From the IMG/VR virus record IMGVR_UViG_3300029305_002776: DNA of 64,000 nt; one strand, given 5' to 3'. The notes beneath the pieces are model-generated. The model searched no databases. It was not told the origin of the DNA and saw nothing but the letters and a program-made list of their open reading frames with translations. Positions 1-64,000 of the stretch are shown here, in pieces. How positions within the stretch are numbered: the stretch's first letter is position 1; every line of letters begins with the position of its first letter. The translations under genes were made by a program, and so were the position numbers. Source of the stretch: a virus (lineage: Duplodnaviria > Heunggongvirae > Uroviricota > Caudoviricetes).

Positions 1-908
1 CCTGCGCTGATACAGATACCATACTGGTCTGCCATGGCTACTACGTCTTGACCTTTAACGCCGTCAATACGTACATTAATATTAGAATTCACCCTTTTAG
101 GTAACAAACCGTTTAAACGTACCCCATCAATATCCAATAGACAAGGCAACAAAATCCTTCTCATTTCCAAAATATGTTTATTTCTTGCTTGCATATTGAT
201 TACCGAATCTTCAAGAGCCGCTGCCATTGAGATTATACCGAGCACATTTTCTGTACCGCCACGCTTGCCCATCTCCTGTTTGCCTCCATATATTAAGGAA
301 GGAACTTTAATTCCATTTTTGACATAAAGAAATCCTATTCCTTTTGGAGCACCAAATTTATGTCCTGATGCTGAAAGCATATCGCAATCACTATCTTTAA
401 CATCAATAGGAAGATGCCCTACAGCTTGTACTGCATCTGTATGAAAATATCTATTGTACGCATGTGATATTCTAGCTAAGTCTTTAATTGGTTGAATAGT
501 TCCAATTTCATTGTTCACAAACATACAAGAAATCAATTCTTGATATGGATGTAAGTAAGGGACTGCTGACATATATTCTTCGAATGCATAGTGGTTTATC
601 GTTCCATAATCAGCATCAAACCAATGCTTTCCTGCAACTGAATGATGCTCTATCTTGGAAGTTAAACAGGTTTTATCGTGTAGTGCCCAAGTGTTTGCCT
701 CAGAGCCACCACTTGTAAAGTAAATCTCATTGGGCTCTGCATTAATACACTTAGCAATTTTTTCTCTTGCGTCTTCAATGAGCATCTTTGCTTTATGCCC
801 AATTTCATGTGAACTACTTGGATTTCCAAAATCATCTAAGTGCTCAATGATTGCTTTCTTTGCCGCTTCACATATCGGTGTGGTTGCAGCATGATCTAAA
901 TAAATCAT
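1..908 (-). CDS. cysteine desulfurase (NifS/IscS family), C-terminal part lies beyond window start
   Basis: Reverse translation from 908 gives MIYLDHAATTP...SSSHEIG...SGHKFGAPKGIGFLY, i.e. PLP-lysine motif SGHKxxGPxGxG and N-terminal DHAATT of class V aminotransferase/cysteine desulfurases; not in ORF track because it runs off the window. Confidence 0.8.
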   Translation of the reverse strand, partial: MIYLDHAATTPICEAAKKAIIEHLDDFGNPSSSHEIGHKAKMLIEDAREKIAKCINAEPNEIYFTSGGSEANTWALHDKTCLTSKIEHHSVAGKHWFDADYGTINHYAFEEYMSAVPYLHPYQELISCMFVNNEIGTIQPIKDLARISHAYNRYFHTDAVQAVGHLPIDVKDSDCDMLSASGHKFGAPKGIGFLYVKNGIKVPSLIYGGKQEMGKRGGTENVLGIISMAAALEDSVINMQARNKHILEMRRILLPCLLDIDGVRLNGLLPKRVNSNINVRIDGVKGQDVVAMADQYGICISA

Positions 909-1088
909 TGGAATATACCCCCATTTCTGTTGTAAGCTTATACTACCACAATAATTTTGTGTTGTCAAGTAAAATAAAAAGACGGATGCATCACGCACCC
1001 GTCTCCTTATGCCATTCATCACTTCTCCACGAGAGCGAAGTTGATTAATTTTATTTTAAAAACACTCAGTTGTACGAGCAATTATAGA

Positions 1089-1376
1089 TTAATCATCCAT
1101 GTCTTCGCTAATGTTGAGTAGCTTGGAGAAATTTGTAATAATTGCAGTATTGTGCTTGCGATTCTTATTCATAGAATTGCGAGTCTCTGTAAGCTGTGTG
1201 ACATAGCTATCAATCTCGTTGATGGTATCATCAAGCTCCTGATTAATTCGCTCTAGACCAGAAATTGTGCTAGTCACAACACTAACTGCAAGTTCGGCCT
1301 TATACTGTAGCTTGTTAAGCTTAGCATTCTTTTCGGCTAGAACATCCTGCTTCTTCCACATAAACATATTAAACAC
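1089..1376 (-). CDS. hypothetical coiled-coil protein (95 aa)
   Basis: ORF on dominant strand directly downstream of SPFH gene; heptad-like charged sequence. Confidence 0.4.
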   Translation of the reverse strand: MFNMFMWKKQDVLAEKNAKLNKLQYKAELAVSVVTSTISGLERINQELDDTINEIDSYVTQLTETRNSMNKNRKHNTAIITNFSKLLNISEDMDD

Positions 1377-1381
1377 ACTCC

Positions 1382-2272
1382 TTATCCATCAATACTTACA
1401 ATTGCAGTGCCGCCAGAAACCTTGGGCATAACACCATCCCACTGCTCATACTTAATCTTTTCAATTAGCTGAGAGGTTAGAGAAGCAGCAATTTTCCGAT
1501 TGGCCTCAGCCTCAGCCTCGGCAGCAATACGCAGAGTCTCAGCCTTGGCATTGGCTTCAATAACTGCCTTTTCTGCGGCAATCTGAGCAACTTCCTTGTC
1601 CTTCTGAGCCTGAATCTTGGCAGTCTGTGCCTCGATGTTGGCAAGCTCTAGCTCCTGCTGTGCAGTAACCTTCTTCTGAATAGCTGCTGCTGTTTCTGCA
1701 TCAACGGAAATGTCAGTAAAGTTTACAGTGTCAATGATAATACCATACTGATCAAACTTCTCACGCAGATATACATCAAGCTCTGCATTAATTGCGGTAC
1801 GCTTGTCACCAAAGATGTCAGTTACAGGATAGTTTGCAGAGACTTCCTGAGTCCATGCAACAATCTTGGGCTTAATAAAACTGTTCTTAATTTCTTCGCC
1901 AGACTTTCCCTTAAACATCGTAAAAGTTTGGGCCACTCGGTCGGCATCGAACTTATAAGAGAATTCCAAATTTACACGAACCGTCTTACCATCTGAGGTA
2001 GGAATGCTGAAGCTCTCATCATTGGGGGAGTCTCCCTTATCCTCGCTAGTCAGATATGACTGCTCAAGACCAATAGAGTATGTAGTTACCTTCTTTGTGG
2101 GTGCCACAACCTTCCAGCCCTGAGACAGAGTTTCATCTTCAATGCCTCCATTCATGTTGTACACAACGCCAACATAACCAGCAGGAATTTTCTCGATACA
2201 TGTTACCACACAAAATAGACCGATGATTAGAATTAGTGCTAGACCAACACCGCCAAATAGACCTTTTCTCAT
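1382..2272 (-). CDS. SPFH/band-7 (prohibitin/stomatin-like) membrane protein
   Basis: N-terminal TM helix, SPFH core (VGVVYNMNGG...VRVNLEFSYKF...) and Ala/Glu-rich coiled-coil tail typical of prohibitin/HflK family. Confidence 0.7.
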   Translation of the reverse strand: MRKGLFGGVGLALILIIGLFCVVTCIEKIPAGYVGVVYNMNGGIEDETLSQGWKVVAPTKKVTTYSIGLEQSYLTSEDKGDSPNDESFSIPTSDGKTVRVNLEFSYKFDADRVAQTFTMFKGKSGEEIKNSFIKPKIVAWTQEVSANYPVTDIFGDKRTAINAELDVYLREKFDQYGIIIDTVNFTDISVDAETAAAIQKKVTAQQELELANIEAQTAKIQAQKDKEVAQIAAEKAVIEANAKAETLRIAAEAEAEANRKIAASLTSQLIEKIKYEQWDGVMPKVSGGTAIVSIDG

Positions 2273-3133
2273 TTTTAATCTTCTCCTTCGTTTTCATTTT
2301 TAGTGTCTTTTATATTTAAACATTCAACTGCATCGTTGAATATAGTGCTTAAAAAGCTACCAAATGGTTTGAATAACCCACATGCAAAAAACCATATCAT
2401 AGTTAACGCTAGAACAACAAGCAACCAAAATACAACATTCAATTTACATCAATCCTTTTTACATGTTTTAGAGTTATGGTGCTGCTTTATTCATCCAACC
2501 TGTTTTAGCAGGTACAGACCGTGAGGATTTTAAGAGGTGCTTTATGAAAAAGACTGTCATCGTGACAGATGGCGCCGCACTGAGGTGTCGATCCCCACAG
2601 GGCTACGAACCCTGCCAACCGTTTTCAAGACGGAGCCAGCAGCCGTGCTGGTTAATGCGGCATATTATATAAAAACATCACATTCACTCTCCCGATTCTC
2701 TAAGTGAAACAACCTTCCTCTGAACCACATTATTCAGCCTTACGGGTGTAACATAAAAGGTCATGGCTATTTTATTGATCGTACTTTTACCACCATGTGA
2801 TGTTTAATTAGAGTGTTTTTATTTTCGGTTTACACCTAGTTGCAACCTGGATACCACACAACCCTAATAACGCTCCACATAACTTTGCAACAAAACTATG
2901 CTTCTCAGCTTGGCGGAGCAGGTGAGTGCCGACCTCACTCGTCGCATTTCTGCGGCCTAATGGTTTAGCAAACCATCCCCTTTGCCAACATTGGGTACTG
3001 CTCCATGCGCAACCAGTTAGGCAGTAACTGGCAACTGTCATACATATTACAAAGCATATTATGAAATAGTTGTGCAGAACTAATCCCGTCCTTGTCATCG
3101 GACTAATATTAAAACCCTGCTGCACCAAGGGAC

Positions 3134-3209
3134 TGGAGCTGACGGTGAGACTCGAACTCACAACCTACTGATTACAAGTCAGTTGCGCTGCCAATTGCGC
3201 CACGCCAGC
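3134..3209 (-). tRNA. tRNA-Thr (anticodon UGU)
   Basis: Cloverleaf GCTGGCG...ACTGA-CTTGTAA-TCAGT...GAGTTCGAGTCTCAC...CGTCAGC-T-CCA; 7 bp acceptor, canonical T-loop, CCA encoded. Confidence 0.85.
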
Positions 3210-3356
3210 ATATAAATATGGTTTGTAAAAATAAGTTTCGGAGACAGGCACCAAATCTTATAAACTTCCACCATAAAAGTTTTGTTCAATCCCACCTTTT
3301 GGACGCATCCTCTAGGCGATTACAGGCCTCACAAGTATCTGTAACCTTTATGGGTC

Positions 3357-3432
3357 TGGTGACCCATCTGGGACTCGAACCCAGGACAACTTGCTTAAAA
3401 GGCAAGTGCGCTACCACCTGCGCCAATGGGTC
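3357..3432 (-). tRNA. tRNA-Lys (anticodon UUU)
   Basis: GACCCAT...CTTGC-CTTTTAA-GCAAG...GGGTTCGAGTCCC...ATGGGTC-A-CCA. Confidence 0.85.
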
Positions 3433-3570
3433 ATGTTAAGCGACAGATGTGTTTCCATCGCTTGTTATGTTCTTATTATACTTATTCTGTAGTCGTTTTC
3501 AATTGACAAAATAAACAAAAACTATAAAGATAATTTATTCAATTTTGTTAATACCACAACTTTTATATAA

Positions 3571-4095
3571 TTACCTCTTAAGCGCATCCAAAATGTCTGC
3601 AACTAAAACATCATAGCTCTCTTCACATCCATCATAATGTCTACATGCTACACCAAATTTGTTAAGGAAGGGAAGTAACTCTTTAGAAAGCGCATCACTT
3701 TCCTGTTCGTTCTGAAAACGTCCTGTAGGATTATAAGGCTTAACACGATTAATGAATACATTCATGGAATTATAGGAATCAAATACCTTGGACACAAGAG
3801 CATTAAACTCGTCACCAAGAGTATCATCATCACAATAAAAACAAGAAAGCAGCAATGGAGAATCGGTAATAACAACGTCTACTTTGTCTTGGAGACGACT
3901 AATTCGGAAATACTGTTTACCAAAAATATATGCTTGATTCTGGAATACTGCTTTGCTTTCCTCCCAAACTTTGTCTTTGGCAAATTCAGTAACTAGCTCT
4001 ACATTTATTCCTGCCATTTTCAGTTTAGAAAATACATAAGCTGCGCCAGTTGACTTTCCTGCTCCTGGAGCGCCAAATAGATTGACTACTAACAT
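3571..4095 (-). CDS. P-loop nucleoside/nucleotide kinase-like protein (AAA_28/AAA_33-type fold)
   Basis: Walker A GAPGAGKST near N-terminus, Walker-B-like VVITDSP; size 174 aa; embedded inside tRNA island. Confidence 0.55.
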   Translation of the reverse strand: MLVVNLFGAPGAGKSTGAAYVFSKLKMAGINVELVTEFAKDKVWEESKAVFQNQAYIFGKQYFRISRLQDKVDVVITDSPLLLSCFYCDDDTLGDEFNALVSKVFDSYNSMNVFINRVKPYNPTGRFQNEQESDALSKELLPFLNKFGVACRHYDGCEESYDVLVADILDALKR

Positions 4096-4128
4096 AATAA
4101 AACCTCCAATAAATTACTTTGAATATAT

Positions 4129-4201
4129 GGTAGAAGATGTCGGACTCGAACCGCTACCCAAGCTCCCAAAGCTAGTGTGTTACCATTACACCACATCCTC
4201 T
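4129..4201 (-). tRNA. tRNA-Pro (anticodon UGG)
   Basis: AGAGGAT...CTAGC-TTTGGGA-GCTTG (one mismatch in anticodon stem)...GCGGTTCGAGTCCGA...ATCTTCT-A-CCA. Confidence 0.75.
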
Positions 4202-4205
4202 ATAT

Positions 4206-4292
4206 TGGTGCTACTGATAAGATTTGAACTTACACGGCATTGCTACCACAAGCACCTCAAGCTTGCATGTCTACCTATTCCATCACAGTAGC
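4206..4292 (-). tRNA. tRNA-Leu (anticodon GAG), class II with long variable arm
   Basis: GCTACTG...CAAGC-TTGAGGT-GCTTG, 16-nt variable arm, T-arm GTAAGTTCAAATCTTAT, CAGTAGC-A-CCA. Confidence 0.85.
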
Positions 4293-4295
4293 ATA

Positions 4296-4370
4296 TGGAG
4301 CGAGTGAGGATAATCGAAATCCCATCCCTAGCTTGGAAGGCTAGTATCTTAGCCATTAGACGACACTCGC
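4296..4370 (-). tRNA. tRNA-Gly (anticodon UCC)
   Basis: GCGAGTG...CTAGC-CTTCCAA-GCTAG...GGGATTTCGATTATCC...CACTCGC-T-CCA. Confidence 0.85.
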
Positions 4371-4559
4371 ATCTTTAATATTTTGATGTTTTATGGCTTG
4401 GTGGAGGTGGGGTTTCACCAGTGCCGCAGCCGCAGACATCATAACTGCCTATCCCCTACTTTTCTCTCAGCCTCGCTCCGCAGAGTCGGCAAATCCGATA
4501 GCTTTTATTGTCGTCGAGAGAGCATCGACTAGATGCCTTTCACATCTGCACTTCCTATT

Positions 4560-4635
4560 TGGCAGGGGCTTAAGGATTCGAACCCTAACCACATGGCTTT
4601 GGAGGCCAGCAGGCTACCAATTACAACAAACCCCT
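4560..4635 (-). tRNA. tRNA-Trp (anticodon CCA)
   Basis: AGGGGTT...CTCCAAA anticodon loop...AGGGTTCGAATCCTT...AGCCCCT-G-CCA; close in layout to bacterial tRNA-Trp. Confidence 0.8.
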
Positions 4636-4966
4636 ATAATTGATGGAATCAGCGCTTAATGTTCATGACCATGTTAAGCGCAGAAACTTCGGGCCGTTCG
4701 GTCTTTCACTACTAAGTCCGTTACAAAGACACTTATCCATCTGTATCTTTTAGTGGCTCCCTAACTAGTATTGAGACTTGCGTATATTTTTGTGAGGTTG
4801 ACCCTCTATTTATATAACCACTCTTTTTTAGCTCCTCATTTTTACAGCCGAGGCTTGCTGTTTATGCACTATCCAACTTTATGCATAAAGTTATGCTCTA
4901 TCCAGTATTGGGTATACTGTTTACTCCAGATCTTCTGCCTTGAGCTGATATCCCAATTGGCGCACA

Positions 4967-5042
4967 TGGCGGGACGCATAGGGATCGAACCTATGACACC
5001 GTGGTTAACAGCCACGTGCTCTACCGACTGAGCTAGCGTCCC
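4967..5042 (-). tRNA. tRNA-Asn (anticodon GUU)
   Basis: GGGACGC-TA-GCTCAGTCGGTAGAGC...GTGGC-TGTTAAC-CACGG...AGGTTCGATCCCT...GCGTCCC-G-CCA. Confidence 0.85.
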
Positions 5043-5264
5043 ATATTATAGTTTTGTTCGTAATCGGATAACTATAAACCGACCCACCTCAACCTTGGAG
5101 TTCAAAGGTTCACTCCTCAAATCTTTGGACGACTCCGCAGATTATCCTTTGATTGTCCTCGTTGTTATTTAAAGTCGTATGACCTCACGACACGCCAATT
5201 CGAGCAATTACGGTTAGTTCTCTACTATGCAACGTACAGTTTTTTAATGCTACTCTGTTTCGCA

Positions 5265-5339
5265 TGGCACGGCTGGATGGATTTGAACCATCGAATGCGG
5301 GAGTCAAAGTCCCGTGCCTTACCACTTGGCTACAGCCGT
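5265..5339 (-). tRNA. tRNA-Gln (anticodon UUG)
   Basis: ACGGCTG...CGGGA-CTTTGAC-TCCCG...GATGGTTCAAATCCATC-CAGCCGT-G-CCA. Confidence 0.85.
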
Positions 5340-5451
5340 ATATAAATTGCCTTACCTTTCTGTCTCTAGTGTGCCTTTCGGCCTTCAACTCTCTCCGTAG
5401 TAAGGCGGGACACGTAAATCTGCCCACGTGGTTGCCCTAGGTACAACTTGT

Positions 5452-5525
5452 TGGTTGCGGAGACTGGATTCGAACCAGTGTCTTTAGGTTATGAGCCTAA
5501 CAAGGAACCTCTCCTCTACTCCGCA
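5452..5525 (-). tRNA. tRNA-Met/Ile2 (anticodon CAU; initiator, elongator or lysidine-Ile not distinguishable)
   Basis: TGCGGAG...TTAGG-CTCATAA-CCTAA...ACTGGTTCGAATCCAGT-CTCCGCA-A-CCA; unusual U1-A72. Confidence 0.8.
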
Positions 5526-5794
5526 ATATAAATAGAGCCGTATGCATCCAACTCTAAGCTATTCGTTTTGACATAACAGGTTGCCATCCTAATGGGTCTA
5601 TCTATAACAATTAACTATGTTATACTCAATCACCATCATTACATTTAACTTAAGGAAGTAAATGAATCACCCATTTATTTTGAGCCATTAATGTAGGCGG
5701 ATAATCGTATTAAAGGATACAATTCCAACAAACTCACCGTTTCAGTCACGAGGTGGTGAACCTATCCATTCAGGATTCTCATAGGAATTTCACC

Positions 5795-5850
5795 TTACAG
5801 TCCTGCGAGGATTCGAACCTCATTTCAACCAACCATGGTCTAGGACATAT
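5795..5850 (-). ncRNA. tRNA-like fragment (canonical T-arm GAGGTTCGAATCCTC plus partial acceptor GTCCTAG/GCAGGAC, no D/anticodon arms)
   Basis: Perfect T-arm but only 18 nt between 5' acceptor strand and T-arm; cannot fold as full tRNA. Confidence 0.35.
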
Positions 5851-6036
5851 ATAAATCAAGCCCCTCCTGCTTGATGTTCTCCAAAAACCAATAGTTTCCT
5901 ATCTGGAGAGCCACTGCATCTTGATGTGTCAGACTACGATATATCGGAGTGTACCTTTCGGTACGGGACTCATAGTCAATCCCCTATATGAACCACAAAC
6001 AACCACAAAACCCAGGAACCTCTTCCCAAGTCCCCA

Positions 6037-6112
6037 TGGCGACTCTGGCGGGTTTCGATCCCGCTACCTCCAGCGTGACAGGCTGGCGCTCTCCCGATTG
6101 AGCTACAGAGCC
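6037..6112 (-). tRNA. tRNA-Asp (anticodon GUC)
   Basis: GGCTCTG-TA-GCTCAATCGGGAGAGC...CCAGC-CTGTCAC-GCTGG...GCGGGATCGAAACCCGC-CAGAGTC-G-CCA. Confidence 0.85.
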
Positions 6113-6128
6113 ATAGAAAGAAGATGTA

Positions 6129-6356
6129 TTAATTAAAGCCCATCTTCTTAACGGCATCAATGAATTGCTGAGGGTCTGCATGGTCAGGTGCTACAAGATT
6201 TACTTTTTCGCCAATTAGAGTAAATAGTGCAAGCAAGCTTTTTGCATTAACGGTCACAAGACCCTTGCTTACATTGATTTCAAAAGGCTGCTGAGAAGCA
6301 ATTTCGCTTAGCTTCATAATGTCTTCTGTGCTATCAAGCTGAACTGTGTAGGTCAT
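6129..6356 (-). CDS. HPr/Crh-like small protein (HPr fold lacking His15 region)
   Basis: Pattern ...VNAKSLLALFTLIGEKVNLVAPD...QQFIDAVKKM parallels the HPr Ser46 region GKSASAKSLFKLQTLGL...; ORF track start 6365 is GTG, ATG with RBS at 6356. Confidence 0.4.
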   Translation of the reverse strand: MTYTVQLDSTEDIMKLSEIASQQPFEINVSKGLVTVNAKSLLALFTLIGEKVNLVAPDHADPQQFIDAVKKMGFN

Positions 6357-6384
6357 TATTTTCACTTCCTTTGTTTTAATTATG

Positions 6385-6461
6385 TGGCACCCCAGGAGGG
6401 ACTCAAACCCCCGACACCGTGCTTAGAAGGCACGTGCTCTATTCACCTGAGCTACTGGGGC
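6385..6461 (-). tRNA. tRNA-Arg (anticodon UCU)
   Basis: GCCCCAG-TA-GCTCAGGTGAATAGAGC...CGTGC-CTTCTAA-GCACG...GGGGGTTTGAGTCCCTC-CTGGGGT-G-CCA. Confidence 0.85.
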
Positions 6462-6601
6462 ATATGAGATAATATAAAGGCTGTTCATCTCACTCCATTT
6501 ACTACAGCTCCTGAATCGTGCAAGCCTTCTAGTGCGAATGTTTTAATTCTAACTCTTAGCCAGTATCATCTTGCGTCCGCTTCGTAGCACCTTTATAACT
6601 G

Positions 6602-6678
6602 TGGTAGACGGAGGAGGATTCGAACCTTCCTATCTCAGGATTATAAGTCCTGGGCCGATCCATATTGGCGTTCCGTCC
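6602..6678 (-). tRNA. tRNA-Ile (anticodon UAU), slightly atypical T-stem/variable region
   Basis: GGACGGA...CAGGA-CTTATAA-TCCTG...GGAAGGTTCGAATCCTCC-TCCGTCT-A-CCA; A.C mismatch in T-stem or 6-nt variable loop. Confidence 0.65.
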
Positions 6679-6686
6679 ATATAAAA

Positions 6687-6761
6687 TGGTGGCCCCTAGG
6701 GTAGTCGAAACCCTGCCTCTGGATTGAGAATCCAGCGTCTTTGCCACTTGACTAAGGGGCC
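6687..6761 (-). tRNA. tRNA-Glu (anticodon CUC)
   Basis: GGCCCCT-TA-GTCAAGTGGCAAAGAC...CTGGA-TTCTCAA-TCCAG...AGGGTTTCGACTACCCT-AGGGGCC-A-CCA. Confidence 0.8.
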
Positions 6762-6764
6762 ATA

Positions 6765-6915
6765 TGGTACTCCCAACGGGATTCGAACCCGTGACTCCGC
6801 CTTTGGTGCTGAATGCAAGAATTGAACTCGCATCATTGCGTCCACACACACCGTTTTTCTTAAACTAATCCAGCGAAAGGGCGACGACTTAGGCCGCTTG
6901 TCGATGGGAGCATAT
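6765..6915 (-). ncRNA. cluster of tRNA-like 3' halves / pseudo-tRNA elements (two T-arm+acceptor+CCA modules: ...GAGTTCAATTCTTGC-ATTCAGC-A-CCA and ...ACGGGTTCGAATCCCGT-TGGGAGT-A-CCA) without canonical 5' halves
   Basis: Two consecutive canonical T-arms each followed by 7-nt acceptor strand, discriminator and CCA, but no complementary 5' acceptor/D/anticodon arms could be found upstream. Confidence 0.35.
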
Positions 6916-7083
6916 CTTCCTGTCAAGGATTGAGACCCACACAAGGCACCACAATACTAATCTCAACAGGAAAAAGCCATGCGTCCGAAGAACCTCATCT
7001 GCAGCTGATAGGTTTTTAACAGAGATAGCAGTAAAAGTAATGAGCTGAACCGCACAAACGTTAACATAACCAACATGGCACAT

Positions 7084-7159
7084 TGGTGGAGCCTAGGAGA
7101 ATCGAACTCCTGACCTCTTCCTTGCAAGGGAAGCGTTCTACCATCTGAACTAAGACCCC
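7084..7159 (-). tRNA. tRNA-Ala (anticodon UGC)
   Basis: GGGGTCT...CTTCC-CTTGCAA-GGAAG...CAGGAGTTCGATTCTCCT-AGGCTCC-A-CCA; G3.U70 alanine identity pair present. Confidence 0.85.
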
Positions 7160-7200
7160 ATATTGAGCCTTTTTAAATCATGCTCAGGATTGGAGGGGGA

Positions 7201-7288
7201 TGGTGGGCCGAGTAGGAGTCGAACCTACGGTGTATCTTACGTGCCTGATTTACAGTCAGGTGTCATCGCCAACTAGACGTACCGACCC
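7201..7288 (-). tRNA. tRNA-Tyr (anticodon GUA), class II
   Basis: GGGTCGG...CCTGA-CTGTAAA-TCAGG, long variable arm, GTAGGTTCGACTCCTAC-TCGGCCC-A-CCA. Confidence 0.85.
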
Positions 7289-7289
7289 A

Positions 7290-7780
7290 TATTGAGCAGT
7301 TTTATATCTTACTCAGGATTTCATTTCTGAGAATGTTTTCCGTTGGATGTAGATATGTATAAAATATTAAATAAATCATTTGAAAGAAATAATAATTTTT
7401 AGTAAAATTATAGAAGTAACCAACAGAACTGCATCAGATATGACACTTATGAAAGTTCTGAGAATATCGGCAATAGTTTAAAACCAGCAAGTGGTTGTAA
7501 AGGATTTGAACCTTTTAAAAATTTTTGCAAAATAAAATTTTATTATCCGAAGTAACTATATGCCACTGCATCAGAACTATTTTATTTATTATGTTCGGAG
7601 AATGTTGCCTGTTGGAGATGGATTACACCAAAAGATTTTAAGTCTTTTTCTTTTCAAGTCAAGAAGTATCCAACTGACCTGCTTCCGAACTGTAGTATTT
7701 GCGAGAATAAGGTGGAAGAGGTGAACATTATCATATTAGCAGTATGAAGTATCTCTTCCAGTCTGCATCGCAAATACCTT
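7290..7780. repeat. AT-rich intergenic region with three degenerate ~130 bp tandem units (shared blocks ...ctgcatcaga..., gttctgagaata-tcggcaa-tag) and an isolated tRNA T-arm/acceptor remnant (ggatttgaacc, 7502-7512)
   Basis: Direct comparison of 7425-7560, 7562-7690, 7672-7780; short repeat catattgagc...(t)tactcaggatt also follows tRNA-Ala and tRNA-Tyr. Confidence 0.4.
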
Positions 7781-7782
7781 AA

Positions 7783-9435
7783 TTAGTTTCTGTTCTCAAT
7801 CTCGTCCCACTGGTCAATCATGGCCTTAGCGAAGACGGCTTCATTTCCAGTCCAACCGTACATGATGTTTGTACGATATGCATACTCAGGAATTACAACA
7901 TTATCATAACCTGCAGTCTGAATGCTGAACACATTAACCTTGGGATTAACCTTCTTGCGATATTCCTGAATCAGCTTAAATACATTAATCATACCACCAG
8001 AATAAGCATAGCCATGACCACAGCCGAAGCCAGAATTCATATACTGCATTTTGTGTTCAGAGGTGCCGTACAAACCACCATGACCTGCTTGCTGATCAGA
8101 GTAGATAAAGATATTATCCCAATGCTCCTTGTTCTTGATGGCATTATAGAAGAACTCCCAAACTCCACCCTCGGTTCCACCACCAACATCAGAGCTTTGC
8201 TTTTTAGAAATACCCATGGCCTGATTCAACACACCAGTACGCTTGCTAATAGGCTTAGTAATCAGCTTGTCACCAAACTTACCAACATAGCCCTCGTCAG
8301 AACAAGCGGCAGTGATTACAGAAGACAGGTTATCAATGTCTGCTACGGTAACAGAGCCATACTCGCTGTTGAAAGTACCCCATGCAGAACCAGAGTTGTC
8401 AGACAGACACATTGTCTTGCCTTTGAGCTTAGGATAGTTTGCCAGAGCAATATCCATGCACTCTTCAAGAGCATCAATGATAATAGGCTTGTGATTACAA
8501 GCACTATTCTGTACTGCCTTCAAAGCGGAGTAATAGCGGAAGGGGAACTGCTTGCTACCAATTACAGTGTCTTTAATTTTCTGCATATACTTCTTGCAGA
8601 ACTCCATGTCGTTGACTTCGGAAAACACACCACGAATATTTCTGAGCATTGCCATATGACCCATGTTTACAGTCTCAAAAATCTCTTTCCAAGACTTACC
8701 TGCAGAACGAAGGTTTTCCCAAGTCTTATTATCCTCAGAAACCTCAACAGTGCCAGTACGCATCAGCTCATCAATGACATCAGAATACGCATGGCAAAGT
8801 CTCACCGCATTAATCATTCCAATCTCATGATTCTTATACTTTGCAACCTGATAACGACCAAGCTTGTTCAGCTTTGCACTCCAAGAACGCTTAAGAATAC
8901 TAGGAATGTTATTCTTCTTGCCATTGTTGTTATACAGATAATAGGCCATTTGAGACATAGGCTCATCTGCACGGCTCATAATCTCCTGATTGATGCGGTT
9001 GAATTCTCCAGGATTGTTCTCAGAAAACTCAATACGCTTAGGATGAATAGCGGCACGAACCATAATCACTTGAGGATTCAGACGCATGAAATAATCATTA
9101 CGAAGAGCCTTTGCCCACTCAAGAGTTGCCTTGAAGTCATAGTCAAGAGCCTTGTCGATAGCCTCTTCCATAACTTGCTCAGTCGTCTTACCCTCGTAGC
9201 AAGTAGGAATAGAGCTGAAACCCTTAATAAGCTCATTAACTACATATGCCTTGCTTCTCTTAGAGCCTCTGTAGTAAGAAGGCTCTCCGAAAATGGAAGA
9301 TGCAGTAATCATCTTCAAGGTGTCCAGAGGATTAATTACATAGGAATCGCCGCCCATGAAATTCTTAACTGTTTCGTCAAGTCTAAGGGAATTAGTCTGA
9401 TTCATTTCAGATACTGCTTTAGACATCTTGCTCAT
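7783..9435 (-). CDS. rsr: Ro60/TROVE-domain ribonucleoprotein orthologue (Rsr-like) with C-terminal vWA/MIDAS
   Basis: 550 aa; TROVE-type N-terminal region and C-terminal vWA with MIDAS DNSGSAWG; ATG at 9435 has RBS GGAGG 8 nt upstream (track ORF starts further 5' at 9489). Confidence 0.8.
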   Translation of the reverse strand: MSKMSKAVSEMNQTNSLRLDETVKNFMGGDSYVINPLDTLKMITASSIFGEPSYYRGSKRSKAYVVNELIKGFSSIPTCYEGKTTEQVMEEAIDKALDYDFKATLEWAKALRNDYFMRLNPQVIMVRAAIHPKRIEFSENNPGEFNRINQEIMSRADEPMSQMAYYLYNNNGKKNNIPSILKRSWSAKLNKLGRYQVAKYKNHEIGMINAVRLCHAYSDVIDELMRTGTVEVSEDNKTWENLRSAGKSWKEIFETVNMGHMAMLRNIRGVFSEVNDMEFCKKYMQKIKDTVIGSKQFPFRYYSALKAVQNSACNHKPIIIDALEECMDIALANYPKLKGKTMCLSDNSGSAWGTFNSEYGSVTVADIDNLSSVITAACSDEGYVGKFGDKLITKPISKRTGVLNQAMGISKKQSSDVGGGTEGGVWEFFYNAIKNKEHWDNIFIYSDQQAGHGGLYGTSEHKMQYMNSGFGCGHGYAYSGGMINVFKLIQEYRKKVNPKVNVFSIQTAGYDNVVIPEYAYRTNIMYGWTGNEAVFAKAMIDQWDEIENRN

Positions 9436-9459
9436 AAAAATTTCCTCCATAGTTTTATT

Positions 9460-9536
9460 TGGTAGCCCTGGTGGAATTCGAATCCACACTGGACGGATTT
9501 TAAGTCCGCTTCCTCTGCCTATTGGGATACAGGGCC
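9460..9536 (-). tRNA. tRNA-like gene with class-I cloverleaf and anticodon UAA (Leu-type anticodon but no long variable arm), sits in rsr leader 24 nt upstream of rsr ATG
   Basis: GGCCCTG...GCGGA-CTTAAAA-TCCGT-CCAGT-GTGGATTCGAATTCCAC-CAGGGCT-A-CCA; weak D-stem. Confidence 0.6.
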
Positions 9537-9574
9537 ATATTCAATAATTTTGTATTGTCTTTTGAACTGTCGTA

Positions 9575-9603
9575 ATATTACCACACTTTCAAAGATTTGT
9601 CAA
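9575..9603 (-). promoter_or_regulatory. sigma70-type promoter TTGACA-N17-TAATAT reading leftward into tRNA-like element and rsr
   Basis: minus strand GGTATTGACAAATCTTTGAAAGTGTGGTAATATTACG followed by conserved leader ACAATACAAAATTATT. Confidence 0.6.
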
Positions 9604-9723
9604 TACCTTTTTTAGAATTTTCTGAAATCTCTTTTGAGTTAAGGAGAAGAACATGAACCAACATTTCCGCTCCTTAACTCTTAGAGCTTTCAATAATTTT
9701 GTGCTGTCCTTTGAACTGAACTA

Positions 9724-9752
9724 ATATTAGCACAAACTTTTCATCTTGTCAA
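9724..9752 (-). promoter_or_regulatory. sigma70-type promoter TTGACA-N17-TAATAT (second of a tandem pair)
   Basis: minus strand CCTCTTGACAAGATGAAAAGTTTGTGCTAATATTAG then leader ACAGCACAAAATTATTG; a 45 bp palindrome (9636-9680) lies between the two promoters. Confidence 0.55.
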
Positions 9753-9771
9753 GAGGTTTTTTGGAAAAATT

Positions 9772-10137
9772 TTAAAACTCTTTGTTCTCAAAATACTCAT
9801 CCATAGACATAAGTGCCTTACCCATATAACTATGGATGTTTGCAAGATGCTTATTAAGAGACTTATTATACTTATTCACAAGCTTCTTACGAGCGATGTT
9901 CTTGCCCACTTCCTCGTCAAACTTATCATCACCATGGCACTTAGCTACCGCCTTAAATTTATAAGGCATTAGGAACCGATTATCTCCATACAATGCATTA
10001 ATCCACAAAGACGCAGTGGACTGCTCCAGGAACTTATAATTAAATGTGTTTACTGCGTCACGACTTGTTTCATTAATCTCCGCAACGACAACCTTCGCCT
10101 CGGGAATTACCTTAAAAGTAATACGATCGTATTTCAT
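9772..10137 (-). CDS. hypothetical protein, paralog of 11712..12074 (shared FMPKKFKAVAKCHPDDKFDEEVGK block)
   Basis: 121 aa ORF with RBS; strong similarity to second copy. Confidence 0.6.
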   Translation of the reverse strand: MKYDRITFKVIPEAKVVVAEINETSRDAVNTFNYKFLEQSTASLWINALYGDNRFLMPYKFKAVAKCHGDDKFDEEVGKNIARKKLVNKYNKSLNKHLANIHSYMGKALMSMDEYFENKEF

Positions 10138-10184
10138 AACTCAATCTCCTTAATAATTTTGTGTTGTTTCTTTTGAGTGTCTGT

Positions 10185-10213
10185 ATATTAGCACAGAATG
10201 TTTATTTTGTCAA
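10185..10213 (-). promoter_or_regulatory. sigma70-type promoter TTGACA-N17-TAATAT
   Basis: minus strand CACTTGACAAAATAAACATTCTGTGCTAATATACAG + leader ACAACACAAAATTATTAAGGAG. Confidence 0.6.
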
Positions 10214-10220
10214 GTGTTTT

Positions 10221-10976
10221 TTAAAGAAAATTATCTTCAATAACGAGAACATTTACTTTCCCGCTGTGGGCTGTACAAGCATCCAAAGAAATAAAGCCAT
10301 CACCATAGAAAATATCAAACTTAGCATCGTCGCCAAACTCAGATCTTCCGTCTTTAATAGACCAAAGGTAACTGGTATGCCAATGCCCAAATACTACAGT
10401 TTTACCTGTGTTATTATATCCATCCAATGCCATGTCTGGGCCACAAAGCCACATTGCATCATCCCATTGCTTTTGTGTTGCATCACGAAAGTTGTCCATT
10501 TTTACAAAGTGTCTATTCTTGCGATAATAAGCTGGCAGGCCATCACCACAATCTACTGGCAACCAACCGTGAACAAAGATATAGTTCTCTGTTTCAAAGT
10601 AATTTACCATGCCATCAATAAAGGTTCCAACTCGTGCAAGAGTCCTAGTGCAACATTCATCAAAGGAAAATCCTTCGTCTGCACCACCAAGATCACAAAT
10701 TGTCTTATATGTTCCATTAGACATGTCGTGTGGATACCAATAACCACGCTCACAGCAATCCAAAAGAAGCTGCTCGTGATTACCTTTAATGAGCACTTTT
10801 CTTTCAAGCCCTCTTAAGAAAGATAATACTTCCGCAGACTGTGGGCCTCTATCAAAACAATCTCCACATACAATCAGCGCATGCTCTGGATTATTCTTAT
10901 CAAACCCAGCATCATCAAGTGCTTTAATTAACTCATCATAAAACGAATGAACATCGCTTACGCAAAACAGTTTCAT
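10221..10976 (-). CDS. calcineurin-like metallophosphoesterase (Ser/Thr phosphatase / ApaH-PrpE-like)
   Basis: Motifs DVH, GDxxDRG, GNHE, later H and GHxH in correct order. Confidence 0.8.
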   Translation of the reverse strand: MKLFCVSDVHSFYDELIKALDDAGFDKNNPEHALIVCGDCFDRGPQSAEVLSFLRGLERKVLIKGNHEQLLLDCCERGYWYPHDMSNGTYKTICDLGGADEGFSFDECCTRTLARVGTFIDGMVNYFETENYIFVHGWLPVDCGDGLPAYYRKNRHFVKMDNFRDATQKQWDDAMWLCGPDMALDGYNNTGKTVVFGHWHTSYLWSIKDGRSEFGDDAKFDIFYGDGFISLDACTAHSGKVNVLVIEDNFL

Positions 10977-11095
10977 GCGTTCTTCTCCTGATTAAGCTTA
11001 CGCAGCTTGCGCTCCCACTTTTTAATTAGATTAGCATTTTCCACAGGGTTAGTCTTAAGCTTAGCAATACGATTCTTAATAAACAGCTCTTCCAT
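10973..11095 (-). CDS. small protein (40 aa), translationally coupled (ATGA overlap) to phosphoesterase
   Basis: RBS GGAGGT 7 nt upstream of ATG; not in ORF track (<60 aa). Confidence 0.4.
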   Translation of the reverse strand: MEELFIKNRIAKLKTNPVENANLIKKWERKLRKLNQEKNA

Positions 11096-11110
11096 AATAT
11101 TTACCTCCAA

Positions 11111-11701
11111 TTAATAATCAACAATAATCGTTTCCCATTTTTCCATTTTTGCAATAACACTATTTGCATACCGTCTTTGACCAGGGCCACCTGAGTTGTA
11201 GCAACTTAATGCGTCCTGCAAGCTATATTTATCAAGCAAATCACTTAAAAGACTACAGCCAGTCCTAAAGTTATCATAAGGATCTAAAAGGTCTTTTGCA
11301 CCAATGTCATTCATTCTACCCTTATGCCATTTCAATTGGATTTGCATGTACCCATAGCTGTTGCCATTATCGCCCATTATATTACGAAAATGGGTTTCAT
11401 GTTCAATGACAGCAAGTGCAAGCGCATAAGGAATATCAAATTCTTCACAGGCTGTACGCAAATTATCTTGCTCTTCGTATGAAAGCGGAACGTCATTGCT
11501 GAGATATCCGCTTTGCAGCAACGCAGCCTCAATTCTTTTATCCTCATATGCATTATAATCTATAACAATTTGCTCTGATTCTGTATATACTTGTACCTGA
11601 ACGTTATGCTTGTTTACATTTGCGGATGAAGCGAATACCCCTATAGTTAAAACAATAATCAAGGTTGGGATGGTTATCGTAGCTATAAGTAATTTCTTCA
11701 T
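11111..11701 (-). CDS. membrane-anchored lytic transglycosylase (SLT/lysozyme-like domain)
   Basis: N-terminal TM helix; catalytic-region pattern AVIEHETHF...GYMQIQ typical of SLT family. Confidence 0.7.
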   Translation of the reverse strand: MKKLLIATITIPTLIIVLTIGVFASSANVNKHNVQVQVYTESEQIVIDYNAYEDKRIEAALLQSGYLSNDVPLSYEEQDNLRTACEEFDIPYALALAVIEHETHFRNIMGDNGNSYGYMQIQLKWHKGRMNDIGAKDLLDPYDNFRTGCSLLSDLLDKYSLQDALSCYNSGGPGQRRYANSVIAKMEKWETIIVDY

Positions 11702-11711
11702 TATCTTCTCC

Positions 11712-12074
11712 TTAAACTCTCTTAATCAGATAACTATCAATCTCTAAATGACAGTCATAAAAGGCTTCCATAAAATTAACAAGATGTGTATTTAAGCTGC
11801 GATGATAAATATCAGTCAACTTATTCAAAGCAACTCGCTTACCGACCTCTTCATCAAACTTGTCGTCAGGATGACATTTTGCAACCGCCTTAAACTTTTT
11901 TGGCATAAAAAACCGTTCATTGTCATTATTCAAATCAATTCTAAGCGCAGATGTTACATTTGGCATAAATCTCTCATTAATAATATTGATCGCATCATAC
12001 CAACATCCACTGATTTCTGCAGTAACAATACCCTGCTCGGGAAAAACTTTATAAGTAACTTTATTCTTATTCAT
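11712..12074 (-). CDS. hypothetical protein, paralog of 9772..10137
   Basis: start chosen at MNKNK (RBS AAGGAG 7 nt upstream); track ORF extends to 12137. Confidence 0.6.
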   Translation of the reverse strand: MNKNKVTYKVFPEQGIVTAEISGCWYDAINIINERFMPNVTSALRIDLNNDNERFFMPKKFKAVAKCHPDDKFDEEVGKRVALNKLTDIYHRSLNTHLVNFMEAFYDCHLEIDSYLIKRV

Positions 12075-12127
12075 TGTCATTCTCCTTATTAGCAATAATT
12101 TTGTGTTGTTGTCTTTGCTTTGAACGT

Positions 12128-12157
12128 ATACTAACATATTTATTTCATCTTGTCAAG
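12128..12157 (-). promoter_or_regulatory. sigma70-type promoter TTGACA-N17-TAGTAT
   Basis: minus strand CCTCTTGACAAGATGAAATAAATATGTTAGTATACG + leader ACAACACAAAATTATTG. Confidence 0.55.
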
Positions 12158-12175
12158 AGGTTTTTTATAATTAAT

Positions 12176-12415
12176 TTACCCCTTTGACCATTCAACACGA
12201 GTCCAATATATCAAATAGCTTTCATTTTCCCACTCAAATCTTTCAATTTCTGTATTAAGACTATAATAATCTCCATCAAGAGGAATCAGCTTTTCACCGT
12301 CCCATTGGCAATAGCCAGAAAGTATTCCATCCTCATACTCATCATATGGATCATTACATCTTTCCATGATGGTTTCAATAGGCTTGCCTCTGGTTAGAAT
12401 ATCTCGTAGTGTCAT
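12176..12415 (-). CDS. hypothetical protein (79 aa)
   Basis: ORF on dominant strand, overlaps neighbour by 4 nt. Confidence 0.4.
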   Translation of the reverse strand: MTLRDILTRGKPIETIMERCNDPYDEYEDGILSGYCQWDGEKLIPLDGDYYSLNTEIERFEWENESYLIYWTRVEWSKG

Positions 12416-12630
12416 AGTTCCATATCACCATCCATTCTTACAAAAGGACAATCGTCACGCCGTTTTGTTCTTCCCTCGCAATTTGAAATGATTTTATTGC
12501 TCTTTGGTAGTGCCCCACATCGAAATCCTACGATCTTACCACCAAAGTCATACCAATGTGAAGCAAAGCATCGAAAGCAATTCTCAGGCATAGATAATTC
12601 TTCTATTTTAATCCCCATAGATGTCATCAC
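12412..12630 (-). CDS. small Cys-rich protein (putative zinc-binding)
   Basis: CFRCF...CGALP...C...C pattern. Confidence 0.4.
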   Translation of the reverse strand: MMTSMGIKIEELSMPENCFRCFASHWYDFGGKIVGFRCGALPKSNKIISNCEGRTKRRDDCPFVRMDGDMEL

Positions 12631-12780
12631 CGTACATTATTTTTCTTCCTATACACAAATTTATTATATAACCACACAACAAAACTGTTCCATCTCTTAC
12701 GCATAGGTGATAACTCTGGAAATAAATCCATTGGAGTTGCAATTTTGTCTAACTTATCCCTAAAACTCATTATTAGCACC

Positions 12781-13101
12781 TCACATCCAATTCATTACAT
12801 TTCCATAAATCTCATGCTTCATCTGTTCTTCTGCGTGCTTTGCTTTTTCTTTAGTCCAGTTATCCCCTTTGCGAATACGAGATTTAACAATAAGTTTTTT
12901 TAGACCCATGTCATTCATAGCGGTTTTAAATCTCTTTGCAAGTACCATTCCTGCCATTTGTTCTTTATTGACATTAGTATGATAACTTGTTTCTGGAACA
13001 GAGATATAAATTTCAAGATATTCTGGAGTTTCATTATGTTTTTCAATTTCTAGACCAAGACCAGCCCATGTAATCAGCATTACCTCACCAAGACTTACCA
13101 T
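12781..13101 (-). CDS. hypothetical protein (start MVSLGEV, RBS GGAGGT)
   Basis: track ORF 12781..13263; 5' part overlaps upstream gene in another frame, internal ATG with good RBS preferred. Confidence 0.4.
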   Translation of the reverse strand: MVSLGEVMLITWAGLGLEIEKHNETPEYLEIYISVPETSYHTNVNKEQMAGMVLAKRFKTAMNDMGLKKLIVKSRIRKGDNWTKEKAKHAEEQMKHEIYGNVMNWM

Positions 13102-13429
13102 GCTCAGCACCTCCGTCCATCTTCGCTCCGCATTCAGGGCAGTAGTTATGCATGTCGTGTACAGTTTCACCGCACAAAGAGCAGGAATAATCAAGGCACA
13201 AAATTCCTTCATCCCAATATACGTCTTCCTCTTCCCATACCCCGTGCTGAATCTCCACCACATCGGCGGCTTGTTCCGTTCTGATTGCGGCTTTTACTTC
13301 TCGCACGATGGCATCAATTTGCAATACAATACGCCATTCGTCGGCGTAGGAATATTCTACCGACTTCACTTTTTCGAGATATTTCAAAGAATTAAGCAAC
13401 GCCCCACGCTCGATATACTCTTTATTCAT
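13085..13429 (-). CDS. hypothetical protein with C-terminal zinc ribbon (CSLCG...CPECG)
   Basis: ORF with two CxxC pairs. Confidence 0.45.
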   Translation of the reverse strand: MNKEYIERGALLNSLKYLEKVKSVEYSYADEWRIVLQIDAIVREVKAAIRTEQAADVVEIQHGVWEEEDVYWDEGILCLDYSCSLCGETVHDMHNYCPECGAKMDGGAEHGKSW

Positions 13430-13543
13430 GGAATTCCTCCTGCCTCGTTTGTTCTTTGTGCCGCAAATGTATCATAATAATTTTGTTTTGTGAAGTGGCA
13501 AATTAAACAAATGTTGGATAAGATATTTATATATATTGCAACA

Positions 13544-15094
13544 TTAAGTATTCTTTTTAATTAACAGCCCAACATTATTCCAAATATTGTAGTTTAAATC
13601 ATAGTCGAACAACAATATTTTATCTTTCTCAGACAGACGATTCTTGTCAATTTTTAGACTGAAGTACCTCTTCTTCGGGTCAAGATCATATGCTACATCA
13701 TCTCCCCATTCGTCATTGTATGCTATGTATTGATAACAACCATATTCTTCTGGAGTAATTCTTTTGCCAAGAGTAAGTAAATCTACTGGGTGCTTAATTC
13801 CCTTTGCTGCACCAATATTATTAGAACTTAAATCAAATACACTATCAAATACAGTTGCATCAGTTAACTGGAAAGTACATACTCCAAAAAGATTTAATTC
13901 TTTTCCAAGCTCTACAATTTTAGTTGCAGTCATCTTTACCTTAACCCAATCCTCTGCGCCCCATGCCTTTAATGTATCAACAGCAAAACATCCACAGTTA
14001 TAAACTAGCTTAGCTCTTCTAATTTCAAGTTCGATTGCCTCGTCACTGTAGTCACTTGTAATATCGTTAAAATAGAAGCGACCATCCATTTGTTCTTCCA
14101 TCCACTGGGCTACTTTAGAAACATCTTGATATTCCTTGGATGCTCTAATTCTATTAATAAAACTATCTTCTGATTCAATATAGTTACCATCTTCATCTTT
14201 TGTTCTATAGATAAATTCCTTTGTTTCATTGTCTCTATACAAGCCCATAGTAATTTCTTTTTCTGGCTTAATTAATTCAACTCCATGTAGCTCTTTAAAT
14301 TCCTTACAGTTTAGGACAGTGGTAATCAAACAGTTTTTCATTGCTTGCTCCGTCATTTCATTACTAAGAAGCATGAATTTCTGCTTTTTTACTAAAGTAA
14401 CATAAGCTATTAAATTAACAAGATTTCTTGATTTACCTTCGTTGGAAAGAAAACCCTGGAACAAAACATTTCCAGGCAGTAAACCTCTAAAATATTCATT
14501 GTATCCTTGCCAATGAGTTTGCACACCAAACTGAGGAGTGAGTAAATAAGAATCTATTGTCTTAGAAACTCCCTTGGTCAATACAACAGGCTCTTCAATA
14601 ACATTAATCACAGTATTAATCTTGTCTGCCTTACTACGCATAATTCGATAAACATCATTTGCAGTTAAATATTGAAAGTTTTTGTGAGAGAGAATTTTTT
14701 CTGCAGGAAAGCCTTGTCTGTCATACTCTCTGATAAGAGAAAATTTCTTAACTGTGTTGTATACATTTTTGAAATCATCTGGATCTGAAATGTCCATCAT
14801 ACTTTGAATTGTTTTCCAGCCGCCATAAGTTTTGTATTGCTTTAGTCTCTCAGAGTTTTGGGTGGCAAAATTATTTACCTTATTTGATGAGATGTCTTGG
14901 CTAAAAGTAAGATAATATTCTTCAAATAAGTCATAAAAGAACCTTGTAGCAGCATCAGATAAATCATATTTAGACCTAGTTGATTCTCCGTAACTTAAAT
15001 ATAAATCTGGCTGCTTATACATACTTCCACAAAACAAAAGTTCAGCTTGTACATTAGTTTTATCAAATTTAATTACATTCTCTTCGCTTGACAA
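13544..15094 (-). CDS. putative replicative helicase-like P-loop protein (DnaB/RepA-like), TTG start
   Basis: Walker-A-like GFLSNEGKSRNL in C-terminal half; size 516 aa; next to recombination/replication genes. Confidence 0.45.
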   Translation of the reverse strand: MSSEENVIKFDKTNVQAELLFCGSMYKQPDLYLSYGESTRSKYDLSDAATRFFYDLFEEYYLTFSQDISSNKVNNFATQNSERLKQYKTYGGWKTIQSMMDISDPDDFKNVYNTVKKFSLIREYDRQGFPAEKILSHKNFQYLTANDVYRIMRSKADKINTVINVIEEPVVLTKGVSKTIDSYLLTPQFGVQTHWQGYNEYFRGLLPGNVLFQGFLSNEGKSRNLVNLIAYVTLVKKQKFMLLSNEMTEQAMKNCLITTVLNCKEFKELHGVELIKPEKEITMGLYRDNETKEFIYRTKDEDGNYIESEDSFINRIRASKEYQDVSKVAQWMEEQMDGRFYFNDITSDYSDEAIELEIRRAKLVYNCGCFAVDTLKAWGAEDWVKVKMTATKIVELGKELNLFGVCTFQLTDATVFDSVFDLSSNNIGAAKGIKHPVDLLTLGKRITPEEYGCYQYIAYNDEWGDDVAYDLDPKKRYFSLKIDKNRLSEKDKILLFDYDLNYNIWNNVGLLIKKNT

Positions 15095-15106
15095 TTATCT
15101 CACCTC

Positions 15107-15772
15107 TTAAAATTCATCTAGGAGGTCAGATATATCATCAAGACCTTCTGCTTTTGCTGGTGTATTATTAATGTTGTTATAATCAATTTTAATGTTTTCT
15201 TTCGCTTTTGCCTGTCTTTCTGCTTCTTCTGCATCACGTTTGGCTTTTGCCTTCAAATAATCTGGGATATGTTGAACAACTATGGATAAATCATAATTAG
15301 ATCTTTCTATATCCGTTTTTGGCCCCTTTTTATTTTGCTTGTTTTTTCTATTAATAGAATCTAGATTCTTTTGTGACCATCTCCACGCATCTAACAATAT
15401 GTTTACAGGAATAGGCTTGCATTTCTTTTTGTTGTATATTCCATGTTCTAATTCAGCAACAATATTCCAAAATCTATTTGGAAGAGCTGTAACATCATAA
15501 TGCGTTAAAATCCATTCATTTAAATCATCTTTTGCAAATTGGTACAATGACTTTTGCTTTCCTTCATTAATATGGTCTTCAATATTATCTAGGGCTATTT
15601 GCCAAGAGAGAGAGCTGCTTGTTTTATTTGCAGCCCTCTCCTTAGCTAATGCCACGAAACAGTCTTTGTGGTAATATTTGTTTTTGTATAGTACTGCGCT
15701 GCCTATATCATTTTTGTCAATGATAATAATATCTTTACACTTTTCGCATTTCCGTTTAATTGTTTGTGGCAT
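15107..15772 (-). CDS. zinc-finger protein (N-terminal CxxC...HxxC), possible helicase partner/loader
   Basis: KCEKCKD...HKDC motif; basic/acidic tail. Confidence 0.4.
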   Translation of the reverse strand: MPQTIKRKCEKCKDIIIIDKNDIGSAVLYKNKYYHKDCFVALAKERAANKTSSSLSWQIALDNIEDHINEGKQKSLYQFAKDDLNEWILTHYDVTALPNRFWNIVAELEHGIYNKKKCKPIPVNILLDAWRWSQKNLDSINRKNKQNKKGPKTDIERSNYDLSIVVQHIPDYLKAKAKRDAEEAERQAKAKENIKIDYNNINNTPAKAEGLDDISDLLDEF

Positions 15773-15785
15773 TTATGTCACCGCC

Positions 15786-16865
15786 TTACTCAGTTACGAT
15801 AGAAAGAATTTGCTTTAGGACAGATGGGTCTGTGAGCTTAGTGTAATTTGTAGGAAGCCCATTTTCCTTTAGCTTGGCTTGAGCAGACTTTTTACCATCA
15901 GCATCTAAAGCATTAATTGCCTTTTTAATCTCTGCCTTTAAAGAATCACATTCTGCAATTTCGTTTTCAATATCAGCAACATCAGGATCTGTTTGCATCA
16001 GCTTCTCTCTGTTTTCCTGATAATATTCTTCACGCTCTTGCTGTTCCTGCTTTAGCTTCTTTTCAATATATTCATCTGTTGCATCATGAGACTTAATAGA
16101 CTTCTTGATTGCATCAGTTACAGTCTTAACATAATTCTTTGCTGAAACTTCAACTTTCTCTTCAATGTCAGCAAATCTTCCACCAGCATCTACGTATCCA
16201 TTTCCACGGAATACCATGTATCTCTCTGCATTCTGGACAAAACCATCGTCAATGCTCTTTTCGATAACGCCCATCATACAAATATCACACTTGTTTGCAA
16301 AGATACCATCGTAGTCGGAGCTTAGGTTAGAGGTCAGCATCTGGTATTCGTCACCGTTCTTTTCCTTAATGTCACGAATCTTGGTATGACCAATAAAAAT
16401 TAGGCAATAACCACTATCACCAAGTCTAGTAATTAAAGAATTAATTAGCTCCTCTACCTTACGTCTACCAGCACCGTATCCACCGAAACATGCATTAAAC
16501 TCATGCTTTTCACCAGTCTTACGGAAATCTAGTCTGACAACTTCCCTTTGAGCCATAGACACCAGCTCGTCTACTGTATCAAAACCCAACAGTGAAAAAT
16601 TGTTGTCTGCCTTGTTTTCGATTAGCTCATCGGCAACTTCCGTGATATCACTCCATTCAGGGCAATCTACATACATTAGCCCATCTAGTGCAGAATAACC
16701 TCTTTCGTTGCCACAGCTTATTAATAATCCACGGCTCATATCTCCATATAGTTCTTTGATTAGATTTGCAAATAGTGTGGTCTTGCCCCACTTCTTTGGC
16801 GCTCTCCAATAATGTCTATAATGTGCTATATCAACAGACACTTCATTTGTCTTCCATAGTGCCAT
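15786..16865 (-). CDS. RecA-like ATPase of AAA_24 / Sak4-type (phage recombination)
   Basis: Walker A PKKWGKTTL near N-terminus, RecA-fold length, acidic coiled C-terminus; adjacent SSB. Confidence 0.65.
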   Translation of the reverse strand: MALWKTNEVSVDIAHYRHYWRAPKKWGKTTLFANLIKELYGDMSRGLLISCGNERGYSALDGLMYVDCPEWSDITEVADELIENKADNNFSLLGFDTVDELVSMAQREVVRLDFRKTGEKHEFNACFGGYGAGRRKVEELINSLITRLGDSGYCLIFIGHTKIRDIKEKNGDEYQMLTSNLSSDYDGIFANKCDICMMGVIEKSIDDGFVQNAERYMVFRGNGYVDAGGRFADIEEKVEVSAKNYVKTVTDAIKKSIKSHDATDEYIEKKLKQEQQEREEYYQENREKLMQTDPDVADIENEIAECDSLKAEIKKAINALDADGKKSAQAKLKENGLPTNYTKLTDPSVLKQILSIVTE

Positions 16866-16942
16866 TTACATCATTTCCTTTCTATTAATAATTTTGTATT
16901 GTGTGGAGTAAGTATTAACCTACCCCACACAAACTTTTATCA

Positions 16943-18016
16943 TTACCATGGAGTTTCATCATCGTTGTTGCTGTCTCCAAAATCTCCATCGCCCCAGTCA
17001 GCATCACTTGAAGTATCGTCATTTACAACAAACTTTTGTTCTGCTTCCTTTGCGTTCTTGATAGCACGAATGGCTGCGGCAATCTTGTCCTCACTATATG
17101 TTTCCTTATCAATAGTGTCAGGAACTGCCTTATAAACAACATATTCTCGCTTGGTAGGAGAATTCAGTCGTTCCATAGGAGAAGCTTCCCCCCATCCATC
17201 ATCATCGGTTTCAACAGCACTAATATCATTAATAACTTCAATGCGTCCATAGGTCTTAATTGCATATGCAGGCTTCATTGCCTTGCGCAGATTGCCAGCA
17301 AGCTTTGCGTGTGCCTTATCAACAATAAAAGATGTAGGCTCAATAGTTGCATAACCAATATTGTAGCCGCTTAGAATGAAACGCTCAGTTGGCTTGTCGT
17401 TCTCATCCATTTCCTTTTCAATAGAGCTAAATACAATCGTATTCTCAAACTCTGCCATCTCTGCAAAGTCATCAGCATCAAAATTAATATCATCCTTTGT
17501 AAAAGAAATCTGAGTAGGAACAAGGTCTACACTTCTGCGAACTTCACCATTCTTGTTTGTATAGCTAGAGAACTCCATATTTCCCTTAACAAACAGGCTG
17601 GTTCCATCCTTAAGATTATCGTGCAGATACTCAACGGCATCGTACTCGGTAAACATTTCATTTACATTCTTGCCATCATCGCCCTTTGATGTGCTAATAT
17701 TCACACCAATCAGTCTAAATCCGTCGCCTGGACTCTTCTTTCTATCCTTCCAAGCAACCTTCTTAGTAGTTCCCTTTTCGCCCTTCTTCTCTGCGGCCTT
17801 GTAATAAAAAACTTCGCTTCTTGGGAAACCTCTGAGCTTCATATAAACAGTCTTGTTGCTATTAATATTTAAACCAATATCAATAGAATTCCAATTACCA
17901 CCAGACTTAGTAGTCCCGCTCTGGTATGCCTTTTCTCTCTTCATTCCAGTAACTACACCACGAATTTGGAAAGTTGCTGAAGTTTGCTCAAGTGTATGCA
18001 CTCTTTCTTTATCCAT
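16943..18016 (-). CDS. ssb: single-stranded DNA-binding protein (OB fold, acidic C-terminal tail ...DDETPW)
   Basis: C-terminal acidic tip ending D-D-E-T-P-W resembles SSB DDDIPF tail; start at MDKERV with RBS AAGGAG. Confidence 0.65.
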   Translation of the reverse strand: MDKERVHTLEQTSATFQIRGVVTGMKREKAYQSGTTKSGGNWNSIDIGLNINSNKTVYMKLRGFPRSEVFYYKAAEKKGEKGTTKKVAWKDRKKSPGDGFRLIGVNISTSKGDDGKNVNEMFTEYDAVEYLHDNLKDGTSLFVKGNMEFSSYTNKNGEVRRSVDLVPTQISFTKDDINFDADDFAEMAEFENTIVFSSIEKEMDENDKPTERFILSGYNIGYATIEPTSFIVDKAHAKLAGNLRKAMKPAYAIKTYGRIEVINDISAVETDDDGWGEASPMERLNSPTKREYVVYKAVPDTIDKETYSEDKIAAAIRAIKNAKEAEQKFVVNDDTSSDADWGDGDFGDSNNDDETPW

Positions 18017-18083
18017 AATAAATAATCTCCTTTTAACCATAAATATAAATTTTTATAATTTCTACAGTAATTTTGTACTGTAA

Positions 18084-18293
18084 TTAATAAATAAAATATC
18101 TGCTGTCTAATGTAGTATCCATATACTTATATATATCGTCACGTTCTGTTCCTAAATTAATTGCCTTATTTTCTCCACAACACGGGCAATAATTATGTAC
18201 ATACAGATCCGATTCTTGATATTTACGTTCCACGCTGTATACTTTTCCACAATTGCAACATTGTAAATAGGTTTTGCCTTCCACTTCTCTCAC
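18084..18293 (-). CDS. small zinc-ribbon protein
   Basis: CCNCG...CPCCG. Confidence 0.4.
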   Translation of the reverse strand: MREVEGKTYLQCCNCGKVYSVERKYQESDLYVHNYCPCCGENKAINLGTERDDIYKYMDTTLDSRYFIY

Positions 18294-18360
18294 TCATCGT
18301 GCCTCTCCTTTCTCTTAAAATCAAACGCAATAATTTTGTACTATTCTTTATTACATCTGA

Positions 18361-18389
18361 ATTTTACCACATTTTTAGCATTTTGTCAA
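18361..18389 (-). promoter_or_regulatory. sigma70-type promoter TTGACA-N17-TAAAAT
   Basis: minus strand CCTCTTGACAAAATGCTAAAAATGTGGTAAAATTCAG + leader. Confidence 0.6.
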
Positions 18390-18417
18390 GAGGTAAATAG
18401 AAGGCATTTTAAATTTT

Positions 18418-18681
18418 CTAAACAATATTTATGGTTACACTAATCATATTCCCAAGAATTTTCAAACAATTTTCATTACACAAGATGTCTTCAATTTCAT
18501 TATAATATAAATAAATATAATTGCGATTAACCATAAACCCTATTTTCTCTTCATCTAGCACTGATTGAAAAATACACTTTGCCTTTTGTTTTCCATAAAT
18601 TGTATGCTCAATGTGAACCATTACATGTTTGCCATCAAACTGTTTTAAGTTATAATTTATATTGTCATACAATTGTGACAC
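18418..18681 (-). CDS. hypothetical protein (87 aa)
   Basis: ORF downstream of promoter 18857-18885. Confidence 0.4.
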   Translation of the reverse strand: MSQLYDNINYNLKQFDGKHVMVHIEHTIYGKQKAKCIFQSVLDEEKIGFMVNRNYIYLYYNEIEDILCNENCLKILGNMISVTINIV

Positions 18682-18856
18682 CCCCTATATTGCTTGTCCA
18701 TATGTATATTATACACCGAACACCAGTTCGATTCAACCATCAAATTATACCATTTTTGTTTGGCCTTTCTAAAACAAAGTACAATTTCCTTTATTGTGAA
18801 AATCCATTAAATTTTAAACATTTAATCAATTTGAACAATAATTTTGTATTGTATTT

Positions 18857-18885
18857 ATCTTACTATATTATTTTGAGTTTGTCAA
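18857..18885 (-). promoter_or_regulatory. sigma70-type promoter TTGACA-N17-TAAGAT
   Basis: minus strand GTATATTGACAAACTCAAAATAATATAGTAAGATAAATAC + leader ACAATACAAAATTATT. Confidence 0.55.
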
Positions 18886-18898
18886 TATACTTTTAAAC

Positions 18899-18935
18899 AA
18901 AAAAAAGAGGGGCAGACCGAAGCCCACCCCCTCTA
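18899..18935 (-). terminator. rho-independent terminator (GC stem AGAGGGG/CCCCTCT + U8) overlapping stop codon of 18933..19856
   Basis: minus strand ...TAGAGGGGGTGGGCTTCGGTCTGCCCCTCTTTTTTTTG. Confidence 0.7.
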
Positions 18936-19856
18936 TTCTACATCTTTAAATTTATCGTGAATAACGTCTACATAATGGTTTTGTTTATATCCATATTGAA
19001 GTGCAAGTTGTTTTCCCTCATCTGTATAGAGAAACTCTCTCATGCTGCAATCATTTTTAAGCATACCCTCTTTAATTTTATGCAAAAGTCCAGAAGCTTG
19101 AATGTTTTTCATTGTAAGCATAGGCATATCAACTTGTTTTCTATAGTTTTGAAAACGGCGATACACCCATCTGAATTTTACATCATTTGATGTGCCAGCA
19201 AATGCATTAAATCTTTCCTTGTAAAGAGTGTCGTAACCATTTAGCTTGTCAACTCTAATTGTATTTCCATAACACAAATATTCTGTTTCAGAAAATGCCT
19301 TATCCAAATATTCAGAAAGCTTTTCGCTTATTGGAATTATCCTTCCGTCAGGAAAAATCAAGCTGCGTTTGTCTTCACTAAACATACTTCTGTTTAATGA
19401 AACTAAATCAGACATACTTTTGCCACTAATTCCATTCCATAAAGCTTCAATGATTGCCTTGTCTGTAAAATTAAACAATTCATTCTCTATATCATCTAGC
19501 TCTTCTCTAGTGATATAAAGCTGATTTTGAATTTCTGGATCTATACACTCTTTAATTGCATCTTTGTTTATTTCATTGTATACATTTTCATTGTCAATTT
19601 GTTTGTGATATATTCTAAACGCAGTATAGTGTTTTAGGTATACATTGTAGTTTTCTAGAACACTTTTTGACTTTGCCCCAAATTTTCTATACATATCTAA
19701 AATTTCTTCTTTAGTAAACTCACTGCAATCCCTATCATATTTTCTTTCAAAGTCAGATGTTTTATTAAATATGGCAGATAGAGATGTTGCCGCAACAATT
19801 CTGCTTCTCATATAGTCTTTTATGAATTCAGCTTTCGCCTCCTCATTATAATACAT
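18933..19856 (-). CDS. hypothetical protein (307 aa) adjacent to integrase
   Basis: ORF with RBS AAGGAG; own promoter and terminator. Confidence 0.45.
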   Translation of the reverse strand: MYYNEEAKAEFIKDYMRSRIVAATSLSAIFNKTSDFERKYDRDCSEFTKEEILDMYRKFGAKSKSVLENYNVYLKHYTAFRIYHKQIDNENVYNEINKDAIKECIDPEIQNQLYITREELDDIENELFNFTDKAIIEALWNGISGKSMSDLVSLNRSMFSEDKRSLIFPDGRIIPISEKLSEYLDKAFSETEYLCYGNTIRVDKLNGYDTLYKERFNAFAGTSNDVKFRWVYRRFQNYRKQVDMPMLTMKNIQASGLLHKIKEGMLKNDCSMREFLYTDEGKQLALQYGYKQNHYVDVIHDKFKDVE

Positions 19857-19904
19857 AATACCACTCCTTGTGGGAATTTTTTTGAACTTTCTGTTTGCTT
19901 TTTG

Positions 19905-19933
19905 ATTTTACAATACAATATTATTTTTGTCAA
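19905..19933 (-). promoter_or_regulatory. sigma70-type promoter TTGACA-N17-TAAAAT
   Basis: minus strand TTATTGACAAAAATAATATTGTATTGTAAAATCAAA. Confidence 0.55.
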
Positions 19934-19943
19934 TAAAAATAAT

Positions 19944-20921
19944 TTAAATCACACTATCCATGAATTGAACCTTGCTCTTTTGCCTTTCTTCATCTACTGA
20001 GATATATCTTTTAGTAGTAGAAATGTCTGCATGCCCAAGATGACTTCCAACAAGATAAATGTCTCCTGTTTTATTATAAAGTAAATTGGCACTTGTTCGT
20101 CTAAGAGTGTGGGCACTCACATGTTTATTAGTTGCTCCATTAGCATATTTTGTTAACAATTCTCTTATTGAATTGTTTGAAATCCTTTGCTTCTTTTGGC
20201 TTATAAACAGTGCATTTGTATCAAGTTGTCCATAATACTTTTTTCTATCGTTCAAGTATACTTTAAACTGTTCTCTTAAGTTGTCGCCAAATTCAATAAC
20301 TCTATATCTGTCTCCTTTCTCAATCACTTGTAATGTATTATGTTCTAAATCAATATCCTCTATGTTAAGTTGAGATATTGCACTAACACGAAGCCCTGTT
20401 GTCACACCAAGGCTGAAAATTAACCTATCTCTATTTACATTTTTGTGATATGGACTTTTACTAATATTTGTTGTCATATGCTTTATTTCTTTTGTTGTTA
20501 ACGCAGGCTTCTTTTTTTCATCTTTTATTTTTGGCCTTTCCGTTTTAGCAACAATATTTTCTTTTGTCAAACCAGCCAAATAAAGAAACTTATAAAACGC
20601 ATTAAGACTTGACCACCTTGCGGCTAGAGCACTATCGGATGTTCTTTTAATATCACCAGTCTTTGTTTTATAAGTTTTAATAGATGTCATATATTTGTTA
20701 ATATCAATGATAGATATATTGTTATAAAAATCGTTAGACGGATTGTTGTTAGTCACAAAGTTCATAAAATCAACAATGTGATCTATATAATTCTCGCAGG
20801 TTAAATATGATTTGTTACTTAATGAATAATAAAAATCACTAAAAACAGAAGGTAATTTAGAAAGTTTAATTTTCATTTTCTCTTCTGCCTTTAATTCTTT
20901 TTCAAGGCGACCATTAATCAT
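19944..20921 (-). CDS. tyrosine-type site-specific recombinase/integrase
   Basis: C-terminal catalytic pattern R...HTLRRT...LGHADISTTKRY (R-H-R-Y tetrad) and N-terminal SAM-like domain. Confidence 0.85.
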   Translation of the reverse strand: MINGRLEKELKAEEKMKIKLSKLPSVFSDFYYSLSNKSYLTCENYIDHIVDFMNFVTNNNPSNDFYNNISIIDINKYMTSIKTYKTKTGDIKRTSDSALAARWSSLNAFYKFLYLAGLTKENIVAKTERPKIKDEKKKPALTTKEIKHMTTNISKSPYHKNVNRDRLIFSLGVTTGLRVSAISQLNIEDIDLEHNTLQVIEKGDRYRVIEFGDNLREQFKVYLNDRKKYYGQLDTNALFISQKKQRISNNSIRELLTKYANGATNKHVSAHTLRRTSANLLYNKTGDIYLVGSHLGHADISTTKRYISVDEERQKSKVQFMDSVI

Positions 20922-21453
20922 TAAACTCCCTCACTTTCTCATAAACATTAAATCCGTGAAATACTTTAGTAGGCTTCTTTAGCTTTTTATCTCTCCACCA
21001 GAAAAAGTAAAGCGTTGCGAATGCCCAGATAACGATAAAGCCATTGAAAATAAGACTAAATAGCATTGTTGCGATGTAAATTGCCCACCCAAAGACAACA
21101 CCCTTAACTTCCGAATCTTTATAATATTCTGATTTCGGTTCGGGTGTTGGGTCTGTATTCGCTGGCTCAACAATGCTTTCGATAATATCATCGGGAGGCG
21201 AGTTGGTTTTATAGTAATAAATATCTCCATTTTTATACCATTTGGCATATACCCAACAGAGTTTGCCGTTATGATTAGTGTAAGCTTGAACTAACTGAAC
21301 CATCTGTGGAATACCATAACAATTCCACGAATCATAATATCCTAAATCAACAGAATCCTTAATTTTTACAACAGCGTTTAACAGATAAGTATTGCCTTGA
21401 AAAGTAAATGTATCATAGTAAGTGCATTTTGGACTATAAGAAAGACAACGCAA
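20914..21453 (-). CDS. membrane protein (C-terminal TM helices)
   Basis: hydrophobic stretch VVFGWAIYIATMLFSLIFNGFIVIWAFATLYFFWW. Confidence 0.4.
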   Translation of the reverse strand: MRCLSYSPKCTYYDTFTFQGNTYLLNAVVKIKDSVDLGYYDSWNCYGIPQMVQLVQAYTNHNGKLCWVYAKWYKNGDIYYYKTNSPPDDIIESIVEPANTDPTPEPKSEYYKDSEVKGVVFGWAIYIATMLFSLIFNGFIVIWAFATLYFFWWRDKKLKKPTKVFHGFNVYEKVREFND

Positions 21454-21470
21454 AACAAACAGCTCCTTTC

Positions 21471-21806
21471 TTATGCGGTTGCATTATTCAAATAGCCAAT
21501 TGCGCTTTCGATGCAACTCATTAGCTCTTCATTGTTGTCTACATTTTCCTTTGCTTCATCTACACTATCCATTGCATTCTCTAAATTAACACACGCCTCT
21601 TCTGCTTTTTCATATCTATAACCACATTGAAGATTTTCAGGCATATTTTCCATATAATTCTCTTCATCGCTATAAATAGATTCGATTCTATCATATGCGT
21701 TATCTAATGCACTCATAATATCATTAGAGTTTTGATCAGATTTCATTTGGATAGAACACAACAGTTTAATAATATCATGCAGGCTTTTCCTACGTGCTTT
21801 ATTCAT
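21471..21806 (-). CDS. hypothetical acidic protein (111 aa)
   Basis: ORF on dominant strand. Confidence 0.4.
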   Translation of the reverse strand: MNKARRKSLHDIIKLLCSIQMKSDQNSNDIMSALDNAYDRIESIYSDEENYMENMPENLQCGYRYEKAEEACVNLENAMDSVDEAKENVDNNEELMSCIESAIGYLNNATA

Positions 21807-21817
21807 GATGATACTCC

Positions 21818-22159
21818 TTACTTAATTACTTTCATTACTCCATTAAAAGTTACAGAAATTCTAATATTACCATCTGTTAAAGGGTAAATCTCAAAATTAT
21901 CTGCGTGTTCAATGGCAGCAATAAAATCTTGAACATTGTTAACAACAACATCATCTGTCTCAACAGTAAGCGCTGCACTGCCAGTATTCAAAGTGTTCAT
22001 CTCAACTTCAAATTTTGCGTCAGGACTATACTTACAAATGATACTTTCAAGAATGTTGTGAGCGTTTTCAACTTGTTTCATTCGCTTACTGTCAACAATA
22101 AACATATGAGGTTTCTCTTGCCAATCCTTTAGCTGTTTCATAAAAACATCAAAATTCAT
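21818..22159 (-). CDS. hypothetical protein (start MNFDVF, RBS GGAGG)
   Basis: promoter 22182-22210 lies inside the longer track ORF, so internal start chosen. Confidence 0.4.
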   Translation of the reverse strand: MNFDVFMKQLKDWQEKPHMFIVDSKRMKQVENAHNILESIICKYSPDAKFEVEMNTLNTGSAALTVETDDVVVNNVQDFIAAIEHADNFEIYPLTDGNIRISVTFNGVMKVIK

Positions 22160-22181
22160 ACTACTACCTCCATTTTTTAAA

Positions 22182-22210
22182 ATTATATCACAATAATTTC
22201 GTATTGTCAA
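22182..22210 (-). promoter_or_regulatory. sigma70-type promoter TTGACA-N17-TATAAT
   Basis: minus strand CCTCTTGACAATACGAAATTATTGTGATATAATTTT. Confidence 0.55.
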
Positions 22211-22728
22211 GAGGCAAGTGTAGAAGCTCTCTTCTCAAATGCCATCTTATAAGGGATAAACGCCTCTGCTTCATTATATCCCATTTCCTTTAACACCTCC
22301 ATTCTTTCTGCCTCAGAGAGAACACGAGTAATTCGCATCTGGTCTGCAATAACCCAAATGCGACCAACTCCTGCCTCTTTAAAGAAATAAAACCCGTTAA
22401 GTGGAAGATGTTCCTTCATACACTTACCAGGCATATTTTTAACTGTTTCAGTATAATCATTTGATGCAATATACTCTACCTCTGCAAAAACTCTTTTCCA
22501 GTTCTTGCGACGCTGGCTCTTATAAGTTCCGTTTGCAGACATAAGCCAAGGTGCGCTAGGAATCTGACCAATGTGATACCCAGGTCTTACACTAAAGCCC
22601 TTGGTAGGAAAGATACCTGCCTTAATCCATTCATTCACGGGCATGATTGTATTCTTGTCAATAAAAAGTGCATACAAATTGCCTTGCTCGTCCATTTCAA
22701 AAAGCTTCCACCCGATTTTTGTTTTCAT
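22207..22728 (-). CDS. hypothetical protein (173 aa)
   Basis: ORF on dominant strand. Confidence 0.4.
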   Translation of the reverse strand: MKTKIGWKLFEMDEQGNLYALFIDKNTIMPVNEWIKAGIFPTKGFSVRPGYHIGQIPSAPWLMSANGTYKSQRRKNWKRVFAEVEYIASNDYTETVKNMPGKCMKEHLPLNGFYFFKEAGVGRIWVIADQMRITRVLSEAERMEVLKEMGYNEAEAFIPYKMAFEKRASTLAS

Positions 22729-23485
22729 ATTTACACTCTCCTTGTTGAATTATTTTATTTAACGAGTTGATTAAGCAATAAATTGCATCATTAATATCTG
22801 CATATTTCCATGATAAATATTCATTTGTCACAGGATGTCTACCTGCATGCTTACATCTTCCAGCACATGCTTTTGTAATATCCTCTCTTCTAATTCCATA
22901 TGTGTTTTCCGCATCTTTTGCGCCCCAAAAGATTTCGTTTAACTCTAAAGAATATACTGGTCTTGCTCTACCATTTTTTGACCCAGTTCTTCCAATACTC
23001 ATTTTGTTTCGTACATCTTCTGGAACACGCATTCCTTTATGTTTATTACTAATTTTTTTCTTTGTTTCTTCAGAATGTTTTTTGCCATACAAAGGATGAT
23101 TTGTACCAGAACAATCGTAATGATTGTCTCTCATCTTTTGTCTTGCGGCTTCAGACATAATAACACCACTAGTTGTTTCGCCGCCACTTGTTAAATTATA
23201 TCCATATTTAGGGTTGTTTGACTTATAGTGTTTAATCAAACATCTTTCTACTCTACATGCGTACTCAAAGGTCTCGTCTTTTAAAACTATATCGTGTTTA
23301 AAATTTTCCCAACCATACTTTTTAATTGCAGTATAAAAGTAAGAATTATGCTTATATCCTTCACCATTTTGCCATCTTCGTTCTGGTATGGTTTGACTAG
23401 TAATACCAACGTATTTTTTATTATTTATTAAATTTGTATGCACATATATACAATATTTTTTATCAACACTTTCCATAACAATCAA
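22697..23485 (-). CDS. GIY-YIG homing endonuclease with NUMOD3-like repeats
   Basis: N-terminal YCIYVHTNLINNKKYVGIT...R...E (GIY-YIG), repeated ...HSEETKKKISNKHKG / ...EDVRNKMS motifs. Confidence 0.75.
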   Translation of the reverse strand: MIVMESVDKKYCIYVHTNLINNKKYVGITSQTIPERRWQNGEGYKHNSYFYTAIKKYGWENFKHDIVLKDETFEYACRVERCLIKHYKSNNPKYGYNLTSGGETTSGVIMSEAARQKMRDNHYDCSGTNHPLYGKKHSEETKKKISNKHKGMRVPEDVRNKMSIGRTGSKNGRARPVYSLELNEIFWGAKDAENTYGIRREDITKACAGRCKHAGRHPVTNEYLSWKYADINDAIYCLINSLNKIIQQGECKYENKNRVEAF

Positions 23486-23526
23486 CTCTTCTGCTGTAAT
23501 TTTGTATTGTATGTTTTTGCATTGAT

Positions 23527-23555
23527 ATTATATCATATCATGTTATATATGTCAA
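23527..23555 (-). promoter_or_regulatory. sigma70-type promoter TTGACA-N17-TATAAT
   Basis: minus strand AATACTTGACATATATAACATGATATGATATAATATCAATG + leader ACAATACAAAATTAC. Confidence 0.6.
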
Positions 23556-23569
23556 GTATTAATTTTCCA

Positions 23570-24139
23570 TTATTCAAACTCCTTCCAAATTCTCTGGTTG
23601 TCATTCAGAGAATATTCTGTTACTTCTACAATATGTTTACAATTAAGGTGTCTAGGCAAATCAAAGCAATATCCATCATCTGCATATTGACATCTTGTAT
23701 CAGACCAAACACCACATTTTTTTATTTTGATTGCTTTATATCCATTAGGGATGTAACCAACATACAGATAGTACAATTCATCCTCTTCGCAATAGTATCT
23801 TTCCATGCTATGATTTGCATAGTAAAACTGCCTCTTGTCTTGTTCCCAGTACATTATTTTCAGTTCATAAAAAGTATCATTAAACCATCTACACACAAGC
23901 ATAGGGCAATCAATCTCAGGCCAAGTGTTCGGATCGTCTTTTCTGTATAAATGCCAATGTTCTTGCTGTTCCATTCTTAAATCTTCTAGAAAATCATTAT
24001 CGTTCAAATCCATCAAACAGCCACTTGCACCACAATTAGGACAATATTCTTTATTCTCTTCTTTATCATAAAGAATTTCACTTTCATAAAATTCTTTCAT
24101 ACAGTTATTGCAAATAATTTTACTTTCAAGAATATTCAT
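23570..24139 (-). CDS. Cys-rich hypothetical protein (189 aa)
   Basis: CNNC...CPNCG zinc-ribbon-like N-terminus. Confidence 0.4.
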   Translation of the reverse strand: MNILESKIICNNCMKEFYESEILYDKEENKEYCPNCGASGCLMDLNDNDFLEDLRMEQQEHWHLYRKDDPNTWPEIDCPMLVCRWFNDTFYELKIMYWEQDKRQFYYANHSMERYYCEEDELYYLYVGYIPNGYKAIKIKKCGVWSDTRCQYADDGYCFDLPRHLNCKHIVEVTEYSLNDNQRIWKEFE

Positions 24140-24163
24140 AATTATCTCCTTAAAATCACTCTT

Positions 24164-24400
24164 TTATGTGGTCAATCGTTTCTTCGCCAAGTCTAACATA
24201 TACTCTATATTTGGAGAACAATTTGCAAGATTTTCGGTATCTTCCTCAAAATAATATGTTTCATCATCAGAACTAATTTTATTTAGAACATCGGTCAATT
24301 CTTCTGCTGTTTCTTTTGAAGTGACATATCCACCCACTTCATCAAATGCTCCTTTTACACAGATTAAGTAATTCATACCATCACCTCTTAAAATCGTCAT
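24164..24400 (-). CDS. hypothetical protein (78 aa)
   Basis: ORF on dominant strand. Confidence 0.35.
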   Translation of the reverse strand: MTILRGDGMNYLICVKGAFDEVGGYVTSKETAEELTDVLNKISSDDETYYFEEDTENLANCSPNIEYMLDLAKKRLTT

Positions 24401-24401
24401 T

Positions 24402-24680
24402 TTAGTTGCTATCCCAACTAATTATTGCTCTATATTCTGGCGGATGACTATATTCTGGCTCTCGCCAACCGCCAGAAGATGTATAAACATCTTCTCGAAT
24501 AATGCGATAGCCAAGATTTCGCCACTCTCTGCGTTTAACTTTCAATTCTTCTTCTGTAAGTTCTATACCCCAATACACTTGACATTCTGTTTTGCCATTT
24601 AGTACAGCATAAAGAATTTCACGCAAATTCCAATTATCATGTTCCTGTGTAAGTTTTAAGGCATTATTTGCACTAATCAT
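24402..24680 (-). CDS. hypothetical protein (92 aa)
   Basis: ORF on dominant strand. Confidence 0.35.
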   Translation of the reverse strand: MISANNALKLTQEHDNWNLREILYAVLNGKTECQVYWGIELTEEELKVKRREWRNLGYRIIREDVYTSSGGWREPEYSHPPEYRAIISWDSN

Positions 24681-24696
24681 ATATAATTCCCTCTTA

Positions 24697-24924
24697 TCAT
24701 TCTATTTTGCCTAAACCTTCATGCTTTTTATAGTAATTTAACGCAGTTAATATTGTTTGCTTTGTTTCTTCCGACCAACAGCGTATATTAAATTGCTTCA
24801 TTACTTCATCTTTGTCTACAACCTTTTCGTCCATGTGCTGAATCGCACTCTCGAAAAGCATGATAAACTCATTGGCTCTTTGAATTTTTGGAAGAAATTC
24901 CTTGTTGTATTCTTTTATTGTCAT
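24697..24924 (-). CDS. hypothetical protein (75 aa)
   Basis: ORF on dominant strand. Confidence 0.35.
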   Translation of the reverse strand: MTIKEYNKEFLPKIQRANEFIMLFESAIQHMDEKVVDKDEVMKQFNIRCWSEETKQTILTALNYYKKHEGLGKIE

Positions 24925-25074
24925 ATAATTAGTTATCCTTTTAACTTCAAATCTTTAACTGGCACACTCCACTCTTCACCATTACGAGTTAGCAATTTTG
25001 CATTTCCATTTTTATAGAATTCTCCAGTAAATAAGCCATCTTTCTTTTTATCTTCATAATTGTTGATGTGCCAT

Positions 25075-25734
25075 TCATACCGTTTTCCTGGCATCAGCTC
25101 CGTCTTCATTATTTAGCTCCTTTCCGTAACGCCAAACAACTCCGCAATACATAGTTCCATTCTTGACCGAATCTCTGATCTTCTTTTTAATCTTAGGAAT
25201 TGCAGCCTTATTCCCTTTTGCAATTACACTTGCCGCTTTATGAAGCCCAATATACTTTTTGTCACCACACCAAAAGTATTCTCTATTGTCTACCTTCTTT
25301 AGCTGCTTCAAATCAGATACACAATCTTGAGGCACTTTGTTCCCCTTGCTGCCATTACAAATTGTACACATGGTCTGCATATTTTCAATTGCATCCTTCC
25401 CTCCCTTGCTCTTAGGGAGAATATGATCTTTGGTCATCAAAACATCATCATCGGAGTAAAGGTTAAAATGCGCTCGATTGGGATTTGCAACTTCATCACA
25501 CTCAAGAGCATAGTAAGCACCTACTCTGCCGCAGCAAACACATTTATATCCCTTTTCAATAAATGTCTTGTATCGCAGACTACGTTTATAAACATCGTAT
25601 CCATCAATGACTGTACCAAAACCATCAGCTTTCTTTTCAAGCCTATTACAACTAGAATTAATTACAGCTTCCTTTACAATTGCTTCAACCTCTTCAATTG
25701 TAAAAGTTTTAATTCTTTTCAACTGTCTTTGCAT
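25075..25734 (-). CDS. HNH endonuclease
   Basis: HNH core MTKDHILPKSKGGKDAIENMQTMCTICNGSKGN plus Cys pairs. Confidence 0.75.
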   Translation of the reverse strand: MQRQLKRIKTFTIEEVEAIVKEAVINSSCNRLEKKADGFGTVIDGYDVYKRSLRYKTFIEKGYKCVCCGRVGAYYALECDEVANPNRAHFNLYSDDDVLMTKDHILPKSKGGKDAIENMQTMCTICNGSKGNKVPQDCVSDLKQLKKVDNREYFWCGDKKYIGLHKAASVIAKGNKAAIPKIKKKIRDSVKNGTMYCGVVWRYGKELNNEDGADARKTV

Positions 25735-25976
25735 TACTTAGCTTCCTTTCTAGAAAATGTCTTTTGACTATCAAAGAACATAACTATAATCCCTTGATTA
25801 ATTGCATACATTTTTTTGTTAAATTTCTTTTCATCAAATTCACGAAAATCAACGCCACACCAACCTGCAATTACATCAGTGTGAACAACTTTGTAGCAGC
25901 ATTTTTTAAGCTCTTCCACGAAGTCTTTACGGCTAAACTTTTCACCATTGACAAAATAGTCATACTTTTTGCGCAT
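25734..25976 (-). CDS. hypothetical protein (80 aa)
   Basis: ORF on dominant strand. Confidence 0.35.
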   Translation of the reverse strand: MRKKYDYFVNGEKFSRKDFVEELKKCCYKVVHTDVIAGWCGVDFREFDEKKFNKKMYAINQGIIVMFFDSQKTFSRKEAK

Positions 25977-25990
25977 TAAATTACCCCCTT

Positions 25991-26596
25991 TTAATTAAAC
26001 CATTTAATTACGGCATCTCCATTGTAGCCCTTCTCCCAGACATACCATGCATAAGCTACGGCAGAGCCACCACCAGCTTTCATCTTTTCAAACTCACCAT
26101 TTTTAGCACACAGCAGTCTACCGCTAGCAACATATACAGTCTTAGGAGGATACTTATCAAAAAGGCTTCGTCTTCCCTTGCCCTCAAGGAACTGCAGCTT
26201 CAAAAACATAGCTACCTTGTGACCATCAGGAATAATATCCATTGCCTTTTCAACAAAGTCCTGGGCAAACTTATACGGAGGATTTGTGATAATATCTCCA
26301 TCGAAAGTCCCGTTAAACTCCAGGAAATTAATAATTTCAGTATCGCCAGTTCTATCAATCAAATCACTACACTTGACGTTATGCCCTGCTTTCTTAAATA
26401 CCTGTGCAAGATGCCCCTCACCAGATGCACACTCCCAAATGTTATCAGAAAAGTCTTCAAGCTGAAGAAGCAGCTCTGCAGCTTTAGGGTCAGTTGCATA
26501 ATAATCATTAATTTCTCTTTCCTCTGCAGTATGATTACTTGCTCCAAGAGTCTTGTAAATAGAGTTCTGATTTCCAGTCCAGTCCTTGTTAGCCAT
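25991..26596 (-). CDS. DNA N6-adenine methyltransferase (phage Dam-like, NPPY motif)
   Basis: catalytic motif IV DIITNPPY; size and layout like T1-type Dam family. Confidence 0.7.
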   Translation of the reverse strand: MANKDWTGNQNSIYKTLGASNHTAEEREINDYYATDPKAAELLLQLEDFSDNIWECASGEGHLAQVFKKAGHNVKCSDLIDRTGDTEIINFLEFNGTFDGDIITNPPYKFAQDFVEKAMDIIPDGHKVAMFLKLQFLEGKGRRSLFDKYPPKTVYVASGRLLCAKNGEFEKMKAGGGSAVAYAWYVWEKGYNGDAVIKWFN

Positions 26597-26638
26597 TTTA
26601 TTACGTCCTTTCTAAAATGTAAATAATTTTGTATTGTA

Positions 26639-26818
26639 TTAAATATCTTCCTCGGTGAGAATAACTACCTCTCCGTCTTCAAACTCTTTACCACAACAAT
26701 CGCAAAAACGGCCATGTGGGTCATCGAAGTCTTCCGTTGCGTCAAACCAACTCCAATAATCAAAATATGCTTCCGTAAACTTTTCATAGTTGCTTCCACA
26801 TTTTTGACATAGTATCAT
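26639..26818 (-). CDS. small zinc-ribbon protein (59 aa)
   Basis: CQKCG...CDCCG; ATG overlaps upstream stop; not in ORF track. Confidence 0.35.
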   Translation of the reverse strand: MILCQKCGSNYEKFTEAYFDYWSWFDATEDFDDPHGRFCDCCGKEFEDGEVVILTEEDI

Positions 26819-27027
26819 TAATTCACCTCCTCGACTTCACAAAATTGTCCTACATCGTTATACGCAGCGGCTCTAAAGACTTTCTTATTGCCTGTCTTGG
26901 AGTCTTTGGCAATAAAATATTCTTTGCCTTGAACTTCCTTTACATAATCAACAAATGTCATTACACTTCCGTTTTCCAGCTGAAAGATATTGTTGGATTT
27001 ATGCTTACACTTCATGTTACACCTCAC
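26818..27027 (-). CDS. hypothetical protein (69 aa)
   Basis: ORF preceded by leader motif + RBS AAGGAG. Confidence 0.4.
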   Translation of the reverse strand: MRCNMKCKHKSNNIFQLENGSVMTFVDYVKEVQGKEYFIAKDSKTGNKKVFRAAAYNDVGQFCEVEEVN

Positions 27028-27049
27028 TCCTTAATAATTTTGTACTGTG

Positions 27050-27769
27050 TTAATGACTATAAACTGCAGTTATTCTCCCATAATTTCCTTTAAAGCACCA
27101 ACCGCATTGAGCGCAAGTAACTCCTGTACTCTTCCCTTTTTTGTTTACAGCAGGACAGTGACGCATTTTTGATACGACAGGATCAGTTCCGTCATCATAT
27201 ACAAACTTATTTAAGTTCTTGAAATCATATCCTTTATCATTTCCATGCCACACAGAAATGTTGACCACAAAGTTCTTAGGGAACTTCTTGTGTTCCTTTA
27301 AGTATTGAGCAATCAAATCAAATCTCTTCGTATAACAATAAAACTTCATATGTGGCATCTCAACTGCAAGCCTAACCATATGAAGTAGGTAATTATAATT
27401 TTCAATTTCTCCTGAAGAATGCCAACGCAGCACTTCTGCCTTGTTTTTAAGCAATCCATTCTTCAACTGCTCAAACATGTTCTCAATGTTATTCCTCGCA
27501 ATTAGAGTGTTTCTACTCAGAGCAGGGATAACGGTGTTGTGATGGTATTTTGCGTCCCTGATGGCATAGCATTTGTTAGCACATCCTTCGCAGCATCCAC
27601 CACATGTACCATTAATATTTGTCAAAAGTCCCTTTGTAGAGTTAGACAACGGCTTGTCTCCTGGAAGTGTGTTAAAACACCAAATTCCCTTTCCAACCTT
27701 GTGATTCCCATTTACAAGGCTAATTGTCATTTCTCTGTGGTAAGTCATTGGATATAAAATGTTTTCCAT
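27050..27769 (-). CDS. Cys-cluster protein (CGGCCEGCANKC), possible Fe-S or Zn enzyme
   Basis: dense Cys cluster near N-terminus plus C-terminal CxxC; no canonical radical-SAM CxxxCxxC. Confidence 0.4.
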   Translation of the reverse strand: MENILYPMTYHREMTISLVNGNHKVGKGIWCFNTLPGDKPLSNSTKGLLTNINGTCGGCCEGCANKCYAIRDAKYHHNTVIPALSRNTLIARNNIENMFEQLKNGLLKNKAEVLRWHSSGEIENYNYLLHMVRLAVEMPHMKFYCYTKRFDLIAQYLKEHKKFPKNFVVNISVWHGNDKGYDFKNLNKFVYDDGTDPVVSKMRHCPAVNKKGKSTGVTCAQCGWCFKGNYGRITAVYSH

Positions 27770-27787
27770 ATAACTACCTCCTTCAAT

Positions 27788-28072
27788 TTATTCAACTCTC
27801 TTAGAAGTAAACTGCTCAGAATAGAAAGTTCCATCGTCATCAAAAATTCTATTCCATTCAGTTTTGACAATAATGAATGAACTTTTCTTATAGCCTTTTT
27901 CCTTTTCTACGCCGAAAGCATCATTCATTCTTTGAACAGCGGCCTCATATGTGTCGAACTTGTCTGCTAAACCACCAGAATTTGTTTTGTACTTAACTTC
28001 GTAATAAAACCCTGAATATTGTTTCATGTTATTTATCCCTTCTGCCTTCGTAACCTCCGTGGCGGGTTTCAA
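27788..28072 (-). CDS. hypothetical protein (94 aa)
   Basis: ORF on dominant strand. Confidence 0.35.
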   Translation of the reverse strand: MKPATEVTKAEGINNMKQYSGFYYEVKYKTNSGGLADKFDTYEAAVQRMNDAFGVEKEKGYKKSSFIIVKTEWNRIFDDDGTFYSEQFTSKRVE

Positions 28073-28074
28073 AA

Positions 28075-29352
28075 TTATCCGCAGTAGTCGTGACTAATTA
28101 CACCACAATTATTGACTTCTCTACCACAATGCGGACAAATACCAATTCTGCCAATTGGAATGATTACATTATTATTTACTGCATTTCTCGGATAAAAGAA
28201 TCTACAACTACTAAAATGAATATAATCTTTGTAGTGATTTCCACTGCTAACAGTATTACCGCCTACCTCACGAGAAACCCATTTGTTTTCGTCAAGTGCC
28301 AACAGAGGGGTAAATTCCTTCTGAACAATCCCTCTAAAGAACTTATAAAGATCCGTGCAACCATCATTACCCTGCGGATAAATACGCCCCTGAACAAAGC
28401 ACTTTTCTTTATAATGGAACATATTTCTATACAGCTTTCCAGTCTCATGAATATCTCCATCAAGACTATCAAGCACATAAGTAACAATAGAGCTTTCGTC
28501 CAACATATAAGACATAGTTCCATTACAGTATCCACCGCCAAAGCTATTTGCCATATGCCGTCTATTTTGCTTATCAATAGTATGACAGCTTGCCCAGCTC
28601 TTGCCGAAACTCATGGTGAGATAGTCAAGAGGATTAAGGCTAATAATAAAATACAGCTCTCGCTTATTGCCAGAAACCATGTCGGCATACTTTGCAAATT
28701 CCTTGTTATATTTCTTCCACTTGTCCACGCCATAATGAGTACAAACCTTATTAAATGCACGACTAGTCTTCATACCAGAAACAAAATGAAGCTTCTTATC
28801 ATTGCTTTCCGTCATATCTTTCAGCAGAGTAGGAGAGCATGTGTTTTGGAACTTTCGCATAACGTTTTGAAAATCAGTGAGATTTTCTACAGATTCTACA
28901 GTTGCAAACGTTCCCATAGAAAACGATTTCATTTTTTCGGTCTGCAAAATATTTTCTGCCTTTGCTGCATCCTTCAGGTTAACCTTTTTATGACCAGTTT
29001 GAAAATAATCATTAAAAGTCTTGCCATCTTTGTCGTGATAGCTGAGAATACAATCATGAACGGCAGTATCGTTTGCAAACTTACTAACAAAAGAATACAC
29101 TTCGGAACCTACATTCTCTCTTTCAAACTGCTCTTTAGTAACAATCCTCATATCTCCCTTGTAGTTAGGAGAAGTTGCAATCAGATTAATCAGAGGAGAC
29201 TTGTTTTTAAAATACTCATCAAGCACAGCACAAACTCCATGCTCAGAATTTCTATGACCATATTTACGAAGAAGAGTCATCATATCATTAACAAGCTTGT
29301 CTGTATCACAAAAGTGTCCCCACTTGCTTTTAATGTAAGCTTTACTCAACAT
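28075..29352 (-). CDS. large conserved protein, paralog family with 39917..41458 (shared NPxDYLxMSxGxSWxSCH...GTxSYMLD...YPQxND...IVQK core, C-terminal CxxCG)
   Basis: about 35-40 percent identity over ~150 aa core with the second copy; invariant Cys/His suggests metal site. Confidence 0.55.
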   Translation of the reverse strand: MLSKAYIKSKWGHFCDTDKLVNDMMTLLRKYGHRNSEHGVCAVLDEYFKNKSPLINLIATSPNYKGDMRIVTKEQFERENVGSEVYSFVSKFANDTAVHDCILSYHDKDGKTFNDYFQTGHKKVNLKDAAKAENILQTEKMKSFSMGTFATVESVENLTDFQNVMRKFQNTCSPTLLKDMTESNDKKLHFVSGMKTSRAFNKVCTHYGVDKWKKYNKEFAKYADMVSGNKRELYFIISLNPLDYLTMSFGKSWASCHTIDKQNRRHMANSFGGGYCNGTMSYMLDESSIVTYVLDSLDGDIHETGKLYRNMFHYKEKCFVQGRIYPQGNDGCTDLYKFFRGIVQKEFTPLLALDENKWVSREVGGNTVSSGNHYKDYIHFSSCRFFYPRNAVNNNVIIPIGRIGICPHCGREVNNCGVISHDYCG

Positions 29353-29366
29353 AACAAAAACTCCTT

Positions 29367-30143
29367 TTAAATAAACAGTTCTTTAATTTTTTCTGTATAA
29401 GAAGAAAGTCTTGCTTCAGAAATGTTATGAATATTTCTATCCGTATAACGACTGCGGTTTTTGAAGAACAGCTTGTCATATTTTTCTGAATAACACACCT
29501 CATTTCCATTAGGTGTCAGCAAAAATTCACACACAATTCCTTTTTGACTTACAACCGCCTTAAGTGTTGTCATTTTAGGATGGTGGTATACAATCGCATC
29601 TCCAAGACTATAATCATGCACCCACTTCTTTTCAATGAGTGCATCAACCGTAATGAGCGTACTAAATGCATGAGGATATCTAGTAAAGAAATCATCAATC
29701 TCACGCTTGGATGCATTTTTACACATCAAAAACGTACAATAATCTGCAACAACACTTTCATCGTTAATATTTCCGTGATATCCACAATTAAGCTGAACAG
29801 AATATTTGTATGTGCTAATATATCTAGAAGGATTATTAGGATCTTGCTTGTATGTTCTTTTAAGCTCTTTCTTTCTCCAATCTTCTGACAAGTGGGCGCA
29901 AGTCAAACAATTCTTTTGTGCAGCTTTCTCTTTCCAATGCGCTTCAAGTGCCTGCGGAGTATTTTTTACCATCTCTCCACAAGAAGCACAAATGACATAA
30001 TTTTTTCTAGTGTCACGCACAATATCAGCAATGCACGATTCGGAAATCTGACGACCATTTTTGTCTTTAAAACCATCTTTTGTATATTCCAAGTCAGCAT
30101 ATACAAGTCGTTCACCATTGTATTTCCACATCAAAGCTTTCAT
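29367..30143 (-). CDS. hypothetical Cys/His-containing protein (258 aa)
   Basis: ORF on dominant strand. Confidence 0.4.
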   Translation of the reverse strand: MKALMWKYNGERLVYADLEYTKDGFKDKNGRQISESCIADIVRDTRKNYVICASCGEMVKNTPQALEAHWKEKAAQKNCLTCAHLSEDWRKKELKRTYKQDPNNPSRYISTYKYSVQLNCGYHGNINDESVVADYCTFLMCKNASKREIDDFFTRYPHAFSTLITVDALIEKKWVHDYSLGDAIVYHHPKMTTLKAVVSQKGIVCEFLLTPNGNEVCYSEKYDKLFFKNRSRYTDRNIHNISEARLSSYTEKIKELFI

Positions 30144-30202
30144 AATTTACCTCCTATTCTGCCCGTCTAGCCGCTAGCACAGCTTTAATAATTTTGTATT
30201 GT

Positions 30203-30781
30203 TTAACCTATGTTTACAACATAGCCACGAGATGTAATTTCCTTAATAAGAATATCGTCATCAAATTCATCCAGCCCCATTACACGGCTACCATACTTGA
30301 TGTCAACTTCATTATTTTTGACAACAATCTCTCCAAAATCATCAGAGTCTTCTCCTTCAAAATCCACCGTTCCGTTTAGCACATATCCGTTAGGTGCAAA
30401 GAAGTTTTTAATCAAATACTCAAGCCACTCAACATAATTATAAAACTTCTCTCCACCATCCCAAACAAGCTGATTGTTGTCATCAATCACCCACTGGCAC
30501 CAAAGTCCAGGATGCACAGCATCTTTGAATCCATTATAATCAATAATAGATGTGTCGTTATCTTGCCCATAATTCTTAGATACGGGCGCAAAGTATTCTC
30601 CCTTGTTGCCAAGCTCTCCAAAGAAGCACAGCTCTCTCCAGTTCGGATACAGCTCTTTAATTTTGTCATTATCTCTCGGCATGCGTCTTGTCGCAGAAAA
30701 TCTGTTGATGTATTCTTTCAGCTGAGGAGAAACTTCCTTATTAAATTCAAAAGCTCCAGTAAAATCAGTTGTATATCCCAT
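30203..30781 (-). CDS. hypothetical protein (192 aa)
   Basis: ORF preceded by leader motif + RBS AGGAGG. Confidence 0.4.
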   Translation of the reverse strand: MGYTTDFTGAFEFNKEVSPQLKEYINRFSATRRMPRDNDKIKELYPNWRELCFFGELGNKGEYFAPVSKNYGQDNDTSIIDYNGFKDAVHPGLWCQWVIDDNNQLVWDGGEKFYNYVEWLEYLIKNFFAPNGYVLNGTVDFEGEDSDDFGEIVVKNNEVDIKYGSRVMGLDEFDDDILIKEITSRGYVVNIG

Positions 30782-30799
30782 TTTTAATCTCCTTTCTTT

Positions 30800-31483
30800 T
30801 TACCAACTACTTACATAATAAATCATCTGAGTTTCAAAGTCCGTGGTCTCAAGAACCTTAGTGACAATACTAATGGTATTCTTGAGATCCTGAATATAAT
30901 ACTCGTCATACTCTGTACATCCAAAGAAAAAGCCACTAGTTGTAGGAAGAAGATCTTGCGCAACAGAGCAGTTTTTGATTATCTTTCCATCAACATATTC
31001 ATTGTTTTTAGTTCCATCTTTGTTGATGGTATATCCATTGAATACTTTGCCATCAACAAGTTTACTATTTTCAAGTACGGTCTTACATACTTCCAGAAGC
31101 TCCTCAAGAATTTCCTGAGTTACTTCATGATGATAATCACAATCGTCAATTCCATCCTGAACGTGCTCTACAAACCACGCATGAATCTGATTTGCCTTGC
31201 GCCAATAACCAACCTCTTCATGAATTCTATCCCAACCGTATTTCTTCTCTACATCCCAGTCAGAATAATAAGTCTTATAAAACTGTCTAAAATACTCAAT
31301 CGTTTCCTTGTCGGGAAGGTCTGCTTCGTCAAAACCACACCATTGCTTTAGAGTACAGTCTGCATGTTCGCCACCTGCTTTCTTTTCTTTTTCCAAACTA
31401 AAATAATCCTCAATTCCACTAATCTGATTAGCAGTTACCCCCTTATATCGGGGCATCCTGTTCAAATACATATCTAGTCCCAT
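30800..31483 (-). CDS. hypothetical protein (227 aa)
   Basis: ORF preceded by leader motif + RBS. Confidence 0.4.
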   Translation of the reverse strand: MGLDMYLNRMPRYKGVTANQISGIEDYFSLEKEKKAGGEHADCTLKQWCGFDEADLPDKETIEYFRQFYKTYYSDWDVEKKYGWDRIHEEVGYWRKANQIHAWFVEHVQDGIDDCDYHHEVTQEILEELLEVCKTVLENSKLVDGKVFNGYTINKDGTKNNEYVDGKIIKNCSVAQDLLPTTSGFFFGCTEYDEYYIQDLKNTISIVTKVLETTDFETQMIYYVSSW

Positions 31484-31515
31484 AACAACATCTCCTTACT
31501 AATAATTTTGTATTG

Positions 31516-32115
31516 TTAACAAGTAAGCTCAAAGATTTCATTGCCATATCGAACAACATCTGCATTTGCTTTATCAACCGCTGCGATAACATTGTCCAAA
31601 TCTTCTATATTAATCCAACCAATATCATAGCCAATATCAGGGATTTCTTCTAAGGTAATGCCCTCAAATTCATCATCCCACTCTGCTCTTTCACTAACAT
31701 ATTCTTCAAAATCTTCATAGCATGCATACACTCCGAAATTAATTTCATCGTCGTCGAGGTTAATAATTACATCTCCCTCGCTCCAGCTCTGCAAGTCTGC
31801 CATTCCATTTTCGCTTAACGCAATCAAACCATAATTTCTACTATAACCCTCTGTCTTAAAGGTTTCATTAGGGAACATGTTCTGGACATATTCAAATTCT
31901 GCTTCATCACCACGAATACCACCTCCGTTTGTTTCACAAAAACGAACAAGGCGCAACTGCAATTCCTTTATGGTTTCATCGTTGTGATTATAGATATAAT
32001 CAACAACCTTTTTGGTTTCATCAAGTGCGCTAGCAGTGTAAGCGCTCCAATGATAATATAGCTTTGCTATAGATTCCCCCATTGTTTCAATACTAATAAT
32101 TAATCTTTGTCCCAT
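31516..32115 (-). CDS. hypothetical acidic protein (199 aa)
   Basis: ORF on dominant strand. Confidence 0.4.
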   Translation of the reverse strand: MGQRLIISIETMGESIAKLYYHWSAYTASALDETKKVVDYIYNHNDETIKELQLRLVRFCETNGGGIRGDEAEFEYVQNMFPNETFKTEGYSRNYGLIALSENGMADLQSWSEGDVIINLDDDEINFGVYACYEDFEEYVSERAEWDDEFEGITLEEIPDIGYDIGWINIEDLDNVIAAVDKANADVVRYGNEIFELTC

Positions 32116-32130
32116 TTTTAATCTCCTTTC

Positions 32131-32817
32131 TTAATCCATAACTCCCCATTTATAAATGATATTGGTTGCCCCAATATCTTCAAGCATTTTACGAATATCA
32201 TCCTTGTTGGTTTCCCAAGAAATGCTGCCCTGCCAAGGAGAACAAGGATTCATAAAATACTGGTCTCCATTCCACTCAAACTCAAAGCCTGCACAAATTA
32301 CACAGCTTCCCTTATCACCAACGGCTTCGGACAAGTCATACCACTCATCCATAATTGCACGAATCTCAGGAACAATGTTTTTGTCCCACATACGCAAGTA
32401 AATTGGTTCCTTTTTGCGACCATATGGAGTAAACTCAATCTCCATATTGTCATCAATTGGAAATGCACTTAAATTCCAAGAATTACCGAGCTCAAAATAC
32501 AAACCATACTTCTTAAAAATGTCCTGAAACTTATCATACTTCTTGCCAAAGTTATAGTTCAACTCATGATACAGAGGCCCCTCGAAAGACATACTCAAAA
32601 TATGGTCGTGATTTGCGTATTCAAAGTAGTCAAACGGATTCATATCCTCTTCAATAATAAGCTTAGGCTCTACATCAGGATTTTTCCAATCATATTCATG
32701 TCTAATTCGCTTGTTGTTAAAGTAAATGCTAACACCATCATCAAGCTTGCTTGCTGTGAGAAATCCCATAATTTCATAAGCAAGCTTCTCAATGTCTTGC
32801 TTTGTCATCTTTTTCAT
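32131..32817 (-). CDS. hypothetical protein (228 aa)
   Basis: ORF on dominant strand. Confidence 0.4.
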   Translation of the reverse strand: MKKMTKQDIEKLAYEIMGFLTASKLDDGVSIYFNNKRIRHEYDWKNPDVEPKLIIEEDMNPFDYFEYANHDHILSMSFEGPLYHELNYNFGKKYDKFQDIFKKYGLYFELGNSWNLSAFPIDDNMEIEFTPYGRKKEPIYLRMWDKNIVPEIRAIMDEWYDLSEAVGDKGSCVICAGFEFEWNGDQYFMNPCSPWQGSISWETNKDDIRKMLEDIGATNIIYKWGVMD

Positions 32818-32985
32818 TTACGAACCTCCTTTGCCCCATTAATGATTTTCATAATCTCCATGAATGGTTCTTCGTAATCTAAACGCTCTTGAAGGTCATC
32901 ATTAAATTTATCAGAGCCAGCATAAAACTTCTTTTCCAAAGATTTAATCTTTTGAAATTCTTTTTCTGTAATCTGCCTCATTTAA

Positions 32986-33180
32986 TTAGACCTCCTTGTA
33001 ATGAAGCCCTCTTGCCAGCAACTCATTTCTTGCGTTTTTAACAAGCTTTTCAGGCTTCACATTGTTTTGACTTAATCGAATAAAGTTTTCCATCGAATAA
33101 CCACAATCCAAAACATCTTGACAAGAGACATTTCCATTACTGTCAATAATTCGCTTACACAGGCCCTCAAAATCAGCCAT
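32986..33180 (-). CDS. hypothetical protein (64 aa)
   Basis: ORF on dominant strand. Confidence 0.3.
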   Translation of the reverse strand: MADFEGLCKRIIDSNGNVSCQDVLDCGYSMENFIRLSQNNVKPEKLVKNARNELLARGLHYKEV

Positions 33181-33195
33181 TTTATCTCTCCTTTC

Positions 33196-33447
33196 TCAAA
33201 TCAGCAGCATATCAATCTGCTTGTCTGCCTTTTTCTTTTCTTTAAGTTTATTGCGCTGTCGCCACACTTCATGATCATACTTAACCAAATACCAACAATT
33301 CTTTTTAAGGCATTCTTTAGTTTTTACTTGGCGGTACGTGAGAGAAACACATTTCTTTTTGCAATAAGCACAAGGACTTCGTGCAACGGTATTATAAAGC
33401 GTAGTGTGCTTCATACAATTCTCCTTTCTTAAAATATCTTTACACAC
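33196..33447 (-). CDS. small Cys-rich basic protein
   Basis: CAYCKKKC...C pattern. Confidence 0.35.
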   Translation of the reverse strand: MCKDILRKENCMKHTTLYNTVARSPCAYCKKKCVSLTYRQVKTKECLKKNCWYLVKYDHEVWRQRNKLKEKKKADKQIDMLLI

Positions 33448-33797
33448 TCATGAATCTTGTAAGCTTGCTTTAACAGTTTCATATTAGGCTGCAGAATCCC
33501 TGGAGGAAATTCATGGACGACCTGTGATCGCAGGTCGTACATTTCTTTCTTCCAGGGCTTTATGCAGCGTAATTGAATTTAATTCCCTTGTGTATATCGG
33601 CGCTTATACCATTTTTAATGCACTCTGTGTTTGCGTAGACATTACTTTAATAGCCTCATATATTGATCCTTCTGGTCATAATTCTCCAGCTGTGTACGGT
33701 TGGTAAACCGTAAGAAGCTGGAGAAGATGACGTATGAAGGATCGGTATTGAACAAAAACACCTTGTGCATTTGCAGTGTCTATCTGTATAAGTTTAT

Positions 33798-34742
33798 TTA
33801 CTTGCCAAGCTCCTGCATTCTCTTATTAAAATCAAAGTTATTGTCCTCAATAACCTTCTTCATAAGAGCAAACATTCTCCAGCCCTCTCCCTTATACTCA
33901 TTAAGCTTTGTATTCAGAAGAGCAACTGCACTCATGCCAAATCTAACATCAAACTTGTCTACCTTAATGCCACAATTGTGGAACATTACAAGGTTCTTCA
34001 AAGTGTAATAAGCACCCTCACCCTTAAACGCATCAATCCAAACCTTGCTCTTTGCCGTATTATAAGGAAGCTTGACCATATCATTCATAAACCTCTTCAG
34101 AGCATTGTATACTTCCTTATAATTTCTTGCATATCCAACATAGCTGATATGAGAATAAAGAGGTCTGTAAATCTTCTTAGCCAAATCGTCAACGAAAATA
34201 TTAACACCCTTTACCTTCTTATAAGGAACTCCCTTGCAGTTCTTATTAGGCAGTTTGTTAATATAATCCTTGAGCTTATCCATATAATCCATCATTACCT
34301 TGGACACGACTTCCTTAGTAAAGAATTTGCTTCTTTCATCAAAGCTCTCCTTATCTCTCACTTCGAGCTTACTCAGAACCCTTACTTCCTCAAGCATCAT
34401 CTTAAGAGTATAGTTATAATCATACCTAGTATTCAGATATGCCTGATAACCTGCCTCTTTTCCGTAATAAGACTTATAGTTAAGCATATGAAACATTTGT
34501 GCCATTACAAAACGTCTGTGCAGCTTAGTGTTTCTAACATAGCCATCAGAAATAATCTGATTTACAACAGGATTGGCATTTCCATTTACAATCACAGGCT
34601 CTCCATTCTCATTGATAACCAATGAAATCTTTGCACCAGGCTTCAGGCCATTAGGGAGGTCAACACTAAAAAACTTCCCTGTGTCGATGCCCATACCATT
34701 TAACTTTTCCATTCTTTCATTCTTTTTCAACATACAGCACAT
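33798..34742 (-). CDS. hypothetical protein (314 aa)
   Basis: ORF on dominant strand. Confidence 0.4.
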   Translation of the reverse strand: MCCMLKKNERMEKLNGMGIDTGKFFSVDLPNGLKPGAKISLVINENGEPVIVNGNANPVVNQIISDGYVRNTKLHRRFVMAQMFHMLNYKSYYGKEAGYQAYLNTRYDYNYTLKMMLEEVRVLSKLEVRDKESFDERSKFFTKEVVSKVMMDYMDKLKDYINKLPNKNCKGVPYKKVKGVNIFVDDLAKKIYRPLYSHISYVGYARNYKEVYNALKRFMNDMVKLPYNTAKSKVWIDAFKGEGAYYTLKNLVMFHNCGIKVDKFDVRFGMSAVALLNTKLNEYKGEGWRMFALMKKVIEDNNFDFNKRMQELGK

Positions 34743-34753
34743 CTCCTTTTAAT

Positions 34754-35218
34754 TTAATTATTTTCAACCCAGCTTCTTAGAATAACCAAGTCTGGATCAT
34801 TTTTAGATTGCCAAAACCACTTGCCCATTTTCTCTTCATCCCACACAAAGCTTCCATTAAGAATCATGCACAGAATAAAGCCCTCAAGTGTTGCTTGCGC
34901 TAAATCTCTTCTGATAGGATTAAACAAATAAGAATCCTCAATTTTTTCCATGGGTAACGCTTTGAAGTACTTTTTCCTATTGTTCTCACTCCTTTCACTA
35001 GGTAAAGAATACTTGTATTCAGAATACAACTCCACAATCATGCGAATGATATCTTCCAAACTCATTACGTCGAGTGCGATCAGCGTCTTCTCGGTGTTGT
35101 ATTCTCCATTTTTGATAAGATAATCCTTACCAACTTTCATGTTTCGCTTTTCAAAATCAATGTGGAAAGTTTCACCTGCATCAACTCTTTGAATTAATTC
35201 TCTATAGATTGTCATTTT
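34754..35218 (-). CDS. hypothetical protein (start MTIYRE, RBS AAAGGAG), first gene after repeat array
   Basis: track ORF starts 35239; internal ATG with SD preferred. Confidence 0.4.
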   Translation of the reverse strand, partial: KMTIYRELIQRVDAGETFHIDFEKRNMKVGKDYLIKNGEYNTEKTLIALDVMSLEDIIRMIVELYSEYKYSLPSERSENNRKKYFKALPMEKIEDSYLFNPIRRDLAQATLEGFILCMILNGSFVWDEEKMGKWFWQSKNDPDLVILRSWVENN

Positions 35219-35244
35219 GATCTCCTTTCCAAAAATCATAGACG

Positions 35245-36360
35245 CTCAACAGTTGTGGTATATTTCTTTATATGTGTCATATTGGCAGCGGCTAGAAGCT
35301 ATGAGCGGAGGCAGCTTCAGGAGATATCCTGAAGTAGCCTAAGCACAGAGCTTATTCTGCGCTGCGAATTGAAAGTAAACTGTCTTGCAATCTTATGGTA
35401 TACTCCATTTTAGGTTACTCATAACTTTGGTGCATTTCTTTATATGTTTCATATAAGAGGCAAATCCCCAGGACGAGAAGATCATGAGACATCTCCGATA
35501 GGAGATGTATCATGATCATCTGTCTGGTGGAGGTGCCTTCTATTGAATTCAGTTATCTCGCAACCCATTGTTGCACTACAATTGTTAGATTACTCATAAT
35601 ATTGGTGCGTTGCTTTATTAGCTTCATATAACCCGATGGTGCCAGATTGGCAGCAATAATGCGTCGAGATAGCGACGCATGACTGCTGCGTATCTGGATT
35701 AACATGCGGGTCATTGAATTTTATTACCTTGTAATCTATTAGCCGCACTGCAATTAAATTACTCACAACTCTGATGCATTTCTTTATTGGTTTCATATAA
35801 AGGAAGATATAGATGAGAAGCGGAAAGCCGGTCAGAAGTTGGCTATTTAGGCAGTATCTCTCTCTACTGCCTAAATAGACAATCTTATGACCTGCTGATC
35901 CTTCTCATATTGTAGCTTCCTTGATTGAAATTAGTTGCCTTGTAATTTGCTGCTGCATTACATTTAAAAACTACTCACAACTACGGTACATTTCTTTAGT
36001 TGTTTCATATGTGAAGGTGGAATCCCAGTTAAGACGACGGGAGAATTGTGTGATAACAGTGATTATCCCGTCGTCTGACTGGTGAATCACCTTCTATTGA
36101 AGTCAGTTGCCTTGTAATTTTTTGCCGTACTGCAATGTTGGCTATTCACAACATTGGTGTGTTTCTTTATAAGTTTCATATATCCAGCGAATGTAGATGA
36201 GGTTTGTGTCCCAATCCGAGAGAGTCACCACAGTGAGTGTCTCGGATTGGTTCCAAAGCTCATCAATTATTCGCTGGAAATTGAATTATGTTGCCTTATA
36301 ACCAAGATGCCACACTACACATACTGTTTACATACTTCTTACCAGCGTTTCATATACAGC
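35245..36360. repeat. tandem array of one partial + six full ~172 bp units (conserved ~95 nt module ending ...GGTGCATTTCTTTATAnGTTTCATATA plus unit-specific 40-75 nt imperfect hairpin), immediately 3' of the reverse transcriptase gene
   Basis: conserved 3' boundaries at 35283, 35456, 35631, 35800, 36011, 36183, 36356 (spacing 173/175/169/211/172/173); the last unit overlaps the RT stop codon; hairpins e.g. CTTCAGGA-GATA-TCCTGAAG, GATCATGAGACATCTCC-GATA-GGAGATGTATCATGATC, CTATTTAGGCAGTA..TACTGCCTAAATAG, AGACGACGGGA..TCCCGTCGTCT, CCAATCCGAGAGAGTCAC..GTGAGTGTCTCGGATTGG. Confidence 0.85.
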
Positions 36361-45260: not shown

Positions 45261-45602
45261 TTACATCACATCCATTGTAGTTTTATATGGCTTCTTCGAG
45301 TTTTTGTTTTTCTCCTCAAGCTCTTTCACCATTGCATAAGATACGGTTTGATCTTCTGGGAAAATCGTAAGAAGATTTCGGGCAATTATATACTTGCTGT
45401 TCATGAAGTCATACTTATAACTTCTAATTACTTCAAATGTTGCACTGTCTCCATTGTCTCCAAGGTCTACAATTGCAATTACATCATCGTTTTTATGGCA
45501 CTCTTCAATTCGCTCATATGCTTTTTTAAATGTGGGATATGTGCCAAGAGGAAGCAAAGTGTTTACGCCAATCACTGTAAAAACATAGTTTTGGAAACTC
45601 AT
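45261..45602 (-). CDS. hypothetical protein (113 aa)
   Basis: ORF on dominant strand. Confidence 0.35.
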   Translation of the reverse strand: MSFQNYVFTVIGVNTLLPLGTYPTFKKAYERIEECHKNDDVIAIVDLGDNGDSATFEVIRSYKYDFMNSKYIIARNLLTIFPEDQTVSYAMVKELEEKNKNSKKPYKTTMDVM

Positions 45603-45613
45603 AGAGGCCTCCT

Positions 45614-46024
45614 TTACTTCTCGCTTACAATTTCGACCTTATAACCAAGCTCCTTTTCGATTTCAGCAACAGTCATTTGCTTCGGATTCGGCTCTTTACG
45701 CTCCCAGATAGTTTCATAAGTGGCCACTTTTTCTGGAACGGTGTTAAGATGTTGCGGATGCAACATGGTTTGAACTTTCACAATATCAAAGTCCAGATGG
45801 TCGCCTACAGTACGGAGTTTTCTAGTTAAATCCTCATTGTAATTACACAAAGAAAGCCATGGGTCATCTAGATGGCCGTAACTACTATTTACAAGAACAT
45901 CTCGGAACAGTCTATCACTAGAACTATGGTCATTATTGTGATTATGACAATTCAAATACACAGTATACTTGTTTCCATTTCTCAGGGTAACAACCATACC
46001 AGTTCTCAAATCAGATTTAGTCAT
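45614..46024 (-). CDS. hypothetical protein, paralog of 49138..49485 (shared C-terminal KMTVAEIEKELGYKVEIVSE)
   Basis: two copies with conserved N-terminal TGMVVTxRNGxK and C-terminal blocks. Confidence 0.45.
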   Translation of the reverse strand: MTKSDLRTGMVVTLRNGNKYTVYLNCHNHNNDHSSSDRLFRDVLVNSSYGHLDDPWLSLCNYNEDLTRKLRTVGDHLDFDIVKVQTMLHPQHLNTVPEKVATYETIWERKEPNPKQMTVAEIEKELGYKVEIVSEK

Positions 46025-46025
46025 G

Positions 46026-46433
46026 TCAATTTTCCTTTCTGTCGATGTTGGTATTTGTCAAATTTAGCTGAATAAATTCAAACTGGTCAAACACATTAGG
46101 GTGATAAATGCCAAGCCAAAAATCATCCTGAAGAAGCTTATATTTAGCCAGATCCTCATTCCAATTCTGAATATCCTTAACCAGCTCTCGCTTACCAACT
46201 TCATTGTCATTGTCATAAAAATTGTTTTCCCATTGATAAACAAGTGTGTCATATCTTGTAAGGTTGGAAGCTACATAGGCATCTGCAGTAATGTAAGTAG
46301 CACAAATCCCAACAATAGATACTGCAACACAAAACGCTCCGACAATTGTAAGGAGCAATGCAAATCCGTTGTCATAAATCAAATACCAAACCAAGCCAAT
46401 TACCAGCAGTGCTACGAAAATAAAGAACAACAT
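46026..46433 (-). CDS. membrane protein (two N-terminal TM helices)
   Basis: hydrophobic N-terminus. Confidence 0.4.
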   Translation of the reverse strand: MLFFIFVALLVIGLVWYLIYDNGFALLLTIVGAFCVAVSIVGICATYITADAYVASNLTRYDTLVYQWENNFYDNDNEVGKRELVKDIQNWNEDLAKYKLLQDDFWLGIYHPNVFDQFEFIQLNLTNTNIDRKEN

Positions 46434-46615
46434 AACAATTCCTCCACTTTAGATGTCAATTTTATTTATTTGTCTTTATTTAAGAAGAAAAAACTTCAAC
46501 CACATTGGCAAGTCACTTTCCCAAATTGCACAAGAAAGACTTGCTCCAATCAGAACAATGAGAATGACTATGCCAAATACAAATAGATAGTCTTTCATTT
46601 TACATTTTCCTTTGC

Positions 46616-47011
46616 TTATTCAAGCTCAATGTAATCAATACTTGCAATCAAATCATTATTGAAAACATTTGTCCAAGGATTTGTTGCCCATTTCTTTTCT
46701 GTTCTCAGCTTATTATTGAATGCCACAATGTCGTTATAAAGCATTTCATTTCCTACGATGTTGCTTTCCTTGTTTTCAATGCGGTACTCAATCACCTGCT
46801 TTTCATAAAGCATGTTCTGGAAGTTGGTTTCTTTTGTAATGCTATTGGCAGTTGCAAATACAATTGAAGCAATAAATAGACTTGCGGAAATAAGAGATAC
46901 TACAAAGCTTGTAATAGTAATCCAATCGGGAAAAGAATAATGGTTATCTCCATAGTTACATACAGCAATACAAATAACCAGAAGAATCAACGATACAATG
47001 ATAGTCAACAT
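46616..47011 (-). CDS. membrane protein (131 aa)
   Basis: two hydrophobic helices. Confidence 0.4.
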   Translation of the reverse strand: MLTIIVSLILLVICIAVCNYGDNHYSFPDWITITSFVVSLISASLFIASIVFATANSITKETNFQNMLYEKQVIEYRIENKESNIVGNEMLYNDIVAFNNKLRTEKKWATNPWTNVFNNDLIASIDYIELE

Positions 47012-47187
47012 AACTTTAATTTCCTTTCTTCTTTTGTTTAACTTCTTGTTCCACTACAGTTTTTGCAAGTTCATCAAAGTCTTTACCAAAGACAGGACAA
47101 TCCTTGCCGCAAGATTTCCATTCGCCAGTGATTTCATTTCGATGGCAAGTGCTACACCATTTACTCATGTTCGGCTACCTCATCAAA

Positions 47188-47511
47188 TTACTCTCTTTCC
47201 TCAACCAATATATAAACATTGCCTACCTCTTCATCATAAAAAGCTTTATACCAGTTTCCGTCTGGTTCTTTTGGAAAAAGCAAAATATCTGCCTTTGTCT
47301 TATCTTTATTTGTAACAAATGCAAAGATTTTATTTGGTAAATTTAATTTCACTCTAACGTAACCATGAAAACCAATTACAAAAGCTTTTAGGTCATTTTC
47401 ATCAGAACACTTACTTGCCTCTTCTGCTTCAATTGCTGCCAACTTCAAAAAAAGATTGTTGGTTTCTTCATTTTCTGCATTACAAAAAACGTCGCAATAA
47501 ATTCTTTCCAT
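47188..47511 (-). CDS. hypothetical protein (107 aa)
   Basis: ORF on dominant strand. Confidence 0.35.
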   Translation of the reverse strand: MERIYCDVFCNAENEETNNLFLKLAAIEAEEASKCSDENDLKAFVIGFHGYVRVKLNLPNKIFAFVTNKDKTKADILLFPKEPDGNWYKAFYDEEVGNVYILVEERE

Positions 47512-47847
47512 TTACTTTACCTCCGTCCAACCATTTCGCTGAATAATTCGTCTCATGTTTGCGACACCAACAGGGTTCATGGAGTGAATGCGAATAGGAT
47601 AGTTACGGCCAGTTTCCTCAAGCCAATCAAGGAGCTTGATGTAGTCACCACCATCGTTTGCGTAGTCACCTGCATCGTGATCGATGTCAATGAGTTCAAT
47701 GTTATTGCCATACTTTTCCGTTGCTTCAATCATTACCTTTGCGGTATCGACTGATCTACACCATGCCCACTCATGAAACATATCACCAGGAGCAGGTCTT
47801 ACATCATCAATCCAAAGTTTCATTGAAATCCTCCTTTTATCGACCAA
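47512..47847 (-). CDS. hypothetical protein with LWIDDVRPxP...DIDHDAGD motif
   Basis: ORF on dominant strand; motif recurs in uncharacterised phage proteins. Confidence 0.35.
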   Translation of the reverse strand: MVDKRRISMKLWIDDVRPAPGDMFHEWAWCRSVDTAKVMIEATEKYGNNIELIDIDHDAGDYANDGGDYIKLLDWLEETGRNYPIRIHSMNPVGVANMRRIIQRNGWTEVK

Positions 47848-47994
47848 AGAAGATAACCAACAGGCAAGTAATTGCTATGGCAAAAGCCACATACATGAGT
47901 ACATCATTTGCTTTGCTGTCTTCATACATCATTGCAAAGACCCCAATGGAAATCAATAATGACATTGCAATAATCAAAGCATAATGTGCAATCG

Positions 47995-48261
47995 TCATTC
48001 ATTTGCCTCCTCATTTAGCTGCTTTGCTCTTGAGATTGGCAAGATTTTCTTCAGCACTTTAGGCAAACAGGCCGCACAGTTGCATTTCGATTTGATCTTA
48101 AGCCGCTCAAGTTTGCCGTCCTTATAACGGAAAGCACTTGCCTTAAATCCCTTGCGAATTTCGGTTTTGTAGTGATTTATAGCTTTCTTTTCATCACTAT
48201 AGCTATATTCATACATGTTTCCGTCTTTGAGCACTTTAACAATGTACAAATAGTCACTCAT
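47995..48261 (-). CDS. hypothetical protein (88 aa)
   Basis: ORF on dominant strand. Confidence 0.3.
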   Translation of the reverse strand: MSDYLYIVKVLKDGNMYEYSYSDEKKAINHYKTEIRKGFKASAFRYKDGKLERLKIKSKCNCAACLPKVLKKILPISRAKQLNEEANE

Positions 48262-48629
48262 TAAGACACTTCCTTTACCGTAAACAACTCAATCTTTCTG
48301 CCACAAATGTTTTCCTGGAACTCATCATGGGTGATTTCACAAAGCTTTGCCTTGAACCAATCGACAAATTCCTTTTCGGTCATTGCCTGAATTGTATTGT
48401 TTTCGGTCAAGAACAGCTTCATAATCTGCCCCTCAGAAAGCACATATTCGTACATCTGATTTGTTCTAAAATGAATTATGTACTTGGTCAGTGTGATATC
48501 AACGTCGTTAATGTATTCGCTTCCGTAGTTACAAGTGGGACAACCACCATAGCACTCACAATCGTCTTCGTAGTTTACCATACCACCATCGAGCATTTTA
48601 ATAAGCATAGTTTTTATCTCCTTTACCAC
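48261..48629 (-). CDS. hypothetical protein (122 aa, CxxC pairs)
   Basis: ORF on dominant strand. Confidence 0.35.
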   Translation of the reverse strand: MVKEIKTMLIKMLDGGMVNYEDDCECYGGCPTCNYGSEYINDVDITLTKYIIHFRTNQMYEYVLSEGQIMKLFLTENNTIQAMTEKEFVDWFKAKLCEITHDEFQENICGRKIELFTVKEVS

Positions 48630-49123
48630 ACAAATTCAGGATGTTCTTTCATGAAGGGCTTGATGATTTCTTCGATTGCGTTTTCTGCAATTTCAAGTGT
48701 ATAGAAAGAAACTGCACTTACATTTTGTAAAAAAACATTAGAGATAACACTAAATTTATGCTTTTGATGGTTATACATAATAGTATAGGTGTTTGTATTT
48801 TCCCAATTTATCCAATCAATCTTATCTCCGTCATGCTCCATAGAGTAACGCCAAAGCAGACGGTTGAGGGTTTCATGAAGTGCTCTCTGTTCCATGATTG
48901 CCTTGTCGGTGCAGTAGTTGCCAATTTTATAGAAAACATTGTCAACACCGTCATAGCATTCAGTGCAGTTTCGTACTACACCTACTTGGTCGATTGTATA
49001 ATATTTTTCGTGATTTTTTGCCCTTTTAAACGGACTTGCCTTGGGCAACTCAATACCCAATGCTTTCATCTGTTCCTCGGTCAGTTCGGCTTTCTTTCCG
49101 TTGATGCAAATGTAGTTAGTCAT
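48623..49123 (-). CDS. hypothetical protein (166 aa)
   Basis: ORF on dominant strand. Confidence 0.35.
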   Translation of the reverse strand: MTNYICINGKKAELTEEQMKALGIELPKASPFKRAKNHEKYYTIDQVGVVRNCTECYDGVDNVFYKIGNYCTDKAIMEQRALHETLNRLLWRYSMEHDGDKIDWINWENTNTYTIMYNHQKHKFSVISNVFLQNVSAVSFYTLEIAENAIEEIIKPFMKEHPEFVW

Positions 49124-49137
49124 GGTTGTAACTCCTT

Positions 49138-49485
49138 TCAGTTTTCACTTACGATTTCTACCTTATAGCCCAGGATTGCTTCGACTTCTGCTACGGTCAT
49201 TTTCTTTGCCTCTTCACGCTCCCACAAAGTCTCTGCTCTATTGTGAGAACATAAATCAACCATAGTACTAACACATTCTACCTTTACAATGTCTTGATCT
49301 GCACCATTTTTGTAAGTGAGGTCTTCATTGTAATAGCTGAGGTCATTCCATGTATTTCCATCAGTTAAAATGTCACAACTGGAATGGAGGCTTGTACATG
49401 CATTTCGATATACATACATTTTTTTTCCGTTTCGCTTAGTTACAATCATGCCAGTTTTCAGTTCAGATTTAGTCATTGCTGTCAT
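49138..49485 (-). CDS. hypothetical protein, paralog of 45614..46024
   Basis: see paralog. Confidence 0.45.
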   Translation of the reverse strand: MTAMTKSELKTGMIVTKRNGKKMYVYRNACTSLHSSCDILTDGNTWNDLSYYNEDLTYKNGADQDIVKVECVSTMVDLCSHNRAETLWEREEAKKMTVAEVEAILGYKVEIVSEN

Positions 49486-49508
49486 TCCCTTTCTGTCATT
49501 TGAATACT

Positions 49509-49727
49509 TTAATACAAAATCTCGATAGTGCTCAACTTGCCGACACAGTAGACGAAGGAGGTTCCTTCTCTTGTCTGAACTGTATTAAATTTGTTTGCAG
49601 GTGGCCCCAGCTTATCCGTCATTAGCAGATTGTTCAGAACATCAGTTTCAGAATTTTCGTTGACGATAATAATTTTGGATTGTCCATTGTCCATCATGAG
49701 CTGAACTTTGTAAGTTTTGTTAAACAT
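49509..49727 (-). CDS. hypothetical protein (72 aa)
   Basis: ORF on dominant strand. Confidence 0.3.
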   Translation of the reverse strand: MFNKTYKVQLMMDNGQSKIIIVNENSETDVLNNLLMTDKLGPPANKFNTVQTREGTSFVYCVGKLSTIEILY

Positions 49728-49742
49728 GTTTCATTCCCTTTC

Positions 49743-49958
49743 TTACTTGGTATATAATTCACTGATGAGGTCATCCATCATCTTTGCAAACTCACGATGT
49801 CTTTCCGCACTCTGCTCATGGATGGTCGCAGTTTCGTTGTCGGGACTGCCAAGAGCACAAAGATGTTCATGGTTTGCAATGGCAAGATGATCTGCCTTTG
49901 CCTCTTTGTACATATCTTCGAGCCAGATTTTGTACATATCTTCAGGCAAGTTCCACAT
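49743..49958 (-). CDS. hypothetical protein (71 aa)
   Basis: ORF on dominant strand. Confidence 0.3.
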   Translation of the reverse strand: MWNLPEDMYKIWLEDMYKEAKADHLAIANHEHLCALGSPDNETATIHEQSAERHREFAKMMDDLISELYTK

Positions 49959-49985
49959 TTTGCATTTTCCTTTCTGTTATCTGAA

Positions 49986-50204
49986 TTAAATTTTGTTGTG
50001 CCCCATGCTTAATTCGTTATTCAACACTCTCACCGTAGAGAAAAGAGTATTATCTCTTGAGAAAGGCACATAGTTTCCGTTGATGTAGGCAGTAAATATC
50101 ACCTCTCCATAGTTTGTGGATACGGTCATCTTAATTTCTATTCCATTTTGGGAATAAATTGTCTGCTCAATAGAACTTGGCAGATTTTTTACATCAACAC
50201 TCAT
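49986..50204 (-). CDS. hypothetical protein (72 aa)
   Basis: ORF on dominant strand. Confidence 0.3.
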   Translation of the reverse strand: MSVDVKNLPSSIEQTIYSQNGIEIKMTVSTNYGEVIFTAYINGNYVPFSRDNTLFSTVRVLNNELSMGHNKI

Positions 50205-50282
50205 TTACCTTACCTCCAACAAAGATTGACAGACCACGAACAGGAATGTCGTTGAATTTAACTTCTCTGAGTTTCATCTGTT

Positions 50283-50573
50283 TTACAACCAACTTTCATC
50301 TTCATCAAAAGGGCCATACATTGTTTGAGTTTTAGCATCCCAAACAAGAGGTTTGCCTTGTGCAACAAGAGGTTTGTTGTACTTTTTTTGTTCAAAAGAA
50401 ATAATGATAGCTACAATAATAGTTGAGAGCATATTAATTAAAATGGCAATCCAAAGAGGAGAAACCACCCAAATCCAACTCGCTTGCAGCGCCCCATCAA
50501 GCTTGAGTGCAATGAGGATGATTGTCAGAAACAGCTCGAACAATACGCTGTTGATGTTAATGTTGATTTTCAT
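50283..50573 (-). CDS. small membrane protein (96 aa)
   Basis: three hydrophobic segments. Confidence 0.35.
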   Translation of the reverse strand: MKINININSVLFELFLTIILIALKLDGALQASWIWVVSPLWIAILINMLSTIIVAIIISFEQKKYNKPLVAQGKPLVWDAKTQTMYGPFDEDESWL

Positions 50574-50578
50574 TTATC

Positions 50579-50770
50579 TTACTCCTCCGTTTCAAGAACA
50601 GCATCACCCAAAAGTTCAGGATGAATCAAAGGGCAATTCTCTTCTTTACATTCAGGGTAATGTCCCCAATGGCGACCATCTTTTCGCTTGGATTGGCTGT
50701 ATGCATCGCAATGGATTTTGCCATCAAGCGGAGGCTTAGGAAAGAGCATTTCATATTTACAGTTACCCAT
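50579..50770 (-). CDS. small Cys-rich protein (63 aa)
   Basis: CxYE...C...C...CP. Confidence 0.3.
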   Translation of the reverse strand: MGNCKYEMLFPKPPLDGKIHCDAYSQSKRKDGRHWGHYPECKEENCPLIHPELLGDAVLETEE

Positions 50771-50787
50771 TTTTATTCTCCTTTGTC

Positions 50788-51003
50788 TTACTCTTTTGTT
50801 TCTCCTGTAAAAACACCTGCCATAATTGCTTCAAACATCATTGCGGTACTTTTATTTGCGTGGTCAACTGCGTGATCCAAAAGGTCATGATATTTCTTTT
50901 CGTACTCTTTCGCTTCTTCAAGCTCATAACGCAGACGACGGTTTTCTTTTACAATGTCAGCCATACCAAGAATGATGTCTTCTATTTCATAAATATCAAA
51001 CAT
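50788..51003 (-). CDS. hypothetical protein (71 aa)
   Basis: ORF on dominant strand. Confidence 0.3.
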   Translation of the reverse strand: MFDIYEIEDIILGMADIVKENRRLRYELEEAKEYEKKYHDLLDHAVDHANKSTAMMFEAIMAGVFTGETKE

Positions 51004-51166
51004 TTACATCCTCCTTTTCTTTTTGCATTGATCTCCAGAAAGTTTGCCTATTATGTTTTTTAATTTCTTCTACCGCTTCGCCATAGAAGTCTGCGCTGCA
51101 AAAGAATTTTCCCTTGTAGTAAACTTCGTAATGTCCACGGACAGGGATAATATCATAATCTTCCAT

Positions 51167-51547
51167 TTAGTGAACACGCTCCTTAAGAACATAAACAGGC
51201 TTGCCTTTGATTTTTCCGTTGACCTGAATCATTTCATTATCCAACAGCAAACGGAAGCCCTTTTTACCAACTTCATTGATGACGGTCTCCTCATAAAGGA
51301 GCTTGCTGCCATACTTTTCCTTGAGAGCTTCGTAGTAGTTTTCGCTTTCAGCACACTTGGTGTCTACATAAGTTCTATCTCCGTCGTAGTAGTTCATGAG
51401 GATAACACGGCTGAGGCGGTCAATTTTGTTTTCCATTGCGTCGCCAGTGAGACCCTTGGTTTCTCTTTTGAAATAACTTCTAAGGGCACGAGAGTCGGTC
51501 AGACCAAAATCCTTGAGTGTTTTGCACTTTTCAGTAATGTAGCTCAT
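51167..51547 (-). CDS. hypothetical protein (126 aa)
   Basis: ORF on dominant strand. Confidence 0.35.
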   Translation of the reverse strand: MSYITEKCKTLKDFGLTDSRALRSYFKRETKGLTGDAMENKIDRLSRVILMNYYDGDRTYVDTKCAESENYYEALKEKYGSKLLYEETVINEVGKKGFRLLLDNEMIQVNGKIKGKPVYVLKERVH

Positions 51548-51761
51548 AAATTACATCTCCCTTTCAAATGTTAAGCAACTTTTCGATTGCCTTTTTAACT
51601 GCTGGTATCTTGCAGAGTGCGGCAGATATTATGCCGAACACAAACAAATAAAGAATAGAAATGCTGATAAATAGGATAATATCATCTCCCTTTCCATTTG
51701 AAATTTTAAAGCCCATAATAAAATCCACAAACGAGTTTCGCTTGTGGATTTGATATAGGTT

Positions 51762-52211
51762 TTATTCAAACTCACCTGTATCGATGATGTAATCAAATCG
51801 CATGAGAATATCATCTTCATAGTTGGTTTCAGGATTGTAGATGAAATATGTGCAAATTACATTTCCGTTGGAAATTCCCTCTACTCTTGCGTAGCTGATG
51901 TAGAATTCAGGGTAGCCAATGACGTGGCCTGCACCCGTTTCCGCATCTTCAACAATGCCCACAGCCCGTTCAATAATCAGCTTTCCGTTACGTGCTGCAA
52001 GCATTTCCATTGTGAGGTCAGGGCTATCATAGACCTCAAAGAGGTCAAGACTATCTGCATAGTCGTAGTAGTTGATTTCGCTTTCGCTTTCCACTTTGCT
52101 TTCGCTTTGAATAGCAGCATGAGGATTTACTGTACGAAAGCCAATCCAGAACAGGAGACAGGCACCGAACATGACAGCAACGGTAATCAAAACAATGTGA
52201 GATTTTCTCAT
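51762..52211 (-). CDS. membrane-anchored protein (149 aa)
   Basis: N-terminal TM helix. Confidence 0.35.
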   Translation of the reverse strand: MRKSHIVLITVAVMFGACLLFWIGFRTVNPHAAIQSESKVESESEINYYDYADSLDLFEVYDSPDLTMEMLAARNGKLIIERAVGIVEDAETGAGHVIGYPEFYISYARVEGISNGNVICTYFIYNPETNYEDDILMRFDYIIDTGEFE

Positions 52212-52311
52212 AATAACATTTCCCTTTCCATTAAATAAAGTTTATGACGTAATTCATTTCCAGAAGCATGAGGATTTTGATGATTTCATTCATTTGCATT
52301 TCTCCTTTCCT

Positions 52312-52617
52312 TTATGTGGAAAGAATCCAAGGCATATCATCACGATACATTATGGATTCGTTTCCATCATACTCATCAATCATGAAATAAACTCCCTTGG
52401 GAATTTCTTCAACAATGAGGCGGGAATAAGAGCCAGATGCCTTTTCGCTTCCGTATTTCTCAATGTACTCAATGAGACGAGGATCAGTGCGGAAGTCAAT
52501 TTCCGTTGTGGGATAGATGCTGCCATAACGAGTCTTCTTATAGGGGATGTTGTATTCCTTAAAGAAGTTTTCGCTTACTCCGAAGCCGCCAAAACAAGTA
52601 TTGATAACAACTTTCAT
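52312..52617 (-). CDS. hypothetical protein (101 aa)
   Basis: ORF on dominant strand. Confidence 0.35.
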   Translation of the reverse strand: MKVVINTCFGGFGVSENFFKEYNIPYKKTRYGSIYPTTEIDFRTDPRLIEYIEKYGSEKASGSYSRLIVEEIPKGVYFMIDEYDGNESIMYRDDMPWILST

Positions 52618-52702
52618 GAATATCTCCCTTTCTTTTTTAATTTAAATAAAACCCATAATAAAACGCCCAAAGTTTCCCTTGGGCGTTTGATATAGGTTTC
52701 GC

Positions 52703-53168
52703 TTACTCGAACATACGAGGGTTGATTGTCTGTTTGTAGAACCAACCATCTTGTGCAAGGAAGCCCACAAGTGCTCCGATAGAAGGAATTTCAAACTCTC
52801 CCTTGGTGGGAATGGGGTTAACAGGGCATTTGATTTTGCAGAAAACCCTGTTTCCCTCATAGCGGAACATAGCAATGAGCTGGATTTCCCTTTCCTTGGC
52901 ATAATATTTACGGAGGTTCTGGACTTGCTCTTGGCTTCGGCCAACGCACATTGCCTTGCCGTCAAAATAGGGCAAGAGATTTCCCTTTTTGGTGTAGATG
53001 TAGACGAGAGGATAGCGAGTTGTCTTGGGAGCTTTGTTTGCCTTGAGCATAGAGGCAGCGTCGGTGAGCATTTTTGTTTTACAGCTATCTACGCCGTAGT
53101 ATGGGCAATCCCCACAAAAGCCATTGTCATCGCATATCTCCAGAGCCTTGATTACATTTGCCTTTTCC
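52703..53168 (-). CDS. hypothetical Cys-containing protein (start MEKANV, RBS AAAGGAAAT)
   Basis: track ORF extends to 53347; internal start with SD preferred. Confidence 0.35.
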
Positions 53169-53392
53169 ATAGTTGATTTCCTTTCTATGATGAATTTTAG
53201 CTTTCGCTTACCAGTTAGCACGAATAGCGTCCATACGCTCTTCACGCTCTTCTCGATACTGCCTGACTTTCTCAAAGATTTCCGTTGGAGAATAGAACTC
53301 CTGCACATAGTCCTTGCCGATGTGCTCAACTCTGGAGATAAAGTCAACGGCCTCCATAAAAATTTCCCTTTCCATTGGTCTCTCCACTCCCC

Positions 53393-53581
53393 TTAGATTT
53401 TATCTTCAAACTTGTCAGCCCAATAAGCAGAGTTAAAGCCTGCCGTAATGGTGAGAACTATCGCAATAGCAAATTTCACATTGGAGATAGCTCCACCGAT
53501 TTGCAACATTAGGAGACAGCCAAAGAAGCCAAGTGATAGCAACGCAATAAAAGCGTGTGCATAAAAAAACCGCTTCTTCAT
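53393..53581 (-). CDS. small membrane protein (62 aa)
   Basis: two hydrophobic helices. Confidence 0.3.
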   Translation of the reverse strand: MKKRFFYAHAFIALLSLGFFGCLLMLQIGGAISNVKFAIAIVLTITAGFNSAYWADKFEDKI

Positions 53582-53794
53582 GTGGATAACACCCCGACTT
53601 TAAGATAACAAAAAATGGGGATATACGCCGAAACGCATATCCCCATTCTTCATATGAAAAAAACCCACTACCACATAGATTTTTTCACATACAATTATAA
53701 TACTGCCTCGCAAATATGTCAAGCAAGATGGGGCAAAGCATTGATGCTCCATAAAGGGCACCAGGATAGCCCTGATGCCCTTGAGCAACACCAA

Positions 53795-54583
53795 TTAAGC
53801 GTCCTTGGAAATCTTGTACTCCAGGGTATACTGCTCACCAGTGGCAATACGGTACAGCACCTTGCCGATGATACGAGCAAAGTAGTTGTGCTTAGCCACA
53901 GCGATACCCAGTCTGCCCTTACCAGACTTGGTGTACTGCTTCAGAATAGCAGTAACGTCACGGGAATTGGCACGATACTTGTTAGCATCCTTGTCCTCCT
54001 GCTTCTCATAGACAATCATGTCCACGAGCTTCTGCAGAGCTTCGAGCATAGCCGTATTGGAAACGGGAGTCTCACCGTTGTCAATACGACGAGCCACCTT
54101 GTCCATAAAATAGGACTGAGGCTGGAAAGCAATGCTCATATCCTGAGCGGTACGGATACAGAACAGCTGATTGAGGGTCTGAAGCTCATAACGCCACATA
54201 GGATCGACGCTCACAGTCTTATTGCCATAGTTGTCGAACTTGATGAGGTCAATCTGCTTCTCCTTGATAGCGACCTCACGAGTGGTGATAGAGACCTCGG
54301 CCTCCTCGCCGTCCACGACAATCTTCTCCTTGGTGATAACATCACGATGCTTGATAACATCGTAACCATAGGTCTTGATGGCCTCAAGCATAGGATTGTC
54401 GCTCTCCTTGAGCTTGGCATAGCATACCACCTCAGCGAGGTCGGCATACTCCTTTTCAAGCTCGTCCTGCTTGGCGTTAGCCTCTGCGATAGCCGTGAAG
54501 TCCTTGGCCGCAAAAGCCTCGTTGAAAGCAGAAATGTTGCTACGGATTTCAGCCTCGATAGTTGCAAGTGTTCTCTTTGCCAT
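53795..54583 (-). CDS. hypothetical protein (262 aa) with strongly GC3-biased codon usage, atypical for this genome
   Basis: codons overwhelmingly end in C/G (GCC, AAG, CTC, GAG...) whereas flanking genes are A/T3-rich; first sizeable gene of the leftward unit. Confidence 0.5.
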   Translation of the reverse strand: MAKRTLATIEAEIRSNISAFNEAFAAKDFTAIAEANAKQDELEKEYADLAEVVCYAKLKESDNPMLEAIKTYGYDVIKHRDVITKEKIVVDGEEAEVSITTREVAIKEKQIDLIKFDNYGNKTVSVDPMWRYELQTLNQLFCIRTAQDMSIAFQPQSYFMDKVARRIDNGETPVSNTAMLEALQKLVDMIVYEKQEDKDANKYRANSRDVTAILKQYTKSGKGRLGIAVAKHNYFARIIGKVLYRIATGEQYTLEYKISKDA

Positions 54584-54664
54584 GATAAATTACTCCTTTT
54601 CAAACGTCCTTGGACGTGTTTTATTTGTGGGTGATAGCCCACATTAAAAGGCTGTGCAAAATAT

Positions 54665-54877
54665 TTATTCGTCCATATCCTCAAATGTCACTTCAAGCTC
54701 ACAAAATCCAACAAGGTCGCCAGTGATACTGTCATACAAAGGGGTCACAATGTCGCCATTTTTGGCAAGATAAAAGTTGCCGTCATTGTGTTTATAAACC
54801 TCGCCATACTTTCCAATGTCGAATAAAATTGCACCATCACGCTTTACAGCAATATGTCTGATTTTATAAAATGTCAT
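54665..54877 (-). CDS. hypothetical protein (70 aa)
   Basis: ORF on dominant strand. Confidence 0.35.
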   Translation of the reverse strand: MTFYKIRHIAVKRDGAILFDIGKYGEVYKHNDGNFYLAKNGDIVTPLYDSITGDLVGFCELEVTFEDMDE

Positions 54878-54879
54878 AA

Positions 54880-55733
54880 AATATCACACTCCTTAAAATC
54901 AGCACAGCCCTTTAATGTAGGCTATCGAGTTGCCCCGATAGCCCACAAAAACAACTTGTCCAAAGACAAGGAATAACTCATATCGTGCAAACGCTCTATA
55001 ATCATATTGACAAATGCCGTCATTGTTTAACCTTTATATCCTTGGATACTCCAGCCTTGACCGTGCCATAATGCAAAATATTCCTTGGAACACTCTGCGA
55101 CACGGCAACAAATCTTGCATAAGTCGCCATAACTACATAGCATTTCAACCTATTCTCACAAGCCGTGATTAGGACATAAGTTGCAGTCCTCTGGGGATAT
55201 TCACCAGTTGAACCGTGAGCCTAACTCTCACGCACCCAGCACCGCCCATATTGGTTATGGGATACCCGACACACAAAGCCCTGTGCCGTAGACCTGCAAG
55301 AGCATAGCCCTGCATACTTGGCAATTAGTTGGTTATCCACCGTCCGCCACGTGGAGGCTTGCCAAATTGGACGGCATACGGCACGGCTAACGAAAATCAA
55401 AAGGTACGAGAAATCCATGGCTTTTCTTCCACTACCCACACGTTAAAAAATTTGTGCCGTAAATCTTGCAATAGCTATTTGCAAGGGAAATTGTTTGCTC
55501 CACAACTTCCAAAAGGTCAAACGATATTTGTACCGCCGTTTCTATCAGTACAGCTTGAAACTTTAAACGGCGGTCAAGCTGTCCGCCGTGAGAGGTTTTA
55601 ACCTCTACACTAAAGTACAAAAAAAGCCCCATTTTATGAGTTGTGAAATGTTACAAATTTTAGGGCTGTTTTTTGTGTAAAATGACAACTCATAAAAGGG
55701 CTGATTTTTTGTAATATAGGTTTAAAATTTTTT
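54880..55733. other. ~0.85 kb GC-richer non-coding strand-switch region with several hairpins and a large inverted repeat flanked by A-run/U-run (55625-55710); candidate regulatory-RNA/ori region
   Basis: no ORF with SD; hairpins GGCTATCG..CGATAGCC (54920-54945), ACGGCGG..CCGCCGT (55567-55590), AGCCCCATTTTATGAGTTG...CAACTCATAAAAGGGCT + TTTTTT. Confidence 0.4.
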
Positions 55734-55734
55734 C

Positions 55735-55764
55735 TTGACAAGCTATTGACTGTTATGGTATAAT
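55735..55764 (+). promoter_or_regulatory. sigma70-type promoter TTGACA-N18-TATAAT for rightward genes
   Basis: TTTCTTGACAAGCTATTGACTGTTATGGTATAATAGATG then hairpin GTGGGGAG..CCCCCCAC and leader ACAATACAATATTATTG. Confidence 0.6.
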
Positions 55765-55833
55765 AGATGTGGGGAGATATATACTTAAAAATCCCCCCAC
55801 ACAATACAATATTATTGAAAAGAGGTTGATAAA

Positions 55834-56145
55834 ATGTTATCCACTACCACAACAAAAGCAAGATACCAATTTAGAATTGTAAAAAGTGACTTGTTTGAAT
55901 GTGCAGAAAACTACTCATTAAAAACCGCTTTAATTCTTGAAATGTTAGAGGAAGAATTAAATAGTCCTGCTTATGTTAATAACCACATATCATTTAATGA
56001 TATATGCAACGGCAAAAAGTATTTTTTATGGGATAGTGAAGAAAGCTACTCATATATAAATGTAGAGTTTATACAAGACTATGAAAGCAAAAAACTAAAT
56101 CAATATATTGCCTATATTGATTTTGTAGTAAGAAAGAAATTTTAA
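55834..56145 (+). CDS. hypothetical protein (103 aa)
   Basis: RBS AAGAGGTTG; followed by terminator. Confidence 0.45.
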   Translation: MLSTTTTKARYQFRIVKSDLFECAENYSLKTALILEMLEEELNSPAYVNNHISFNDICNGKKYFLWDSEESYSYINVEFIQDYESKKLNQYIAYIDFVVRKKF

Positions 56146-56156
56146 TTACAGATAGA

Positions 56157-56180
56157 GGGGGCAAGCCCCTTGCCCCTTTT
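56157..56180 (+). terminator. rho-independent terminator
   Basis: GGGGCAA-GCCCC-TTGCCCC + TTTT. Confidence 0.65.
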
Positions 56181-56218
56181 AATGTGTAATTAAGATTACA
56201 CAAAATTTAATAAAGGAA

Positions 56219-56410
56219 GTGTTTGAAATGACAAAACCCACTACCAACAAAAAACGCTTGACTAATGCAGAGCGGAAAGCCCTGCACCGCAAAAAAGCCC
56301 TTGCAAGGGTAAAAGGTTTTATTTTTGAAAGCCTTATAATGTTTATTGCACTTGCTATTTTTTCTGCCCCTCTTGTTGTGCTTACTATTAAAATGTATGG
56401 AGGTTTTTAA
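56219..56410 (+). CDS. small membrane protein (63 aa)
   Basis: basic N-terminus then TM helix; RBS AAAGGAAG. Confidence 0.4.
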   Translation: MFEMTKPTTNKKRLTNAERKALHRKKALARVKGFIFESLIMFIALAIFSAPLVVLTIKMYGGF

Positions 56411-56412
56411 TT

Positions 56413-57168
56413 ATGAAAAAAGAATTGTGTTTTGTTCCTACTCTTGAACAATTTATTGAACAAAAAGCAATGCAAGCCACTATTTCAACCCTAAAGCGTA
56501 TTGTTTGGACAACGGACGATAGAAAAGTAAATGATATGCTAATGGGATTGTATCGTGACCAAAAGGCAATAAATAACCCTGCTCTTGCCGTGACTATGGA
56601 CAGCAGGAAAGCCCATACTATTACTGACGGCTATGATTGTTATTTAGTGGCATACTCTTATTTATGGGAGAAAATAGCCGTGGAGGGTCACAGCTTAACA
56701 GACAGAATTGATTATAAACTAAAGAACGGAGAAACTAAAAGCCGTGATTTATTCCAATGGGCTTGTGTGGAAGTTAGAAAATATATTTATCAGCATAGAC
56801 AAAAACACGACTTGAAAAGCTGTTATATAGAGGATTTAAGGCAAAGAGACAAGGACGGAAACAGAGAGACAGCGGAAGAAACGGCGGATAGATTATATAT
56901 TAAAGTCAATCAGTATTATGATATTGAAACAGAGATTGACTATTTTATGCACTGGGCTATTGTTGATAGTTTGGATTTAACCCAAAGGCAAAAAATGATA
57001 TTGCATTATAGGTCAAAGGGCATGAGCGTTTCACAAATTGCGGAGATTTTGAAAGTGCATCAAACAACGATAAGTAAGCATTTGCAAGCAATACAAGAAA
57101 AAATCACAAAAGCCCGCCCCGAAAGCGTGGCACACTTTAAAGGAAAGAGAGAGAGAAAAAAAGCATAA
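56413..57168 (+). CDS. phage-encoded sigma-70-family (ECF-like) RNA polymerase sigma factor
   Basis: C-terminal region-4-like HTH LTQRQKMILHYRSKGMSVSQIAEILKVHQTTISKHLQAIQEKI; RBS GGAGG. Confidence 0.6.
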   Translation: MKKELCFVPTLEQFIEQKAMQATISTLKRIVWTTDDRKVNDMLMGLYRDQKAINNPALAVTMDSRKAHTITDGYDCYLVAYSYLWEKIAVEGHSLTDRIDYKLKNGETKSRDLFQWACVEVRKYIYQHRQKHDLKSCYIEDLRQRDKDGNRETAEETADRLYIKVNQYYDIETEIDYFMHWAIVDSLDLTQRQKMILHYRSKGMSVSQIAEILKVHQTTISKHLQAIQEKITKARPESVAHFKGKRERKKA

Positions 57169-57178
57169 ATATATTAAA

Positions 57179-57210
57179 GCAAGGGGCAAAAAGCCCCTTG
57201 TTTTTTTGTC
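57179..57210 (+). terminator. rho-independent terminator
   Basis: AAGGGGC-AAAAA-GCCCCTT + GTTTTTTT. Confidence 0.7.
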
Positions 57211-57671
57211 CTTTTAGAACCGTACAAAATACATATTTAGCACGGTATGGGGGGAGCTAAAAACCGCAAGCCCCTATTTGATTTTTGAGGATCTTCTTAT
57301 GAGGTATTTTTATACACTAACCAAAAAATTTGACCTTATTTTATTCGCTCTTCTCCCCTATTTTTTTAAAGCATTTTTTGCATAATCAAATTTAAAAAAA
57401 CAATGCCATTTTTTCTTTATTCCCCCAAAATAAAACTAACATTTAATACTATATCTCTAACAGCAAAATCACATTTTACAGCAACAATACTCAACCCCCA
57501 ATATTTAAAACTATATATTACACAATCTAAAATCCCTACTTTTTCACTCATAATTTATTTAACTAAATCGTAAAACATAAGCAGCAAATTTTAATTATAA
57601 AAATCAGAAAAGCCTCATTTTTACGATTCCCCTATTTTGCAATAACCTTCAAAAATAAAATAAATTATTAC

Positions 57672-57700
57672 TTGACAAACTGATTTTTTTATGTTAAAAT
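57672..57700 (+). promoter_or_regulatory. sigma70-type promoter TTGACA-N17-TAAAAT
   Basis: TTACTTGACAAACTGATTTTTTTATGTTAAAATCAGC. Confidence 0.6.
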
Positions 57701-57747
57701 CAGCTCAGAATGAAGTACAATACGAAATTATAGGGAGGGAAGCATAA

Positions 57748-58119
57748 ATGTTCATGAAATTTTATACTGAAACTGGCGAACCATATAGTATAAATGTTGC
57801 TCCCAAACAAAAGATAATTAAAGTGCATAGAAACAACTATATAGACTTTCAGCTCAATCAATGCGCTCAAAAGAACTTAAGCCCATATGCATATATGCTT
57901 TATATGTATTTATTAGTGCGTTCCAAAGATAGAGCCTGGGCAATGTCAAGCAAAGATATTTGTGAGAATACCACTCTTACTAAAAAGACATATCCTAAAG
58001 CTGTAGAAGAGTTAATAGAAAAAGGCTACTTAGTCCCAAAAGAAATTTCAACTGAAGATAATGCACATTACAGTAAAAACACATATCATTTGCTCGAACA
58101 TAATGCCATTAAAATTTAG
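57748..58119 (+). CDS. hypothetical protein, possible winged-helix DNA-binding/replication-initiation helper (123 aa)
   Basis: RBS GGGAGGGAAG; lies just upstream of palindrome/AT-rich ori-like region. Confidence 0.4.
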   Translation: MFMKFYTETGEPYSINVAPKQKIIKVHRNNYIDFQLNQCAQKNLSPYAYMLYMYLLVRSKDRAWAMSSKDICENTTLTKKTYPKAVEELIEKGYLVPKEISTEDNAHYSKNTYHLLEHNAIKI

Positions 58120-58370
58120 GTTCCAATACCCCCATAGGGGGTAATAGGGTAATACCCCCATAGGGGGTAAGAATAAGAGTATTATATAATAAAGAGAGCC
58201 GCTCCGCACAGCTCCGACGGCTTAACATTCGCTTGCTGGCGCAAGCTCATGTTATTATTTGTACTTACGTACTTTGGCTCAAGCGCCGCCAGGCTTAATT
58301 ATTATATTATATATTATTATATTATATATATTTATATATATTATTATTATAACAATACAAAATTATAGGA
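58120..58370. repeat. ori-like region: two copies of palindrome TACCCCCATAGGGGGTA (58127-58143, 58153-58170), hairpins (58197-58227, 58231-58246) and a 60 bp pure A/T tract of (TTATA/TATAT) repeats
   Basis: direct reading; ends with leader motif ACAATACAAAATTATAGG + RBS. Confidence 0.5.
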
Positions 58371-58378
58371 GTGATATT

Positions 58379-58579
58379 ATGAGAATTGTTGGTCAAATAA
58401 AAATACCATGTGAGTACATGAGTGACAATGCAACTCAAGATTGGCTACAGCGGAATGTGGCAAATGAGATTACCAAAGAGCTACTCAACCGCAATTGTAT
58501 TCAATTCACAGAAGAATACAAGCAAGGATATTACATCATGCGTGGAGAGGTGGAAGTTGTTTGTGAAAAAATGTACTGA
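58379..58579 (+). CDS. hypothetical protein (66 aa)
   Basis: RBS TAGGAGTG; track ORF begins further upstream inside the AT tract (no SD there). Confidence 0.4.
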   Translation: MRIVGQIKIPCEYMSDNATQDWLQRNVANEITKELLNRNCIQFTEEYKQGYYIMRGEVEVVCEKMY

Positions 58580-58640
58580 ATGTATTCACTTTGAAGTGTG
58601 CTGTTATATAGACCCTAATTTACCTGTGTGTGATTCATTT

Positions 58641-58886
58641 ATGGATCAAAGCAAAATTGTTCCTTGTTCTGTAGGTGATGAAGCATATGTTATTGCTTAC
58701 TCTACTAATACAAGAGTTATTCAGATAAGAGTTTCACAGATACAGTTTATTGATAACAATATATATATTTGGATTGAAAATATGGAAAATACTTTTGATT
58801 TTTGGAAATTAACAGCAAAGGAATATAATGAGTCTTGCTTTCTAACACGAGAAGAAGCAGAAAAGAAATTGGAGGAATTGAAATGA
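58641..58886 (+). CDS. hypothetical protein (alternative GTG start at 58563 would add a Cys-rich N-terminus)
   Basis: frame of track ORF 58422..58886; 5' part overlaps previous gene. Confidence 0.35.
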   Translation: MDQSKIVPCSVGDEAYVIAYSTNTRVIQIRVSQIQFIDNNIYIWIENMENTFDFWKLTAKEYNESCFLTREEAEKKLEELK

Positions 58887-59155
58887 GTAACGAACATAGA
58901 AATCCAAAAAACTATTACATGCTCCCAGGAGAGCTAGCCAACTTCGTTCACAACAAAGCCATTCCTGGAGATATTGCATATTCATATGATGCTATAACAG
59001 AAAGACACTATATATACTATTGTACAACTGAAAACATCGGCAAAGACGTTACTCCATATTGGGCTATAACTGATAAAAAGGAAATGATAAGAGAAAGATT
59101 AAAAAGCATGTCCTTGGAAGAAAAAATTGATTTTTTAATTGAGAGACTGATTTGA
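58883..59155 (+). CDS. hypothetical protein (90 aa)
   Basis: ATGA overlap with upstream stop, RBS GGAGGAATTG. Confidence 0.4.
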   Translation: MSNEHRNPKNYYMLPGELANFVHNKAIPGDIAYSYDAITERHYIYYCTTENIGKDVTPYWAITDKKEMIRERLKSMSLEEKIDFLIERLI

Positions 59156-59164
59156 GGTGAGAAT

Positions 59165-59434
59165 ATGAGTAAATCAATCTTAGTAATAAATACCCCTAAT
59201 AGTTGCGCTGAATGCCCTTTATTTGGTGATTTTTATAGTGACATGACGTGCAAGGCAAATAGATATGGAATTAATTATCCATACCCCAAAGACTTTAGGC
59301 AAGATTGGTGTCCACTAAAGCCACTTCCAGAAAAATGCGACATGGGAAATGTTGTTTGTGATAGAGACTATGATGGTGATTATGAATATGGATACAATGC
59401 ATGTATTGATGAAATCTTAGGAGGTACAGTATGA
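59165..59434 (+). CDS. Cys-rich hypothetical protein (89 aa)
   Basis: RBS GAGGTGAG. Confidence 0.4.
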   Translation: MSKSILVINTPNSCAECPLFGDFYSDMTCKANRYGINYPYPKDFRQDWCPLKPLPEKCDMGNVVCDRDYDGDYEYGYNACIDEILGGTV

Positions 59435-59685
59435 ATGAATTAATGTGGTATAGATTTAAGACAAAGGCAGTAGATGATTGCAGACCTTTAGTTGACATGA
59501 AAGATATTCAAATGCCTTGGTGGTGTTCTGGATTTGCTGGAGACGATAGTTATGCAATTATCGTCTGCTACTTGCCAAAGGATGAAGATTTGTTCAAGTA
59601 TTGGGATGACGCTTATGACATTGATTCTGAAGAAAGAACAGAAATCACATATACAGACAGATTTCCAAAACCTGAATGGCTTTAA
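59431..59685 (+). CDS. hypothetical protein (84 aa)
   Basis: RBS GGAGGT; ATGA overlap. Confidence 0.4.
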   Translation: MNELMWYRFKTKAVDDCRPLVDMKDIQMPWWCSGFAGDDSYAIIVCYLPKDEDLFKYWDDAYDIDSEERTEITYTDRFPKPEWL

Positions 59686-59697
59686 GAGGTGATAAAT

Positions 59698-60063
59698 ATG
59701 ATTAATGTAATTCCAGATTGGTTACAAGATGCAATTGATTTTCTTTGTAAAGAGTTTCCAGAAGATGAAGATGTAAATGTGTCAATTTTATATGGGTTTG
59801 ATTGTGTTGGCACAGATAAAAACAATTGTGGGTTCGCTGTTTATAATACGGAAACAAAAACTATTATGCTTGCAGACTATAATGAACTTAAAAATTCGTT
59901 TGAAGAGTTGTCTTGGACTGATGTGAAAGATACAACTATTACCAATCTATTTCATGAATACCGTCATCATCAGCAAAATACCTATGGATGGGATTTAAGT
60001 GAAGATGATGCAGAAAATTTTGCAGACCATATGTACAAAGAATTTATTTCATGGACGTATTAA
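59698..60063 (+). CDS. putative zinc metalloprotease-like protein (HExxH: HEYRHH)
   Basis: HEYRH motif in C-terminal half; RBS AAGAGGTG. Confidence 0.35.
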   Translation: MINVIPDWLQDAIDFLCKEFPEDEDVNVSILYGFDCVGTDKNNCGFAVYNTETKTIMLADYNELKNSFEELSWTDVKDTTITNLFHEYRHHQQNTYGWDLSEDDAENFADHMYKEFISWTY

Positions 60064-60093
60064 AACTAACACTTTAAGAGGAGAGGTAAATAT

Positions 60094-60303
60094 ATGAATG
60101 ATGGAATTATGGGTGCTTGGAAAGGTATGCCAATCATAAATGTGTATTGCACTTTGGATGAATTTAGTGAAGATATCAAAAGAAAATTAACGCAAGAAGA
60201 TTTAGATAGATACTCTGATTGTACCTTTGCACCTTTAAAGCTATATTTGGATCCAAAAGATTTGTCCGTCAATGCTTTAATTGTTCCAGTTAAAAACATT
60301 TAA
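60094..60303 (+). CDS. hypothetical protein (69 aa)
   Basis: RBS AGGAGAGG. Confidence 0.35.
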   Translation: MNDGIMGAWKGMPIINVYCTLDEFSEDIKRKLTQEDLDRYSDCTFAPLKLYLDPKDLSVNALIVPVKNI

Positions 60304-60328
60304 AAGATTGGTTTTAAGAGGAATATAT

Positions 60329-60499
60329 ATGGATAATAGTTACGACATCGTTCAATATGTAGAGAAAGTCTTTGGCATAAAGTTGCTTGAATATCAAAAA
60401 GAATTACTTCGCCAAATGGACTCTGGAAAGCAAACTTATATTCATCCAGCATTTTACATTAATGAACTGGTAAAAGATTTATTTAAGGAGAAAAAATAA
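60329..60499 (+). CDS. hypothetical protein (56 aa; MDNSYDIV...)
   Basis: RBS AAGAGGAAT. Confidence 0.35.
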   Translation: MDNSYDIVQYVEKVFGIKLLEYQKELLRQMDSGKQTYIHPAFYINELVKDLFKEKK

Positions 60500-60651
60500 T
60501 GAAATGTTACATGGAAACCTGCGTCAACAACAATGAATGGGCTTGTTGGTATCGTGACGACTGTGATGATTGTACACGGGGCTGCAAAAACTATTACAAG
60601 TGCAGTAGCTGTGATTACTATATGGATGAAAGTATAGAGGAGGACTCTTAA
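60499..60651 (+). CDS. small Cys-rich protein (50 aa)
   Basis: RBS AAGGAG; CxNNNEWACW...CDDC...C...CSSCDYY. Confidence 0.35.
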   Translation: MKCYMETCVNNNEWACWYRDDCDDCTRGCKNYYKCSSCDYYMDESIEEDS

Positions 60652-61059
60652 ATGAATTATATGTCAGAAGTTGCTAAGATGCTCGGAGTTGAGTTTAATG
60701 AAAAATTTGAAATAATTATGCCATTTTCGTCTTGTTATGCGATTGGTATGTTTACAAATGATGGGCTACAAATCCCAGATCATAATATATCTAATATGAT
60801 TAGTTGGAAGCCTTATGTGCTTGAGCATTTGTTAAAAGGAGATTATACCATCAAACACAAACCTTGGAAACCAACAAACGAAGATTGTTACTTTTTTGTA
60901 GCTAACAATGGTTGTGTGGTTTGGAAAGGTTGGTGTGACAGTAATAATGACATCATACTTTATAAACTTGGTAACTGTTATAAGACAAGGCCAGAAGCTG
61001 AAAAGCACCGTGACAAGTGGATTGCATTCTACAAGTCAGATGAAGTATTGGAGGTATGA
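60652..61059 (+). CDS. hypothetical protein (135 aa)
   Basis: ORF in rightward block. Confidence 0.4.
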   Translation: MNYMSEVAKMLGVEFNEKFEIIMPFSSCYAIGMFTNDGLQIPDHNISNMISWKPYVLEHLLKGDYTIKHKPWKPTNEDCYFFVANNGCVVWKGWCDSNNDIILYKLGNCYKTRPEAEKHRDKWIAFYKSDEVLEV

Positions 61060-61062
61060 CTT

Positions 61063-61536
61063 ATGTTAAAGACACCTAAATATGGATGGAGCAGAATAAC
61101 CATTGGCAGTTGGTCTGATAGATGCAGCAACTGTTATTATGATTTGCCGTTTGACCTTCTTGAAGGGCTAGAAAAAGCATGCAGAGAGCGCAAGCCAGTT
61201 GCCGTCCAGTTTGATGCAGAGGGATGGGACTATATTATTGTTTTTGATTTATATGAAACTCATATCATTACAAACAAAGATAGTGTTGAATATACAACTA
61301 TTGAAGTGCATCGAGATGATTTGGCAAGAGAGCTAATTGCTGATATACGTAGAGACATAGAGGCCTGGAGTTGCTGGGTAGACTGTGGTGAAATGTCAGA
61401 CGACCAAAAAATAGAGCGTGAAGAGGATCTTAAAATCCTTTGTGAAATTTTAGAGCGCAGATTACCTAGTGACGATTTTAAGGTTAAATATATGCCACAG
61501 AGTATCTTAAACTCTAAGGGAGAGCTCTTCTATTAA
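61063..61536 (+). CDS. hypothetical protein (157 aa)
   Basis: ORF in rightward block. Confidence 0.4.
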   Translation: MLKTPKYGWSRITIGSWSDRCSNCYYDLPFDLLEGLEKACRERKPVAVQFDAEGWDYIIVFDLYETHIITNKDSVEYTTIEVHRDDLARELIADIRRDIEAWSCWVDCGEMSDDQKIEREEDLKILCEILERRLPSDDFKVKYMPQSILNSKGELFY

Positions 61537-61670
61537 ATTTCTATTGCTATCTATTAGAAATTCGATTCAATTTAATGCGTTTATACCATAGGATGATAAA
61601 TTGCTCTAGTGAGTATTAAAATCAAAAATAAACTCAATTTTATAGACTTTACTATTAGGGGGTAAAAATT

Positions 61671-61961
61671 ATGGCAGATTTCAGAGAAACATGTGTAGAA
61701 TATCTTAACGTAGATAATTGCGCCACATTTTATTCAGGAGAAAAGCGATGGATTAATAAGATTATTAAGCTATCAAAAGAGCGCCCTAATGATGTGCAAA
61801 TTATTAGCTATCCAGAAGAAAACGAGGGACACATTTGTGCAAATATCCCAAAAAGCTGGTTAAAAATCTCTCCTCCAAAGACAATGAATTTATCAGACGA
61901 ACAAAGGGTTGCGGCAGCTGACCGTATGCGTATTGCTAGAGATATAAAGAATAAGGGGTGA
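61671..61961 (+). CDS. hypothetical protein (96 aa)
   Basis: RBS GGGGGTAAAAATT. Confidence 0.4.
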   Translation: MADFRETCVEYLNVDNCATFYSGEKRWINKIIKLSKERPNDVQIISYPEENEGHICANIPKSWLKISPPKTMNLSDEQRVAAADRMRIARDIKNKG

Positions 61962-61976
61962 ATTTTATGGTGATGT

Positions 61977-62560
61977 TTGCAGAGGTAAGGCAAAATGGCG
62001 AGTGGCACAAAGTTGGTAAAGAGTTTGTGAGCACTTATGAAGAGATGGAAGGTCAGCTGACTGATAGAGTTTTTGATGGGAGAAATATGGAGTTGACGGC
62101 TTTTTTGGCAAGTTATTATTATGGTAATATTATCTCAGAGCCTGATGTAGGTGCAAGTGAAGAGTGTAAAAACCACAAGCTGCTAAGTGGACAAATAGTT
62201 TATGTGTCAACGTTGAGAGAAATTTTAGACTTTGATTGGGATAAGGAAGTTTATGAGCTTGGTTATATTTCAGAATGGCAATATAAGCGCCTGAAGAATG
62301 ATGGTATTGAGCCAACCAGTATTATCAAAAATCCTTTCCGTGGAGGAGGTAATATGGCTGTGCGCCCTTTCTTTATGGATATGGTTATTGCACGTCCCTC
62401 TTTGCGCCAGCAATGTAGATATTTTGTAGAATATAGATATGATAAATGTAAAATGAGAGATGTGTGTGATTTTTTCTGTAACGTATCTGTTCCTAGATTG
62501 ATTGAGCTAATTCCAGACGGAGGCACTATAGAGGACGTTAGAATTATCTTTAGTGTTTAA
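61977..62560 (+). CDS. hypothetical protein (194 aa; MVMFAEVRQ...)
   Basis: RBS AAGGGGTG; track start is upstream GTG. Confidence 0.4.
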
Positions 62561-62585
62561 AAAATTTCTTGGCAGGTGAGCGTCT

Positions 62586-64000
62586 ATGGCAAAACAGCAA
62601 AAAATTCAACAGTATTGCTTAAAACTACATTCCTCTTTTTTGGCCAAGTATAATTGGGACTTAAATCTTCCAATTGAAAAAGCGAGACAGACTCCTGGTG
62701 TTGTAGTTTCTTTGGCAGATTCTCAGATTTTAACTTGGATTAATGAGCTAAATGGCACAGAGAATTACGACTCTATTGCTCGTGAAATAAAAAAAGAGAT
62801 TAAGTTTATCAAAAAGCAAAAAAGCACTGTTGAGAACAAAAATAAGATCAAAGAGTTATATAAAGAGCTTTATAGAGTTCAATTTAGAGAAGATTATGTT
62901 TGTGTCATAATGGACAAGAAAAGTGACTATGATAGGGCAAATAAAGGCTTCAAAATAAATGGCATTGAATATAAAAGGCTACTAACTACTACAAATGGTG
63001 TTAAAACAGCAACTGTAGTATATACAAGCGTCAGACTGAGGGATGAACTAAAAAAGCGCATTGAAAATGGTCGAGATACAAGTGTGAAATTGGTGCCAGC
63101 AAAGTTGGGTGCATATGAAGCATTATGTTCCAGTGCGTCAATCCCTGTAAGCTGGCCAAATGGAATAATTGTAATCAAAGATGCGTTCACAAAATTTAAA
63201 TCAGATTTGATTAATATTGATGATAGTGACGTATCAAAAGAACCAGTCGTTGAGTTTGCGCCAATGCAAGATGTAACTAACAATGCGTCTGATGGATGTT
63301 CTATGATGCTTCCATCATTATCTAAGAGATGGAATGGTGAACTAAATGGTGATTTTGAGCATACAATAAGCGGCTGCAACTTAAGATGTGCGTGGACAAA
63401 GGGAATGACGTTCACGTTTGATTATATTGAATGGGCAGAAAAGAATATTGGCTCTTATATTATAACTGACGTTTGGGGCCATGAAAGAGACATAAGAGAA
63501 TCTGAATTAATTTTAACAGAGGGTCAACTGAAGCTTTGGAATAATTATAGTAGTTGGGAAGATTATTATAATTGCTGTATCAAAAATCATTATACCATGC
63601 GTGTTGCAAAAACAGCTCCACATGAAGTAGATGATGTGCGTCAGTTAAATTATCAATTTATTCAGCCATATGAACTTAATGATGATGATATACGTAGCTT
63701 AATTTCTAAAACTGTTGATGAAATTAAAGATATTATGAGATTTGATTATAAAAAGAGCATTGTGTATCTGTCTGGCTCAAAGCTGAATGAGGAAAATATT
63801 CCTTATGTTGATTGCGCAGCAAAAGCATTAATGATTAACAAAAACATGATAGATGATCCGTATATATACTCTAAAATTCAAAAAATGATTCAGCGCAGAA
63901 TATGTGATGCCAAAATTGGTGTACTCGATGTATATGGAAACTTTCAGATCCTTTCTGGAGATTTAGTATGCTTATGTGAAAGCATGTTTGGTATTGAGCC
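62586..64000 (+). CDS. large hypothetical protein, 3' end beyond window (>470 aa)
   Basis: open frame from ATG 62586 to window end; not in track because no stop. Confidence 0.45.
   Translation, partial: MAKQQKIQQYCLKLHSSFLAKYNWDLNLPIEKARQTPGVVVSLADSQILTWINELNGTENYDSIAREIKKEIKFIKKQKSTVENKNKIKELYKELYRVQFREDYVCVIMDKKSDYDRANKGFKINGIEYKRLLTTTNGVKTATVVYTSVRLRDELKKRIENGRDTSVKLVPAKLGAYEALCSSASIPVSWPNGIIVIKDAFTKFKSDLINIDDSDVSKEPVVEFAPMQDVTNNASDGCSMMLPSLSKRWNGELNGDFEHTISGCNLRCAWTKGMTFTFDYIEWAEKNIGSYIITDVWGHERDIRESELILTEGQLKLWNNYSSWEDYYNCCIKNHYTMRVAKTAPHEVDDVRQLNYQFIQPYELNDDDIRSLISKTVDEIKDIMRFDYKKSIVYLSGSKLNEENIPYVDCAAKALMINKNMIDDPYIYSKIQKMIQRRICDAKIGVLDVYGNFQILSGDLVCLCESMFGIE

What the first reader, a model, noticed from the sequence alone, without database searches (positions are those of the whole stretch)
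5745..7780. Non-canonical tRNA-like modules (T-arm + acceptor + CCA without 5' halves) scattered through and after the tRNA island
Three regions carry perfect tRNA T-arms (GAGGTTCGAATCCTC at 5807-5821, two modules at 6765-6840, and AAAGGTTCAAATCCTTT near 7500). Each is followed by a 7-nt acceptor strand, a discriminator and often CCA. No complementary 5' acceptor, D or anticodon arm exists in any of them. They are not simply decayed tRNAs, because the T-arms are perfect. YrlA-type Y RNAs have exactly this kind of partial tRNA mimicry, so these modules are candidate Y RNAs for the adjacent Ro60. Alternatives are tRNA gene remnants from recombination or decoys for host anticodon nucleases or tRNA-processing enzymes.
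Basis: seen in the sequence. Interest (0 to 1): 0.7.

Follow-up and report, generated by a model that had tools for sequence, protein, structure and literature searches.

The report
tRNA-in-tRNA, Y RNAs, tRNA remnant
The four stray tRNA "T-arms" in this phage belong to three different things: a glutamate tRNA gene split in its anticodon loop by a tRNA-shaped insert, one of four Y-type small RNAs next to a Ro60-like gene, and a truncated tRNA-like remnant.

Summary
Exactly four T-arm hairpins lie outside called tRNAs, all on the minus (tRNA) strand, at the stated places. The single interpretation (5'-less modules, all Y RNAs) is only partly right.

(B) 6765-6911(-) is a complete tRNA-Glu(UUC) cloverleaf. 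A 71-nt tRNA-shaped insert (6874-6804) interrupts it after anticodon base 36. The insert's ends are its own G+1 and the A of CCA. Relatives carry the same gene uninterrupted. Two related phage contigs have similar inserts in tRNA-Lys and tRNA-Pro. This is the "enigmatic" intron kind noted in Lak megaphages (Devoto 2019), here in a minimal CCA-ended form.

(C) The T-arm at 7499-7515 sits in the third of four tandem Y-RNA-like modules (7774-7324) just downstream of a TROVE/Ro60-like gene. Relatives' modules match Rfam YrlA below threshold.

(A) 5800-5848(-) is a tRNA-Gln-derived mini element (5-bp stem, hairpin, T-arm). It has no homologs and lies in an indel-variable segment.

Proposed and untested for B: RNase P cuts at the 5' junction, a 3'-end nuclease cuts after CCA, and an RNA ligase seals the exons. 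No ligase was found in the window.

The parts
6765..6911 (-). Interrupted tRNA-Glu(UUC) gene, outer cloverleaf 147 nt including the insert
   Evidence: ARAGORN intron mode finds a clean cloverleaf. Exact removal of 6874-6804 gives a 76-nt tRNA-Glu(ttc) called in default mode. It is 96% identical to uninterrupted genes in L016 and L018. The sequence is identical in independent assemblies L007 and L008.
6875..6911 (-). 5' exon of tRNA-Glu(UUC): acceptor strand, 3-bp D arm, anticodon stem 5' strand, loop CUUUC
   Evidence: 37/37 identical to L018 5054-5090 and L016 1285-1321.
6804..6874 (-). 71-nt tRNA-shaped insert: 7-bp acceptor GCUGGAU/AUUCAGC, 4-bp D-like stem without GG, 6-nt 'anticodon' loop UGUGGA, T-arm GCGAG-UUCAAUU-CUUGC, discriminator A, CCA
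   Evidence: Rfam tRNA 40 bits, E 5.7e-5. ARAGORN relaxed-mode structure. Absent from the homologous site in L018, L016 and L014. No other copy in any fetched locus or in IMG/VR.
6765..6803 (-). 3' exon of tRNA-Glu(UUC): AA, anticodon stem 3' strand, 4-nt variable loop, T-arm ACGGG-UUCGAAU-CCCGU, acceptor strand, A, CCA
   Evidence: About 94% identical to L016 and L018. The T-stem differences are compensatory (ACGGG/CCCGU vs AGGGG/CCCCU vs ACCGG/CCGGU in L014).
7455..7577 (-). Y-RNA-like module M3. It contains the orphan T-arm at 7499-7515, followed by a 4-bp hairpin, and has no D arm
   Evidence: Consensus fold with L004 and L002 homologs has 6 of 32 pairs with compensatory change. Fold z = -2.58. 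About 79% conserved block in L001 and L004.
7698..7774 (-). Y-RNA-like module M1 (no tRNA-like part)
   Evidence: Same core as the other modules: stem 1 UUUGCGA/UCGCAAA, loop UGCAG../..AUUC, stem 2 UGGAAGAG/CUCUUCCA, then AUACUUC. Fold z = -3.33.
7593..7690 (-). Y-RNA-like module M2
   Evidence: Stem 1 GUUCGGA/UCCGAAC, stem 2 GUUGGA/UCCAAC. Fold z = -1.79.
7324..7440 (-). Y-RNA-like module M4
   Evidence: Stem 1 AUCUGA/UCAGAA, stem 2 UUCUGUUGG/CCAACGGAA. Fold z = -2.15.
7783..9438 (-). TROVE-domain (Ro60-like) protein gene, the presumed partner of the Y-like modules
   Evidence: Pfam TROVE 31.6 bits, E 1.4e-7. PDB TROVE-domain proteins E 2.6e-8. The Y-module motif array occurs only in loci carrying a close homolog of this gene.
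5800..5848 (-). Region A: minimal tRNA-like element with 5-bp stem GUCCU/AGGAC, hairpin ACCAUGGUUGGU and T-arm at 5806-5822. It is followed by U-G with no CCA and preceded by a hairpin (5875-5855) and an AU-rich linker
   Evidence: Local folds (z = -1.3, not significant). The T-arm plus 3' strand is identical to the 3' end of a tRNA-Gln(UUG) gene in L030. No Rfam or ARAGORN tRNA call. No 5' half elsewhere in the window. The segment 6110..5532 is missing in L024.

Best explanation
The four orphan T-arms are three unrelated objects.

(1) 6765-6911(-) is a tRNA-Glu(UUC) gene carrying a 71-nt insertion between anticodon-loop positions 36 and 37.
- Shown: the insert is tRNA-shaped. Its boundaries are exactly its own first base (G+1) and the last A of its CCA.
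- Inferred mechanism: in the array transcript, host RNase P cuts at the insert's 5' end. That cut is also the 5' splice site and leaves a 3'-OH on the 5' exon.
- Inferred: a tRNA 3'-end endonuclease cuts after CCA, leaving a 5'-phosphate on the 3' exon. The exons stay paired through the outer acceptor, D and T arms.
- Inferred: an ATP-dependent RNA ligase of the Rnl type, which joins 3'-OH to 5'-P, seals the anticodon loop.
- The insert's 6-nt 'anticodon' loop and GG-less D loop argue that it is a processing handle rather than a decoder.

(2) 7774-7324(-) is an array of four Y-RNA-like genes downstream of a TROVE/Ro60-like gene.
- Each module has a terminal stem, a conserved asymmetric loop (5' UGCAG, 3' AUUC), a second stem, UUACUUC and a variable effector part.
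- The third module carries a T-arm only, which is partial tRNA mimicry as in YrlB of M. smegmatis.
- By analogy with known Y RNAs, they are presumed to bind the Ro60-like ring through the terminal stem and 5' motif.

(3) 5800-5848(-) is a truncated tRNA-Gln-derived element. It is most likely a recombination remnant that could still act as an RNase P-type processing signal.

Confidence by part: about 0.95 that region B is a tRNA-shaped insertion in tRNA-Glu(UUC), about 0.4-0.45 that it is actually spliced as proposed, about 0.8 that region C is a Y-type RNA, and about 0.5 for the remnant reading of region A.
For: Region B:
- Clean outer cloverleaf with a 71-nt 'intron'.
- The insert scores 40 bits on Rfam tRNA.
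- Uninterrupted homologs exist in L018, L016 and L014. L018 also shares the upstream 172-nt spacer at 97%.
- In-silico excision from G+1 to CCA gives a default-callable tRNA-Glu(ttc) whose loop matches the relatives' CTTTCA(C/A).
- Two further cases follow the same rule and have empty-site homologs: L018 tRNA-Lys(UUU) with a 123-nt insert ending C-CCA, and L024 tRNA-Pro(UGG) with a 69-nt insert ending A-CAA. The L018 and L024 inserts share an unusual T-loop UGCAARU and an acceptor GUCAGnn, yet sit in different tRNAs at different loop positions.
- The sequence is identical in independent assemblies.
- GAA is 63% of Glu codons, so this is the major isoacceptor.
- Lak megaphage tRNA introns have tRNA-like modules abutting the 3' exon (PMC6784885, Table S6). 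The Lak Thr intron sits at 36/37 and ends exactly at the discriminator, in a genome whose tRNA genes lack CCA. The window's tRNA genes encode CCA, and the insert ends at CCA.
- Established knowledge: RNase P needs only the acceptor stem, T-arm and RCCA. RNase P, Z and E all leave 3'-OH and 5'-P ends. M. smegmatis YrlA with a 7-bp acceptor is cut by RNase P (PMC4201824).

Region C:
- Modular alignment.
- The motif is found only downstream of the TROVE gene.
- Stems 1 and 2 pair in all 14 modules despite different sequences.
- Rfam YrlA matches relatives' modules end to end (37 bits, E 1.8e-6 locally).
- Compensatory pairs and fold z-scores from -1.8 to -3.3.
- Precedent for two or more Y RNAs per genome, Y RNAs in phages, and T-arm-only YrlB.

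Region A.
Against: - No RNA data exist, so splicing, cleavage and Ro60 binding are all untested.
- No RNA ligase, RtcB or Pnkp was found among the ORFs scanned in the 64-kb window. Only a relative (L022) has a PF09414 ligase.
- In most bacteria CCA blocks RNase Z, so the enzyme for the 3' cut is unclear.
- Lak introns carry an extra 5' hairpin and linker, so RNase P cannot define their 5' splice site. A unified mechanism may therefore differ from the one proposed.
- Exon divergence from L018 (96%) is no lower than spacer divergence (97%), so there is no evidence of purifying selection since the insertion.
- The window's Y modules give no Rfam YrlA hit, and the TROVE match is weak.
- Per-module permutation tests for stem 2 are individually weak (P from 0.007 to 0.4).
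- Region A has no homologs, and its fold is no better than shuffles.
Confidence: 0.6

Rival explanations
1. Region B is a dead gene. A selfish or accidentally recombined tRNA-like DNA segment landed in tRNA-Glu(UUC) and nothing is spliced. RNase P would release the inner RNA and leave two useless tRNA halves. The phage relies on host tRNA-Glu and its own tRNA-Glu(CUC).
For: No ligase was found in the window. Exon divergence is about the same as spacer divergence. tRNA arrays in this phage group are highly rearranged and rich in HNH and GIY-YIG endonucleases. An intact tRNA-Glu(CUC) lies 4 nt downstream.
Against: All three independent inserts sit in anticodon loops. All three leave both cloverleafs perfect and restore exactly 7-nt loops identical to the empty alleles. 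Lak introns are perfectly conserved across cohorts. GAA is the major Glu codon.
Confidence: 0.3
2. This concerns origin rather than function. The insert arose at the RNA level. A mature tRNA-like RNA (5'-P at G+1, 3'-OH at CCA) was ligated into an anticodon loop nicked by an anticodon nuclease, by an RNA-repair ligase. The product was then copied back into DNA by a reverse transcriptase. This would make tRNA-shaped inserts a retro-mobile element family.
For: For the Glu and Lys cases the insert boundaries are uniquely the ends of a mature tRNA. Similar inserts sit in different tRNAs at different loop positions: 34/35, 35/36 and 36/37. The hosts Glu(UUC) and Lys(UUU) are classical anticodon-nuclease targets (established knowledge). 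An RT gene lies at 36328-37599.
Against: tRNA genes in this phage encode CCA, so a DNA-level copy would look the same. The RT is unclassified and 30 kb away. The L024 insert ends in CAA rather than CCA. Lak introns have an extra 5' hairpin and end at the discriminator. No free-standing source copy was found.
Confidence: 0.12
3. One reading: all three regions are YrlA-type Y RNAs for the adjacent Ro60.
For: Region C is such an RNA. All three regions lie within 4 kb of the TROVE gene and on the same strand.
Against: The Ro60-module motif (GAWGCAG..UACUUC / AUUC plus closing stem) is absent around regions A and B. Region B is fully explained as a tRNA within a tRNA, with empty-site alleles in phages that lack any TROVE gene nearby. 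There are no Rfam YrlA hits.
Confidence: 0.04
4. The orphan modules are decoys or sponges for host tRNA-targeting defence nucleases or tRNA-processing enzymes.
For: The inner element and region A keep the acceptor and T-arm but lack decoding features. Phage tRNA arrays are thought to counter tRNA-cleaving defences (general knowledge).
Against: Anticodon nucleases recognise anticodon loops, which these elements lack. A decoy has no need to be nested precisely inside another tRNA. No supporting data are available.
Confidence: 0.06

Closest known systems
tRNA introns of Lak megaphages (Devoto et al. [quoted passage not shown]
   Same: They are phage tRNA genes interrupted in the anticodon loop (Thr at 36/37) by a short ORF-less insert. 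The insert's 3' part is a tRNA-like module (acceptor, T-arm, discriminator) that abuts the 3' exon. Filled and empty alleles coexist among relatives. There is no group I or BHB signature, and the mechanism is unknown.
   Different: The window's insert is only the tRNA-like module (71 nt). It starts at its own G+1, with no 5' hairpin or A-rich linker, and ends in CCA rather than at the discriminator. The phage is different: contigs of about 160-190 kb and 37.5% GC, against Lak's 540 kb and 26% GC. The authors flagged only the Thr intron as tRNA-like. By eye, all four introns in their Table S6 are tRNA-like.
YrlA/YrlB bacterial and phage Y RNAs (Chen et al. 2014, PMC4201824; Rfam RF02553)
   Same: They are encoded within 4 kb of a TROVE/Ro60 gene on the same strand, with several per genome. 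They have a terminal stem with a conserved 5'-strand motif. The tRNA-like part comes in the order T-arm then acceptor hairpin (then D-arm in relatives). M. smegmatis YrlB has a T-arm only.
   Different: The window modules score nothing on RF02553. The 5' motif is YNGAWGCAG rather than GNCGAAN0-1G. There is an extra conserved UUACUUC box. Four to six modules lie head to tail. Three of the four window modules have no tRNA-like part.
Archaeal/eukaryal bulge-helix-bulge tRNA introns and split or permuted tRNA genes
   Same: A protein-dependent (non-ribozyme) intron in the anticodon loop whose exons are held together by the tRNA body.
   Different: There is no BHB motif. The 5' junction is at the base of the insert's acceptor stem, and the 3' junction is 4 nt beyond that stem. 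No splicing endonuclease is known in bacteria or found here.
Group I introns in bacterial tRNA anticodon loops (tRNA-Leu, fMet, Arg, Ile; Patescibacteria Asn/Asp)
   Same: The location in the anticodon loop, and mobility among tRNA genes.
   Different: 71 nt is far too small for a group I core, and there is no Rfam Intron_gpI hit.
tRNA-like punctuation processed by RNase P/Z (mascRNA from MALAT1, mitochondrial tRNA punctuation) and T4 Rnl1/Pnkp anticodon-loop repair
   Same: The proposed chemistry. A tRNA-shaped element dictates endonucleolytic cuts at its own ends, and an RNA ligase seals a broken anticodon loop.
   Different: Those systems are not known to be combined into a splicing pathway. 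This is an analogy, not a homology.

Membership tests
Canonical tRNA (outer gene 6765-6911 after removing 6804-6874) | 7-bp acceptor, D arm, 5-bp anticodon stem with a 7-nt loop (U33, purine 37), T-arm, and 76 nt in total | tested here: met
   ARAGORN in default mode calls tRNA-Glu(ttc) on the in-silico-spliced sequence. It is 96% identical to uninterrupted genes.
Canonical tRNA (inner element 6804-6874) | 7-nt anticodon loop and D-loop G18G19 | tested here: not met
   The loop is 6 nt (UGUGGA) and the D loop AAGAA has no GG. The acceptor, T-arm and ACCA are present, and Rfam tRNA gives 40 bits.
Lak-type phage tRNA intron | Insert in the anticodon loop of a phage tRNA, with filled and empty alleles among relatives | tested here: met
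   for the window; for Lak.
Lak-type phage tRNA intron | tRNA-like module (acceptor, T-arm, discriminator) abutting the 3' exon | tested here: met
   for the window; Table S6 sequences read.
Lak-type phage tRNA intron | 5' hairpin plus A-rich linker upstream of the tRNA-like module | tested here: not met
   The window insert begins directly with its acceptor G+1.
Group I intron | Conserved P3-P8 catalytic core, at least about 200 nt, matching Rfam RF00028 | tested here: not met
   The insert is 71 nt, and there is no Rfam hit even at E<=10.
BHB (archaeal-type) intron | Two 3-nt bulges separated by a 4-bp helix at the splice sites | tested here: not met
   By inspection of the junctions, 5 nt (CUUUC) and 6 nt (ACCA+AA) of single strand lie between the outer anticodon stem and the inner acceptor stem, with no 4-bp central helix.
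YrlA (Rfam RF02553) | Score at or above the gathering threshold (69 bits) | tested here: not met
   No hit in window 2500-9700 at E<=10. Relatives reach 37 and 30 bits.
YrlA (Rfam RF02553) | tRNA-like domain in the order T-arm, acceptor hairpin, D-arm | tested here: not met
   Window M3 has the T-arm and a 4-bp hairpin but no D arm. L004 M1 and M4 and L002 M3 have all three.
Bacterial Y RNA in the broad sense (YrlA/YrlB/Yrn) | Encoded within 4 kb of a TROVE/Ro60 gene on the same strand | tested here: met
   The modules start 9 nt after the TROVE stop codon, on the same strand. The arrays occur only in loci with the TROVE homolog.
Bacterial Y RNA in the broad sense (YrlA/YrlB/Yrn) | 5' and 3' ends pair into a stem carrying a conserved 5'-strand motif (GNCGAAN0-1G / GGUCCGA-like) | tested here: inconclusive
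   The stem is present and covaries in 14 of 14 modules. The motif is YNGAWGCAG (for example GUCCGAUGCAG, UGCGAUGCAG), which is similar but not identical to the published motif.
Bacterial Y RNA in the broad sense (YrlA/YrlB/Yrn) | Binds the Ro60 ortholog | not testable with these tools
   This needs co-immunoprecipitation or a gel-shift assay.

The most novel reading that the evidence does not exclude
Phages have a ribozyme-free, splicing-endonuclease-free way to splice tRNAs. The intron is itself a tRNA mimic, so the host's ordinary tRNA end-processing enzymes (RNase P at 5', the 3'-end nuclease at N73 or CCA) cut it out, and an RNA ligase reseals the anticodon loop. Because the insert has the ends of a mature tRNA, it may also spread between tRNA genes through RNA-level ligation into nicked anticodon loops, followed by reverse transcription. 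If so, the 71-nt window element is the minimal form of the 'enigmatic' Lak-phage introns and gives their mechanism.
Probability: 0.3. Interest if true: 0.85.

Novelty: new variant of a known kind. Interest (0 to 1): 0.6.

Why it matters
Introns in phage tRNA genes were noticed once, in Lak megaphages in 2019, and left unexplained. This window, with two relatives, supplies the simplest example found so far. The insert is nothing but a tRNA mimic, and its two ends coincide to the base with where tRNA-processing enzymes cut. Matching uninterrupted alleles are available. That turns the question of how these introns are removed into a direct experiment with a 147-nt transcript, RNase P and an RNA ligase. 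It also warns annotators that standard tRNA finders miss such genes: ARAGORN in default mode missed both the outer and the inner fold here. Separately, the four-module Y-RNA-like array extends the Ro60/Y RNA partnership to another phage group. It does so with a motif variant that current Rfam models do not detect.

Tried and rejected
- GenBank phages (blastn, distant mode) match only canonical tRNAs, so there are no close relatives there.
- IMG/VR pattern scans gave two chance hits with no tRNA for the nested junction. They gave none for the inner element's 3' part and none for the L018/L024 insert T-arm.
- The one metagenome scan, anchored on the 75-aa island protein, returned only four distant loci.
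- Exact-protein look-ups of the window's own genes returned contigs about 100% identical, which confirm the sequence but give no variation.
- I searched for a far-upstream or trans-encoded 5' half for region A. Only chance 7-mers turned up, none followed by a D arm.
- ARAGORN with introns up to 3000 nt finds no tRNA around region A.
- I looked for RNA ligase, RtcB or Pnkp in the window using Pfam, PHROGs, NCBIfam and tblastn with L022's ligase. None was found.
- A longest-run shuffle test for stem 2 of each Y module was underpowered in this AT-rich sequence.
- Promoter and terminator scans were at background.
- I considered a group I intron, a BHB intron, tRNA-Sec (ARAGORN's 'SeC(tca)' label is a splice-register artefact, since the homologs show UUC) and an assembly artefact. 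All were rejected.


Full report
**Context.** The window carries a tRNA island on the minus strand. ARAGORN finds 18 genes and Rfam finds 17 tRNA matches plus a drum RNA. The ORF at 7783-9438(-) is a TROVE-domain (Ro60-like) protein: Pfam TROVE E 1.4e-7, and the only PDB matches are TROVE-domain proteins. All coordinates below are on the + strand, but the features are read on the minus strand.

**Check of the observation.**
- A scan for 5-bp stems closing a T[TG]C[AG]ANN loop finds 16 such hairpins on the minus strand. Twelve lie inside called tRNAs.
- Exactly four are orphans, at 7499-7515, 6815-6831, 6776-6792 and 5806-5822. Shuffled sequence gives about two in the whole window on both strands.
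- The statement that none of them has a 5' acceptor, D or anticodon arm is wrong for the two at 6765-6840.

**Region B (6765-6911).**
- *Outer and inner folds.* ARAGORN in intron mode reports one clean cloverleaf spanning 6911..6765 with a 71-nt intron. Rfam independently calls 6874..6807 a tRNA (40 bits). With the following CCA, that is exactly the 71-nt intron.
- *The inner element.* It has a 7-bp acceptor stem (GCUGGAU/AUUCAGC), a 4-bp D-like stem whose loop lacks GG, a 6-nt 'anticodon' loop, a normal T-arm, discriminator A and CCA.
- *Anticodon identity.* ARAGORN labels the outer gene 'SeC(tca)', but that is only one of several possible splice registers. The outer body has a 3-bp D stem, a 4-nt variable loop and the anticodon stem UCGCC/GGCGG, which made me suspect tRNA-Glu.
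- *Uninterrupted homologs.* Contigs fetched through homologs of the 75-aa protein inside the island settle it. L018, L016 and L014 carry an uninterrupted tRNA-Glu(UUC). Its 5' 37 nt are identical to 6911..6875, and its 3' half is about 94% identical to 6803..6765. L018 also shares the 172-nt upstream spacer at 97%.
- *The junction.* Relatives read ...UCGCC CUUUCAC GGCGG.... The window reads ...UCGCC CUUUC[71 nt]AA GGCGG.... Removing G(6874) through A(6804) gives a 76-nt tRNA-Glu(ttc) that default ARAGORN calls. It is 96% identical to the L016 gene.
- *Boundaries.* Given the empty alleles, no other register keeps the UUC anticodon except a one-base shift that would put G at position 37. The insert boundaries are therefore, to the base, the ends of a mature tRNA.
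- *Not an artefact.* The sequence is identical in independent assemblies from other samples (L007, L008).

**The same kind of insert in relatives.**
- L018 7426-7624 is a perfect cloverleaf with a 123-nt insert, GUCAGAU...GUUGG-UGCAAGU-CCAGC-AUCUGAC-C-CCA.
- L024 275-420 is a tRNA-Pro with a 69-nt insert, GUCAGGG...UUUGG-UGCAAAU-CCAGA-UCUUGAC-A-CAA.
- Removing each insert from its own G+1 to CCA/CAA restores tRNA-Lys(UUU) and tRNA-Pro(UGG). Their anticodon loops are identical to those of uninterrupted homologs in L014/L015 and L022/L023.
- The loop position differs between cases: 36/37 for Glu, 35/36 for Lys, and 34/35 or 35/36 for Pro.
- The two inserts share an unusual T-loop and an acceptor sequence although they sit in different tRNAs. 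This suggests a mobile family, but two members prove nothing.
- Longer inserts (475-478 nt) carrying a PD-(D/E)XK ORF interrupt tRNA-Val (L014/L015) and tRNA-Asp (L032) in the same phage group. They have no group I signature. They are a different kind of insert and are absent from the window.

**Prior art.**
- My phrase searches for nested tRNAs found nothing.
- Devoto et al. (bioRxiv 10.1101/356790; Nat Microbiol 2019, PMC6784885) did report 'enigmatic' introns in Lak megaphage tRNAs. One of them, in tRNA-Thr(TGT), 'itself may encode a tRNA', and filled and empty alleles were aligned.
- Their Table S6 sequences show, by my reading, that all four introns (Tyr, Phe, Thr, Gly) end in a minimal tRNA-like module: an acceptor stem, one hairpin or a D-like arm, a T-arm, the 3' strand and a discriminator. 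Each module is preceded by a 5' hairpin and an A-rich linker.
- I fetched the empty Lak-C1 allele (loop CUUGUAA) and compared it with the filled Lak-A1 allele. The intron sits at 36/37, and its 3' junction falls exactly after the discriminator of the tRNA-like module.
- That Lak gene has no encoded CCA. The window's tRNA genes encode CCA, and the insert ends at CCA. In both systems the 3' junction coincides with the 3' end that the genome's own tRNA genes encode.
- I found no later paper on mechanism.

**Mechanism for region B (inferred, not shown).**
- A 7-bp acceptor stacked on a T-arm, with ACCA, is a full bacterial RNase P substrate (established knowledge). M. smegmatis YrlA with a 7-bp acceptor is cut by RNase P (PMC4201824). 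The precursor should therefore be cut between C36 and G+1.
- A second hydrolytic cut after CCA would leave exon ends with 3'-OH and 5'-P. These are substrates for an Rnl-type ligase with no healing step. The exons would stay paired in the outer cloverleaf.
- In favour: the base-exact boundaries, three independent cases each restoring a 7-nt loop, and the non-decoding character of the inserts. GAA is also the major Glu codon (311 versus 183 GAG).
- Against: no ligase was found in the window. The nuclease that would cut after CCA is unidentified. The 5' hairpin of the Lak introns cannot be removed by RNase P at the splice site. Exon divergence (96%) is no lower than spacer divergence (97%).
- I put about 0.4-0.45 on actual splicing and 0.3 on a dead, disrupted gene.
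- The mature-tRNA ends also allow an RNA-level origin: ligation of a tRNA-like RNA into a nicked anticodon loop, followed by reverse transcription. An unclassified RT is encoded at 36328-37599. A DNA-level copy of a CCA-encoding gene would look the same.

**Region C (7455-7577) and the Y-RNA-like array.**
- *Architecture.* Aligning the DNA downstream of the TROVE gene with that of IMG/VR relatives (L001/L004 at 82% and L002 at 78% protein identity) reveals head-to-tail modules. Each has:
  - a 7-bp terminal stem;
  - an asymmetric internal loop with invariant 5' UGCAG and 3' AUUC;
  - a second stem;
  - the box UUACUUC;
  - a variable insert of 22-99 nt.
- *Covariation.* Both stems pair in all 14 modules although their sequences differ (GCGA/UCGC, CUGA/UCAG, CGGA/UCCG, CCGA/UCGG, GUGA/UCAC).
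- *Window modules.* There are four: 7774-7698, 7690-7593, 7577-7455 and 7440-7324. Their fold z-scores are -3.3, -1.8, -2.6 and -2.2.
- *Link to YrlA.* In relatives, some inserts are full YrlA-type tRNA-like domains (T-arm, acceptor hairpin, D-arm). Rfam YrlA aligns to them end to end below threshold (37 bits).
- *Co-occurrence.* The motif array occurs only in loci with the close TROVE homolog. It is absent from L018, where a DUF2828 protein occupies that position, and from the other related arrays.
- *The T-arm module.* The orphan T-arm at 7499-7515 lies in module 3, followed by a 4-bp hairpin and no D arm. Its homologs keep the T-stem through an A-U to U-A exchange.
- *Precedent.* Chen et al. 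2014 describe Y RNAs next to Ro60 in 254 bacteria and 22 phages and at least two Y RNAs per species. They also report a 5' motif GNCGAAN0-1G and a T-arm-only YrlB.
- *Verdict.* The phage motif (for example GUCCGAUGCAG) resembles that motif and the vertebrate GGUCCGA but is not identical. ARAGORN's tRNA-Arg(tcg) call here is spurious.

**Region A (5800-5848).**
- The T-arm and the following CAGGACU-G are identical to the 3' end of a tRNA-Gln(UUG) gene in an unrelated phage contig, including the Gln-type G73 (L030).
- Locally the sequence folds into a 5-bp stem (GUCCU/AGGAC), a small hairpin and the T-arm. It is preceded by a hairpin and an AU-rich linker. The fold is no better than shuffles.
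- No tRNA model matches, there is no CCA, and no 5' half exists elsewhere in the window.
- The whole segment 6110..5532 is missing in L024, and no homolog turned up anywhere.
- The layout resembles the minimal tRNA-like modules of Lak introns, but I could find no tRNA exons around it.
- The most economical reading is a truncated tRNA-Gln derivative left by recombination. It might still act as an RNase P-type processing signal. My confidence in this is low.

**Verdict.** The finding is a real observation with a partly wrong single interpretation. Its most interesting part is the tRNA-shaped insert in tRNA-Glu(UUC), a minimal CCA-terminated variant of a barely described class of phage tRNA intron. 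It comes with clean filled and empty alleles and a directly testable processing model.

Noticed in passing
window 2808-2911 (-): A drum RNA (Rfam RF02958, 57 bits, above gathering) lies directly downstream of tRNA-Ser(gct) in the array.
   Followed up: no
window 7491-7579 (-) and 2570-2661 (-): ARAGORN's default 'tRNA-Arg(tcg)' is a false call overlapping Y module M3. A plausible tRNA-Ser(tga) at 2570-2661 appears only at a relaxed threshold.
   Followed up: partly
window 36328-37599 (-): A reverse transcriptase gene (Pfam RVT_1 E 5e-23). Its closest family is the group II intron RT, but it scores far below every NCBIfam cutoff. No DGR repeats or intron RNA were looked for.
   Followed up: partly
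window 4372-4559, 4636-4966, 5043-5264, 5526-6036, 6912-7083 (-): Long tRNA-free gaps inside the array have no convincing ORF or Rfam hit. The gap at 6912-7083 is 97% conserved in L018. A strong 12-bp hairpin lies at 6034-6007.
   Followed up: no
L014 11374-11927 / L015 3169-3722; L032 1759-2311: tRNA-Val and tRNA-Asp genes are interrupted in the anticodon loop by 475-478-nt inserts. The inserts are almost filled by a PD-(D/E)XK (PF11645) ORF, and the two ORFs are 42% identical. L016 has the intact tRNA-Val. No group I intron signature was found.
   Followed up: partly
L015 4594-5236; L004 1-145; L002 6650-6773: Relatives carry ROOL RNA (319 bits), a GOLLD fragment and a DUF3800-I RNA inside their tRNA arrays. 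The window has none of these.
   Followed up: no
L014, L015, L016, L018, L024, L025: Relatives encode a suppressor tRNA with anticodon CUA, which ARAGORN labels 'Pyl'. The window's island does not. The window's checked ORFs end in TAA 18 times, TGA 4 times and TAG once.
   Followed up: no
L004 5928-5997; L015 2264-2372: L004 has a free-standing tRNA-like gene with a 6-nt anticodon loop right after its Y-RNA array. L015 has a partial YrlA-like hit (T-arm, hairpin, D-arm order) within a tRNA array that has no TROVE gene nearby.
   Followed up: no
L018 3230-4768: Where the window has the TROVE gene, L018 has a DUF2828/DUF7788 protein that is only weakly similar in the vWA-like part. No Y-like modules follow it.
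   Followed up: partly
L022 2574-3269: A relative encodes a PF09414 RNA ligase (KxDG motif) at the edge of its tRNA array. No homolog exists in the window.
   Followed up: partly
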